Part shown: piece after piece, positions 1 through 25,632 of the stretch
Numbering within the stretch: the first letter of the stretch is position 1
Layout: each line of letters opens with the position of its first letter
Source: an uncultured Methanosarcinales archaeon
GTDB lineage: Archaea; Nanobdellota; Nanobdellia; Woesearchaeales; JAGWAF01
Reading direction: 5' to 3'
Length of the DNA stretch: 25,632 nt
NCBI GenBank assembly: GCA_964562875.1
Contig: CAZLVM010000001.1
Location: 1 to 25,632 of the forward strand
The notes under the pieces: generated by a model
Seen by the model: only the letters and a program-made list of their open reading frames with translations
What the model was told of the DNA's origin: nothing
Database searches by the model: none
Program-made: the position numbers and the translations under genes

Positions 1-918
1 TGAGCCAAGCTTGCTAAGTATATTTTCCTGAATAAATTCAAGAGCTTTTTTTTGCTTATCGTTTAGCTTTGAATCATCTTTCAGGGTAAACTTATCTTCT
101 CCAGGAGTATAATTTATCAGCTCAGTCTTTGCAGCTTCTCTTAAAGCAAGTTCGCTTTCTGCAGAGCATGCAACAAGCATATGGTCTGGAAATTCATTTT
201 CAAGCCTTGCAAAGTTTTCTACAGCGCCGGGCATGTCAATCTTATTGCATGCTATAATCATTGGCTTTGTTTTTTTTCTAAGTTCAATTGCAATATTTTT
301 CAAATCTTCATCAACCCATTCGTTTGGCCTTTCCTTGTTTAGCTTTAGATGTTCGATTACTTCTTTTACCATTTCTTCTGTTACCTTGAAAGCGCTTAGC
401 TGCTTCTCAAGAGCGAATGCAATCTTCCCTTTTTCCTGCATCACCTGCCTTGCAAATCTTTCCCAGCCTTTTTTCAAAATTCCAAGATACCACATGTCCA
501 TTTCAACTTCAAGAAATTTCACGTCATTTGCAGGGTCATATGTTCCTGGTGTTATAGGCTCCCCTTTTTCATTTGTTGTTCCGGCAACGTCCACTACATG
601 TATCAGAACATCTGCCTGCCTTAAATCCTCAAGAAATTGGTTTCCCATTCCCTTTCCTTCGTGCGCTCCTGGCACTAATCCTGCAACATCAATCATCTGG
701 ACAGGCACAAACCTTTTGCCGTCAATGCAGAACCCTTCTCTTGGGTTGCACTTAACATTAAAATCTCTTTCAGCGCAGTCAACTTTAACATAGCCTACGC
801 CTGAGTTTGGCTTTATTGTTGCAAAAGGGTAGTTTGCAATCTCAACTTCTGCAAGCGTAGCTGCTTTGAAGAACGTGCTTTTCCCAACATTTGCTTTGCC
901 AACAACCCCAACTATCAT
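1..918 (-). CDS. ychF: Obg-family ATPase/GTPase YchF, archaeal type (3' part runs off the window)
   Basis: Missing from the ORF track. My translation from ATG at 918: MIVGVVGKANVGKSTFFKAATLAEVEIANYPFATIKPN...DVAGLVPGAHEGKGMGNQFLEDLRQADVLIHVVD, showing the P-loop, the NYPFATI switch I and the DxAG motif. Confidence 0.95.
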   Translation of the reverse strand, partial: MIVGVVGKANVGKSTFFKAATLAEVEIANYPFATIKPNSGVGYVKVDCAERDFNVKCNPREGFCIDGKRFVPVQMIDVAGLVPGAHEGKGMGNQFLEDLRQADVLIHVVDVAGTTNEKGEPITPGTYDPANDVKFLEVEMDMWYLGILKKGWERFARQVMQEKGKIAFALEKQLSAFKVTEEMVKEVIEHLKLNKERPNEWVDEDLKNIAIELRKKTKPMIIACNKIDMPGAVENFARLENEFPDHMLVACSAESELALREAAKTELINYTPGEDKFTLKDDSKLNDKQKKALEFIQENILSKLGS

Positions 919-940
919 GCTCTTGGGTTATGCCACAGGA

Positions 941-948
941 TTTATAAG
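941..948. promoter_or_regulatory. Shared TATA box for divergent ychF and truD
   Basis: TTTATAAG sits in the 52-bp gap, about 23 nt from both the ychF ATG (918) and the truD ATG (971). It reads TTTATAA on + and CTTATAAA on -. Confidence 0.6.
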
Positions 949-970
949 CTTTGCCCTGTTTACAGCCACT

Positions 971-1873
971 ATGGAATACACGATTAAAGAGCATCCTGAA
1001 GACTTTATTGTCAGGGAAAAAAGCACTGTAAAAATAGAAGAAAATGGGGCTTATTCATATTTTCTCATGAAAAAAAGGGATTATACAACTGTCAAGGCCG
1101 TTGAAACAATAGCAAAAGCTTCAAACTCAAGGCTAAAAGACTTTGGCTTTGCCGGCTCAAAGGACAGGAGGGCTCTTACAGAACAAACAATCTCATACAA
1201 AGGGGATAAAAAAAGGATTGAAGGCCTAAAGCTTGACAGCATAGAGCTGAAATTTCTTGGAAAAGGAAATAATCCAATAAGTTTAGGAGACCTGGAAGGC
1301 AATGAGTTTGAGATAATTGTAAGCAATGCGGAAAAAAAGCCAAAACCCTTGAAAAAATTCCTTAACCTGTTTGGGGAGCAGCGATTTTCAAGGCAGAATG
1401 TGGAAGTTGGAAGGGCAATTGTAAATAAAGATTTTGAAAAGGCATGCAGCCTCTTGGATTTAGAAATAGAAAACAATGATTTTGTAGGGGAGCTAAGGAA
1501 AATAAACAGGAAAATTCTGCAAATCTATGTTCATGCATACCAGTCATTTATCTGGAACCTAGCAGTAGTTCAATACGCCAAGGAAAAAAATGATGATGTT
1601 AACGAAAAAATACCAATTCCCGGCTTTGGAACAGATTTAGACGGAAGGCCTGGAGAAATAATTGAAAAAATAATGGAAGAAGAGGGAATAACAGGAAGGG
1701 ATTTCATAATAAGAAAGATTCCCGAGCTTAGCGCAGAGGGAGATGAAAGATTAATGTTTGTAGAAGTGAAAAATCTTGAAATAAAAGAATTGAAAAACAA
1801 AAAAATAAAGCTAAAATTCTTCCTGAACAAGGGAAGCTATGCAACTGAGTTCATCAGGCAAGCGTTTCAATAA
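971..1873 (+). CDS. truD: tRNA pseudouridine(13) synthase TruD, compact 300-aa form
   Basis: IKEHPEDFIVRE N-terminus, GFAGSKDRRALTEQ (catalytic Asp), LEGNEFEI, NLFGEQRF, HAYQSFIWN, LNKGSYAT. Start moved to ATG 971 because the TTG at 866 lies inside ychF. Confidence 0.93.
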   Translation: MEYTIKEHPEDFIVREKSTVKIEENGAYSYFLMKKRDYTTVKAVETIAKASNSRLKDFGFAGSKDRRALTEQTISYKGDKKRIEGLKLDSIELKFLGKGNNPISLGDLEGNEFEIIVSNAEKKPKPLKKFLNLFGEQRFSRQNVEVGRAIVNKDFEKACSLLDLEIENNDFVGELRKINRKILQIYVHAYQSFIWNLAVVQYAKEKNDDVNEKIPIPGFGTDLDGRPGEIIEKIMEEEGITGRDFIIRKIPELSAEGDERLMFVEVKNLEIKELKNKKIKLKFFLNKGSYATEFIRQAFQ

Positions 1874-2489
1874 CCTTGAATGCGTCTGCAGAGATGCTGT
1901 CAGGGTTTCCTTCCCCGCTTACATCTGCAATCATTCCTTTTTCTTTGTAATATGCAATCAGCGGTTCTGTCTGTTCCTTGTATGTTTCAAGTCTTTTCTT
2001 GACTGTTTCTTCGTTGTCATCTTCTCTCTGGAACAGCTCTTCTCCGCACTTGTCGCATTTGCCTTCTTCTTTTGGAGGCACTGTAACAAGATTATAGATT
2101 GCTCCGCATGCCTTGCATGTTCTTCTGCTTGCGAGTCTTTTGATTATTAGTTCGTCAGGTGCTACGAAATTAATTACTTTGTCAATCTTTTCAAAACCTT
2201 CAAGCGCGTCTGCTTGGGGTATTGTCCTTGGGAAGCCATCAAGAATATAGCCGTTTTTGCAGTCATCTCTGCTTAGCCTTTCTTTGACCATGCCTACAGT
2301 GACTTCATCAGGAACTAATCCTCCTTTGTCAATGTATTCCTTTGCCTTTTTTCCCAATTCTGTTTCTTTTGAAATGTTTTCCCTAAACAGGTCTCCTGTA
2401 GAAATCTGAGGAATTCCGTATTTTTCAACTGTCAGCTTTGCTATTGTCCCTTTTCCAACTCCTGGAGGACCTAAATATATAAGTTTCAT
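1854..2489 (-). CDS. adk: Adenylate kinase, long zinc-LID type
   Basis: GPPGVGKGT P-loop, ISTGDLFR, GGLVPD, GYILDGFPRT, LID with CKAC...CDKC, QREDD. Confidence 0.97.
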   Translation of the reverse strand: MKLIYLGPPGVGKGTIAKLTVEKYGIPQISTGDLFRENISKETELGKKAKEYIDKGGLVPDEVTVGMVKERLSRDDCKNGYILDGFPRTIPQADALEGFEKIDKVINFVAPDELIIKRLASRRTCKACGAIYNLVTVPPKEEGKCDKCGEELFQREDDNEETVKKRLETYKEQTEPLIAYYKEKGMIADVSGEGNPDSISADAFKVIETLA

Positions 2490-2495
2490 TCCAAA

Positions 2496-2951
2496 TTACC
2501 CCATGTAGTCAAGCTTTTCACTTGCTTCTGTTTCGCTTTCCCAGCATGTTTTCATTTTCTCAACAAATGGGATTATATTTTCCTTTAGCCCTTTCCATTC
2601 CTTGAAGAATCTATTGACAAACTCAGCGTCTTTCTTGTTGTTTGCGTAAATTTCTGCTTCTGTTGAAAGCCGTTTAAGAATCATTATCTTCTTGTAAATC
2701 TCAACCATCTTTTTCTGGTCATTATCGTCAAAAAAACTGCACTCCTGCATGTCAATCAATGACTCTGCAGCAGGCTGAAGCACGCTTCCGATTATCATGG
2801 AAACTTCATCAAGTTTTTCAAGGCTCTTTCTCCTTATCTTTCGCAGAAGAAATTCCTCATCTTCAAACGAAGAAACTTCAAGCTCGTTGTTTACAGTGTC
2901 ATAATCAGGAAGATCATACTCTTTCCTAAGCTTTTCATACGCCTCTTTCAT
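2496..2951 (-). CDS. Hypothetical all-helical protein, 151 aa, C-terminal DYMG
   Basis: Intact ORF, TATA-like CTTAAAAA about 25 nt upstream, 6-nt gap to adk (probably co-transcribed). Confidence 0.8.
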   Translation of the reverse strand: MKEAYEKLRKEYDLPDYDTVNNELEVSSFEDEEFLLRKIRRKSLEKLDEVSMIIGSVLQPAAESLIDMQECSFFDDNDQKKMVEIYKKIMILKRLSTEAEIYANNKKDAEFVNRFFKEWKGLKENIIPFVEKMKTCWESETEASEKLDYMG

Positions 2952-2996
2952 CTTATCCGGATGGAGAATGAGGATGTTTTTAAGCTTTTCCTTGGA

Positions 2997-3242
2997 TTAA
3001 GGTATAATTAAAGGGCGCTTGTATCTGTTTGGATCAATCTCTGCTTTGCAGTAATATTCTGTTCTTCCAAGTGTTCCTCTTTGAAACTGCAGAGCGCAGC
3101 TTCCTTCAAATCCGCATTGCATTGGGTATGATTCACCCCATCTTCCATTGCTGCTATTTAGATTTAAATAATCACAGCGGTCATCCAATGCCTTGAATAC
3201 GGGCGGAACTGTTGGTTTTTTTTCTTTTATCTCTTTTATCAT
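2997..3242 (-). CDS. Small hypothetical protein with four Cys, 81 aa
   Basis: The ORF fills the gap downstream of tRNA-Thr. TTTAAATA lies at 3276-3269, about 27 nt upstream of the ATG. Confidence 0.6.
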   Translation of the reverse strand: MIKEIKEKKPTVPPVFKALDDRCDYLNLNSSNGRWGESYPMQCGFEGSCALQFQRGTLGRTEYYCKAEIDPNRYKRPLIIP

Positions 3243-3315
3243 TTGGAATCTTAAAATTTTGAAGCTGGTATTTAAAGAATTAGGAAAACAGAGAATCTAA
3301 CCAAGAATTATAATA

Positions 3316-3388
3316 AGCCCCCGGAGAGATTTGCACCCTCGACCTGCTGATTACAAGTCAGCCGCAATAGCTACTATGCCACGGGGGC
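3316..3388 (-). tRNA. trnT: tRNA-Thr(UGU)
   Basis: Reverse complement folds as GCCCCCG TG GCAT AGTAGCTA TTGC G GCTGA CT-TGT-AA TCAGC AGGTC GAGGG TGCAAAT CTCTC CGGGGGC T (73 nt). U discriminator, no encoded CCA, TTTATAAA at 3423-3416 upstream. Confidence 0.95.
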
Positions 3389-3433
3389 ATAATAGTGAAT
3401 AGAAGAAACAAGCTATTTATAAAATTTTGTTTT

Positions 3434-3934
3434 TCAGAACTTGTACAGGTTCAGGAATGATTTTATTCTTTGGTGGAGATCCATTGTGTCTGCCTTTACT
3501 CCCATCTGGAATCCTGCTGTAAACGGCTTGTAGAAATACTTGTCAAACACAGTTCTTATGAAGTAGAATATTGGCTTTCCTTCCCATCTTGATTCGTAGT
3601 CTGTCTCAAGGAATGCGTCAAATACAAACTGCACTTTGCCCTGGTTGAGTTTTATCTTTGTTCCGTCCTTTTCAACTTCAACATCCTTTATGTGGGTCAT
3701 TACTATTCTTATTTTAATGACATTTTTTGCATAGTCGGTTACTTTTTTCCATGGCTCAATCACAATCTCAATGCTTTTTCCATCAGGATCAACAACTTCT
3801 ATGTTCTTGTTTTCTCTTTTGTCATAGCCCTTTTCCCTAAACCATTCGTCTATCATGGTGTAGAGTTCTGCCACGCTGAAAAGACCTTCGTAAGTAAGCC
3901 TTAGCTTGTCCAGCATTACTTCTCTTTCAGCCAT
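3434..3934 (-). CDS. Hypothetical protein, paralog 3 of a tandem triplet (166 aa)
   Basis: ATG at 3934, 1 nt after the paralog-2 stop (TAA-A-ATG). Shares LTYEGLF..LY..IDEWF.EKGY, KDVEVEKDG.K and DY...W motifs with its neighbours. Confidence 0.85.
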   Translation of the reverse strand: MAEREVMLDKLRLTYEGLFSVAELYTMIDEWFREKGYDKRENKNIEVVDPDGKSIEIVIEPWKKVTDYAKNVIKIRIVMTHIKDVEVEKDGTKIKLNQGKVQFVFDAFLETDYESRWEGKPIFYFIRTVFDKYFYKPFTAGFQMGVKADTMDLHQRIKSFLNLYKF

Positions 3935-3935
3935 T

Positions 3936-4466
3936 TTACCAAGCCTCTGCAAATGAGTTTGTTTTTGTTGACATATCTAGGAACTCCTTTATAATCGTGT
4001 GAAGCTTGTAGTGATGGTAGTACAGCTGGTCTGTCCAGTAAAGGTCAAGGGGCTTTTTCATGATATAATCATAATAAAAGTCTCCAAGAGCTTGTATGAA
4101 TTTTGAGCCGGCAAACCTGTTCTGCCAGTCAATCTCTGTGCTTCCGCTTATTTCTATCTGAATTGCTGCAGATACTGCTTTTTGCTTTTTTCCGTTTTTC
4201 ACAACTTCAATCTCTTTCAGATTCCACAGCTTGAAAAAAATGTCAATATTATACTTTACATATGGATTAACCTTTCTCCATCCCCACCAGCTGTATTCTT
4301 TTTCAGCGCCTGCAGGAGAAGGAACTTTGTGCTTCAGACCTCTTTCATGGAACTCATAGCCCTGGTATTCTATCCAGTTTCTCATAGTGGTCATGAGACC
4401 ATCAACATCAAATATCCCTCTGTACTTGATTATTCTTTTAAGATCGTCAAGCTTCTTAGTTGCCAT
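3936..4466 (-). CDS. Hypothetical protein, paralog 2 of a tandem triplet (176 aa)
   Basis: ATG at 4466. Motifs IKYRGIF..L...MRNWIEYQGY, KEIEVVKNGKK, DWQNRF. Confidence 0.85.
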   Translation of the reverse strand: MATKKLDDLKRIIKYRGIFDVDGLMTTMRNWIEYQGYEFHERGLKHKVPSPAGAEKEYSWWGWRKVNPYVKYNIDIFFKLWNLKEIEVVKNGKKQKAVSAAIQIEISGSTEIDWQNRFAGSKFIQALGDFYYDYIMKKPLDLYWTDQLYYHHYKLHTIIKEFLDMSTKTNSFAEAW

Positions 4467-4490
4467 TGAGAAAAAATGGGTCAATAGTGT

Positions 4491-5114
4491 TTATAAAGTT
4501 TTCGTATACTCACCGGGGTTTTTTGTATCGTAAAACCCTCCAAGCTCTCTTTCCGGCAGGTATGTGCTTATCTTGAAGTAGGTTTTTACAGCTTCCTGGA
4601 ACCTGTATGCTTCCCTGTATAGGGTTTTCTTGTGCATTTCCATGGTATTTTTTACAGTTCTCTTCCAGAAAATTTTAAGCAAGGGTCCCAAAAACGGATG
4701 CTTTTTCCACTCATGCTTGTAGTCAATCACAAGCTTTGCCCAAATCTTTACTTCTGCTTCTCCAAAATTAGCTTTATATTTCTTGCCGTCATGCATCAGT
4801 TCAGAATCCTTAAGGCCTACAACGTGCATGTCCATATCCATGTCATATCTCCAGAATTTTGTGTTCACAGGAGTCTTGTTCATCCTCCAGTAAACCCAGA
4901 TTTCCTTGCCTGCAGTTTGGGTTTCCCTGTTTAGATAGAATGATTCATCAAATTCAAGGTCATTTCTGCTGGCATAGCCTTCTTCTACAAACCATTCATG
5001 CATTAGGACATAAAGATATTTCAGATTAAAGTGTTCTCTGTGCTTTAGCTTGAATGCAGCTGCCTCAATATACTGCTTATTAAAATCTGTATACCTATGT
5101 TTGATATGAGCCAT
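4491..5114 (-). CDS. Hypothetical protein, paralog 1 of a tandem triplet (207 aa)
   Basis: Motifs LKHREHF..LY..MHEWFVEEGY, KDSELMHDGKK, DYKHEW. TTATATA at 5143-5137 upstream. Confidence 0.85.
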   Translation of the reverse strand: MAHIKHRYTDFNKQYIEAAAFKLKHREHFNLKYLYVLMHEWFVEEGYASRNDLEFDESFYLNRETQTAGKEIWVYWRMNKTPVNTKFWRYDMDMDMHVVGLKDSELMHDGKKYKANFGEAEVKIWAKLVIDYKHEWKKHPFLGPLLKIFWKRTVKNTMEMHKKTLYREAYRFQEAVKTYFKISTYLPERELGGFYDTKNPGEYTKTL

Positions 5115-5208
5115 ACTCTTTTTTCCGTATTATTGGTATATAAGGTTTTCTATGAATATAAAAAACAAAAACCTTAATAAACAACCTAAAACACATTTTG
5201 TATTGCAT

Positions 5209-5298
5209 GTGCTCGTAGCCTAGCCTGGATAAGGCGTTAGCCTCCTACCATTTTTGGAAGAAAGCTAAAAATCCGGGGTTCGAATCCCCGCGGGCACG
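5209..5298 (+). tRNA. trnR: tRNA-Arg(CCU) with a 15-nt intron at the canonical 37/38 position (5248-5262)
   Basis: GTGCTCG TA GCCT AGCCTGGATA AGGC G TTAGC CT-CCT-A [CCATTTTTGGAAGAA] A GCTAA AAATC CGGGG TTCGAAT CCCCG CGGGCAC G. Mature length 75 nt, G discriminator, no CCA. Confidence 0.93.
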
Positions 5299-5400
5299 TT
5301 AGTGGCTGCGGCCTTCCAAACTTTGTTTGGATTTGCCGCGGGCACGTTAGTGGCTAAGGCTTTTTGAACTTTGTTCAAATTTGCCGCGGGCACGTTAGTG
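5288..5400 (+). repeat. Tandem 48-bp units: three copies of CCGCGGGCACGTTAGTG (tRNA 3' end plus trailer) separated by hairpin cassettes
   Basis: Copies start at 5288, 5336 and 5384. Hairpins TCCAAAC-TTT-GTTTGGA (5315-5331) and TTTGAAC-TTT-GTTCAAA (5363-5379). Confidence 0.95.
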
Positions 5401-5423
5401 AAAAAAGCAAAAAAGAAAGCATA

Positions 5424-6419
5424 ATGAAAAATAAAGCATATATCGTATTGTCTGCATTTATAGGGCTGCTGTTGTTAGTTTTTGTTTTGCAGGCAACAGG
5501 CCTTGAAAAGCTAAAAATACCTTTCAAGCAGTTTTCAATTCTTCATCTCATTCTTTACATTGTACTTTCCAGTCTTATGATGCTGGTAATTACCATGAGA
5601 TGGAGTCTTGTCCTTAAGGCGCATGGCTACAGGCTTCCGTTTGTCAAAATGATTCTTTTCATGCTTGCAGGAAAGTCAATCAGTTATGTAACTCCAAGCG
5701 CGCAGGTTGGAGGGGAAGCTGCCAGGACTTATCTTCTCAAGCATTCAGGAGTCCCTACTGAAAAGGGTCTTTCATCAATTATCATAGACAAGATAATGGA
5801 CCTGACTTCAAACTCAATATTTGCTATTCTTGCTTTGCCTATCATGATACTTTTCTTTCCTTTTTCAGTTTATTTGAAGATTGCAATGGGTGCAATCCTG
5901 TTAGTCATAGTATTTTTGATAGCTGCATTCTACTATCAGTCATTCAGGGGAAAGGGATTTTTCAATCACTTATTCAGATTCTTTCATCTTCACAAGATAA
6001 AGAGTCTTGAGGGCTATGAGCAGAAACTGATTGACACAGAGACAAATGTTGCGCATTTCTTTAAGCATAACAGAGTAACGTTTAGGTATGCTATATTCTA
6101 TTCAATCCTCACATGGGTAATTATGTTTTTTGAGTTCAAGATAGCTCTTCTTGTATTTGGCTATAACGCAAACCCAATTCAGGTTATACTTGCGCTTTCA
6201 ATGGTTGGATTCGCATACATGATGCCTGTTCCTGCGGCGATTGGGATACTTGAGGCTTCAGAAGCTTCAATGTTTACTCTTCTTGGGATAAATCCTGGAA
6301 TAGGAATTGCAATGAGCTTTTTAATTAGGGCAAGGGATATGGTAGTGATGCTTCTTGGAATGGGAAGCCTTTCCCACTACGGCCTGAAAATAGCAAAAGC
6401 AGCTTCAGAAAATGAATAA
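5424..6419 (+). CDS. Lysylphosphatidylglycerol-synthase TM / UPF0104 flippase-like membrane protein
   Basis: About 8 hydrophobic segments, RWSLVLK, SYVTPSAQVGGEAAR.Y.LK, IIDKIMD, PVPAAIGILE, LIR. ATG 5424 preferred because the TTG at 5364 is inside the repeat. Confidence 0.85.
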   Translation: MKNKAYIVLSAFIGLLLLVFVLQATGLEKLKIPFKQFSILHLILYIVLSSLMMLVITMRWSLVLKAHGYRLPFVKMILFMLAGKSISYVTPSAQVGGEAARTYLLKHSGVPTEKGLSSIIIDKIMDLTSNSIFAILALPIMILFFPFSVYLKIAMGAILLVIVFLIAAFYYQSFRGKGFFNHLFRFFHLHKIKSLEGYEQKLIDTETNVAHFFKHNRVTFRYAIFYSILTWVIMFFEFKIALLVFGYNANPIQVILALSMVGFAYMMPVPAAIGILEASEASMFTLLGINPGIGIAMSFLIRARDMVVMLLGMGSLSHYGLKIAKAASENE

Positions 6420-7509
6420 CCCTGTTATAATCCTGGAAGGAGCAAGGATGTTTCTCCGCTCAATTAGAGTAAGGCTTTTTGGGTTCAAAAAATACAGCGG
6501 AAATGCAGATGAAATATGCAGAAAAATAGTTGATGAGTGCTGGAACGGGAAATATTTCCAGGTAAGCAGCGGCCATTTCAGCGAGTTTTACACAAGGGAT
6601 TTTGGATGGTGTGTGGATTCATTTCTTAAGTTAGGATATAAAAAGAAGGTTTTGAAGACACTTGAGTATGTTCTTGATGCATTCAGCAAAAGCGGGAGGG
6701 TAGCAACAACAATATCTCCTTCAGGAAGGGTCTTTGATTTTCCAAAATACTCCCCTGACTCGCTTGTATTCCTTATGAAAGCGTTGGATGCTGCAAAAGC
6801 TGTGAAATTAATATCAAAATACAGGGATTTTCTTAACACAGAAATAAAAAAGTTTTATGAAAATGTAATAGATCCTAAAACCGGGCTTGTAAAGAAAGCT
6901 CATTTCTCTTCGATAAAAGACCATGCGATAAGAAAAAGCTCATGCTATGACAATGTAATGGCTGCCATGCTAAGCAGCATCCTAAAAAGGCATAAGCAGC
7001 TGAAAAATCCGCTGGAAAAATATGATTTCAAGAAAATAATATTTGAAAACTTTTGGACAGGCAGTTATTTTCTTGACGATCTTTCAGGAATCAAGACAGT
7101 AACAGGTGATGCTAACCTGTTTCCTTTCTGGACAGGTGTTTTTTCAAGCAAAATCATGATGGGCAAGGCATTCAAAAAAATTCAAGAAGAAAGGCTTGAC
7201 AGGCCTTTCCCGCTGAAGTACTCAAGAAACAGCATAAGGCAGAAGTTTTTGCTTCTAACAAAGTTTTTCACACCAAGTTATGAAAAGGATACTATATGGA
7301 TGCATATGGGTCCGTTGTATGTGCAGATGGTTGAAAAAATAGACAGGAAAAAGGCATCTCTCTACAAGAAAAAATATGGTGAAGTTATAGAGAAATACAT
7401 GAATTTTCTTGAGGTTTTTGACAGGAAGGGAAAGCCTTACAATACTCCTTTCTATTATTCTGATGAATCAATGTCATGGGCTGCAAATTATCTCACTTTT
7501 AAGAAATAG
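6412..7509 (+). CDS. Putative six-hairpin (alpha/alpha)6 glycoside hydrolase (GDE/GH15/GH63-like)
   Basis: FYTRDFGW, SPDSLVF, SSCYDN, IWMHMG and DESMSW resemble the motif layout of inverting six-hairpin glycosidases. The start overlaps the upstream stop. Family not resolvable by eye. Confidence 0.6.
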   Translation: MNNPVIILEGARMFLRSIRVRLFGFKKYSGNADEICRKIVDECWNGKYFQVSSGHFSEFYTRDFGWCVDSFLKLGYKKKVLKTLEYVLDAFSKSGRVATTISPSGRVFDFPKYSPDSLVFLMKALDAAKAVKLISKYRDFLNTEIKKFYENVIDPKTGLVKKAHFSSIKDHAIRKSSCYDNVMAAMLSSILKRHKQLKNPLEKYDFKKIIFENFWTGSYFLDDLSGIKTVTGDANLFPFWTGVFSSKIMMGKAFKKIQEERLDRPFPLKYSRNSIRQKFLLLTKFFTPSYEKDTIWMHMGPLYVQMVEKIDRKKASLYKKKYGEVIEKYMNFLEVFDRKGKPYNTPFYYSDESMSWAANYLTFKK

Positions 7510-8751
7510 CTACCACTTTCTTTTTGACCTTGTTATTTCCTTTGCAATAGACACAAGCCAGTTTGCAGTGGTAAAATAGGGTATGAAAATAAAATATATT
7601 ACTATTCCTGCCATATTTTTGAAAAAATTTTCTTTGAACATTCTATGGGCAATTAACATTAAAATTATTCCAAGCAAAGCGCTTACAGCCAATGGGAACA
7701 TTATTCTTAAGTTCTGCCCAAGGATTATTGCCTTCATTGTTGGAAATTCAAACAGTCTTGATATGAAATAGCCCTTTATTGTGATTGTTCTCACTATTGT
7801 TTCAAAAAAGTCCGTGCTAACCATATATGTTATTATGCTGATGTTGATGACAAGCAGGAGAACTACAAGCACGTTTATTGGCATTTGAAAAAACCCAAAG
7901 AAGCCGTGCTTTTTTGAGAAAAACATGCTCCTGTATTTCCAGTGGTTGTAAATAAATCCCCTTGCCCACCTTGTTCTTTGATTCCAAAGCGGAGAAAACT
8001 TTGGCGGGACATTGGTATGGGTTACGCTTCTTGCCTCCATGTCAACTTTGTAGTTGTTGTATTTCAGCCTCATTGCAATTTCAAGGTCTTCTGTAAGATT
8101 GTTTCTGTCTTTTGTAAATCCTCCAACATCCTTTAATATTGAAGTCCTGTAGACAGAAAGTACTCCAGGTGTTATTGACAGGGTGCCTATCTTTGCCATT
8201 ATATGCCTTAGCATCCCGCTCATTATGTATTCAAATTTTTGTATTTTTTCATAGATGTTCCGAGGGTTTTCCACTCTTGTCCTGCTTATGACCCCTCCCA
8301 TGTTTTTATCATCAAAGTGCCTTGCAATAAGCCTTATGCCATCCTTGTCAATTCTGCTGTCGGCATCCACAACTGCAAACAGTCCTCCTCTTGCAATTTT
8401 CAATGCTCTGTTTATGGCGGATGATTTGCCGCCATTCTTTTTGTTTATGAGCTTTATGTCAAATCCTTTGTACTCTTTTATCAGCTGCCTGATGACATTT
8501 GCTGTCTTGTCAGTGCTTCCATCATTGACAACTATTGTCTCAATCTTTTTTGTTGGATAGTTTGATTCAATAATGGATTTTATGGTTTTTGCAACAGTTT
8601 TTGCCTCGTTATAGGCAGGAACGCACACAGTAACAGTTGGAAAACTCTCTTTTTTCTTTTTCTGATCATATTCCTGGTAAAGAAACTGCAGCCATACAAT
8701 TATAAGCCACAGGCTAAAGAAGCATACTACCCAGATTATGTGCTGTATCAT
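7510..8751 (-). CDS. Processive GT2 glycosyltransferase (cellulose/PNAG/hyaluronan synthase-like)
   Basis: VPAYNE, VVNDGSTD, GGKSSA, VDADS (DxD), LTED and QRTRW (QxxRW). One N-terminal and several C-terminal TM helices. Confidence 0.92.
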   Translation of the reverse strand: MIQHIIWVVCFFSLWLIIVWLQFLYQEYDQKKKKESFPTVTVCVPAYNEAKTVAKTIKSIIESNYPTKKIETIVVNDGSTDKTANVIRQLIKEYKGFDIKLINKKNGGKSSAINRALKIARGGLFAVVDADSRIDKDGIRLIARHFDDKNMGGVISRTRVENPRNIYEKIQKFEYIMSGMLRHIMAKIGTLSITPGVLSVYRTSILKDVGGFTKDRNNLTEDLEIAMRLKYNNYKVDMEARSVTHTNVPPKFSPLWNQRTRWARGFIYNHWKYRSMFFSKKHGFFGFFQMPINVLVVLLLVINISIITYMVSTDFFETIVRTITIKGYFISRLFEFPTMKAIILGQNLRIMFPLAVSALLGIILMLIAHRMFKENFFKNMAGIVIYFIFIPYFTTANWLVSIAKEITRSKRKW

Positions 8752-8817
8752 TGAACTATAATTATACTAGGATTCTTTTAAATCTTTTCATATATTTTAA
8801 TATACTAGTACTTTCTA

Positions 8818-9480
8818 ATGATTGTAATGAAAGAAAATACTCGGCTTTTTAGGGATATTACAGTATTTTCAGTTTTTGTTTTTATTGTTTTGATATTTTT
8901 GGGAAACATTTTAGGGAAGGCAGGATTTTCTCTTGACAGCATTTTGTTCATTATAATAACAATTTCTCTATATTTTAGCAGGAAGACATTTTCCCTTAGC
9001 CCTGCTGTTTTTATTATGCTTGAAATATCAATGATTCTTCATAATACTGGAGTTTTTGGCTTTTATTATGCATCCCCTCTTCCAATAAGGTGGGACATAA
9101 TTACTCATTTTACTGCCATAATGTCGTCATCAATGGCATTTTTCTGTTTTTTGGAAGGCTATTTGGGAAAAAAGATTTTATCAGGCAAATCCCTTGCAAT
9201 AATTTTTGTAGCTTTTCTTTCAGCGCTTGGAATAGGGAGCCTGATAGAAACTGCGGAATTCACTGGATTTTCTTTTTTGGGTTTTGGAGAAGGGGGTTTT
9301 ATGTTTGGGGACGGCGACCTTACTGTTGTTAACACTGACCTTCCAATTGAAGAGCAGGTTGAGGCGTATGGGGGCGGTTGGTTTAATACAATGCATGATC
9401 TCATTTCCAACAGCGTAGGGGCATTTCTTGGAGTGTCAATCATGTCATTTCTGCATTTCAGGAAAAAGCGCAGGAAATAA
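8818..9480 (+). CDS. Multi-pass membrane protein (DUF2238/VanZ-like)
   Basis: Hydrophobic helices with WDIITHF, IETAEF and MHDLISN conserved-looking H/E/D residues. Confidence 0.65.
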   Translation: MIVMKENTRLFRDITVFSVFVFIVLIFLGNILGKAGFSLDSILFIIITISLYFSRKTFSLSPAVFIMLEISMILHNTGVFGFYYASPLPIRWDIITHFTAIMSSSMAFFCFLEGYLGKKILSGKSLAIIFVAFLSALGIGSLIETAEFTGFSFLGFGEGGFMFGDGDLTVVNTDLPIEEQVEAYGGGWFNTMHDLISNSVGAFLGVSIMSFLHFRKKRRK

Positions 9481-9486
9481 GAAATA

Positions 9487-9894
9487 TTAGCAGTATTTTT
9501 TCATGGCATCCACTAGCTTGCGAGCCATTGTGCGCTCATAGCATCCAGGGGGTATTGCGCTTGCAGCTGCTGCAAAAGGGACTATCGCCCTTGAAATAAG
9601 TTTGTTTGCTTCGGCAAATGCAGTTTTATCATCCAAATTATCTGTTTCTTCAAGAATATCCTGCATTGCCCTGGTTACCATTAAAGCATATATTTCATCT
9701 CCGTTCTGAAGTTCTGCGCTGTAACACCCTGTAATGACCATCCAAGGTTTCATTTGTCTTAGTACTCTTTGCATTGACTCTGCAGCGTCAATTGCAAGCG
9801 CTCCTGGCTTGCCTGGTTTTTTCAGAAGTTCTTCAATATTAAATATAAGGCCTTCACATGCAATTTTTTCAATTGTAGGTCTTGGTGGAATCAT
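9487..9894 (-). CDS. Hypothetical helical protein, 135 aa
   Basis: Intact ORF filling the gap between convergent neighbours; no recognisable motif. Confidence 0.65.
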   Translation of the reverse strand: MIPPRPTIEKIACEGLIFNIEELLKKPGKPGALAIDAAESMQRVLRQMKPWMVITGCYSAELQNGDEIYALMVTRAMQDILEETDNLDDKTAFAEANKLISRAIVPFAAAASAIPPGCYERTMARKLVDAMKKYC

Positions 9895-9929
9895 AATAAA
9901 AGAAAGAAAAAAGAAGAAAAATAAAAAGC
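9895..9929 (-). terminator. Oligo-U-rich tract after ppdK, probable archaeal terminator
   Basis: On - strand GCTTTTTATTTTTCTTCTTTTTTCTTTCTTTTATT directly follows the ppdK stop. Confidence 0.5.
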
Positions 9930-12554
9930 TTACTCTTTTAGAGCTGCATGGGCTGCTGCCAGCTTTGCAATTGGAACCCTGTAAGGCGAGCAGCTGACAT
10001 ATGTCAGTCCAACCTTGTGGCAGAATTCAACAGAGCTTGGCTCTCCGCCGTGCTCTCCGCAGATTCCAAGCTTGAGGTTTTTCTTGACGCTCCTTCCCTT
10101 TTCTGCAGCCATTTTCACAAGCTGGCCGACTCCTGTCTGGTCCAATACTTGGAATGGGTCTTTTTCAATCACATTCTTTTCTATGTATTCAGGAACAAAC
10201 TTCCCAACATCATCCCTTGAGAATCCTAGGGTCATTTGGGTTAGGTCGTTTGTGCCGAATGAAAAGAAATCTGCTTCTACTGCAATTTCGTCGGCTGTTA
10301 GAGCTCCCCTTGGAACTTCTATCATTGTCCCGACTGTGTATTTAACAGTTGAGCCGGATGCCTTTATTGTTTCTTCAGCAACCTTAACAACAATTTCTTT
10401 TTGGTTTTTGAACTCGTTGACATTTCCTACAAGAGGAATCATCACTTCAGGCATTGGATTTTTGCCGTCCTTTGCAAGCTCGCATGCTGCCTCAAAGATT
10501 GCCTTTGTTTGCATCTCTGTTATTTCAGGGTATGTTATTCCAAGCCTGCATCCCCTGTGCCCAAGCATAGGGTTTAGCTCATGCAATGATTTCATTTTTT
10601 CGTTGAGCTTTTCAACAGGCACATTCATTTCCTGTGCAATTGCAATAACGTCCTTTTCCTCGTGCGGCAGGAACTCATGCAGTGGAGGGTCAAGCAGCCT
10701 TATTGTTACTGGCATGCCATCCATTTCTTCCAGCAGTCCCTTGAAGTCAGCCTTCTGGAAAGGCAGAAGCTTTGCAAGCGCTTTTTTCCTTCCTTCAACA
10801 TCTTCAGAGAGTATCATTTCCCTGACTGCTTTGATTCTGTCGCCTTCAAAGAACATATGTTCTGTTCTGCATAGTCCGATTCCTTCTGCGCCAAATCTTT
10901 TTGCAACTTTTGCATCCCTTGGAATGTCTGCATTGGCCCTAACACCCATCTTTCTGAATTCATCAGCCCATTCCATGAGCTTGCCGAAATCTCCGCTAAG
11001 TTCTGGGTCTGTTGTTGGAACCGCGCCTTTCATTACCTCTCCTGTTGCTCCGTCAAGGGTTATGATGTCTCCTTCTTTGAATGTAACTCCGCCCACTGTG
11101 AACTGGCCTGCTTTGTCGTCAACAGAGATGTCTCCGCATCCTGCAACGCAGCACTTGCCCATTCCTCTTGCAACAACTGCAGCGTGGGATGTCATTCCTC
11201 CTCTTGCTGTAAGTATTCCCTGCGCAGCGTTCATTCCCTCAATGTCTTCAGGGGATGTTTCTGTTCTTACGAGGATAACCTTTCTTCCTTCCTGCGCAAG
11301 CGCATGGGCTTTTTCTGCTGTGCAGACAATCTCGCCTACTGCGGCTCCAGGTGATGCTGGAAGTCCTTTTGCTAGGACTTCTGCCTTTGTCTTTGCAATA
11401 GGGTCAAGCTGCTTGTGCAAAAGCTGGTCAAGCTGTTCTGGCTCAACTCTAAGCACAGCTGTTTTCTTGTCAATTACGCCTTCCTTTTCGCACATCTCAA
11501 CTGCAATCCTTACTGCAGCTGCAGCAGTTCTCTTTCCATTCCTTGTCTGCAGCATGTAAAGCTTGCCTTCCTGTATTGTGAATTCCATATCCTGCATGTC
11601 TTTGTAGTGCTTTTCGAGCTTGTCCTTTATCTCGCAAAGCTCTTTGTAGGAATCTGCGTTGATTTTTTTTAGTTCGTCTAAGGGTTTTGGTGTTCTTACT
11701 CCGGCAACAACATCTTCTCCCTGCGCATTCATCAGGAATTCTCCGTAGAATACATTTTTTCCTGTTGAAGGGTCTCTTGAGAAGCATACTCCTGTTCCTG
11801 ATGTCTCTCCCATGTTTCCAAAGACCATGGTTTGGACATTGACTGCTGTCCCAATTAATCCCTTGATATCATTTAGTCTTCTGTATGTTATAGCTCTTGC
11901 GTTGTTCCATGAGCCAAATACAGCGTTAACTGACTGCGTTAGCTGCTCTTTTGGATCTTGGGGGAAGTCTTCTCCCTTTTCTTTCTTTATGACTTCTTTG
12001 TATCCGCTTACAACGTCTTTTAGGTCATCAGTGTCAAGGTCTGTGTCAAACTCAACTCCTTTTGTTTCTTTTTTCTTTTCAAGAACTTCTTCGAACTTGT
12101 GGCCTTTAACGTCCATGACCACATTTCCAAACATTTGTATGAATCTTCTGTATGCGTCCCACGCAAACCTGTCGTTGCCTGTCTTTTTTGCAAGCCCGAT
12201 AACTGCCTTGTCGTTAAGACCCAGATTTAGAACAGTGTCCATCATTCCTGGCATGGATACAGCAGCGCCGCTTCTCACTGAAAAAAGCAGTGGGTCTTCT
12301 TCATCTCCAAATTTCTTGCCCATCTTTTCCTCAATAACCTTTAGGTGTTCGTCTATCTGCACCATCATGCCTGAAGGGTACTGCTTGTCGTTTTTGTAGA
12401 ACTCGTCGCACACTTCTGTTGTTATTGTAAAGCCTGGCGGAACTGGAAGTCCTATAGAGACCATGTCTGCCATGTTTGAGCCTTTTCCGCCCAAGATATC
12501 TTTTCCAACGCCTTTTCCTTCATCAAATGAATAAACATATTTTTTTTTGCTCAT
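9930..12554 (-). CDS. ppdK: Pyruvate, phosphate dikinase
   Basis: LGGKG, SVRSGA..SMPGMMDT, GEDVVAG, QTRNGKRT, GGMTSHAAVVARG (phospho-His), GIGLCRTEHMF, SFGTNDLTQ, GICGEHGG. 874 aa. Confidence 0.98.
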   Translation of the reverse strand: MSKKKYVYSFDEGKGVGKDILGGKGSNMADMVSIGLPVPPGFTITTEVCDEFYKNDKQYPSGMMVQIDEHLKVIEEKMGKKFGDEEDPLLFSVRSGAAVSMPGMMDTVLNLGLNDKAVIGLAKKTGNDRFAWDAYRRFIQMFGNVVMDVKGHKFEEVLEKKKETKGVEFDTDLDTDDLKDVVSGYKEVIKKEKGEDFPQDPKEQLTQSVNAVFGSWNNARAITYRRLNDIKGLIGTAVNVQTMVFGNMGETSGTGVCFSRDPSTGKNVFYGEFLMNAQGEDVVAGVRTPKPLDELKKINADSYKELCEIKDKLEKHYKDMQDMEFTIQEGKLYMLQTRNGKRTAAAAVRIAVEMCEKEGVIDKKTAVLRVEPEQLDQLLHKQLDPIAKTKAEVLAKGLPASPGAAVGEIVCTAEKAHALAQEGRKVILVRTETSPEDIEGMNAAQGILTARGGMTSHAAVVARGMGKCCVAGCGDISVDDKAGQFTVGGVTFKEGDIITLDGATGEVMKGAVPTTDPELSGDFGKLMEWADEFRKMGVRANADIPRDAKVAKRFGAEGIGLCRTEHMFFEGDRIKAVREMILSEDVEGRKKALAKLLPFQKADFKGLLEEMDGMPVTIRLLDPPLHEFLPHEEKDVIAIAQEMNVPVEKLNEKMKSLHELNPMLGHRGCRLGITYPEITEMQTKAIFEAACELAKDGKNPMPEVMIPLVGNVNEFKNQKEIVVKVAEETIKASGSTVKYTVGTMIEVPRGALTADEIAVEADFFSFGTNDLTQMTLGFSRDDVGKFVPEYIEKNVIEKDPFQVLDQTGVGQLVKMAAEKGRSVKKNLKLGICGEHGGEPSSVEFCHKVGLTYVSCSPYRVPIAKLAAAHAALKE

Positions 12555-12664
12555 TATATCTTCACCCCAAAAGTCGATTTATTTTATATTGCTATAAGTT
12601 TGAGAATTAGCAGGGAATTTATAAACTTTTTGGGGGATTAGCGCGATTAAGCAATTTTTACAGT

Positions 12665-14080
12665 TTATTTTGCAAGTTTTTTTAGAATTTCCATTACTTT
12701 CTTGCCGTCTGCCTTGCCTTTTAGCCTGCCCATGGCCATTCCCATCAATGCGTTTAGGGGGCTTCCCTTGTTTTTATCAACAATTTCTTTGATTGCTGCC
12801 TCAATATCTTTGTCAGGCATCATTCCGTATTTCTTTATGACATCCTTTGCAGGTTTTCCTTCTTTTAAAATATCAAGCACAGAGCTTTTTGATACTTCTC
12901 CTTTGTCCAATGCTTCAAAGACAGCTGCAAAATCATCATCTAAAGGGTCAACCTCAATTCCGTGCTGGGATTTTATGTTTTTCTTTGCTCCAATAACTGT
13001 TTCCGCTATGAATGCAGCCTTGACATTCTTGTGCTTCTCTATCATTCCTGTGATAAACTCATTTTTCCCTTCTCTCACTGATTTTGTTGCAATGTCCTTT
13101 CCTATTCCCAGCTTTTCCATTGCTTTTATTCTGTCTTCAATCAGCTCAACCTTTTCAATATTTTTCATAACAGGTTTTGCAGGCACAACATCTGTTTCAG
13201 GATACATCCTTGCAGCTCCAGGCATAGGCCTTAGAAAGCTTGTTGTCCCATCTGCATTTGCTTTTCTCACATGGGCTTCTGCCTTTTTCCCTGCTTTAAT
13301 TTCTTTTTGCTGTCTTTTGATTTCATAATCAATAATTTTTGGCATGGACCTTAGTTCCTGGAATCCCTTAATTTCAACTCTGGGGTATCCTTTTACATTT
13401 ACATTGACATCCTGCCTTATTGTTCCTATTCCTCTCTTTACTTTTCCTGTGCTCCTCAGAATCATTCCAAGCTTTTCTGCTGTCTCTTTAGCATGCTCTG
13501 GATCTTTTATGTCAATGTCTGTGCCAAGTTCAATCAACGGCACGCCAAGCCTGTCAAGCCGGAATACCACAGAATTGTCATCATCCTTTATTCTCTTTGC
13601 AGCCTCTTCTTCAAGGCATATCGTTGGAATCCTTACTCTTCCTTTGGAAGTGTCAACATAGCCGTCTCTCGCAACTAGAGCAGTTCGCTGAAATCCTGAC
13701 GTGTTGCTTCCATCAATCACTGTCTTTCTCATTACTTGGATTTCATCAACAACTTTTGCATTCAAAAGATGAGAAATTTGCAGGACAATCTGAAGGGCAT
13801 CCGCATTAATATTTCCTGGAGGCTCTTCATCAAGCTCAACAAGGCAGCTGCTTGTAGAACAGGCTTCGTAAATAAACTGCTTGTCTTTTTTCATCTCATG
13901 AAGCGCAGCAGCATCTATCTCGCCTGTTTCCCCTACTACTGGCCTCAGTTTTCTTACTATTTTGATGTCAGGGTTTTTGTCATGAACAATAGATGGGCAG
14001 TTGCAGAAAAGCTTTCTTGTCTCCAGCTGCTGGTGTATTTCAATCCCGCAAAGGAAACCCATCTTTGAATAGTCTTCCAT
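12665..14080 (-). CDS. gatE: Glu-tRNA(Gln) amidotransferase subunit E, short form
   Basis: GIEIHQQL..KLFC, RKTVIDGSNTSGFQRT, RLDRLGVPLIE, GTIRQDVNV, LRPMPGAARMYPETD. Confidence 0.96.
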   Translation of the reverse strand: MEDYSKMGFLCGIEIHQQLETRKLFCNCPSIVHDKNPDIKIVRKLRPVVGETGEIDAAALHEMKKDKQFIYEACSTSSCLVELDEEPPGNINADALQIVLQISHLLNAKVVDEIQVMRKTVIDGSNTSGFQRTALVARDGYVDTSKGRVRIPTICLEEEAAKRIKDDDNSVVFRLDRLGVPLIELGTDIDIKDPEHAKETAEKLGMILRSTGKVKRGIGTIRQDVNVNVKGYPRVEIKGFQELRSMPKIIDYEIKRQQKEIKAGKKAEAHVRKANADGTTSFLRPMPGAARMYPETDVVPAKPVMKNIEKVELIEDRIKAMEKLGIGKDIATKSVREGKNEFITGMIEKHKNVKAAFIAETVIGAKKNIKSQHGIEVDPLDDDFAAVFEALDKGEVSKSSVLDILKEGKPAKDVIKKYGMMPDKDIEAAIKEIVDKNKGSPLNALMGMAMGRLKGKADGKKVMEILKKLAK

Positions 14081-14127
14081 ATCACTTACTATCCTTCTAT
14101 CAGTTTATATATTTTTTGTAAAGAAAT

Positions 14128-14229
14128 CTACATGGCTGTGAACAGCTCGTCATCGTCATCATCTTCTGAAATAACCATCATTCTTTTTTTCTTGTATATG
14201 TCAGTATACAATTTGGAATTTATCACCAT
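14128..14229 (-). CDS. Candidate 33-aa microprotein MVINSKLYTDIYKKKRMMVISEDDDDDELFTAM
   Basis: My translation, below the ORF-track length cut-off. TTTATATTA at 14259-14251 lies 22 nt upstream, matching the promoter spacing of other genes in the window. Confidence 0.45.
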   Translation of the reverse strand: MVINSKLYTDIYKKKRMMVISEDDDDDELFTAM

Positions 14230-14275
14230 ATCCCAATAATAAATAAGGTCTAATATAAAGATTAGGTATGGAAAT

Positions 14276-14518
14276 TTACCCCCGTTTCCAGACAACAGCT
14301 CCTTTTTTCTTTACAATTCTTATTCTGTGCAGGGGAATCATTGCTTCTTCTTCACCCCGGTCAACAGCCATGAAACCTTCATCAATTCTTTTTATTTCTT
14401 CAAATTTAATCTCAATTATTTTTTTTAGAATTCTATCTTCATATCCTATTACATAATCAGAAGGATTTTCATTTTCATCCCATTTAATTTTGTTAATTAA
14501 CTCATGTATCGGTTGCAT
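14276..14518 (-). CDS. DUF504 / MJ1316-family protein (predicted RNA-end recognition)
   Basis: ELINKIKWD...YVIGYEDR...IPLHRIRIVKKKGAVVWKR matches the DUF504 (UPF0248) pattern. Confidence 0.85.
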   Translation of the reverse strand: MQPIHELINKIKWDENENPSDYVIGYEDRILKKIIEIKFEEIKRIDEGFMAVDRGEEEAMIPLHRIRIVKKKGAVVWKRG

Positions 14519-14520
14519 TT

Positions 14521-15798
14521 TTAGTAAAGAAATGATTTTGCATCGCTTCTTTCAGAAATCTCGCCTGCAACATTCTCTGCCATCATCTTTTTCACTTCAT
14601 TATTCTTTGTTGTATGGCCTAAAACCCAGCCAAGCTTTACATATGCTGTTTCAGGAAGCATGTCTTCTGCAAATATGCATCCAAGCTCAATTGAAAGCTT
14701 TCTTAGATTAGTGTAAACATATGGGTGAACCCTTCCGTAAATTGTTTGTGATGCAACAACTACACTTGTTCCTTTGTCAATTGCCTTTTTTATGTTGTCC
14801 AGTATATTTGTAGGCACATGCCCAAGGGCTGTTGCAGAGAGCACAATTCCTTTGTACCCTTTTTTCACGTAAAAGTCAATCACTTCACCGTCCATTCCGG
14901 GATAGATAATAACCATAGCTGTTTTTGCCTCGAACTTGTCATCAACCTTTGGCTTTCCTTCGCCTTTTTTTCTGTAATTTTTGTTGACAGCTTCAATTTT
15001 CCCTTCAGGATAGACTTTTGCAAGCGGCATTTCGTTTATTGGCCTGAATGCATCTCGTCTTGAGGTATGCATTTTTCTTGCCTTTGTTCCTCTGTTCAAT
15101 AAACAGTAATCGTCAGATGATGTTCCGTGCATGCAGGTCATTACTTCTGCAATGTCTGATTTTGCAGCTGCTGTTACTGCGCATATCAGGTTCATGAAAG
15201 CGTCTGAGCTTCCTCTGTCTATGCTTCTTTGAGCTGCTGTGATAATAACTGGCTTGTTTAAATCCCGAAGAAAGAATGAAAGGGCTGCAGCTGCAATGTG
15301 CAGTGTGTCTGTTCCCATTGTAAGCACAACTCCGTCAGAATCTTCCAGTTCTTTGACAACTTCTTTTGCCATTAAGCTCCATTCTTTGTTGGAAAAGTCT
15401 TCGCTCATGGTAGCTATTATTTTCCTTGCCTTGAGATTGGAAACCTTTGCAATTTCCGGCATCATCTGCACAAAATCTTCTGCAGTGTAATCAGCATGAA
15501 CTCCTCCTGTCTTGTAGTCTATCTTGGATGATATTGTTCCTCCTGTAGACAAAACAGAAACAGTTGGCAGTTTTTTGTCAAATGGGATCTTGGTCTTTTT
15601 CTCCTTTTTGGGCTTATACTCCTCAATAACTTTAATTTCTTTTATCTTTTTGTTTTCAACGCCAATGTTATATCCGTTGTCAAGCTTTACAACAGTAATA
15701 TTCTTGTCAAGAATCTCCGGCCTTGGCATAAGGATTCCTTCAAACTCTTCATCTTTTGTTGTTACCTTTACTCGGTCACCTGCTTTTGCGTCTGCCAT
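14521..15798 (-). CDS. gatD: Glu-tRNA(Gln) amidotransferase subunit D
   Basis: N-terminal VKLDNGYNIG, STGGTISSKIDY, GTDT, AAQRSIDRGSSD, RKMHTSRRDAF, DMLPETAYVKL. Confidence 0.97.
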   Translation of the reverse strand: MADAKAGDRVKVTTKDEEFEGILMPRPEILDKNITVVKLDNGYNIGVENKKIKEIKVIEEYKPKKEKKTKIPFDKKLPTVSVLSTGGTISSKIDYKTGGVHADYTAEDFVQMMPEIAKVSNLKARKIIATMSEDFSNKEWSLMAKEVVKELEDSDGVVLTMGTDTLHIAAAALSFFLRDLNKPVIITAAQRSIDRGSSDAFMNLICAVTAAAKSDIAEVMTCMHGTSSDDYCLLNRGTKARKMHTSRRDAFRPINEMPLAKVYPEGKIEAVNKNYRKKGEGKPKVDDKFEAKTAMVIIYPGMDGEVIDFYVKKGYKGIVLSATALGHVPTNILDNIKKAIDKGTSVVVASQTIYGRVHPYVYTNLRKLSIELGCIFAEDMLPETAYVKLGWVLGHTTKNNEVKKMMAENVAGEISERSDAKSFLY

Positions 15799-15852
15799 GG
15801 TTAAGAACTCAGGCCTTTTGGTATATAAATTTTGTTAAAGTTGGAGAAATCA

Positions 15853-15952
15853 TGCTGTTTGCACCAAGTAAATTACTAGTTTGGCTTATCTTTCTTTGTG
15901 TGATTCATTTTAGGGAGCAAAATCATAATAATCACGGAGCGTGCAAACAGCA
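15853..15952. repeat. Dispersed stem-closed element, copy D (divergent)
   Basis: Perfect 12-bp inverted repeat TGCTGTTTGCAC / GTGCAAACAGCA around a 76-nt interior with CAAGTAAATTAC, GTGTGATTCATTTT and CACGGAGC, matching the interiors of copies A-C. Confidence 0.8.
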
Positions 15953-15963
15953 CAGTTAAGAAA

Positions 15964-18258
15964 TCATCCAAAATAAGACGGCTTGTCTGCCTTCATTTCT
16001 TTTGCTTTTGCTGAAGAAAACTTGTCTTTGAGATCCTTGTACTCTTCTTCAATTTCTTTTGTTGCAGACGGCCTTACAATGCTGAAAGACTCATCAAAGT
16101 CAGCCATTGTAACTTCTTTTGCTTTGATATCTTTTCTTAGCGCGATTATTCCTGCTTCCCTGCATACTGCTTCTGTGTCTGCCCCCACATATCCTTCTGC
16201 TTTTTCAGCAAGTTTTGCAGCAGATACATCTTTTGCAAGAGGCATTCCCTTTAAGTGAATCTCAAATATTTTTTCTCTTGCTTTTTTGTCAGGCACAGAT
16301 GTTAGTATTATTCTGTCAAACCTTCCAGGCCTAAGCAGCGCAGTGTCAAGCATGTCCGGCCTATTTGTTGCAGCTATGATAACTATATCATTAAGCGCTT
16401 CAAGCCCGTCCATCTCTGTCAGCATTTGGTTAACTACTCTTTCTGTGACATGGGCATCTGAACTTGCGCTTCTCCTTGGCGCAAGCGAGTCTATCTCGTC
16501 AAAGAATATGATTGTTGGGGCTGTCTGCCTTGCCTTCTTAAAAATTTCCCTCACAGCCTTTTCACTTTCACCAACCCATTTTGAAAGCAGCTCAGGTCCT
16601 TTAACAAGTATGAAGTTTGATTCTGATTCAGTTGCAATTGCCTTTGCAAGCATTGTTTTCCCTGTTCCTGGAGCGCCGTAAAGTAAAATACCCTTTGGAG
16701 GCTTAACCCCTATTCTTTTGAAGATTTCAGGGTTTTTCAGAGGCCATTCAACAGCCTCTTTCAGCTGCTGCTTAACTTGGTCAAGCCCGCCAATCTGGCT
16801 CCACTTGACATTAGGCGACTCAATGAGCACTTCCCTTAATGCAGAAGGCCTTACAACCTTTAGTGATTCCTTGAAATCATCTCTTGTAATCTTTAGATTT
16901 TCAAGCACACTCTGAGGTATTGTATCTTCCTTGCCATACCTAAGATCGGGCAATAGCCGCCTTAGCACTACCATTGCAGCCTCTTTTGCCAGGCTCGCAA
17001 GGTCTGCCCCAACAAAGCCATGCGTTACTCTCGCTATCTCATTGAGATTTACATCCTTGTCAAGCGGCATATTTCTTGTGTGAATCTTAAGAACATTTTC
17101 CCTTCCTGTTTTGTCAGGAACGCCTATCTCTATCTCCCTGTCAAACCTTCCAGGCCTTCTCAATGCAGGGTCAAGTATGTTAGGCACGTTTGTTGCTGCA
17201 ATAACAACAATCTTTCCCCTGTTCTGCAGGCCGTCCATCAGCGAAAGCAGCTGGGCAACAACCCTTCTTTCAACTTCCCCTTTTGTCTCTTCCCTTTTTG
17301 ATGCTATTGCATCTATTTCGTCTATAAATATGATTGATGGAGCATTTTTTTCTGCATCTTCGAATATTTTTCTTAAGTTCTCTTCTGATTGACCGTAGAA
17401 CTTGCTCATGATTTCAGGGCCGTTGATAACAACAAAATGTGATGATGTTTCGTTTGCAACTGCTTTGGCAAGAAGTGTTTTTCCTGTTCCAGGAGGTCCG
17501 TGAAGCAGAACTCCTTTTGGAGGTTCTATGCCCAGTCTTTCAAACAGCTCGGGATGCTTCAATGGAAGCTCAACCATTTCCCTGATTTTTTTGACTTCAT
17601 CATGAAGCCCGCCTATGTCTTCATAGCTGACTTCGGGAATTGTCTCTTCCTTAACCTCAACTGCCTCTGGATTGAATACAATCTCTGTTTCATCGCTGAT
17701 TATGACTGCCTGTTTAGGGGTTGTTTCTGTAACAACAAATTTTATGTCTCCAAATCCAAACCCTATTCCGCCCATCATGCTTTCATCAAGCATTGAGAAT
17801 ATGTCGTCAAATGGACTGCCGCTCATGGTGCTTCTTCTTGTTCTTGTGCCTCCAAGGGATATGATGTCTCCCTTGATTACAGCTCTTCCAAGAAGCCCGT
17901 GTTTGAATACAGTTGGGGAAGCCTTAATCATGACGCTCTTTATTGCAGGGGCTATTATCACCTTCTTGGCTTCCTTTACATCAGACCTTCTTACTTTTAC
18001 CTGCTCGCCTATGGATGACTTGGCATTCCTTCGTGTGAGCCCGTCCATCCTTATTATACTAATTCCTATGTCTCCTGGATAGGCTCTGTCAACAATGGCT
18101 ACGCTTGTATTCTCCCCTTCAATTTCAACAATCTCGCCAGGTCTTGTGCCTATTTCTTTCATAAAATTAGAATCAATTCTAACAATGCCTTTATTTACAT
18201 CATCCTGGATTGCTTCAGCAACCTTCAGCTTTATTTCCTTTGATGATTTGGCTATCAT
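15964..18258 (-). CDS. cdc48: CDC48/VCP (VAT) AAA+ ATPase
   Basis: N-domain, two Walker A motifs ([16 protein letters not shown]), two Walker B motifs (IFIDEID, IFFDEID), RPGRFDR twice, C-terminal YFG. Confidence 0.98.
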
Positions 18259-18327
18259 TTTCCCCCAATAACTTTAGGATTCAAAACTGTATAGGATTTA
18301 AAAAATTTATGGTAATAAAAAACAACC

Positions 18328-18741
18328 TTACTTGTTTGCTACCTTTACAGTTGGCAGCTGTATTGGCGGAGGCAGATTAATGTCCCTGCTCAATATCAGA
18401 GCCTCAATATTGCACTTTGAAAGCACGTTGTTCAGTATAACAGGCATTATATCCTTTGGCACTGTCTTATCTTTCTTCCATGAGTCAAGAATTTCAGCTA
18501 TCTTTTCAGGAGTGTTAAGATATACCAAGTCTCCAAGAATAGTCATCTCGCCCATCTTTGGTTCGTATTTTGTATTGTATTCAAAATCGAACTTCAATGC
18601 CGGTTGCTTGGCGCTGCCTATTGAAAGGTCAGCCTTTTCCACCTTTGTGATGGCAACATTATTCTTAATATTGATTTTTCCTTTTGCGCCAGTTTTTCTT
18701 TCTGCACTTATTTTTGTAAAGTTTGTTGATATTACTGCCAT
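18328..18741 (-). CDS. Conserved archaeal hypothetical protein (possible SecB-like beta-rich fold), 137 aa
   Basis: GGTGAT RBS 6 nt before ATG 18741, so the track's GTG start is the RBS. Alternating beta pattern and C-terminal LPPPIQLP. Confidence 0.8.
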   Translation of the reverse strand: MAVISTNFTKISAERKTGAKGKINIKNNVAITKVEKADLSIGSAKQPALKFDFEYNTKYEPKMGEMTILGDLVYLNTPEKIAEILDSWKKDKTVPKDIMPVILNNVLSKCNIEALILSRDINLPPPIQLPTVKVANK

Positions 18742-18907
18742 AATTATCACCAGTATTAAGGATTTAATGTTAGTATATAAAATTTACGATTTCTGAAGGA
18801 AACCTTTAAATAACCTCTCCATAACTTAAATACCATGTTAAATAGGATTGTTTTAGTGGTTCCATAGGTAATTTCTGTTATTTTGCAATCCTACATAAAA
18901 TATTCTT

Positions 18908-18914
18908 AGGAGGT
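18908..18914 (+). promoter_or_regulatory. Shine-Dalgarno site of dhs
   Basis: AGGAGGT 7 nt upstream of ATG 18922. Confidence 0.7.
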
Positions 18915-18921
18915 ATTCAAG

Positions 18922-19947
18922 ATGCTAAAAACAAACGTGGATGATGTATATCCTTACAAGGTGGTAAGCCCGATTAACCTAGACCATTTGCCGGAAGTGC
19001 AGGGCTATGATTTTGAGGAAAGCTTTGATTTTTCAAAGTTCATAAGCGCATACAAGTCAACTGCATTCCAGGCAACTCATTTTGGCATGGCTGTTGATAT
19101 AGTAAAGAGGATGCAGGAGGACAAAGCATTCATCTTCTTGAGCTGCACCTCAAATATTATAAGCTCAGGCCTTAGGGAAATAGTGAAGTTTCTTGTAAAA
19201 AATAACCATATCAATTTTGTAGTTACTTCCGCAGGCGGTATAGAGGAAGACCTCATAAAGAGCCTCAAGCCTTTCCATCTCGGCACATTTGACATAAAAG
19301 GCAAGATGCTGTTTGAAAAGGGCATAGCAAGGATTGGCAATATATTTGTGCCGACTGACAGGTACACATATTTTGAGAAGTTCATGGAGCCCGTGTTTAA
19401 GGAGATTTATGCAGAACAGAAAAAAATAGGAAGGCCTCTATGTTCTTCAGAAATAACAAAAATCCTTGGGAAGAGCATAAGCCACGAGGATTCATTTCTT
19501 TACTGGGCATACAAAAATGACATTCCAGTGGTTTGCCCGGCTATTATGGACGGCTCTTTTGGGGACTTGGCGCATTTCTTCAAGAAAAGAAATCCTGATT
19601 TTGCGATAGATGTTACTCAGGATACTGAAGCAATACTAAGATGCGTTGAGGAAGCTGGCAAGACCGCAATCATCTCTCTTGGCGGTGGCGTTGCAAAGCA
19701 CTTTATCCTCAACGCAAACATATTCAGGGAGGGTGTTGACTATGCTGTTTATATCACAACAGCTCAGGATTTTGACGGCTCTGATTCAGGAGGGAGCACA
19801 GAAGAGGCAATAAGCTGGGCAAAGATAAAGCCTGATGCAATGCATGTCAAGATTAATGCGGATGCCACTCTTATTTTCCCTTTACTTGTCGCAGCCACGT
19901 TTGCGCAAAAGCAAAATAATAAAAACAACAGCGCACAGAAGGAATAG
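18922..19947 (+). CDS. dys: Deoxyhypusine synthase
   Basis: GYDF, FQATHFG, TSNIISSGLRE, TSAGGIEED, RIGNIFVP, LGGGVAKH, FDGSDSG, EAISWAK (catalytic Lys position). Confidence 0.95.
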   Translation: MLKTNVDDVYPYKVVSPINLDHLPEVQGYDFEESFDFSKFISAYKSTAFQATHFGMAVDIVKRMQEDKAFIFLSCTSNIISSGLREIVKFLVKNNHINFVVTSAGGIEEDLIKSLKPFHLGTFDIKGKMLFEKGIARIGNIFVPTDRYTYFEKFMEPVFKEIYAEQKKIGRPLCSSEITKILGKSISHEDSFLYWAYKNDIPVVCPAIMDGSFGDLAHFFKKRNPDFAIDVTQDTEAILRCVEEAGKTAIISLGGGVAKHFILNANIFREGVDYAVYITTAQDFDGSDSGGSTEEAISWAKIKPDAMHVKINADATLIFPLLVAATFAQKQNNKNNSAQKE

Positions 19948-19948
19948 T

Positions 19949-20743
19949 ATGATATTAGTTGATGTTCACGCCCATTTGGATCATATGAAATTCAAGGATG
20001 ATCTTGATGAAGTGGTTGAAAGGGCAAGGAAAGCTGGAGTAAAATCAATAATTACCTCAGGAGTTAATCTCAAAACCAATAAGATAGTTCTTGAACTGGC
20101 TAAAAAATATGACATAGTTCAGGCATCTCTTGGATTATATCCAATCGATGCTTTAGCAGCAGAGCTGAAAGGCGGAGAGGCTGATGGTTTTGTAAGGGAT
20201 TTGGAAGATACAAAAGTTGAGGATGTTCTGAAGTTTATAGAGGATAACAAAGATGGATGTATGGCTGTGGGAGAATGCGGACTGGACTATCACTGGGTAA
20301 AGGACAAGCAAAAGGAAATGAAAGATGTTTTCCAGAAGGTCATAGATGTTGTTGAGAAAATAAACAAGCCAATCGTTGTCCACACGAGAAAAGCAGAGCT
20401 TGACTGCGTTGAGATGCTCGAATCCTCAAAAATAAAAAAAGTCCTTCTGCACTGCTTCCAAGGAAACAAGAAGCTAATCAAAAGAGCGGCAGACAACGGG
20501 TGGAGCTTTTCAATCCCTGCAAACATTAACAGGCTTCAGCATTTTCAGATGCTTTCTGAAATGGTGAACCTTTCTCAGATTTTTACAGAGACTGACTGCC
20601 CTTATCTAAGCCCTTTCCCGGGCAAGAGGAATGAGCCTGCATTTGTGGCAGAGACAATAAAGAAGATTGCAGAGATAAAGGGCATGACAGAAGACGACGT
20701 TTCAAAAAACATTTACATGAACTATCAAAAATTCTTCCTATGA
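19949..20743 (+). CDS. tatD: TatD-family metal-dependent nuclease
   Basis: DVHAHLD, AVGECGLDY, PIVVHTR, LHCF, ETDCPYL, RNEP. ATG is 1 nt after the dhs stop. Confidence 0.93.
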   Translation: MILVDVHAHLDHMKFKDDLDEVVERARKAGVKSIITSGVNLKTNKIVLELAKKYDIVQASLGLYPIDALAAELKGGEADGFVRDLEDTKVEDVLKFIEDNKDGCMAVGECGLDYHWVKDKQKEMKDVFQKVIDVVEKINKPIVVHTRKAELDCVEMLESSKIKKVLLHCFQGNKKLIKRAADNGWSFSIPANINRLQHFQMLSEMVNLSQIFTETDCPYLSPFPGKRNEPAFVAETIKKIAEIKGMTEDDVSKNIYMNYQKFFL

Positions 20744-21846
20744 AATCGGCAAAAACAAAATTCTATTCGTGGAAGGCAGGAGCCCTTGCAAAGGGATGCC
20801 AAATGTGCGTAAAAGGCGAAAAGATTGTGCTCTTCGCAACAGGCCTTTGCCCTAATAGGTGTTATTTCTGCCCTATCTCAGACAGTAAAAATGGGAAGGA
20901 TGATGTTTATGCAAATGAGTGGAAGATTAAGTCAGAAAAGGAAATCATAAAAGAAGCAGAGCTTTGCAGTGCAAAAGGCGCAGGCATAACAGGCGGAGAT
21001 CCTCTTGTAAAGCTGGATAGGGTTGTTGGGTATATCAATCTCCTAAAGAAAAGGTTTGGAAAGAAATTTCATATTCATCTTTATACTCCTCTTGAACTGG
21101 TAAATGAAAAAACACTGAAGCGGCTTTATGATGCAGGTCTTGACGAGATAAGGTTTCATCCTGACATTGAAGACCCTTCAAAATGGAACAGGCTTGAGCT
21201 TGCAAGAAAATTCAAATGGGATGTTGGAGTTGAAATCCCTTCAATTCCGGGAAAAGAAGAGCAAACAATGCAGCTGGTTGATTTCATAAAGGGAAAAGTA
21301 AATTTCCTTAACATAAATGAGCTTGAGATTTCTGACTCAAACGCAAACAATCTTGTGGAAAGAGGGTTCAAGTCTAAGGATAATATGTCTTATGCTGTTA
21401 AGGGGAGCGAGGAGCTTGCAAAAAAGATTCTAAAGTATGCTGCATCAAAGAATATCAATACTCATTATTGCACAGCTCAGCTAAAAGATAGGGTTCAGTT
21501 AAGAAAGAGAATTCTGAAGCGGGCAGAAAACGCTGCAAAAAAATATGATATTATCACAGAGGAGGGCATGCTCATAAGGGGGGCTGTATATCTCATGAAG
21601 CCGTCCTTTGGATACATGAGAAAGATTGAAAAGAAAAGAAAAATTCTCATCCCAAAACTGAAAAGAATAATGGAATCCCTCAACCTAAAAAACGCAGAGC
21701 TCGACCAGAGAAAGTGCAGGATACTCATGCATCCTGAAGACATTGAAAAGCTCTCGGATAAGTTAAAAGAAAAGGGACTAGTCCCTGCAATTGTTGAAGA
21801 GTATCCTACTTGGGATGCTCTCGAAGTCGAAATAGAATTCTTGTAG
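20740..21846 (+). CDS. Radical SAM protein of unknown function (COG2108-like archaeal family)
   Basis: CPNRCYFC (CxxxCxxC), GITGGDP, HIHLYT, DEIRFH, extra GCQMC. ATGA overlap with tatD. Confidence 0.9.
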   Translation: MKSAKTKFYSWKAGALAKGCQMCVKGEKIVLFATGLCPNRCYFCPISDSKNGKDDVYANEWKIKSEKEIIKEAELCSAKGAGITGGDPLVKLDRVVGYINLLKKRFGKKFHIHLYTPLELVNEKTLKRLYDAGLDEIRFHPDIEDPSKWNRLELARKFKWDVGVEIPSIPGKEEQTMQLVDFIKGKVNFLNINELEISDSNANNLVERGFKSKDNMSYAVKGSEELAKKILKYAASKNINTHYCTAQLKDRVQLRKRILKRAENAAKKYDIITEEGMLIRGAVYLMKPSFGYMRKIEKKRKILIPKLKRIMESLNLKNAELDQRKCRILMHPEDIEKLSDKLKEKGLVPAIVEEYPTWDALEVEIEFL

Positions 21847-21858
21847 AAAAATAGGCTG

Positions 21859-22031
21859 TTGCCACCAAGCTAATAAGAGCCAATGCTGCCCAGCAAACAA
21901 GAGTCATTGCCACCCAGCGAAGTACTTAATCTAAAGATTGTTTAACACGTGGGACTCCTTTGAAGAAGAAATAAAATATCAACACGTAGCGTGGCAATGA
22001 CTCAGAACTATTTTATCACAAAGCGTGGCAA
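21859..22031. repeat. Degenerate outer shell of the dispersed element, enclosing copy A
   Basis: TTGCCAC-CAAGC at 21859-21870 and AGC-GTGGCAA at 22022-22031. A second left arm AGCCAATGCTGC at 21878-21889 is identical to the copy-C left arm. Confidence 0.75.
21901..22003. repeat. Dispersed stem-closed element, copy A
   Basis: 13-bp inverted repeat GAGTCATTGCCAC / GTGGCAATGACTC around a 77-nt interior CCAGCGAAGTAC...ACGTGGGACTCCTTT...CACGTAGC. Confidence 0.9.
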
Positions 22032-22037
22032 TTGCCT

Positions 22038-22133
22038 CCATTGCCACCTAGCGAAGTACACAATCTAAACATTCTTCTGCACGTGACTCCTTTCAGGAAG
22101 CATGAATAAAAGCAGCACGAAGCGTGGCAATGG
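22038..22133. repeat. Dispersed stem-closed element, copy B
   Basis: 10-bp inverted repeat CCATTGCCAC / GTGGCAATGG around a 76-nt interior CTAGCGAAGTAC...ACGTGACTCCTTT...CACGAAGC. Confidence 0.9.
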
Positions 22134-22171
22134 TAGAAAAATATTTATACTATGCTTCTTAAAATTAAAGC

Positions 22172-22483
22172 ATGAAAATAACTATAGACACAAAAGAGGA
22201 TTCAAAAGAGGAAATCAAGAAGGCAATAAGTTTCCTTTCATCTCTTAGCGACGGAACTATCTATACAAACTGTGCAAATAATGAAAAGCCTTCCCATCAA
22301 AAGGATATATTTTCGGATGACCCATCACCTGAAGTGGGGGGAGGAATGTTCAGCATGTTTGGCAGCTCTTCATCTCCAGCCCAGGATTCTCCGTCAGATT
22401 CTTCTGCTGAAACAACAGTAGTTCTGGAAGAGGAAAAGAAAGAGCCTAAAAAAAAGCCTGAAATACAGGTAATTGAGTATTAA
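22172..22483 (+). CDS. Hypothetical protein, 103 aa, with low-complexity S/D/P/E middle
   Basis: TTTATAC at 22144-22150 upstream; 1-nt gap to archease, so it is the first gene of the archease-rtcB operon. Confidence 0.8.
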   Translation: MKITIDTKEDSKEEIKKAISFLSSLSDGTIYTNCANNEKPSHQKDIFSDDPSPEVGGGMFSMFGSSSSPAQDSPSDSSAETTVVLEEEKKEPKKKPEIQVIEY

Positions 22484-22484
22484 G

Positions 22485-22916
22485 ATGAAACAATACGAGT
22501 TTCTAGAGCACACTGCAGACGCCAAGTTTAAGGCTTATGGAAATGATTTTGGAGAGGCATTTTCAAACGCTGCAAAGGCTATGGTTTCACTGATGTATGA
22601 TTCTGAACTTGTTGCAGCATCTCACATAGAGGAGATAAAAGCTGAAGGCAAGGACATGGGCCAGCTTCTTTACAAGTTTCTTGAGGAATTTCTTTTTCTG
22701 CAGGATTCAAAGCAGTTTGTGCTTCACGGCTTTCCAAAGGAAATAAAGATAATGGAATCAAAAGGAAAATTCTCGCTGAAGGCAGAAGCCACCGGAGACT
22801 ATCTTGACAAGACAGATGAAAAATATGAGGTAAGCCCTGTTGTCAAGGCAGTAACTTACAATGAAATGAAAATAAGCGAAAAACCTTTATATGTGCAGGT
22901 AGTTCTTGACATCTAA
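22485..22916 (+). CDS. Archease (RtcB cofactor)
   Basis: YEFLEHTADAKFKAYG N-terminus, VKAVTYNEM, C-terminal VVLDI; adjacent to rtcB. Confidence 0.93.
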   Translation: MKQYEFLEHTADAKFKAYGNDFGEAFSNAAKAMVSLMYDSELVAASHIEEIKAEGKDMGQLLYKFLEEFLFLQDSKQFVLHGFPKEIKIMESKGKFSLKAEATGDYLDKTDEKYEVSPVVKAVTYNEMKISEKPLYVQVVLDI

Positions 22917-24346
22917 TGGAAAAGGTTGAGCTTGAGAAAGAGAGCGAATTTGTTTGGAAAATTCCAAAAACTGGCTCTATGAATGTTCCTGCAGTAGTTT
23001 ATGCTTCTGACAAGCTTATGGAAAACATAAAGCAGGATTTGACTCTTCAGCAGATAAGGAATGTGGCGTGCCTTAAGGGAATACAGAAGAATGCTATTGC
23101 GCTTCCTGACTCCCACCAGGGATATGGGTTTAACATAGGCGGTGTAGCTGCCTTTGACATGAACGAAGGAGTGATTTCTCCAGGCGGAGTTGGCTATGAC
23201 ATCAACTGCGGAGTAAGGATGCTCAGGACTGACATGACTGCAGATGAGCTTTTGAAAAAAAAGAATGAAATTATTGAGGAGTTGTTCAAGGAGATACCTG
23301 CAGGTGTTGGAAAGGGCGGTTCTACAAAGTTAACAAAGGATAGTCTTATGGAAGCTCTTGAAAAAGGTCCTGAGTGGGCTCTCAAGGAAGGCTATGGTAA
23401 AAAAGAAGACTTGGAAAGAACAGAAGAAGATGGAAGAATGAAGGACGCTGATCCTTCAAAGGTTTCCCAGAGGGCAATTGCAAGGGGAATGCCTCAGCTG
23501 GGGACATTGGGAGCTGGAAATCATTTTATTGAGCTTCAGAAAGTTGACAAAATCTATGACGAGAAAGTTGCAAAGGCGTTTGGCATAGAAAAGGAAGGCC
23601 AGGTTACAATGATGATTCACTGCGGAAGCAGGGGCTTGGGCCATCAGGTTGCTTCTGATTATATTCAGTCAATGGAAAACAAGTTTGGCATAGAAGGCCT
23701 GCCTGACAGGGAGCTAATCAACGCTCCAATACAATCAGATCTTGGTCAGGATTATTACAAGGCAATGTGCTGTGCAATAAATTATGCTTTTGCAAACAGG
23801 CATTTGATAATGCACTGGGCAAGGGAAAGCTTTGAAAAAATATTTGGTTCTTCAGATGGCATGGACATGATATATGATGTCTGTCATAACATTGCAAAGT
23901 TTGAGAATCATGAGATTGACGGCAAGAAAACAAAGGTTTGCATTCATAGAAAGGGCGCAACAAGAAGCTTTGGCCCTGGAAGGGAAGAAATTCCTGATGT
24001 TTATAGAAATGTTGGCCAGCCTGTCATAATTCCCGGAAGCATGGGCACTGCATCATACCTTCTTGTAGGTACAAAAAAGGCAGAGGAGCTTTCGTTTGGA
24101 AGCACTGCTCACGGCGCAGGAAGGCTGTTGTCAAGGCATGCTGCAATGAGATTAAAGAGGGGAGAGCAGGTTAAGAAAGACCTTGAGGCAAAGGGAATTA
24201 CTGTCAAGGGAGCATCAATGAAAGGCCTTGCAGAGGAAATGCCTGAAGCCTACAAGGATATTGATGAGGTTGTTCGTGTTTCTGACTCTCTTGGTCTTGC
24301 AAAAAAAGTGGCAAGAGTTGTTCCTTTAGAAGTAATCAAGGGTTAA
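22916..24346 (+). CDS. rtcB: tRNA-splicing ligase RtcB
   Basis: PDSHQGYGF, GYDINCG, GAGNHFIE, HCGSRGLGH, DVCHNIAK, HRKGATR, STAHGAGR. TAATG coupling to archease. Confidence 0.98.
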   Translation: MEKVELEKESEFVWKIPKTGSMNVPAVVYASDKLMENIKQDLTLQQIRNVACLKGIQKNAIALPDSHQGYGFNIGGVAAFDMNEGVISPGGVGYDINCGVRMLRTDMTADELLKKKNEIIEELFKEIPAGVGKGGSTKLTKDSLMEALEKGPEWALKEGYGKKEDLERTEEDGRMKDADPSKVSQRAIARGMPQLGTLGAGNHFIELQKVDKIYDEKVAKAFGIEKEGQVTMMIHCGSRGLGHQVASDYIQSMENKFGIEGLPDRELINAPIQSDLGQDYYKAMCCAINYAFANRHLIMHWARESFEKIFGSSDGMDMIYDVCHNIAKFENHEIDGKKTKVCIHRKGATRSFGPGREEIPDVYRNVGQPVIIPGSMGTASYLLVGTKKAEELSFGSTAHGAGRLLSRHAAMRLKRGEQVKKDLEAKGITVKGASMKGLAEEMPEAYKDIDEVVRVSDSLGLAKKVARVVPLEVIKG

Positions 24347-24945
24347 ATCTCAATAATTTTTCCTTTCTTTCCAACATTGATGACTTTTGTTTTCCCAATC
24401 TTTTCTTCAATGCCTTCTGCTTCATGAACATGGGAGCAGAGCATTATGTCCGGCTTAAACTTGTCAATAGCCTTTCTTATGCCTTCTGAACCTGGAAAGA
24501 ATGATGTGAACTTTTCCATCTTTGTTCCTGTTGGATGCACGTGAGTTACCATTATTGTCTTTTTTGCTTTCTTTACTCCTTTGTATCCCTGTTCTATCAG
24601 CTTGAAAATTTCATCTTCGCTCAGCTGGAACAAGCCTATGTTTGCGCCGCCAGCTCCAAAAAGACCGACATCGCCTGCCATTATTGAGTATCCATGCAGG
24701 TTTGTTGCGCCGTAAAGCTCTGCAAGAAAGTCTGCTGTTGCAACAGTCTCATGGTTTCCTGGAATCAGAACTACTTTTTCTCCTAGCTTTACGAAAGGTC
24801 CGATTATTCCTGCTGTAGAAGCTTCTGCCATTGTCAGGTCTCCGCAAAGGACAACTAAGTCAACCTTTTCCTTCTTTGCCCGTTCTGCCAGTTTCTTGGC
24901 AAGGCCTGTATCGCCGTGTATATCTCCGGCTGCAAGTATTTTCAT
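24343..24945 (-). CDS. Calcineurin-like metallophosphoesterase
   Basis: GDIHGD, CGDL, PGNHE, VTHVHP, CSHVHE, VINVG. ATG 24945 with upstream AGGTG RBS preferred over the GTG at 24954. Confidence 0.92.
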   Translation of the reverse strand: MKILAAGDIHGDTGLAKKLAERAKKEKVDLVVLCGDLTMAEASTAGIIGPFVKLGEKVVLIPGNHETVATADFLAELYGATNLHGYSIMAGDVGLFGAGGANIGLFQLSEDEIFKLIEQGYKGVKKAKKTIMVTHVHPTGTKMEKFTSFFPGSEGIRKAIDKFKPDIMLCSHVHEAEGIEEKIGKTKVINVGKKGKIIEI

Positions 24946-25019
24946 TTTATGCACCTTTGCAGATGGAGGCTTTCAAAATTCCTGATTTTGAATTGTCGCC
25001 GGCTGCAAGTATTTTCATT
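24926..25019. repeat. 21-bp direct repeat (24926-24946 and 24999-25019) of the phosphoesterase start, flanking a hairpin cassette
   Basis: CCGGCTGCAAGTATTTTCATT occurs twice, 73 bp apart. Internal hairpin TTCAAAAT-TCCTG-ATTTTGAA at 24972-24992. Confidence 0.9.
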
Positions 25020-25092
25020 GTAAGAAATCATAAGGAATATGCCTTTAAAAAGCTTTGCGGTAAACTAAGAATTAAATTACCTTAATTTAAGG

Positions 25093-25248
25093 CATTGCCA
25101 CCAAGCGAAGAATAGCCAATGCTGCCAAGCGAAGTACTGTCTTTAAACATTAATTTCTGCGTGTGACTCCTTTTTAGAATAAATAACACCATTAACACGG
25201 AGCGCAGAATTGGCTAAAAAAAGAACAAAAACACAGAGCGTGGCAATG
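25093..25248. repeat. Outer shell of the dispersed element, enclosing copy C
   Basis: CATTGCCAC-CAAGCGAAG at 25093-25110 and AGC-GTGGCAATG at 25237-25248. Confidence 0.85.
25114..25215. repeat. Dispersed stem-closed element, copy C
   Basis: 11/12-bp inverted repeat AGCCAATGCTGC / GCAGAATTGGCT around a 78-nt interior CAAGCGAAGTAC...GTGTGACTCCTTT...CACGGAGC. Confidence 0.9.
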
Positions 25249-25250
25249 GC

Positions 25251-25632
25251 TTACCTTGCCTTAACCCTTACTTCTTCGCCTTCGAGATGGACAATTGTTG
25301 AGGGCTTTCCTTTTTTTTCTCCCTCGTAAATTGCAAAGTCAATATTTGCTTTTAGGTCATGGTGCAAATCATCAACAGATGTCATGTTGTTTCCGCCGGT
25401 TTTGTTTGCTGATGTTGTGACAATTGGAATATTAAGCTCTTCAGCAACTTTTGAGAACCAGTGTTCTGGAATTCTTATCCCCACGCTGTCCATGCCCATG
25501 TTTACCTGCTTTGCAATAGCGCTTTTATTTTTCAGTTTCATGATGAGTGTGTATGGTCCTGGAAGTTTTTCAATCCATTCTTCTGCATCTTCTGTCATCT
25601 CGCAGTTTTCCCTAATCCACTCTTTGGAAGGC
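25251..25632 (-). CDS. tsaC: L-threonylcarbamoyladenylate synthase, YrdC/TsaC type (5' part outside the window)
   Basis: LPGPYTLI, SVGIRIP, PIVTTSAN, GKPSTIV. The protein ends right after the YrdC domain, with no Sua5 C-terminal extension. Confidence 0.92.
   Translation of the reverse strand, partial: PSKEWIRENCEMTEDAEEWIEKLPGPYTLIMKLKNKSAIAKQVNMGMDSVGIRIPEHWFSKVAEELNIPIVTTSANKTGGNNMTSVDDLHHDLKANIDFAIYEGEKKGKPSTIVHLEGEEVRVKAR

Follow-up and report, generated by a model that had tools for sequence, protein, structure and literature searches.

Direct and inverted copies of a tRNA-Arg(CCU) 3' end form a variable-number hairpin array in an uncultured archaeon

How did the 3' end of a tRNA gene come to be repeated three times at an exact interval, with small hairpins between the copies, and what, if anything, do these copies do? 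The question is raised by a stretch of archaeal DNA of 25,632 nt (the window, which here means the whole stretch that was analysed), in which an earlier note had described a tRNA-Arg end reiterated with hairpin cassettes. We found that each repeated unit consists of a linker, an inverted copy of the tRNA end, a small hairpin and a direct copy of the tRNA end, which together with the tRNA's own end gives the order direct/inverted/direct. This unit structure, the variation in copy number and a second locus of like architecture were absent from the earlier note. The window comes from a DPANN archaeon of the Woesearchaeota-like kind, and its archaeal origin is evident from its genes, such as those for GatD/GatE, CDC48, deoxyhypusine synthase, TruD, and archease with RtcB; the nearest named relatives of the gene adjoining the tRNA were proteins of 'Candidatus Woesearchaeota' and 'Pacearchaeota', and the same DNA was also present in aquatic and sediment metagenome runs. 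The features discussed below are as follows.

5172..5181, plus strand: putative TATA box CCTTAATAAA of the tRNA-Arg gene, predicted from its sequence by comparison with other promoters of the window
5209..5298, plus strand: tRNA-Arg(CCU) gene (Rfam tRNA, 53.4 bits), without encoded CCA, discriminator G at 5298
5288..5304, plus strand: repeat copy 1, the last 11 nt of the tRNA and the 6-nt trailer TTAGTG
5299..5346, plus strand: unit A, 48 nt, from its fold and a covariance-model match of 77.8 bits
5347..5394, plus strand: unit B, 48 nt, same plan as unit A, covariance-model match of 76.8 bits
5384..5400, plus strand: repeat copy 3; the A-rich stretch AAAAAAGCAAAAAAGAAAGCATA and a start codon come next
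5424..6419, plus strand: gene for an LPG_synthase_TM (flippase-like) membrane protein (Pfam PF03706, E 1e-40)
24923..25022, plus strand: second locus of like architecture, from the covariance model, repeats and fold

The repeat itself is a 17-mer, CCGCGGGCACGTTAGTG, present in three copies without mismatch (starts at 5288, 5336 and 5384); three matches of it occurred in 0 of 100 dinucleotide shuffles. These positions and a TRF analysis (period 48, 2.4 copies, score 163) bore out the exact 48-nt periodicity that had been described, and a separate repeat search returned the same three copies. The tRNA part of copy 1 comprises 3 nt of the T stem, the 7-nt acceptor 3' strand and the discriminator G. 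Between the copies lie two spacers of 31 nt, each with a 7-bp hairpin and a 3-nt loop. Unit A runs in the order linker TTA, 5' arm GTGGCTGCGGC, hairpin TCCAAAC-TTT-GTTTGGA (5315-5331), ATTT and GCCGCGGGCACG, with repeat copy 2 starting at 5336; unit B has the 5' arm GTGGCTAAGGC, the hairpin TTTGAAC-TTT-GTTCAAA (5363-5379) and a T5 run at 5361-5365, with repeat copy 3 starting at 5384. Three pairs differ between the two hairpins, each altered on both sides.

The 5' arm of unit A is an imperfect inverted copy of the tRNA end, and in each unit this arm imperfectly matches the reverse complement of the start of the following repeat (GTGGCTGCGGC in unit A, ATGCCCAAGGC in L007, a contig of a related species). 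A spacer and the repeat that follows it fold into a 45-nt stem-loop, with a dG of -27.4 kcal/mol (z -5.5) for unit A and -17.1 kcal/mol (z -2.8) for unit B. The long imperfect helix that had been proposed for a cassette and its following repeat is good in unit A, in which 10 of 11 positions pair (one as G.U), and poorer in unit B, in which 8 of 11 pair and three are mismatched. Viewed as a DUP/INV/DUP structure, the tRNA locus has exact direct copies and an inverted arm that pairs at 8-10 of 11 positions. The earlier view that the array is not a simple slippage duplication was upheld.

Several known classes of element were compared with the units and rejected. No C/D-box or H/ACA sRNA boxes were seen in the array when its sequence and folds were inspected by eye, and these RNAs were ruled out because the boxes are absent. 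A bulge-helix-bulge intron was ruled out as well, the loop being a 2x3 internal loop and not staggered 3-nt bulges 4 bp apart. In an alignment of the unit as a degenerate second tRNA gene, only TGCCC and AAGGC matched, letters that pairing demands anyway; an Rfam scan of 5295-5430 with E values up to 10 returned no tRNA match to the units, only noise (E 4-10), and the genuine gene alone scored as RF00005 (53.4 bits). A CRISPR array does not agree with a repeat core of 17-25 nt, two spacer types that are variants of each other and the lack of cas genes. The inner hairpin was also considered as a copy of the T loop (GTTCAAA compared with GTTCGAA), which gave a marginal p of ~0.04 for unit B alone and no significance for units A and C.

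The gene preceding the array is a tRNA-Arg, as had been assumed. By default ARAGORN assigned it to Gly(tcc), and to Trp(cca) when introns were permitted, because a 15-nt intron at about 5246-5262 was misplaced. Both calls were rejected: the L007 orthologue has no intron and is an unambiguous tRNA-Arg(CCU) (ARAGORN call cct), and canonical 37/38 placement of the intron gives the window tRNA the same CCU anticodon. The letters of this intron differ among strains in the Logan contigs. The putative TATA box lies ~28 nt upstream of the tRNA 5' end and is kept in L007. No reiteration of the end was found in the other tRNAs at hand (Thr and Ala; bacterial Arg and Pro). A genome collection scanned with the tRNA 3' 24-mer yielded only bacterial Synergistaceae tRNA-Arg(CCG) genes, which had the same 3' end and no reiteration, and a metagenome scan with a tRNA 28-mer gave no match.

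Logan contigs of other runs, which are independent assemblies, covered the whole array without gaps. They included X1 record 1 (covering 4900-5467), X4 record 13 (5220-5480, 0 differences from the window) and, from a different study, X6 record 4 (5270-5459, 0 differences). The three copies that had been reported are thus real and not an assembly artefact. The earlier note had also suggested a comparison of unit number among strains, and this number does vary: one unit was present in L007 and in X6 record 5, two in the window and at least 5.5 in L006, a JGI contig that is 98.8 % identical to the window over 2.4 kb of flanks. The L006 array, which reads A' B B A B B with period 48 throughout, has five complete units and a truncated sixth; its true length and order are uncertain because the array reaches the contig end. 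Longer arrays are nevertheless real, since the B-to-B and B-to-A junctions of L006 do not exist in the window. In run X3, the depth of the array was ~3x that of the flanks and contigs broke inside the array, and run X8 contained the A' variant followed by B.

The single-unit arrays come from two sources. L007, with ~77 % nucleotide identity to the window and the same flanking genes on both sides, has the intron-less tRNA, one unit and then TTTTTT. X6 record 5 has one unit with a different 5' arm, then T8, as read from partial Logan contig differences. In more distant relatives of the neighbouring gene (no more than 66 % amino acid identity), no tRNA was found at this place, which was occupied by a YchF-like GTPase gene. 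A metagenome scan with the two-copy pattern returned 120 loci, all of high GC content (57-79 %) and none related to the array; they were set aside as mostly coding repeats and chance recurrences, with one CRISPR array among them. Exact-protein look-ups with six window proteins gave nothing beyond L006, and no match came from a protein search in which the query was the N-terminal third of the protein encoded by the LPG_synthase-like gene.

Five distinct units from the three assembled contigs (the window, L006 and L007) were aligned. In the inner hairpin, 100 % of cells were paired, with double changes at three pairs. The outer 11-bp helix had 82 % of cells paired, with an invariant 3' strand and a variable 5' strand, and its mismatches fell at shifting positions among the variants. 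The L007 hairpin, TCTGAAC-TAT-GTTCAGA, is a third covariant in a related species, and pairing has therefore been maintained; the covarying hairpins described earlier were confirmed in this way, and the loss of pairing in relatives, which would have spoken against them, did not occur. With five distinct units from three contigs, this covariation rests on few events. The polymorphisms between the window and L006 (C-G to U.G, A x C to G-C) kept or improved pairing. A comparison of unit A with the L007 unit gave 12 differences in the first 31 nt and no difference in the final 18 nt, ATTTGCCGCGGGCACGTT, of which 17 belong to the unit and one is the T after it. At both this array and the second locus, the plus strand (here the tRNA strand) folds better than the minus strand because of G.U pairs. 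Judged from these alignments and folds, the hairpin is maintained, and on the tRNA strand.

The covariance model built from the five units matched, besides the units themselves, one further place in the window, 24957-25006 (19.1 bits, E ~0.005 in 54 kb). A search for cassettes of the GGCYT-hairpin-TTG type had been proposed in the earlier note, and this second locus was the one found in the window. Here a 27-nt direct repeat (25/27 identical) at 24923-24949 and 24996-25022 flanks a 46-nt spacer, in which the 5' arm TTGCAGATGGAGGC pairs with the start of the second copy (12 pairs, 2 mismatches) and is followed by the hairpin TCAAAAT-tcctg-ATTTTGA. The two loci have a common core, GGCTT-(7-bp stem)-loop-(stem)-WTTG. 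The fold reached -21.2 kcal/mol on the plus strand (z -2.95) and -13.4 kcal/mol on the minus strand (z -0.7). In reverse complement, the repeated sequence matches the first ~20 nt of a metallophosphoesterase gene on the minus strand (24343-24948); the upstream copy, which is preceded by a TATA-like box, now opens a 23-codon ORF with its stop one base before the real ATG. X1 record 1 contained the complete locus, and X6 record 18 its part up to 24990, with only the first repeat copy and the hairpin. When the window was scanned without any model for direct repeats whose spacers fold strongly, only these two loci emerged, and none comparable was found in ~58 kb of other loci. The inner hairpin was not traceable to the flank in a by-eye comparison. 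As the like architecture lies on a protein-gene start, it is not tRNA-specific. Judging from the second locus, small rearrangements of the direct/inverted/direct kind may recur as a mutational process in this genome.

Downstream of the array, genes for the LPG_synthase_TM protein, an unknown protein and a GT2 glycosyltransferase follow one another, in keeping with the glycan-type locus that had been noticed there. The first of these genes starts 23 nt past the last repeat copy, overlaps the next ORF (6412-7509) and has a start that is kept in L007. A TATA-like or A-rich box at -24..-36 is absent from it, unlike most gene starts of the window. Because it has no TATA motif of its own, the gene may depend on read-through from the tRNA promoter, and the lipid/glycan operon, for which no promoter was recognisable by sequence, may rely on the same read-through. 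After an archaeal tRNA gene, an oligo-T signal is expected. A hairpin followed by oligo-T was seen in L007 (T6) and X6 record 5 (T8), whereas the window array has no hairpin-plus-T-run site on the plus strand, only the T5 inside unit B, and no T run parts the array from the next gene; the termination reading is therefore weak in the window, and the stacked terminators proposed earlier found little support. Three metatranscriptome runs of the same study placed no reads on the array region.

How might such units have arisen? Our preferred reading, held tentatively as plausible rather than probable, is that a template switch produced a small inverted triplication of the tRNA-Arg(CCU) 3' end, which was amplified into a variable-number repeat and retained as a structured 3' trailer of the pre-tRNA. 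Small inverted triplications (DUP/INV/DUP) are replication errors and are lost by slippage over the hairpin, as described in passages of PMC13334657, and template switching can make hairpins and multi-base compensatory changes, on both sides of a stem in one event (passages of PMC8794818). A fold-back switch during replication at the tRNA-Arg 3' end of an ancestor would have extended the DNA behind the tRNA by a short linker, an imperfect copy of the last ~11 nt in inverted orientation and another direct copy, with a short hairpin at the turning point. One unit, the state seen in two related lineages, would be the older one. In the lineage of the window, slippage or unequal exchange over the 25 nt common to neighbouring units could then have amplified it, giving the two units of the window and the at least 5.5 of the near-identical strain. 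The units would be transcribed as the 3' trailer of pre-tRNA-Arg. In the minimum-energy fold of the tRNA with the array, the tRNA 5' strand pairs with the last copy, and an extra acceptor strand would thus compete with the real tRNA end unless it is locked; if each extra acceptor 3' strand is held in its own stem-loop, such competition would be avoided. The structured trailer, together with T runs (T6 or T8 in relatives, T5 in unit B), might end or damp transcription before the operon. That a unit is kept in two lineages ~23 % diverged, although hairpins flanked by repeats are prone to deletion, would argue for retention.

Three observations bear on this origin from the other side. The inner 7-bp hairpin has no clear source in the target, the inverted arm matches at only 8-10 of 11 positions, and the core common to both loci is unexpected under independent origin and hints at a mobile module.

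The units could also be working parts of a transcript. Each might be an acceptor-stem or minihelix mimic, a 't-element' with a 7-bp acceptor-like helix, a 4-bp T-stem-like helix and a discriminator G, cut by tRNase Z and/or RNase P; such cutting would release the tRNA and 48-nt RNAs and trim the 5' end of a co-transcribed downstream mRNA. Every unit repeats the tRNA's CCG+CGGGCAC+G exactly in its 3' strand, without variation between species, which favours mimicry, but the invariance of these 11 nt is explicable by gene conversion with the tRNA end. The outer helix of 11 bp comes near the 12 bp of acceptor plus T stem, yet its first 'acceptor' pairs change among the variants: the window has G-C, L007 has A x C, and X6 record 5 has G x A at pair 2. 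Three positions are mismatched in unit B. Neither T loop nor elbow is present, and the Rfam tRNA model was blind to the units at E values up to 10. Moreover, likeness to the acceptor stem is expected as a by-product, because an inverted acceptor 3' strand resembles the acceptor 5' strand, and is no independent sign of mimicry. A downstream gene without TATA box, 23 nt past the last copy, would suit processing of this kind, which has precedents in archaea (H. volcanii, in which tRNase Z cuts a tRNA-like structure 5' of 5S rRNA; Holzle 2008, as cited in PMC3296008) and in plant mitochondria (t-elements as tRNA-like processing signals; PMC1920247); against it, the like architecture is also found at the start of a protein gene, a place at which tRNA enzymes would not be expected to act. 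On balance we consider such mimicry unlikely. A contingency locus, in which each hairpin with its T-rich tract stops a fraction of the transcripts from the tRNA promoter and the gain or loss of units sets the expression of downstream surface lipid/glycan genes, appears improbable. The 2 and at least 5.5 units of 98.8 %-identical strains, the ~3x array depth and broken contigs of run X3, the membrane or surface molecules on which the downstream genes (LPG_synthase_TM, GT2, without TATA box) act, and the T5 of unit B, the unit type amplified in L006, all agree with a switch, but T runs of at least 4 are absent from unit A, the variation could be neutral and archaeal termination does not require hairpins. 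Such a copy-number switch overlaps with the template-switch explanation and does not exclude it. A broader alternative, that the units are processing and expression-control modules (a tRNA-derived contingency locus) or else a tiny, hitherto undescribed element that copies its target end in both orientations, seems distinctly unlikely.

Mobility offers a different kind of origin. A tiny, nano-MITE-like hairpin module might insert beside GC-rich sites and duplicate its target, and units A, B and C would then be different source copies at one tRNA site rather than diverged duplicates. Two loci with the common GGCTT-stem-loop-stem-WTTG core and flanking direct repeats within a 25-kb window are what such a module would leave, and a MITE-like family of another type is indeed present in the genome in high copy number, with a copy at 25089-25185. 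The spacers, however, unlike this true MITE, showed no excess of partial matches in Logan contigs, and no locus beyond the two was found in the window or in ~40 kb of relatives. The module would have no terminal inverted repeats of its own, because the arms are derived from the target and not constant; the duplicated targets of 12 and 27 nt are unlike the product of a fixed staggered cut; and the 25 nt common to neighbouring units point to unit duplication. With two loci, arms that follow the target and duplications of 12 and 27 nt, the array falls outside MITEs and dispersed palindromic repeats, and we regard a mobile module as quite improbable. The tRNA 3' ends are classic archaeal integration sites, which lends some weight to the earlier proposal that the repeats are scars of repeated site-specific integration, taken here as att duplications left by elements since lost. 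Synteny breaks at this tRNA (the YchF-like GTPase gene lies next to the 207-aa gene in distant relatives), and GC content is lower over 7-9 kb. But no integrase, recombinase or other mobile-element gene was found by Pfam in 27 ORFs covering most of the window, and the distant fourth copy that would mark an attR was sought without success in the 25.6-kb window, which reaches 20 kb downstream (up to 3 mismatches in the 17-mer, 2 in the 13-mer). A viral scan of 2.9 M contigs gave only chance matches in GC-rich coding DNA and no attP candidate. The exact period, the 31-nt spacers made of an inverted target copy and a hairpin, an overlap with the tRNA of only 11 nt, and a structure that is conserved and covarying in a related species also speak against integration, which we hold to be very improbable.

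With template switching as the favoured origin, the array can be set beside known systems. The nearest described layout is that of the E. coli tyrT-tyrV operon (rttR / rtT RNA, tpr), in which the 3' end of the last tRNA and its trailer are likewise reiterated head-to-tail behind the gene. These repeats have a period of 178 and 3.1 copies, each unit starts with AATCCTTCCCCCACCACCATCACTTTCAAAAG, and they overlap the annotated rttR RNA; processing of the tRNA transcript yields a small RNA from one unit (Bosl and Kersten 1991, as summarised in PMC3318445). The E. coli repeats differ in being bacterial, in a unit of 178 nt instead of 48 nt and in a small ORF (tpr) within the unit, whereas in the archaeal array each unit is one stem-loop, with the tRNA end as its 3' strand, and the copy number varies among strains. 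No rtT match of Rfam was found in the array, and the likeness is one of layout only. The small inverted triplications described in passages of PMC13334657 and PMC8794818 have the same order of direct copy, spacer, inverted copy and direct copy and a product that forms a hairpin; those described there are from yeast and human and average ~150 bp per segment, compared with 11-27 nt in the array and the second locus. The array is further unlike them in its imperfect inverted copy, its inner hairpin untraced to the target, its persistence across species and its tandem amplification. As in t-elements, the tRNA-like structure before H. volcanii 5S rRNA and mascRNA-type elements, an acceptor-stem-like helix could recruit tRNase Z or RNase P. 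Those elements fold like a cloverleaf or an acceptor/T-arm; the array unit has an 11-bp helix and a discriminator G, but its terminal pairs vary and the T loop is absent. With archaeal integrative elements, too, the 3' end of a tRNA is repeated in direct orientation behind the intact gene; here, there is no element, integrase or distant partner, and the repeats lie 48 bp apart, within a hairpin. Taken as a whole, the array is more reminiscent of a replication accident that was preserved than of a signal made for a purpose.

This has a bearing on how such structures are read. A stable, covarying, RNA-like hairpin beside a tRNA can come from replication error and not from design, and covariation is thus not safely taken as proof of function. 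The differences in unit number between near-identical strains provide a usable strain marker for uncultured organisms. If the array were a contingency locus, the mimics would punctuate a tRNA-mRNA co-transcript and the number of units would set transcription into the lipid/glycan operon. To our knowledge, RNA processing and gene regulation have hardly been explored in DPANN archaea; transcription and processing of the units, if they take place, would make this the first punctuation or attenuator array derived from a tRNA end to be reported in this group.

The 24-nt 3' end of the archaeal tRNA-Arg(CCU) gene, GGGGTTCGAATCCCCGCGGGCACG, was found to be identical to that of bacterial tRNA-Arg(CCG) genes in Synergistaceae MAGs (loci L001-L005), in which ordinary hairpin-plus-T terminators are located downstream of the tRNA gene. 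The break in synteny falls exactly at the tRNA, as judged by comparison of window positions 5115-5208 with four loci of relatives (L015-L018, about 2415-2500). In relatives with no more than 66% identity, a divergent YchF/OLA1-like GTPase gene precedes the 207-aa gene and stands where the window has tRNA-Arg together with the LPG_synthase and GT2 genes. GC content in the window drops to 0.35 across 7-9 kb.

In the repeat array behind the tRNA gene, unit B has GCTTTTTGAACT as its 5' part (5359-5370), and this stretch can pair at 10 of 12 positions with AGTGAAAAAAGC (5397-5408), which lies just 3' of the last tRNA-end repeat. This pairing could form an alternative helix between the array and the next gene's leader, or may be due to chance.

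A second locus with a direct repeat, an inverted arm and a hairpin was observed at 24923-25022, on the start of a metallophosphoesterase gene (24343-24948, minus strand). The first ~20 nt of this gene are duplicated 73 bp upstream of it; this second copy forms the start of a 23-codon ORF, which stops 1 nt ahead of the real ATG.

Further features of the window are as follows.

5246-5262: intron of tRNA-Arg(CCU); the intron-less orthologue is at 420-496, minus strand, of L007, a contig of a related species
14276-14518: gene for a protein with an MJ1316 cyclic-phosphate-end recognition domain, adjoining GatD
21871-22140 and 25083-25262: three units of a MITE-like repeat family
22473-24346: archease-RtcB gene pair

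The MITE-like units are bounded by inverted ends, GGCATTGCCAC ... GTGGCAATGGC; the first two are ~134 bp apart, and two units in tandem precede the archease/RtcB operon. Metagenome contigs covered positions 25089-25185 at a depth of 35-55x, compared to ~5x in the flanks, and gave numerous partial matches there; this repeat is therefore high-copy in the sampled communities.

The tRNA-Arg(CCU) intron was present in both the window and the near-identical strain contig L006, and absent in the orthologous gene of L007. Its sequence varies more among strains than any other part of the gene, which ARAGORN miscalled in the window as Gly or Trp. The MJ1316-domain and archease-RtcB genes, with their RNA-end and splicing functions, are consistent with a genome that has intron-containing tRNAs.

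Follow-up and report, generated by a model that had tools for sequence, protein, structure and literature searches.

Copy D, at positions 15853..15952 on the + strand of the window (i.e., the whole 25,632-nt stretch of DNA analysed here), belongs genuinely to a family of ~100-nt intergenic repeats, within which it is old and diverged. Pairing of the terminal stem is preserved in this family, and the arm sequence itself is not conserved. Our preferred explanation, to which we give a little less than an even chance, is that the family is a fold-recognised, REPIN/MITE-like interspersed non-coding repeat of ~100 nt that has become scattered between genes in some Woesearchaeota/Nanoarchaeia genomes.

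The arms of copy D, TGCTGTTTGCAC (15853-15864) and GTGCAAACAGCA (15941-15952), are perfect 12-bp complements separated by a 76-nt interior, and the TTGCCAC arm found elsewhere in the window is absent from D, all as described in an earlier note on this DNA. Inside the stem on the + strand, the 5' arm is followed by a CAA bulge (15865-15867) and a degenerate 5' box, GUAAAUUACU (15868-15877), and the 3' arm is preceded by the 3' box, (AU)CACGGAGC (15931-15940). The bulge is followed by a G-C pair and then a U.G pair. Perfect inverted repeats of this kind (at least 12 bp with a loop of 40-120 nt) occur only twice in the window, in copy D and in the inner copy of composite A (A_inner), and 200 shuffles of the window contained 0.14 12-mers on average. 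Within the deoxyhypusine synthase ORF there is another perfect inverted repeat, of 11 bp with a 53-nt loop (19642-19652 / 19706-19716), which is unrelated to the family. A 35-codon ORF with a hydrophobic core, MLFAPSKLLVWLIFLCVIHFREQNHNNHGACKQHS, covers copy D exactly (15852-15959); we rejected the idea of a small protein because the same frame is closed in copy B, and the ORF is probably accidental.

The family membership of copy D was assessed with R1, a covariance model trained only on A_inner (21903-22002), B (22037-22136) and C_inner (25115-25214), i.e., without D. Its structure contains the terminal helix and two adjacent G-C pairs only. In a search of the window with filters off, R1 gave copy D a score of 56.0 bits (E=4.7e-12). 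Reverse-strand matches to the three training copies aside, nothing else in the window exceeded 8.7 bits, and the highest score across 175 kb of related metagenome loci was 15.7 bits. The outcome that the earlier note had named as refuting its claim, a score for D no better than that of chance intergenic DNA, did not occur. That note had also expected a plain repeat search to miss D, but such a search recovers D via its interior (as family D3).

Copy D has diverged further than any other copy: its identity to every other copy is 61-66%, and other pairs of copies reach 85-92%. In a gapless register with the other copies, both partners differ in five of the 12 stem pairs, and seven of the 12 arm positions are the same as in copy A. 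The stem had been called completely replaced, which overstates the change by those seven positions. However, the compensatory change is real, with five doubly changed pairs and perfect pairing throughout. A perfect 12-bp stem in such an old copy is hard to explain without either selection on pairing or a renewal mechanism. In run X1, a strain variant of D differs at two positions of the 5' arm while its 3' arm is unaltered, so both changes are one-sided: 15864 C>T gives a T.G wobble and 15854 G>A gives an A.C mismatch.

The other copies in the window are also on the + strand. Composite A (21858..22032) contains an outer 5' half, GTTGCCAC-CAA-GC (21858-21870), a second 5' half, CCAATGCTGC-CCA-GC (21880-21894), a full inner copy (21901-22003) with a 13-bp stem, GAGTCATTGCCAC/GTGGCAATGACTC, and an orphan or outer 3' half, ATCACAAAGC-GTGGCAAT (22015-22032). 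Copy B (22038..22133) has the stem CCATTGCCAC/GTGGCAATGG, a CUA bulge and two intact boxes. In composite C (25093..25248), which abuts the Sua5 stop codon, an outer stem (25093-25101 / 25240-25248) and its outer boxes, CAAGCGAAGAAUAG and CACAGAGC, surround a full inner copy (25113-25216) whose stem, TAGCCAATGCTGC/GCAGAATTGGCTA, has one G.A mismatch. A run X1 contig from the same sample skips exactly 31 nt (22008-22038), which corresponds to the orphan/outer 3' half of composite A; either an indel of this half element segregates in the population, or a second, near-identical locus gave rise to the contig.

Several other features of the window are worth recording. Genes for RNA end healing and ligation lie near the elements, at 14276-14518 and 22172-24346 (an MJ1316 cyclic-end recognition domain, archease and RtcB), and an unannotated 103-aa ORF precedes the archease. 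The window is archaeal. An intron-containing tRNA-Gly(TCC) is at 5208-5299, and after it comes a 48-nt tandem duplication of the tRNA's 3' end (5279-5326 and 5327-5374, 79% identical) that looks like an integration (att) scar.

Outside the window, a strict three-block pattern had no matches in metagenome contigs. A looser pattern, scanned against one genome per species, matched 42 loci, 21 of which are in four archaeal genomes: CAYPXA01, JANQNG01 (Nanoarchaeia PL23a_bin.67), JANQNE01 and one Nanoarchaeota single-cell genome. The other 21 are in GC-rich bacteria and are chance matches, none of which fits the covariance models. On the archaeal loci, R1 gave 32 matches at E<=0.01, two of them reverse-strand echoes of true copies. 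The number of other Nanoarchaeia or Woesearchaeota-like genomes with the family is thus four or more, and the CAYPXA01 MAG (metagenome-assembled genome) has at least 13 pattern-matching copies. A stricter run with the window included produced an alignment of 32 copies (A6).

The distribution of the family is patchy. CAYPXA01 contains the family, and its GatD appears only ~65% identical to that of the window, yet the window and CAYPXA copies have ~75-80% interior identity. No copies were found in 175 kb from 24 GatD relatives with 57-75% identity. The best named matches to the window's GatD, at no more than 76% identity, are labelled Candidatus Woesearchaeota. The CAYPXA01 MAG is titled 'uncultured Methanosarcinales archaeon', and the 65% identical GatD homologue that appears to be its own sits among matches of which nearly all the named ones are Woesearchaeota; a wrong taxonomic label or a mixed bin is possible. 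Phage records, plasmid records and viral contigs contained no match to the element. With Rfam 15, only two tRNAs in the window reach the gathering threshold, and at E<=10 the A/B region has noise matches only. Searches of the literature by word and by sequence string found no description of the family.

Maintenance of stem pairing is evident in A6. Its 32 copies have 96.7% pairing in the terminal stem, where nine of the ten pairs show double changes (49 cells). None of 500 shuffles reaches the observed covariation, and in slid controls, where the partner is shifted by 1-3 columns, fewer than 48% of cells pair. The 31 copies with complete stems have 20 distinct stem versions, and the outermost pairs are the most variable. 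Stems differ widely in a single genome (e.g., GCACTACTGC, GCAATGCCTC, GCATCACTGC and ACAACACCAC). The first of these occurs three times and the second twice, at separate loci, and such recurrence of a stem version at several loci of one genome indicates subfamilies. Copy D had been put forward as the best single piece of evidence for compensatory change, but the JANQNG copies hold many more independent stem variants. The pairs that are not Watson-Crick comprise four G.T and three C.A. Since there is no excess of G.U among the stem mismatches, neither strand is marked as RNA, and folding z-scores are also alike on the + and - strands.

Two boxes beside the stem are the other conserved part of the element. 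On the 5' side, the stem is followed by a C-N-A bulge and then GCGAAGUACU across lineages, and on the 3' side, ACACG-N-AGC is followed by the stem. The interior is specific to each lineage, with GUGACUCC common to the window and CAYPXA copies, and UAUAAUCGC-type sequence in the JANQNG copies. In the JANQNG, JANQNE and JBHPGL records, the interiors are unrelated while both stem-flanking boxes are retained, so the boxes and the helix together form the conserved unit. The earlier note had proposed that the interior, not the arm sequence, is what is recognised. The second half of this proposal agrees with the variable arms, but the first does not agree with interiors that are unrelated in other genomes despite the kept boxes.

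We obtained the structure of the base of the element from RNAalifold on 22 copies and from inspection. A terminal helix of 9-15 bp joins the ends of the element, and inward of it are the 3-nt C-N-A bulge on the 5' strand, a G-C and a C-G pair, and a purine-rich 3x3 internal loop in which GAA is opposite G-N-A. Beyond this loop there are two or three pairs, GU(A) with (C)AC (G-C and U-A by RNAalifold), and then the remaining interior of ~55 nt, which is particular to each lineage. In the beta subtype (GUUA with AAC), the next A.C juxtaposition becomes a U-A pair. No interior helix is supported by covariation in the family alignments. This includes the inner helix described for copy D, GTGATT (15900-15905) with AATCAC (15930-15935): the pairing is present, but its GUG/CAC core, which is common to the family, never varies, and its AUU/AAU extension is private to D.

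Every one of the ~36 copies lies between genes, and the distance to a stop codon is often 0-35 nt. Relative to the nearest gene end, ~11 are co-directional and nine are convergent. We found no fixed-distance promoter and no consistent oligo-T terminator at 29 loci: TATA-like words occur in the -35 to -22 window of two of them, and oligo-T occurs within 15 nt downstream of three. An independent archaeal sRNA gene was rejected on these counts.

The element could nevertheless be transcribed by read-through from its neighbours. It would then be a new class of structured RNA with its fold under selection, in which the terminal helix and boxes serve as a module for protein binding or processing (e.g., endonuclease release or circularisation). 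We regard this as a serious rival, though a less probable one than the repeat explanation. The strong stem covariation suits it, and a 3-nt bulge with a free middle base beside a 3x3 purine loop is typical of RNA internal-loop motifs. It is also consistent with the two-layer stem-plus-box architecture common to the window and CAYPXA genomes, with the similarity of interiors between hosts whose GatD differs substantially, and with the 5' box of copy D, where a C-to-U change retains a U.G pair on the + strand. Against it, there is no promoter or terminator at a fixed distance, and the copies face both ways relative to the genes that would need to transcribe them. The stem has no enrichment of G.U over C.A, z-scores of folding do not distinguish the strands, interior helices are without covariation support, Rfam has no match even at E<=10, and the canonical bulge-helix-bulge motif is absent. 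A patchy, high-copy and decaying distribution is, moreover, typical of selfish repeats. Three RNA runs from the source study contained nothing mapping to the elements.

Proximity to stop codons raises a different possibility, that these are hairpins co-opted by the host and working in either orientation, as 3'-end exonuclease stops or as insulators of transcription units like bacterial REP. Copy D would then stabilise the 3' end of the cdc48 mRNA. About 18 of 29 loci are within 40 nt of a stop codon, copy D ends 11 nt from that of cdc48, C abuts that of Sua5, and a perfect Watson-Crick stem folds in the transcript of either strand. We nonetheless consider such a role unlikely, because in a compact genome any intergenic insert is expected near a stop codon, asymmetric conserved boxes are needless for this purpose, and relatives with the cdc48-gatD arrangement manage without the element. 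Termination in archaea is generally ascribed to oligo-T tracts, which do not accompany the copies.

A separate reading makes copy D a specific cis-regulator of cdc48 or gatD, and the earlier note had suggested effects on cdc48 3'-end formation or gatD expression. Position is what favours it: D lies between gatD (14521..15798, - strand; Pfam GatD_N and Asparaginase domains) on its left and a cdc48-type AAA ATPase gene (15964..18258, - strand; Pfam CDC48_N and two AAA domains), both outside the element. However, D is antisense to both genes, the TATA-like box of gatD is outside D, and elsewhere the same element lies beside unrelated genes in both orientations. The same note had pointed to the cdc48-gatD gap in relatives. 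Six relatives with 58-75% identical GatD keep the adjacency, but their gaps hold other sequence and no element (the gap in L066 and L059 appears to hold a small ORF, parvulin-like by eye). D is therefore a lineage-specific insert and not a conserved regulator of either gene, and we judge specific regulation to be very improbable.

The preferred explanation, a dispersed repeat, draws on how the copies are placed. The family is dispersed to unlinked loci, and the dispersal looks recent, since identity reaches 88-92% between copies that lie on different contigs and have unrelated flanks. It is patchily distributed across relatives. Both CAYPXA and the window (in A and C) also have copies placed in tandem with a few bases between them, orphan halves from either the 5' or the 3' side, and copies that appear nested in two or three layers. 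In contigs from the source community, depth at A/B and C is 3-5x the nearby level and there is no rise at D, so more copies of the common subtypes exist and D has no close paralogue.

Two other recurrent arrangements were seen. In JANQNG, an alpha-type copy on the + strand is found with a beta-type copy on the - strand, 30-60 nt apart, at three unrelated loci (L008:5145-5399, L023:2354-2598 and L022:3013-3241), which suggests a composite unit of ~250 nt. In CAYPXA, a second recurrent sequence, GTTTTGGCYTTAAGCAARGCAATG, is a few bases downstream of several copies (L004, L024, L001 and L031) and looks like a degenerate orphan 3' half.

If the family is mobile, as its dispersal suggests, we propose that the element is copied or moved while folded and single-stranded, either as ssDNA (as in REP/REPIN and IS200/IS605-type systems) or via an RNA intermediate. 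An enzyme encoded in trans would recognise the junction boxes together with the helix geometry, whatever the bases in the helix. Since the helix sequence would be unread, the arms could drift freely as long as they still paired, which would give rise to the stem subfamilies within genomes and to the five compensated pairs of copy D. Against this, no transposase, integrase, reverse transcriptase or HUH nuclease genes were found in the window or beside sampled copies (10 sampled neighbours), where the neighbours are ordinary genes. There is no target-site duplication, i.e., no direct repeat at the stem boundaries, in 32 copies. No empty-site alleles were found in contigs from eight DNA runs, which are short and break at repeats. 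Insertion of the element into pre-existing hairpins is unsupported: we found no empty hairpin, i.e., no common stem with a short loop and no element.

Further observations also run against the repeat explanation. The outermost bases are the least conserved, unlike those of terminal repeats bound by a transposase. RNA is a likelier setting than DNA, by appearance, for a conserved loop with purines facing purines and for a bulge whose middle base is free. The interior identity between window and CAYPXA copies, despite an apparent GatD identity of ~65%, could reflect functional constraint and not transfer. A broader proposal is that some undescribed DPANN machinery acting on RNA or ssDNA recognises the stem-plus-box module. 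This could be a REPIN-like system driven by a domesticated nuclease of a kind not yet described, or a structured RNA of a new class that is excised and perhaps circularised; in both cases the structure of the helix and not its sequence would be read, and modules could be stacked in two or three layers. We offer this tentatively, as a minority possibility.

The family matters for several reasons. DPANN genomes are very small and tightly packed, yet there are four structured-repeat loci in 10 kb of the window. Covariation across the family is clean evidence of a fold, and neither Rfam nor the literature that was searched contains that fold. Should the element be mobile, fold-recognised repeats of the REPIN-like kind would extend to ultra-small archaea, and an enzyme yet to be identified would be implied. 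Should it be an RNA, it would be a new motif whose protein-binding core is compact and open to testing. In annotation, the element accounts for the broken contigs and local peaks of depth in these metagenome assemblies, and it is a warning against reading individual copies as gene-specific regulators.

Among known RNAs, box C/D sRNAs and other K-turn RNAs come nearest, as they too have a variable terminal stem that unites 5' and 3' boxes, with G.A/A.G purines beside a 3-nt bulge. However, the boxes of our element are not RUGAUGA/CUGA, and its interiors are not guide-like, since they are conserved among paralogues. A K-turn proper was rejected: two G-C pairs split the bulge from the purine loop, and in the alignments the base opposite the loop's middle A is N. 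A substrate of the archaeal splicing endonuclease was also rejected, as 16 copies with flanks have no conserved bulge-helix-bulge (BHB) and the opposite loop is a symmetric 3x3. H/ACA does not fit because there is no ANA box after the stem, and readings as a hammerhead, twister or hairpin ribozyme, 5S rRNA or tRNA-like RNA are unsupported from sequence and have no Rfam match. The stem with C-N-AGCG resembles the a2-UAGC context (branching G, AGC) of retron msr-msd RNA. The window and the sampled neighbours contain no RT gene, the element is present in numerous copies, and its interior is too short for msr plus msd.

Integron attC sites, which are recognised by fold rather than sequence, share with the element a stem with extrahelical bases, an unpaired central spacer, a variable apex, a length of 57-141 nt and a position just after stop codons. 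The element differs in having no R''/R' boxes (RYYYAAC / GTTRRRY) and in having its conserved part internal to the stem instead of terminal. Its copies also have housekeeping genes as neighbours and face either way, whereas attC sites form co-oriented cassette arrays by an integrase gene.

MITEs, including archaeal ones, are likewise small, non-coding and intergenic, with terminal inverted repeats, tandem or nested arrangements and lineage-specific bursts. In contrast to them, the element has terminal repeats that vary between copies of one genome, with the outermost bases least conserved, and no parent IS with matching ends was found. A MITE in the strict sense was rejected because the terminal repeats are not conserved in sequence and target-site duplication is absent.

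The closest known system in logic is the bacterial REP/REPIN, which is mobilised by RAYT, an IS200/IS605-like Y1 HUH transposase. No RAYT-like (Y1 transposase) gene was found in the window or among 10 sampled neighbours. The element's arms (e.g., CATTGCCACCNAGCGAAGTAC) differ from those of REP in that they are not self-complementary and have no GTAG. Its host is a DPANN archaeon, its boxes are asymmetric (the 5' box is unlike the 3' box) and it has a 3-nt bulge. The two also have much in common: both are short, multi-copy, non-coding intergenic repeats that form a hairpin of ~100 nt from two inverted arms and a less conserved spacer (~70 nt). Both also maintain pairing by compensatory change, carry a small conserved sequence beside a variable palindrome, and occur as singlets (half copies) and in clusters without target-site duplication.

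Follow-up and report, generated by a model that had tools for sequence, protein, structure and literature searches.

A dispersed and nested repeat family, probably of MITE type, at gene ends of a Woesearchaeota (DPANN) chromosome

The described systems that come closest to the repeats analyzed in this work are prokaryotic MITEs, REP-type elements, integron attC sites, and small self-cleaving ribozymes. REPs possess a conserved palindrome of 20–40 nt and a flanking tetranucleotide, and we know of no REP/RAYT element that makes target duplications; attC sites, 57–141 bp long, are imperfect inverted repeats located at gene 3' ends, in which structure counts more than sequence, and they are not known to make target duplications either. 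The ribozymes considered here (twister, hammerhead, pistol, and hatchet) have a variable closing helix and conserved "loops" and are present in several copies per genome, sometimes in tandem. Prokaryotic MITEs are represented by SM1–SM4 of Sulfolobus, the Correia elements of Neisseria, the pneumococcal RUP, and the enterobacterial ERIC/IRU. In addition, a published census put the density of MITEs in one Woesearchaeal genome at about 105 per Mb (PMC11602168).

We analyzed a window of 25.6 kb (the term indicates the whole stretch of DNA considered), which is a chromosomal contig of an archaeon with a GC content of about 40%, whose proteins have their best matches in Candidatus Woesearchaeota, a DPANN lineage. 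An earlier note, compiled from the letters of the sequence, had pointed out a dispersed element in it and had left open whether this was a mobile element or a structured RNA, with a preference for the former. According to our data, the repeats are probably copies of a non-autonomous MITE-type DNA transposon in a Woesearchaeota (DPANN) chromosome. The family appears to be undescribed, in a comparison that leaves aside the supplementary MITE catalogue of PMC11602168; the MITE reading fits both the Woesearchaeal census reported there and the assembly breaks described below.

Copies of the element and flanking genes

The genes of the window include those for GatD/GatE, Cdc48, deoxyhypusine synthase, TatD, a radical SAM protein, archease-RtcB, TruD, and adenylate kinase, together with an intron-containing tRNA-Gly; the exact look-up of two window proteins did not retrieve any record. 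In the region 5208–5400, the tRNA-Gly(UCC) is followed by a tandem repeat of 48 nt (2.4 copies, 86% matches). This repeat reiterates the tRNA-Gly 3' end (CCGCGGGCACG) with the sequence downstream of it and reaches into the predicted start of an LPG-synthase-like ORF (5364–6419); slippage could account for it, or else an integrating element that left reiterated remnants of its attachment site. Genes for RNA end processing and repair cluster in the window, i.e., those coding for an MJ1316 RNA cyclic-end recognition domain protein (14276–14518), archease and the RtcB ligase (22473–24346), and TruD (866–1873). The operon placed 3' of locus 1, the site of copies A and B, consists of a 103-aa ORF, archease, and RtcB and is preceded by a TATA-like TTTATAC; locus 1 lies immediately upstream of this operon. 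Since relatives retain the operon and lack the element, the adjacency looks coincidental.

The window harbors four full copies of the element (A, B, C, and D), all on the + strand, and three partial or outer elements (Table 1). The four copies had been reported in the earlier note and are real, with the limits given there for A, B, and D and with C extending to 25216; a covariance model gives all four of them 91–99 bits. This model, built from eight copies and run without filters, scored 99.1 bits for A, 98.1 for B, 91.2 for C, and 93.1 for D and found no copy in the window beyond these four. What the first inspection had missed are the additional ends, that is, the stacked 5' ends at 21854–21902, the 3' end at 22017–22036, and the outer element at 25088–25253.

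A full element is about 95–105 bp long, and what had been called its closing stem is the pair of terminal inverted repeats, with the consensus G(G)CATTGCC[A/G]C. As claimed, the stems stay complementary: the terminal arms measure 10–13 nt and match at 92–100% of their positions. Asymmetric subterminal blocks are located inside the 5' end (CNAGCGAAGTAC) and inside the 3' end (CACGNAGC), and a central block (CACGTGACTCCTTT) completes the pattern. Copies A–C carry the blocks CNAGCGAAGTAC, GTG(N)GACTCCTTT, and CACGNAGC in exact form and copy D in degenerate form; the motif formed by the tail and the stem occurs five times, against 0.3 occurrences expected by chance. The six-frame translations contain stops in most copies and have no conserved frame. 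Taken on the − strand, the central block is AAAGGAGTCACGTG; speculatively, this looks like a ribosome-binding site with a GTG start codon after it.

Table 1. Elements, element ends, and direct repeats in the window.
Feature	Position	Strand	Description
Left 11-nt direct repeat GTAGAAAAATA	21843–21853		Target-site duplication; includes the radical SAM TAG stop
Composite insertion, 280 nt	21854–22133	+	Outer short element, lone 5' end, A, outer 3' end, B
Outer short element, 5' end	21854–21877	+	Stem GGCTGTTGCCAC, then CAAGC, then 7 nt
Lone 5' end	21878–21902	+	Copy-C stem (AGCCAATGCTGC, then CCAGC); no matching 3' end
Copy A, full	21901–22003	+	13-bp perfect terminal inverted repeats
Lone 3' end	22017–22036	+	CACAAAGC, then stem GTGGCAATTGCC
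Copy B, full	22038–22133	+	10-bp perfect terminal inverted repeats
Right 11-nt direct repeat GTAGAAAAATA	22133–22143		TATA-like TTTATAC next
Left 9-nt direct repeat AGAAATCAT	15845–15853		Flanks copy D
Copy D, divergent full	15853–15952	+	12-bp perfect terminal inverted repeats; antisense to Cdc48 and GatD
Right 9-nt direct repeat AGAAATCAT	15959–15967		Includes the Cdc48 stop codon
Outer short element, 5' end, around C	25088–25113	+	Stem TAAGGCATTGCCAC, then CAAGCGAAGAAT
Copy C, full	25114–25216	+	12-bp stem, one mismatch; nested; antisense to flanking genes
Outer element, 3' end	25217–25253	+	A-rich, CACAGAGC, stem GTGGCAATGGC(TTA); abuts/overlaps the Sua5-like stop

The 5' end that opens locus 1 (21854–21877) pairs imperfectly with the 3' end preceding copy B (22017–22036), and TRF detected a period of 24 across the stacked 5' ends. 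Around copy C, the outer element has a 14-nt 5' arm that is 93% complementary to 25240–25253. Given the extra lone and outer ends surrounding A/B and C, locus 1 and locus 3 are nested or tandem composites. The three nested insertions share one offset, falling 12–13 nt inside the 5' stem of the host element, which suggests that the element's own ends are targeted; such targeting of own ends is known for some insertion sequences.

All the copies are intergenic and are located at gene 3' ends. The statement that the three loci begin within 2–12 nt of a stop codon holds for locus 1, which comes just after the TAG of the radical SAM gene at 21846, and does not hold for D and C: the + strand ORFs near them (15524–15838 and 24831–25085) have no Pfam match, and the latter overlaps a real gene on the opposite strand. 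Real stop codons are nevertheless found near both copies, on the − strand and at the other end of the elements, since that of Cdc48 (TGA, 15964–66) is 11 nt from the 3' end of copy D and that of the Sua5-like gene (25251–53) is 0 nt from the 3' end of locus 3. With respect to the co-directional genes between which it lies, the element is in sense orientation at three loci and in antisense orientation at two.

Insertion sites and presence in other genomes

An exact 11-nt direct repeat flanks the 280-nt A/B composite and a 9-nt one flanks copy D; in either case, the neighboring gene's stop codon falls within the repeat. When 20,000 pairs of flanks were drawn at random from the window, about 0.05% of them had a repeat of at least 11 nt and about 1.2% one of at least 9 nt. 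At D and at locus 3, 7–8 bases lie between the direct repeat and the element (seven of them, ACAGTTA, between copy D and its right repeat), and the duplication at locus 3 is weak or ambiguous. In the second genome that carries the family, the MAG CAYPXA01, a 7-nt repeat directly adjoins the two inverted repeats of copy M6, and most of the copies have no clear duplication in their flanks. Clean sites are few, the observed lengths being 11, 9, 7, and 7 nt, and the target duplications of the family span roughly 7–11 bp.

The comparison of filled and empty sites, which the earlier note had proposed, was carried out on related genomes. In L017 (GatD 77% identical), whose gene order is the same as that of the window (RtcB, archease, small ORF, radical SAM, TatD ... 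Cdc48 ... GatD), 36 nt separate the radical SAM stop from the next ATG, with no element; the contig with P0002 (80% identical) has a 36-nt gap at the locus 1 site, as judged from the gene map alone. In L022 (Cdc48 84% and GatD 85% identical), 39 nt are found between Cdc48 and GatD. Once the element and one copy of the direct repeat are removed, the window is collinear with the empty sites of L017 and L022, including the downstream TATA-like box. Moreover, the unfiltered covariance model did not retrieve any copy from the syntenic 20-kb regions of L017, L018, and L020. On the basis of the duplications, the empty sites, and the absence from relatives, the elements are DNA insertions specific to this lineage and located in the interval from a stop codon to the next promoter; the direct repeats of 11 and 9 nt, the empty sites, and the lack of copies in the three syntenic regions bear out the preference for a DNA-level mobile element more strongly than orientation by itself.

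The elements thus inserted as DNA, duplicated about 9–11 bp of target, dispersed in multiple copies, nested into one another, and are absent from relatives. Five features of MITEs are found together in them, namely size and non-coding nature, terminal inverted repeats, target duplication, filled versus empty sites, and multiple copies.

A closely related strain, L007 (radical SAM 99% identical), harbors the A/B composite with three SNPs. Over the 2.4 kb aligned between the window and this strain, 14 out of 20 differences are concentrated within the terminal 90 nt of the radical SAM gene (window 21759–21828), and in this variable end a paired insertion and deletion shifts the frame for a few bases.

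A scan for the three-block pattern in one genome per species revealed only one other assembly with the element, CAYPXA01 (GCA_964414985.1), whose loci (46.6 kb) contain eight full copies; a 5' end standing alone and a related element of greater length are also present there. In a scan of the JGI metagenome and in two scans of viral contigs, the only matches were chance ones in coding DNA, and a protein database search by way of the spurious ORFs of the element did not yield further copies. The window and the analyzed CAYPXA01 loci have no orthologues in common. The similarity of A to M1, a copy of the MAG, is 0.80, and that of A to B, in the same genome, is 0.76; because similarity across MAGs equals that within a genome, the family might serve to trace DNA exchange among DPANN lineages. 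The MAG (loci L001–L003, L023, and L026) is labeled "uncultured Methanosarcinales archaeon"; if this label is right, the element extends across archaeal phyla, and if the MAG really belongs to DPANN, the label is wrong.

A second repeat type adjoins the elements of the MAG (L003, 3565–3738, − strand; L001, 1420–1456). Its unit is about 120 nt long with 11-bp inverted ends (ATTGCCTTGCT/AGCAAGGCAAT) and sits in a short element having the 5' stem of the family and a CACGAAGC tail; its motif GCTCCAAAACTC is present in L001 as well. Since this second repeat lies inside a family element, the intergenic regions of the MAG look like mosaics of small inverted-repeat elements. Independent Logan assemblies of the MAG organism break inside the elements or shortly after them (L024 ends at 9238, L025 ends at 3728, and L027 begins within a copy), a behavior that dispersed repeats are expected to cause. 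As a MITE family, the repeats are relevant mainly to annotation and assembly and would account for Woesearchaeota contig breaks at gene ends. Their insertions mark recent events in very compact DPANN genomes, in which the tolerated site extends from a stop codon to the next TATA box.

After their entry into the chromosome as DNA, the surviving copies occupy the short neutral interval that separates a stop codon from the following TATA box or from the end of a convergent gene. Later copies landed inside or beside earlier ones and gave rise to nested and tandem composites and to lone ends. In the MITE reading, mobilization would occur in trans, through a staggered-cut (DDE type) transposase encoded elsewhere or now lost, and the inner blocks may be either cis-acting transposase-binding sequences or remnants of the ends of a parent insertion sequence. 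No transposase domain was found among the window ORFs, nor was an IS-sized unit bounded by element ends in the ~72 kb examined; likewise, the co-occurring gene for a mobilizing enzyme that the earlier note had proposed to look for was not found in the window or in the MAG loci examined.

Conservation, folding, and alternative readings

The description of a constant interior closed by interchangeable stems turned out to be overstated, since the mean pairwise column identity is 0.65 in the interior and 0.66 in the stems. The pairwise identity of the interiors ranges from 55 to 84% (55–64% for D versus the other copies) and that of the 5' stems from 27 to 100%; conservation is blocky and not uniform (lag-1 autocorrelation p = 0.0025). 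The stems have about 3 mismatches in about 86 base pairs (eight copies), compared with an interior difference of 16–45%, and in a 12-copy alignment, obtained by adding M3 and M6–M8 to the eight copies, 89% of the stem cells are paired. Relative to A, the ends of C have four compensated positions plus one mismatch, and those of D are compensated at five out of five. The idea of a selected structure with a free stem sequence is thus valid for the terminal inverted repeats only, as no interior helix survives the inclusion of 12 copies. The co-variation of the ends could derive from subfamilies originating from related insertion sequences, each with matched ends, or the folded stem could be what is recognized.

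The search in Rfam 15 agreed with the statement that the element does not belong to any known RNA family: only two tRNAs of the window reached the gathering score, no E value at locus 1 was better than 1.9, and the MAG loci L001–L003 gave no match. Single copies fold better than shuffled sequences, with z from −2 to −3.7 and about equally on both strands, and these scores arise from the terminal stem alone. RNAalifold returned the terminal helix and short pairings (columns 18–95, 19–94, 23–90, and 24–89) that never change on both sides. The GTG/CAC inner helix does not vary in the 12-copy alignment, which for this reason speaks neither for nor against it. A GCUNC/GGAGU pairing, including G-U pairs, can form on the − strand, with no change on both sides. 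An interior helix or pseudoknot, CGAAG/CUUUG, had two compensated pairs (in D and M5) with eight copies and collapsed with 12. The variants of the head (GCGAAG/GCGCAG) and of the central part (CCTTTG/CCTGAA) occur in all four combinations among the 12 copies, with pair 21–64 being AU in seven, CG in two, and other in three; since they combine freely, the helix was withdrawn.

Other candidates were also discarded. The K-turn, BHB, and H/ACA readings (CNA bulge, GAA/GNA loop) were made by eye, and their pairing is lost in D, with nothing else in support. The frames of a possible small protein are open in some copies only, and retron-like a1/a2 repeats with an AGC branch motif are contradicted by the lack of a reverse transcriptase and by the many copies. 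Lastly, a replication origin (ORB repeats, AT-rich core) is at odds with three loci within 10 kb and no Orc1/Cdc6 gene nearby, and the neighboring 764-aa gene encodes the Cdc48 AAA ATPase.

The behavior of the ends is the main point on which a different kind of mobile element has to be weighed, one that depends on a hairpin and whose enzyme, a HUH/RAYT-like transposase or a tyrosine recombinase, would recognize the complementarity of the ends in a single-stranded DNA stem and not their sequence. It is in line with end sequences that differ between copies while remaining complementary (the ~3 mismatches per ~86 bp in eight copies, the four compensated changes relative to A in C and the five out of five in D) and with the perfect palindromes formed by abutting copies; the duplications of 11 and 9 nt are, however, not left by the known hairpin systems of HUH enzymes and tyrosine recombinases, neither a conserved REP-type palindrome nor a flanking tetranucleotide is present, no HUH/RAYT or tyrosine recombinase gene was found in the window or in the ~72 kb examined, and the same co-variation is also possible if subfamilies descend from related insertion sequences with matched ends. 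Overall, we consider it unlikely. The resemblance to CGTC-type REP palindromes that had been suggested was abandoned, given the target duplications and the lack of a conserved palindrome. An archaeal mobile element whose ends are recognized as a folded stem, so that a single-stranded DNA or RNA hairpin is required for it to transpose, seems doubtful to us. If true, it would explain both the fixed nesting offset and ends that change together yet stay complementary; combined with target duplications, it would represent a combination of mechanisms previously unseen in DPANN archaea and different from those of REPINs and attC. In other words, the concerted change of both ends would point to a mechanistically unusual element if it reflects true structure-based recognition and not the descent from several related insertion sequences.

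The blocky interior conservation (p = 0.0025), the same blocks kept in two genomes, the better folding of single copies with respect to shuffled sequences (z −2 to −3.7), and the possible − strand GCUNC/GGAGU pairing speak for a functional structured RNA (the product of a small RNA gene, or an RNA that acts in cis or cleaves itself) dispersed in the form of a mobile module, with the closing helix and the conserved loops as its core. We regard it as quite improbable, since Rfam gave no match even at E = 10, the z-scores come from the terminal stem alone with the two strands folding about equally, CGAAG/CUUUG is uncompensated with 12 copies and GTG/CAC is invariant, the orientation with respect to transcription is mixed, and no promoter is evident at locus 1, the start of which is 8 nt from the preceding stop codon; a riboswitch or ribozyme reading is likewise unsupported. 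The position of the copies, each just after a stop codon and, at locus 1 and D, just before the next TATA box, and the strong stem that any read-through transcript would contain in either orientation might instead indicate a mobile element co-opted by the host as intergenic punctuation, i.e., a hairpin stabilizing mRNA 3' ends, an insulator or terminator of transcription between genes in tandem, or a protein-binding site. This has very little probability in our opinion: relatives with the same gene order lack the element, the alignment has no conserved oligo-T terminator signature, and purifying selection against insertion elsewhere in a compact genome explains the position equally well. As for the MITE reading, the uneven duplication lengths, the offset repeats, and the fixed nesting offset do not fit it cleanly, and a sequence-specific transposase does not, by itself, predict co-varying ends, which are its one unexplained feature.

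Comparison with known systems

The element shares with integron attC sites the imperfect inverted repeats at gene 3' ends; unlike attC, it is flanked by housekeeping genes in conserved order, has no integrase gene nearby, and is accompanied by duplications. Like the small self-cleaving ribozymes, it has a variable closing helix, conserved "loops", and several copies per genome, sometimes in tandem; it differs from these ribozymes and from other multicopy RNAs in having no covariance-model match, no conserved interior helices, and no strand bias with respect to transcription, and in the direct evidence of a DNA insertion with duplication.

The similarity to REP, REPIN, and BIME sequences (RAYT, HUH Y1) is broader and concerns an extragenic, hairpin-forming unit of about 100 nt, clustered in mosaics and with compensatory changes in the stem. 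In contrast to REPs, the element lacks the conserved palindrome with its tetranucleotide, its stems being only 10–13 bp long and variable and no GTAG/CTAC-type flank being present, and it has duplications of 11 and 9 nt; neither the window nor the genes called in the MAG loci included a RAYT (Y1 HUH transposase) gene.

With respect to the prokaryotic MITEs, the differences lie in the ends, which co-vary between subfamilies while the interior remains alignable, in the asymmetric subterminal blocks, in the duplication length, which is apparently variable (7–11 bp), in the nesting at a fixed offset in host copies, and in the lack of a parent insertion sequence among the sequences examined. Like MITEs, on the other hand, the element is about 100 bp long and non-coding, it has terminal inverted repeats and is flanked by target duplications, it is intergenic and multicopy with presence or absence among relatives, and it forms nested and tandem composites as well as a long hairpin if transcribed.

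Follow-up and report, generated by a model that had tools for sequence, protein, structure and literature searches.

The start of a metallophosphoesterase gene has been duplicated, together with a short structured insert, in the window analyzed here, a stretch of 25,632 nucleotides that forms contig 1 of an 871-kb metagenome-assembled genome (MAG) in 176 contigs (genome G000). Judging from sequence comparisons, the arrangement is probably a start-duplicating cassette that was born locally, is heritable and variable in copy number, and leaves the gene expressed through a relay upstream open reading frame (uORF) that begins at the old start and ends beside the new one.

Anatomy of the duplicated start

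The metallophosphoesterase gene (24343..24945, minus strand) opens at ATG 24945 and encodes a PF00149 protein of 200 amino acids, which is only weakly similar to the YfcE family. A gene for RtcB adjoins the locus. An orthologue of the phosphoesterase is present in 41 of the 41 related genomes searched, and a metagenome scan for its relatives returned none above 80% protein identity. Directly 5' of the phosphoesterase promoter, the window also contains nested inverted repeats (25085-25255; TAAGCCATTGCCAC ... GTGGCAATGCCTTA, plus an inner pair) that look like a MITE-like family, with relatives on contigs C18, C155, C77, C107, C16, C24, and C68.

All of the features of the duplicated start lie on the minus strand. 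A TATA-like box, TTTTTAAA (25044..25051), contains a TTTAAA that begins at -31 from ATG 25018. At that ATG, which is the predicted ancestral leaderless start position, begins a decoy copy of codons 1 to 8 (MKILAAGD), here called X-up (24995..25018). X-up opens a 23-codon putative pass-through uORF, MKILAAGDNSKSGILKASICKGA (24947..25018), which extends from ATG 25018 to the TAA at 24949-24947 and leaves 1 nt before ATG 24945. The initial annotation had described just such a 23-amino-acid leader ORF repeating the first eight residues of the phosphoesterase, and it is indeed present. Within the uORF, a repeat search and folds identified a small hairpin, H1 (24972..24992), which is made up of TTCAAAAT, the loop CAGGA, and ATTTTGAA. 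It is followed by an anti-segment, CCTCCATCTGCAA (24957..24969), an imperfect inverted copy of codons 4 to 8 that forms the 5' arm of a second hairpin, H2, and by a Shine-Dalgarno (SD)-like AGGTG (24952..24956) at -11 to -7 from ATG 24945. The real start, X-down (24922..24945), contains codons 1 to 8, of which codons 4 to 8 (24935-24924) form the 3' arm of H2. In folds, the AUG and SD motif of the real start are within or beside the H2 loop.

As a direct repeat, the duplication joins 24923-24949 to 24996-25022, with 25 of 27 positions identical, a perfect 21-nt core, and a start-to-start distance of 73 nt; the two differences between X-up and X-down in the window are both synonymous. The 73-nt unit, which is not a multiple of 3, consists of 24 nt of duplicated start and a 49-nt cassette. 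Between the copies are an 8-bp hairpin, a CCTCCA motif, a segment complementary to the repeat (CTCC..CTGCAA against the repeat's TTGCAG..GGAG), and AGGTG, and on the plus strand the hairpin is preceded by GGCT and followed by TTG. The 21-bp duplication around an 8-bp hairpin in a GGCT/TTG frame is therefore as first described, and so are the partial complementarity of the insert to the duplicated sequence and its supply of AGGTG. Moreover, a scan for close direct repeats (25- to 150-nt spacing) placed this exact 21-nt repeat among the longest in the genome. The 5' arm of H1, taken with the AAT that precedes it, looks like a third, partial copy of the gene start, which pairs within H1 with its own inverted copy. 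In another frame, a 29-codon ORF (MISYNEN...; 24942-25031, minus strand) also reaches the real start, with an ATGA overlap, and is probably untranslated because its ATG precedes the predicted transcription start.

The two start codons have different geometries. Across G000, the positions of TATA-like hexamers relative to start codons peak sharply at -30 (exactly -30 in 61 genes), SD-like 4-mers peak at -14 to -10, and the two start types are nearly exclusive, as evidenced by their co-occurrence in only 12 of 627 ORFs. By this standard, ATG 25018, with TTTAAA at -31, has leaderless geometry, and ATG 24945, with AGGTG at -11, has SD geometry. The promoter comparison relies on two genomes of the same family, G004 and G009, which carry the empty allele that the initial annotation had proposed to look for in relatives. 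The 40 nt before ATG 25018 are identical at 32 (G004) and 31 (G009) positions to the promoters of these cassette-less orthologues, vs just 23 to 24 of the 40 nt before ATG 24945. Since the promoter and X-up match the promoter and start in G004 and G009, a 73-nt insertion lies after codon 8 in the window relative to these two genomes, and the same comparison indicates that the gene was rescued by its duplicated start. Aligned in this way, ATG 25018 is the orthologous, predicted leaderless, ancestral start position of the gene.

Carriers, reading frame, and the probable passage of ribosomes

In nine other Nanoarchaeota assemblies, the orthologous gene carries a homologous cassette at this codon. 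Four of these carriers (L063, L071, L041, and L075) were found among 100 orthologous loci; pattern scans then added L110, L111, L112, and L114 from GTDB species genomes and L119 from 401 genomes of the order, among which the pattern used matched 3 (<1%). Because it occupies the same codon in nine divergent lineages, the cassette appears to be old and heritable rather than a fresh random insertion. An alignment revealed a common order: AAY/AGC, a 6- to 8-bp hairpin, (A)AGCCTCCA, the complement of codons 4 to 8, and an SD-like motif, the last of which is found in every out-of-frame cassette. Units are 66 to 75 nt long. The window, L114, and L119 have one unit each, L111 and L112 have two in tandem, and L110 has three, although this last count is approximate because L110 is a short-read MAG with a scaffolding artifact nearby (an N run bordered by duplicated sequence, some 250 nt ahead of the array in JAYENX010000008). 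A search with the N-terminal 70 residues for more in-frame proteins gave no matches.

Two side observations concern other loci. L064 (1420-1500) contains a truncated relative of the cassette, where a 12-codon uORF starts from the leaderless position; its first codons (ATGAAAATC) are the 5' arm of a hairpin, which is followed by CCGCAAAGGTG and the real ATG. The L114 and L115 contigs belong to Methanosarcinales MAG records, encode Nanoarchaeota-type orthologues, and are probably misbinned; the L115 protein is identical to that of the metagenome locus L105.

The lengths of the units divide the carriers in two. In the five lineages without a downstream ATG (L075, L111, L112, L114, and L119), units of 66, 72, 72, 75, and 75 nt all preserve the frame, and the proteins begin with N-terminal repeats of LKILAAGD plus 14 to 17 residues; in L119, the duplicated ATG is now ATA and the frame is kept. 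In the five lineages with a downstream ATG, units are 70, 71, 73, 74, and 74 nt, all out of frame. Here, five of five uORFs remain open as far as position -4 or +1 relative to the main start, ending in a TAA-A-ATG junction in the window and L110 and in an ATGA overlap in L063, L071, and L041, and these uORFs cross the CCTCCA motif in three different frames. We infer from this split that ribosomes cross the cassette. In archaea, translational coupling requires overlaps or very short gaps between genes (PMC10666635), and for this reason, the stop-start spacing seen here fits termination-reinitiation.

These observations are consistent with the following scheme. Transcription would begin at the old leaderless site, so that ribosomes load on AUG 25018 and translate the mini-ORF of 23 codons, passing H1 and then the 5' arm of H2 and thereby unfolding the hairpin that holds the real start. 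They would then terminate at the UAA, 1 nt before AUG 24945, where either the terminating ribosomes or new ones recruited via AGGUG would start the enzyme. The net mode would be translational coupling that combines termination-reinitiation with RNA unfolding, and in lineages without a downstream start codon, the in-frame unit would simply be read through. Translational coupling, which had been suggested as a possible consequence of the insertion, is the most plausible predicted route of continued expression.

RNA structure, peptide constraint, and the probable origin of the cassette

Comparative analysis of the RNA points to two helices that are maintained. H1 is the sole consensus helix recovered with RNAalifold and has compensatory changes in six of seven pairs. 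For H2, the duplex between anti-segment and X-down averages -16.7 kcal/mol, vs -7.9 +/- 0.7 kcal/mol for shuffled anti-segments, and an anti-segment prefers its own X-down over those of other lineages (permutation p = 0.001). Between the two L111 cassettes, there are two compensatory double changes and one mismatch repair, and the second anti-segment makes 11 of 11 pairs with the copy downstream of it. Likewise, in L112 and L114, whose proteins are 93% identical, the anti-segments vary in step with synonymous changes in X-down. Folding of the window mRNA from the first AUG produced both hairpins: the 5' AUG has a pairing probability of 0.04, the second AUG sits in a 13-nt loop, codons 4 to 8 pair with a probability of 0.66, and the SD motif pairs with a probability of about 0.5. 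When X-up and X-down are identical, the anti-segment pairs about equally well with either copy, and so the masked state is just one of two conformers. In-frame lineages, which need no reinitiation, retain H2 in an even stronger form, an indication that its upkeep goes beyond coupling alone. A search of Rfam at gathering and permissive thresholds returned tRNAs and two chance-level matches only.

Constraint also acts on the decoy. Neighboring X copies differ by 36 synonymous and 2 nonsynonymous codon changes, when about 24% of random single-base changes would be synonymous, and their differences are distributed 6/3/27 over the three codon positions. The constraint on X-up extends to the out-of-frame lineages, where it heads a peptide of 22 to 25 amino acids. 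At silent sites, X-up diverges faster than X-down, and hence it is the peptide, rather than the nucleotide sequence, that is constrained. An ORF that ribosomes merely passed through would not be expected to show such amino acid constraint in X-up. Selection on early elongation in the uORF, a functional peptide, and occasional conversion of the decoy to the real start are possible causes.

One rival reading goes further and makes the cassette an adaptive translational switch, in which X-up and X-down compete for the one anti-segment, and translation of the uORF, a stalled ribosome, or a bound factor sets how far the real start is exposed. The cassette would then be a selected cis-regulatory decoy start, with a peptide-constrained copy of X gating translation of the phosphoesterase from a leaderless mRNA. 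Such a switch would be akin to the erm and cat leader-peptide attenuators, which use a leader ORF, alternative helices that mask a start or SD motif, and regulated ribosome stalling. Several features fit: folding predicts two helices that exclude each other, of which L009, L063, and L110 form structure A and L071 and L075 form structure B, the architecture has been kept over deep divergence despite easy loss through its repeats, the anti-segment coevolves with X-down, and the N terminus of the uORF is under amino acid constraint. Measured against the attenuators, the cassette offers the predicted alternative helices A and B, an SD motif that pairs with a probability of about 0.5, and coevolution of the X-down helix only. 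Against the switch, pairing between an anti-segment and its own X-up is not lineage specific (p = 0.16), fewer than 1% of the sampled genomes of the order carry the cassette by the pattern used, the nearest relatives manage without it, the hairpins are kept in in-frame lineages that have no restart at all, and neither a ligand nor a stall motif was identified. We therefore regard both the switch and the gated decoy start as tentative proposals that are unlikely to be correct.

The preferred reading, a locally born cassette, draws on the composition of the insert. Over their first 10 nt, the inserts agree with the gene start at 55 of 90 positions, vs 34.6 +/- 3.7 for shuffled sequences, and over its last 10 to 14 nt, the cassette resembles the sequence that precedes X-up in L071 (with AGGTG), L111, L112, L114, and L119. 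When cassette and promoter were compared as a diverged tandem copy, in-register identity exceeded that of shuffles in just three of nine lineages (window p = 0.006). A module built from direct and inverted pieces of X was most likely born locally by duplication and template switching, and we consider this origin, judged on composition, most likely in preference to insertion of a foreign element. Template switching during replication can create hairpins and can keep their stems perfect without selection (PMC8794818). After its birth, the cassette would have been inherited, expanded to two or three copies, and lost by recombination between the repeats.

The descent of the cassette is complicated. 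On a poorly resolved gene tree, carriers take at least five positions, and their nearest neighbors lack the cassette; L065 is sister to L071, and L075, L112, and L114 form a supported clade. Similarity between cassettes is discordant with similarity between proteins (Mantel r = 0.13, p = 0.23), such that L071 and L110, for instance, share 89% of the cassette and 66% of the protein. Given this discordance, descent may not have been purely vertical. One old gain with repeated, repeat-mediated losses would be the simplest account of the distribution, and lateral spread is a possible one.

The same patchiness, discordance, and empty alleles could be expected of a mobile element in one class with cassettes at a tRNA-Arg gene in the window; the initial annotation had proposed a micro-insertion that duplicates about 20 bp of its target. 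The shared framing is not random: of 3,079 perfect 7-bp hairpins in the genome, 9 have a GGCY prefix and 39 have a TTG suffix, and the 3 with both, vs 0.11 expected, are the phosphoesterase hairpin and the two tRNA-Arg cassettes. Further repeat-cassette-repeat structures are found at tRNA-like 3' ends in G000. What stands of the proposal is a start-duplicating insertion that leaves the gene intact; it is not fresh, and no sign of membership in a dispersed class was seen, with a single locus in each of the five carrier genomes tested. BLAST of the unit found no second locus in G000 (best E = 0.12) or in the four other carrier genomes, G041 to G044, and a peptide-level scan of G000 revealed no start-duplicating uORF beside that of the phosphoesterase. 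The insertion always affects the same gene at the same codon, and the duplicated stretch has no fixed length, ranging from 24 to about 35 nt between lineages. Nor does the cassette look imported, since its parts appear to derive from the gene start (a partial third direct copy, with which it opens, and inverted copies), and a traveling element could not bring an anti-segment that fits the local gene start. Unlike a MITE or transposon, it lacks terminal inverted repeats, a duplication of fixed length, an arbitrary target, and multiple copies. Rickettsia palindromic elements are dispersed palindromic repeats inserted in frame into many genes; the in-frame forms of this cassette, in contrast, are confined to the phosphoesterase gene. 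A mobile element is accordingly an improbable source.

Another reading assigns the function to the product, with the decoy peptide (MKILAAGD-N...) or the in-frame extension mimicking the first beta-strand of the enzyme and acting on the enzyme or a partner. The excess of synonymous differences between X copies would favor it, as would the retention of the peptide while silent sites of X-up diverge faster. However, past the decoy copy, the uORF uses three reading frames, and so just 8 to 9 residues are conserved. Also, AlphaFold2 predicts disorder for the first 42 residues of the L114 protein, an in-frame form, including the decoy strand (pLDDT of <50, vs >90 for the enzyme), on which basis a structural role for the decoy strand was rejected, and no homologous peptide family was found for the decoy peptide. 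A functional peptide thus seems quite improbable.

It is still less credible that the cassette is removed or skipped, either as an intron or by ribosomes that bypass it from the upstream GAC to the downstream GAT, so that X-up is the true N terminus. Archaeal bulge-helix-bulge introns have two 3-nt bulges separated by a 4-bp helix that joins the splice sites, and bypassing in T4 gene 60 uses matched take-off and landing codons, with a stop after take-off and no independent downstream start. Removal or skipping would account for the amino acid constraint on X-up, a hairpin lies immediately after the candidate take-off codon, the candidate landing site has an SD-like motif ahead of it, and RtcB is encoded next door. 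Yet X-down is equally constrained and, unlike the downstream part of gene 60, has its own SD motif and ATG; no stop codon comes right after the take-off GAC (24997-24995); and in L063, GAY codons lie within the gap. Folds of five lineages contained no bulge-helix-bulge joining equivalent positions of the copies, and the in-frame lineages require neither mechanism.

Finally, a chance repeat or an assembly artifact can be dismissed for practical purposes: a perfect 21-nt core equals a common assembler k-mer size and the MAG is fragmented, but covariation and maintenance of the reading frame accompany the repeat, and the recurrence of the architecture in nine independent assemblies from different projects effectively refutes an artifact. 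Other candidates were also set aside, namely, +1 frameshifting, which was rejected on anatomy, and off-target CRISPR spacer integration and att-site remnants, which were dropped because the would-be "spacer" shows conservation and the would-be "repeat" is simply the start of the gene.

Known systems, related cassettes, and significance

The closest published analogue of the phosphoesterase cassette is the mycobacterial MIRU (Supply et al. 1997). MIRUs are described as units of 46 to 101 bp, often in tandem and in variable number, that lie at start codons, where the stop of a small ORF is coupled to the start of the displaced gene at -4 spacing and expression is preserved; they are spread across numerous loci within a genome and are considered mobile (PMC12548453). 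The phosphoesterase cassette shares the small ORF that abuts a start and the variable tandem units. Unlike a MIRU, it is found at one gene, at one codon conserved across lineages; it duplicates eight codons, holds an inverted copy of the gene start, is archaeal, and resides on a predicted leaderless mRNA. Because the dispersal that defines MIRUs is not seen in the five carrier genomes tested, it is not a member of that family.

Other parallels are partial. Like coupled archaeal genes (Huber et al. 2019, 2023; PMC10666635), the cassette places a stop and a start 1 nt apart, with ATGA in three other lineages. RNA-unfolding and reinitiation models of coupling have been reviewed (PMC12548453), and the cassette resembles the former in that the start region is in a hairpin whose 5' arm sits inside the upstream ORF. 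Known coupling joins two real genes; in the cassette, a decoy derived from the start of the gene itself takes the place of the upstream gene, and the coupling is predicted. Similarly, the 5'-uAUG mRNAs of Escherichia coli have a 5'-terminal leaderless AUG and a downstream SD-led start, and their 5' uORF can affect the downstream cistron (PMC4965119); unlike the phosphoesterase uORF, those uORFs are unrelated to the main ORF and are not built by duplication. Hairpins made by template switching (Monttinen and Loytynoja 2022, PMC8794818) likewise contain reverse-complement copies of neighboring sequence, and multibase "compensatory" changes keep their stems perfect, as in the L111 cassettes and between L112 and L114. 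That work concerns RNA genes; in the present case, the template would be a coding start, the product adds direct repeats and a restart site, and the mechanism is inferred. A literature search found no archaeal description of a start-duplicating cassette of this kind.

Elsewhere in G000, other repeated cassettes were observed. At 5209-5400 of the window, ARAGORN calls an intron-containing tRNA Gly(tcc), which by hand is a tRNA-Arg(CCT); its 3' end, CCGCGGGCACGTTAGTG, occurs three times at 48-nt spacing, and the intervening hairpins differ by three compensatory pairs. On the plus strand, the order of these tRNA-Arg cassettes (repeat, inverted partner, GGCYTT-hairpin-TTG, and repeat) is that of the phosphoesterase cassette. 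A second family, of about 67 to 74 nt, is present at C44:5815-5921, C43:5530-5652, and C78:4531-4680. It has a ACCATGGCAAGCCATGGT palindrome, a CACCTCC motif, and a covarying GATTT..AAATC hairpin and is flanked by 20- to 28-nt direct repeats that resemble the T-arm/acceptor 3' ends of tRNAs, with no tRNA called there by ARAGORN. Also, at C83:2940-3095, a 46-nt unit that includes a GGCTTTGCTTC..GAAGCAAAAC hairpin occurs in four tandem copies, and this array ends at a TTTTTAAA box ahead of a gene start.

The cassette has practical consequences for genome analysis. Annotation pipelines may miscall the start of such a gene or overlook the mini-ORF, and short-read MAGs may collapse tandem copies of the cassette.

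For archaeal biology, the phosphoesterase locus suggests that a leaderless gene can outlast, over a long evolutionary span, a structured insert directly behind its start, with the old start turned into a mini-ORF and the new one led by an SD motif. The frame split over ten lineages offers a rare, purely comparative argument for ribosome entry at the old start, and it raises the question of termination-reinitiation on leaderless DPANN mRNAs. Further questions are whether template switching can build and maintain such a module and why amino acid selection persists on a decoy start. If the decoy-start device is real, it would add a new form of translational control to those of archaea, fashioned from a gene's own start.

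Follow-up and report, generated by a model that had tools for sequence, protein, structure and literature searches.

Nested and tandem copies of a candidate MITE-like element family in Woesearchaeota-like archaea

The genomes of DPANN archaea are very small and densely packed with genes, and apart from automated counts their mobile DNA has hardly been described. The closest described systems to the repeats reported here are the prokaryotic MITEs (the Correia elements of Neisseria, the ERIC/IRU elements of enterobacteria and the archaeal MITEs of PMC11602168): non-coding, intergenic units of about 100 nt with terminal inverted repeats, many dispersed copies, flanking direct repeats, presence/absence polymorphism and occasional nesting or multimers. 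An automated census with MITE-Tracker already reports a Woesearchaeal genome with a high density of MITEs, ∼105 per Mb (PMC11602168). The family described here was found in a 25,632-nt stretch of an archaeal chromosome of ∼39% GC (the window). It shares these features, with flanking direct repeats at some of its loci, but differs from the known MITEs in several respects: its arms are variable yet complementary, its most conserved parts are subterminal unpaired motifs, its flanking repeats vary in length (7-11 nt), its copies have one orientation per contig, full copies lie within shells that consist of ends only, and it has no known parent insertion sequence.

Other hairpin systems resemble the family in part. 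The REP/REPIN sequences associated with RAYT enzymes (Y1 HUH) are likewise ∼100-nt intergenic hairpin repeats in ordered arrays, presumed to be mobilised in trans by a single-copy enzyme. However, the family has no GTAG-type 5' tetranucleotide, its ends in the window reading CATTGCC.., GCTGTT.. and AGCCAA..; its halves are not inverted copies of each other beyond the arms of 9-12 nt, and it has flanking direct repeats. No RAYT gene was seen in the 25.6-kb window. Integron attC sites share with the family an imperfect hairpin in which the fold counts over the stem sequence, conserved unpaired or extrahelical positions near the stem base, a similar length range and uniform orientation. In contrast to attC, none of the arm types contains RYYYAAC/GTTRRRY cores, the centre is conserved instead of variable, and flanking direct repeats are present. 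The window contains neither a cassette array nor an integrase, and the copies are separated by housekeeping genes of either strand (CDC48, DHS, TatD, archease, RtcB). The PATE elements derived from IS200/IS605 have separate subterminal hairpins and insert 3' of a fixed tetra- or pentanucleotide with no duplication, whereas the ends of our family pair with each other, its left flanks have no common motif and several loci have flanking direct repeats. Palindrome-targeting insertion sequences give a parallel to the nesting: IS1397 and ISKpn1 insert into the loops of REP sequences and IS1111-type elements into attC. There, too, layered structures arise through a mobile element that prefers the hairpins of resident repeats as landing sites, but in our case invader and target belong to one non-autonomous family and the interior of the target is lost. 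A relationship to IS1 was considered and rejected: copy C has ATGCTGCCAA at its left end in common with the IS1 IRL, but only one of 14 end comparisons reached p∼0.009, which is non-significant after correction.

The window encodes GatD/GatE, CDC48, deoxyhypusine synthase, TatD, archease and RtcB, Sua5 and a tRNA-Gly with an intron. Among named sequences, its radical-SAM protein is closest to homologues from Candidatus Woesearchaeota (∼60% identity), and the host is therefore a DPANN, Woesearchaeota-like archaeon. Exact look-ups of three proteins of the window gave no match, probably owing to differently called starts.

Repeat finding and reading of the sequence revealed four full copies of the element in the window (D, A, B and C), every one on the + strand, and three shells (O1, S and O2), each consisting of a left and a right end fragment of ∼20 nt around full copies (Table 1). 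The shell-enclosed spans are 21854-22036 at locus 1, with two layers, and 25093-25248 at locus 2. The element is non-coding and hairpin-ended, 94-95 nt long and up to 102 nt where the arms are longer. Its left side is composed of a left arm (9-12 nt), C-N-AGCGAAGTAC and a T-rich linker of ∼22 nt; on the right side follow CACGTGACTCCTTT, an A-rich stretch of ∼22 nt, CACG-N-AGC and a right arm complementary to the left one. Copy D had not been mentioned in the first-pass annotation of the window. Together with a second genome described below, the family comprises 13 full copies at 9 loci in ∼110 kb, with tightly fixed length. Full copies are recovered by nhmmer with E values of 6e-17 to 1e-22, and matches to the shells are confined to the first 18-20 and last 18-21 positions of the model (1-18, 74-94). 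Diagnostic 11-13-mers occur 2-4 times each against 0.00-0.01 expected: TTGCCACCAAGC and AGCCAATGCTGCC exactly twice each (0.01 and 0.00 expected), and AGCGTGGCAAT four times (0.01 expected). At locus 1 the former two start at 21859 and 21878, respectively, and the outer right end reads CACAAAGC+GTGGCAAT (22017-22032); the outer arms of this locus are better taken as 12 nt, GGCTGTTGCCAC at 21854-21865 and GTGGCAATTGCC at 22025-22036.

Table 1. Positions of element copies, shell ends and flanking direct repeats in the window
Feature	Position	Strand	Remarks
Copy D, left 9-nt direct repeat AGAAATCAT	15845-15853		right copy 15959-15967, includes CDC48 stop codon; p∼0.003
Full copy D, most divergent; 12-bp arms TGCTGTTTGCAC/GTGCAAACAGCA	15853-15952	+	nhmmer E=6e-17
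Locus 1, left 11-nt direct repeat GTAGAAAAATA	21843-21853		exact; holds radical-SAM stop codon; abuts outer left arm; p∼0.0002
Locus 1, outer shell O1, left end: arm GGCTGTTGCCAC + decayed motif CAAGCTAATAAG	21854-21877	+
Locus 1, second shell S, left end: arm AGCCAATGCTGC, the same as in copy C, + CCAGCAAACAAGAGT	21878-21904	+
Locus 1, full copy A, 95 nt, innermost layer	21905-21999	+
Locus 1, shell S, right arm, degenerate remnant ACTCAGAACTATTT (cf. AGCGCAGAATTGGCT in copy C)	22000-22013	+	by eye; gapped global alignment consistent; weak
Locus 1, outer shell O1, right end: CACAAAGC + arm GTGGCAATTGCC	22017-22036	+	nhmmer model 74-93
Locus 1, full copy B (94 nt); spacer TC (2 nt) between O1 and B, which lie head-to-tail	22039-22132	+	nhmmer
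Locus 1, right 11-nt direct repeat GTAGAAAAATA	22133-22143		abuts copy B right arm
Locus 2, left 7-nt direct repeat TTACCTT	25077-25083		right copy 25251-25257, includes Sua5 stop codon; p∼0.017
Locus 2, outer shell O2, left end: arm CATTGCCAC (25093-25101) + motif CAAGCGAAGAAT (25102-25113)	25093-25113	+	nhmmer model 1-18
Locus 2, full copy C, 102 nt; arms AGCCAATGCTGC/GCAGAATTGGCT, 11/12 paired	25114-25215	+	nhmmer
Locus 2, outer shell O2, right end: A-rich 16 nt, CACAGAGC (25232-25239), arm GTGGCAATG (25240-25248)	25216-25248	+	nhmmer model 77-94

The motif blocks are 89-93% conserved, against 69-72% in the linkers, and the unpaired motifs beside the arms (92-93%) are the best conserved part of the element. 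The arms vary in sequence among copies and keep their complementarity: across 12 copies 95.6% of the cells in arms of 9-12 bp are paired, and changes occurred on both sides in 8 of the 12 pairs. Copies across both genomes differ by 12-45%. The single-strand folds of the nested loci are the expected two-tier hairpins, in which the same geometry (a stem, a 3-nt bulge C-N-A and a GC/GC pair) appears in every layer. Fold z-scores of the element range from -1.3 to -2.7, and RNAalifold together with explicit pair counts gives no supported pairing beyond the terminal stem. The candidate inner helix CGUG/CACG is invariant in all copies and therefore uninformative on pairing. Reading of both strands revealed no conserved frame in the element, as frames shift between copies, and no Pfam-bearing ORF overlaps any copy. 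A coding role was rejected: a minus-strand SD-like AAAGGAG followed by GTG opens frames of 5-14 codons that differ between copies.

All loci of one contig share their orientation whatever the strand of the genes (three of three in the window, two of two on each of the contigs L215 and L008 of the second genome; chance ∼1/16). The copies cluster with their own kind far above chance: of the 13 full copies, 10 belong to nested or tandem groups or have end fragments as immediate neighbours. Dimers in head-to-tail arrangement, their ends 0-2 nt apart, are common (O1-TC-B in the window; L215a/b; L008b with a truncated copy), and one free 5' fragment of 30 nt occurs with no nesting at L008 1248-1219.

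Empty sites in relatives and flanking direct repeats show that the elements inserted into intergenic DNA, for the most part shortly after a stop codon. Short empty spacers were found in relatives at three occupied sites. When the inserted block and one repeat are removed from locus 1, 35 nt remain between the stop codon and the next ATG, and the corresponding spacer of an 80%-identical ortholog measures 36 nt; the reconstructed empty site reads ...CTTGTAGAAAAATATTTATAC.... The TrmB-PheS spacer has 419 nt, with a nested array of elements, in contig L141 of the second genome and 73 nt, empty, in the syntenic 72% relative L144. The metallophosphoesterase-Sua5 spacer that holds locus 2 measures 305 nt in the window; its counterpart in the syntenic L220, where 21 kb gave no family match, measures 63 nt. 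There are no family copies in the syntenic stretches of these two relatives (L144, 72%; L220, 61%). Of the nine loci tested, four have significant flanking direct repeats: 11 nt at locus 1, 9 nt at copy D, 9 nt on contig L001 and 7 nt at locus 2. At all three window loci the repeat takes in the stop codon of the neighbouring gene. Their length thus varies from 7 to 11 nt, five loci have no significant repeat, and at three loci the repeats are offset by 2-21 nt from an arm. At L215c the sequence ATCTTTA lies at or ≤1 nt from both arms by eye, whereas the automated test there was non-significant.

Seven Logan contigs with a 72%-identical ortholog of the radical-SAM gene (L134-L140) all end exactly 93 nt past its stop codon. 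The shared endpoint suggests a repeat or strain breakpoint; the 93 nt themselves contain no family copy.

The first-pass annotation had described an outer arm pair enclosing the complete copy C at 25093-25248, and all features of this description were found, with slightly refined coordinates. For locus 1 it had listed an outer pair, a second left arm, copy A and then copy B: the layers are as described, but copy B follows after 2 nt (TC), not 6 nt. From this arrangement it had been proposed that new copies insert into resident ones shortly after the AGCGAAG motif. Mobile insertion, clustering with own kind and layering are all borne out by our data, but a fixed target is not established: the window has only two independent junctions after AGCGAAG (+12 and +15), and a junction in the second genome lies at +38. 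Nor can the two loci be read as separate insertion events at this motif. The left ends of O1 and S, taken together, are ∼80% identical to those of O2 and C, with an identical junction 12 nt after the arm and with different flanks, and the nested loci 1 and 2 align end to end as wholes, each with its own flanking repeat. The identity, the common internal junction and the separate flanking repeats indicate that one nested composite was copied as a unit, in agreement with the alternative raised at the same time, that of a single nested unit duplicated and then altered at locus 1. The nested unit and the tandem dimer each recur as composites at separate sites. Since the composite was copied as a unit to a second site, its outer ends alone (left ∼21-24 nt, right 17-33 nt) appear to have sufficed for mobilisation.

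The idea that the nests form a layered record agrees with the decay of the shells, whose motifs are intact at 6-8/10 against 9-10/10 in the inner copies, as expected if the outside is older. The shells, however, have no interiors: they keep ∼20 nt per end and have lost the central CACGTGACTCC block, so that ∼40-60 nt of interior are missing. No free-standing short forms consisting of ends only, which could have served as hosts, were found in ∼110 kb. Together this argues that the nests are not plain insertions into intact copies. They may have arisen by insertion with loss of the host interior, or by deletion within head-to-tail arrays.

A three-motif pattern scan of 185,579 species genomes gave real matches in one MAG alone, GCA_964414985.1, where they lie on four contigs (L001, L004/L215, L007/L141 and L008). 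The MAG is deposited as 'uncultured Methanosarcinales archaeon'. The nearest named relatives of its PheS-alpha and PRC-barrel proteins belong to Candidatus Woesearchaeota (72% and 67%), and judging from these genes the Methanosarcinales label is probably wrong. Sharing of the family between a DPANN archaeon and a methanogen host was rejected for the same reason: the PheS and PRC-barrel proteins of the MAG are Woesearchaeota-like. Viral or plasmid carriage was also rejected, as scans of IMG/VR gave chance matches only; scans of JGI metagenome contigs likewise returned chance matches and no real family copy. Copies within the MAG are 71-88% identical and have the terminal inverted repeat GCATTGCCGC/GCGGCAATGC. 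Nested and tandem arrangements are present here as well, but with other junctions: one nest consists of a degenerate shell around two copies with the junction at +38, and several further junctions are head-to-tail. A dimer of a subfamily-1 and a subfamily-2 copy recurs at L215 and L141, and tandem dimers of the MAG are reproduced by Logan contigs from other runs. At another locus degenerate shells are stacked around a different hairpin element.

This different element, ∼145 nt long and enclosed by degenerate main-family shells, lies at L008 3575-3720 on the - strand (ATTGCCTTGCTCCAAAACTC ... GAGTTTTGGCCTTAAGCAAGGCAAT). The CCTTAAGC and arm that form its right end recur in the outer shell of L141, and the element suggests a second related family. 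At L215 8031-8060, directly after the tandem dimer, AGCTAATGCTGC-TTAGCT matches the AGCCAATGCTGC arm type of the window at 11 of 12 positions, which means that this arm type is present as a fragment in the second genome too.

With moderate confidence we regard the repeats as a new family of MITE-like, non-autonomous mobile DNA elements in Woesearchaeota-like DPANN archaea. We file them as MITEs because they are short, non-coding, dispersed and polymorphic, have inverted-repeat ends and probably duplicate their target. A trans-acting enzyme would recognise ∼20 nt at each end (the arm and the adjacent motif) and make staggered cuts in the target, and any pair of correctly oriented ends could be mobilised; composites would then spread as units, and shells reduced to their ends would persist around younger copies. 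Under such a mechanism the nests of the window would represent one ancestral composite, a CATTGCCAC-type shell around a AGCCAATGCTGC-type element, at two sites, and locus 1 would subsequently have gained the inner copy A inside shell S (junction +15) and the adjacent copy B. The recurrence of nested and dimeric composites at separate sites suggests that ∼20 nt per end suffice for the copying of a unit. Searches of the 25.6-kb window revealed no transposase, integrase or reverse transcriptase, and an autonomous partner with the same ends was found neither there nor in the examined loci of the MAG. The family shows that DPANN genomes tolerate repeated insertions exactly at gene ends. Its repeats break short-read assemblies of Woesearchaeota, and could serve as lineage markers.

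Several features are atypical of a MITE: arms that vary and remain complementary, conserved unpaired motifs, repeats of variable length or offset position, and one orientation per contig. A single DDE transposase normally makes duplications of fixed length. Variable arms next to conserved unpaired motifs are the opposite of the classical MITE pattern and are more typical of elements recognised as folded single strands. These features keep alive the possibility, in our view an unlikely one, that the family is a single-stranded DNA element recognised by structure, whose hairpin and unpaired motifs would be the substrate of an HUH recombinase (IS200/IS605- or RAYT-like) or of a tyrosine recombinase (integron-like), with resident hairpins as targets. 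The co-varying arms (8 of 12 pairs), the 92-93% conservation of the flanking unpaired motifs, the single geometry of stem, C-N-A bulge and GC/GC pair in every nested layer, the uniform orientation per contig independent of gene strand and the strong preference for landing in or beside resident hairpins are all in its favour. The significant flanking direct repeats, including the exact 11-mer that abuts both ends of locus 1, argue against it; to our knowledge, such repeats are not made by HUH or integron-type reactions. Furthermore, the flanks read in the window and the MAG loci have no conserved target of 4-5 nt 5' of the left ends, RYYYAAC/GTTRRRY cores and GTAG are absent, and no HUH or tyrosine enzyme is encoded in the window.

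No more probable, by our estimate, is a mobile hairpin defined by structure as such, that is, by any complementary stem with a conserved asymmetric loop (C-N-A / GC-GAAGUAC ... CACG-N-AGC). Its folded strand, DNA or RNA, would be recognised by a novel DPANN recombinase or retro-mobilising enzyme and would home into resident hairpins. We keep this reading open because the arms covary, unpaired motifs are conserved, orientation is uniform within contigs, the flanking repeats vary and host copies have repeatedly lost their interiors. If true, recognition of structure would point towards an archaeal single-strand recombination system that has gone unrecognised, and the nested loci would be a true stratigraphic record of successive events.

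A slightly lower chance is given to the nesting being only apparent. Copies would first have formed head-to-tail arrays; internal deletions of the 3' part of one copy and of the 5' part of another would then leave an intact copy between two end fragments, and no element would have inserted into another. Such arrays exist, as the frequent dimers with 0-2 nt between their ends demonstrate; the un-nested 30-nt 5' fragment on L008 and the restriction of shells to their ends would also fit. Yet two precisely placed deletions would be needed for each nest, and at several loci. Moreover, the outer ends pair mutually and have another arm type (CATTGCCAC) than the copy that they enclose (AGCCAATGCTGC), and the stronger decay of the shell motifs fits a difference in age, not array members of the same age.

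It is improbable that the repeats are a multi-copy family of structured non-coding RNA genes with a terminal stem and possibly a k-turn-like protein-binding loop (GC-GAA-G.. opposite ..N-A-GC), spread by duplication or retro-insertion, in which the extra layers would be duplicated stems. The fixed length, the covarying closing helix and loop motifs conserved across two genomes whose copies differ by 12-45% are what such a family would show; variable flanking repeats would suit target-primed insertion, and AGCGAAGAA/GGAGC presumably resembles the strands of the Kt-7 k-turn. Nevertheless, Rfam has no match at E≤1, RNAalifold supports only the terminal stem, fold z-scores are just -1.3 to -2.7, and position 2b of the would-be k-turn is an invariant U, not A. 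The copies have no consistent orientation to neighbouring genes, no promoter evidence and no reverse transcriptase nearby, and their absence from close relatives is unexpected for a housekeeping RNA. The Rfam search of the window at E≤1 returned two tRNAs only, and at the gathering score 55 kb of MAG loci gave no Rfam match.

Known RNA motifs were also compared by eye, and BHB introns, k-turns, H/ACA, hammerhead and hairpin-ribozyme motifs misfit. A BHB consists of a 3-nt bulge, a 4-bp helix and a 3-nt bulge, and a k-turn of a 3-nt bulge followed by tandem G.A/A.G pairs. In the element only two Watson-Crick pairs (GC/GC) follow the C-N-A bulge, with no second bulge in register.

That an assembler mis-joined repeats into false nests, a concern raised in the first-pass annotation, is hardly credible: the repeats do often interrupt short-read contigs of the same organisms (L142, L143 and L216 stop within arrays) and assembly support for locus 2 comes from the window contig only, contig L009 stopping at window position 25049, but the independently assembled JGI contig L133 contains the whole of locus 1 with its nesting, base for base apart from 3 SNPs, which shows that this locus is no artefact, the second genome has the same architecture, and k-mer collapse would not produce layers that differ in arm sequence and have unique junctions.

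Three further observations concern the surroundings of the repeats. The tRNA-Gly(TCC) gene at 5208-5374 of the window has a 17-nt intron, and its 3' end with 28 downstream nucleotides (5279-5326) is directly repeated at 5327-5374 with 79% identity, which looks like an attachment-site remnant of an integrated element. Genes for RNA ligation and repair, namely an MJ1316 RNA-cyclic-end-recognition domain protein, archease and RtcB, lie amid the repeat loci (14276-14518 and 22473-24346), probably a coincidence of core archaeal genes. Finally, another small insertion, this one with a long duplication, lies in the spacer that holds locus 2 (24926-25019). The sequence CCGGCTGCAAGTATTTTCATT forms a perfect direct repeat of 21 nt (24926-24946 and 24999-25019) that duplicates the beginning of the metallophosphoesterase gene, its start codon and first six codons, and the two repeat copies flank a 52-nt insert with the hairpin TTCAAAAT..ATTTTGAA. 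A conserved promoter-like box, AAAAAGCTTTGC (∼25046), has the correct spacing only from the upstream copy of the repeat, which would create a potential leader ORF of 23 codons that ends where the metallophosphoesterase actually starts.
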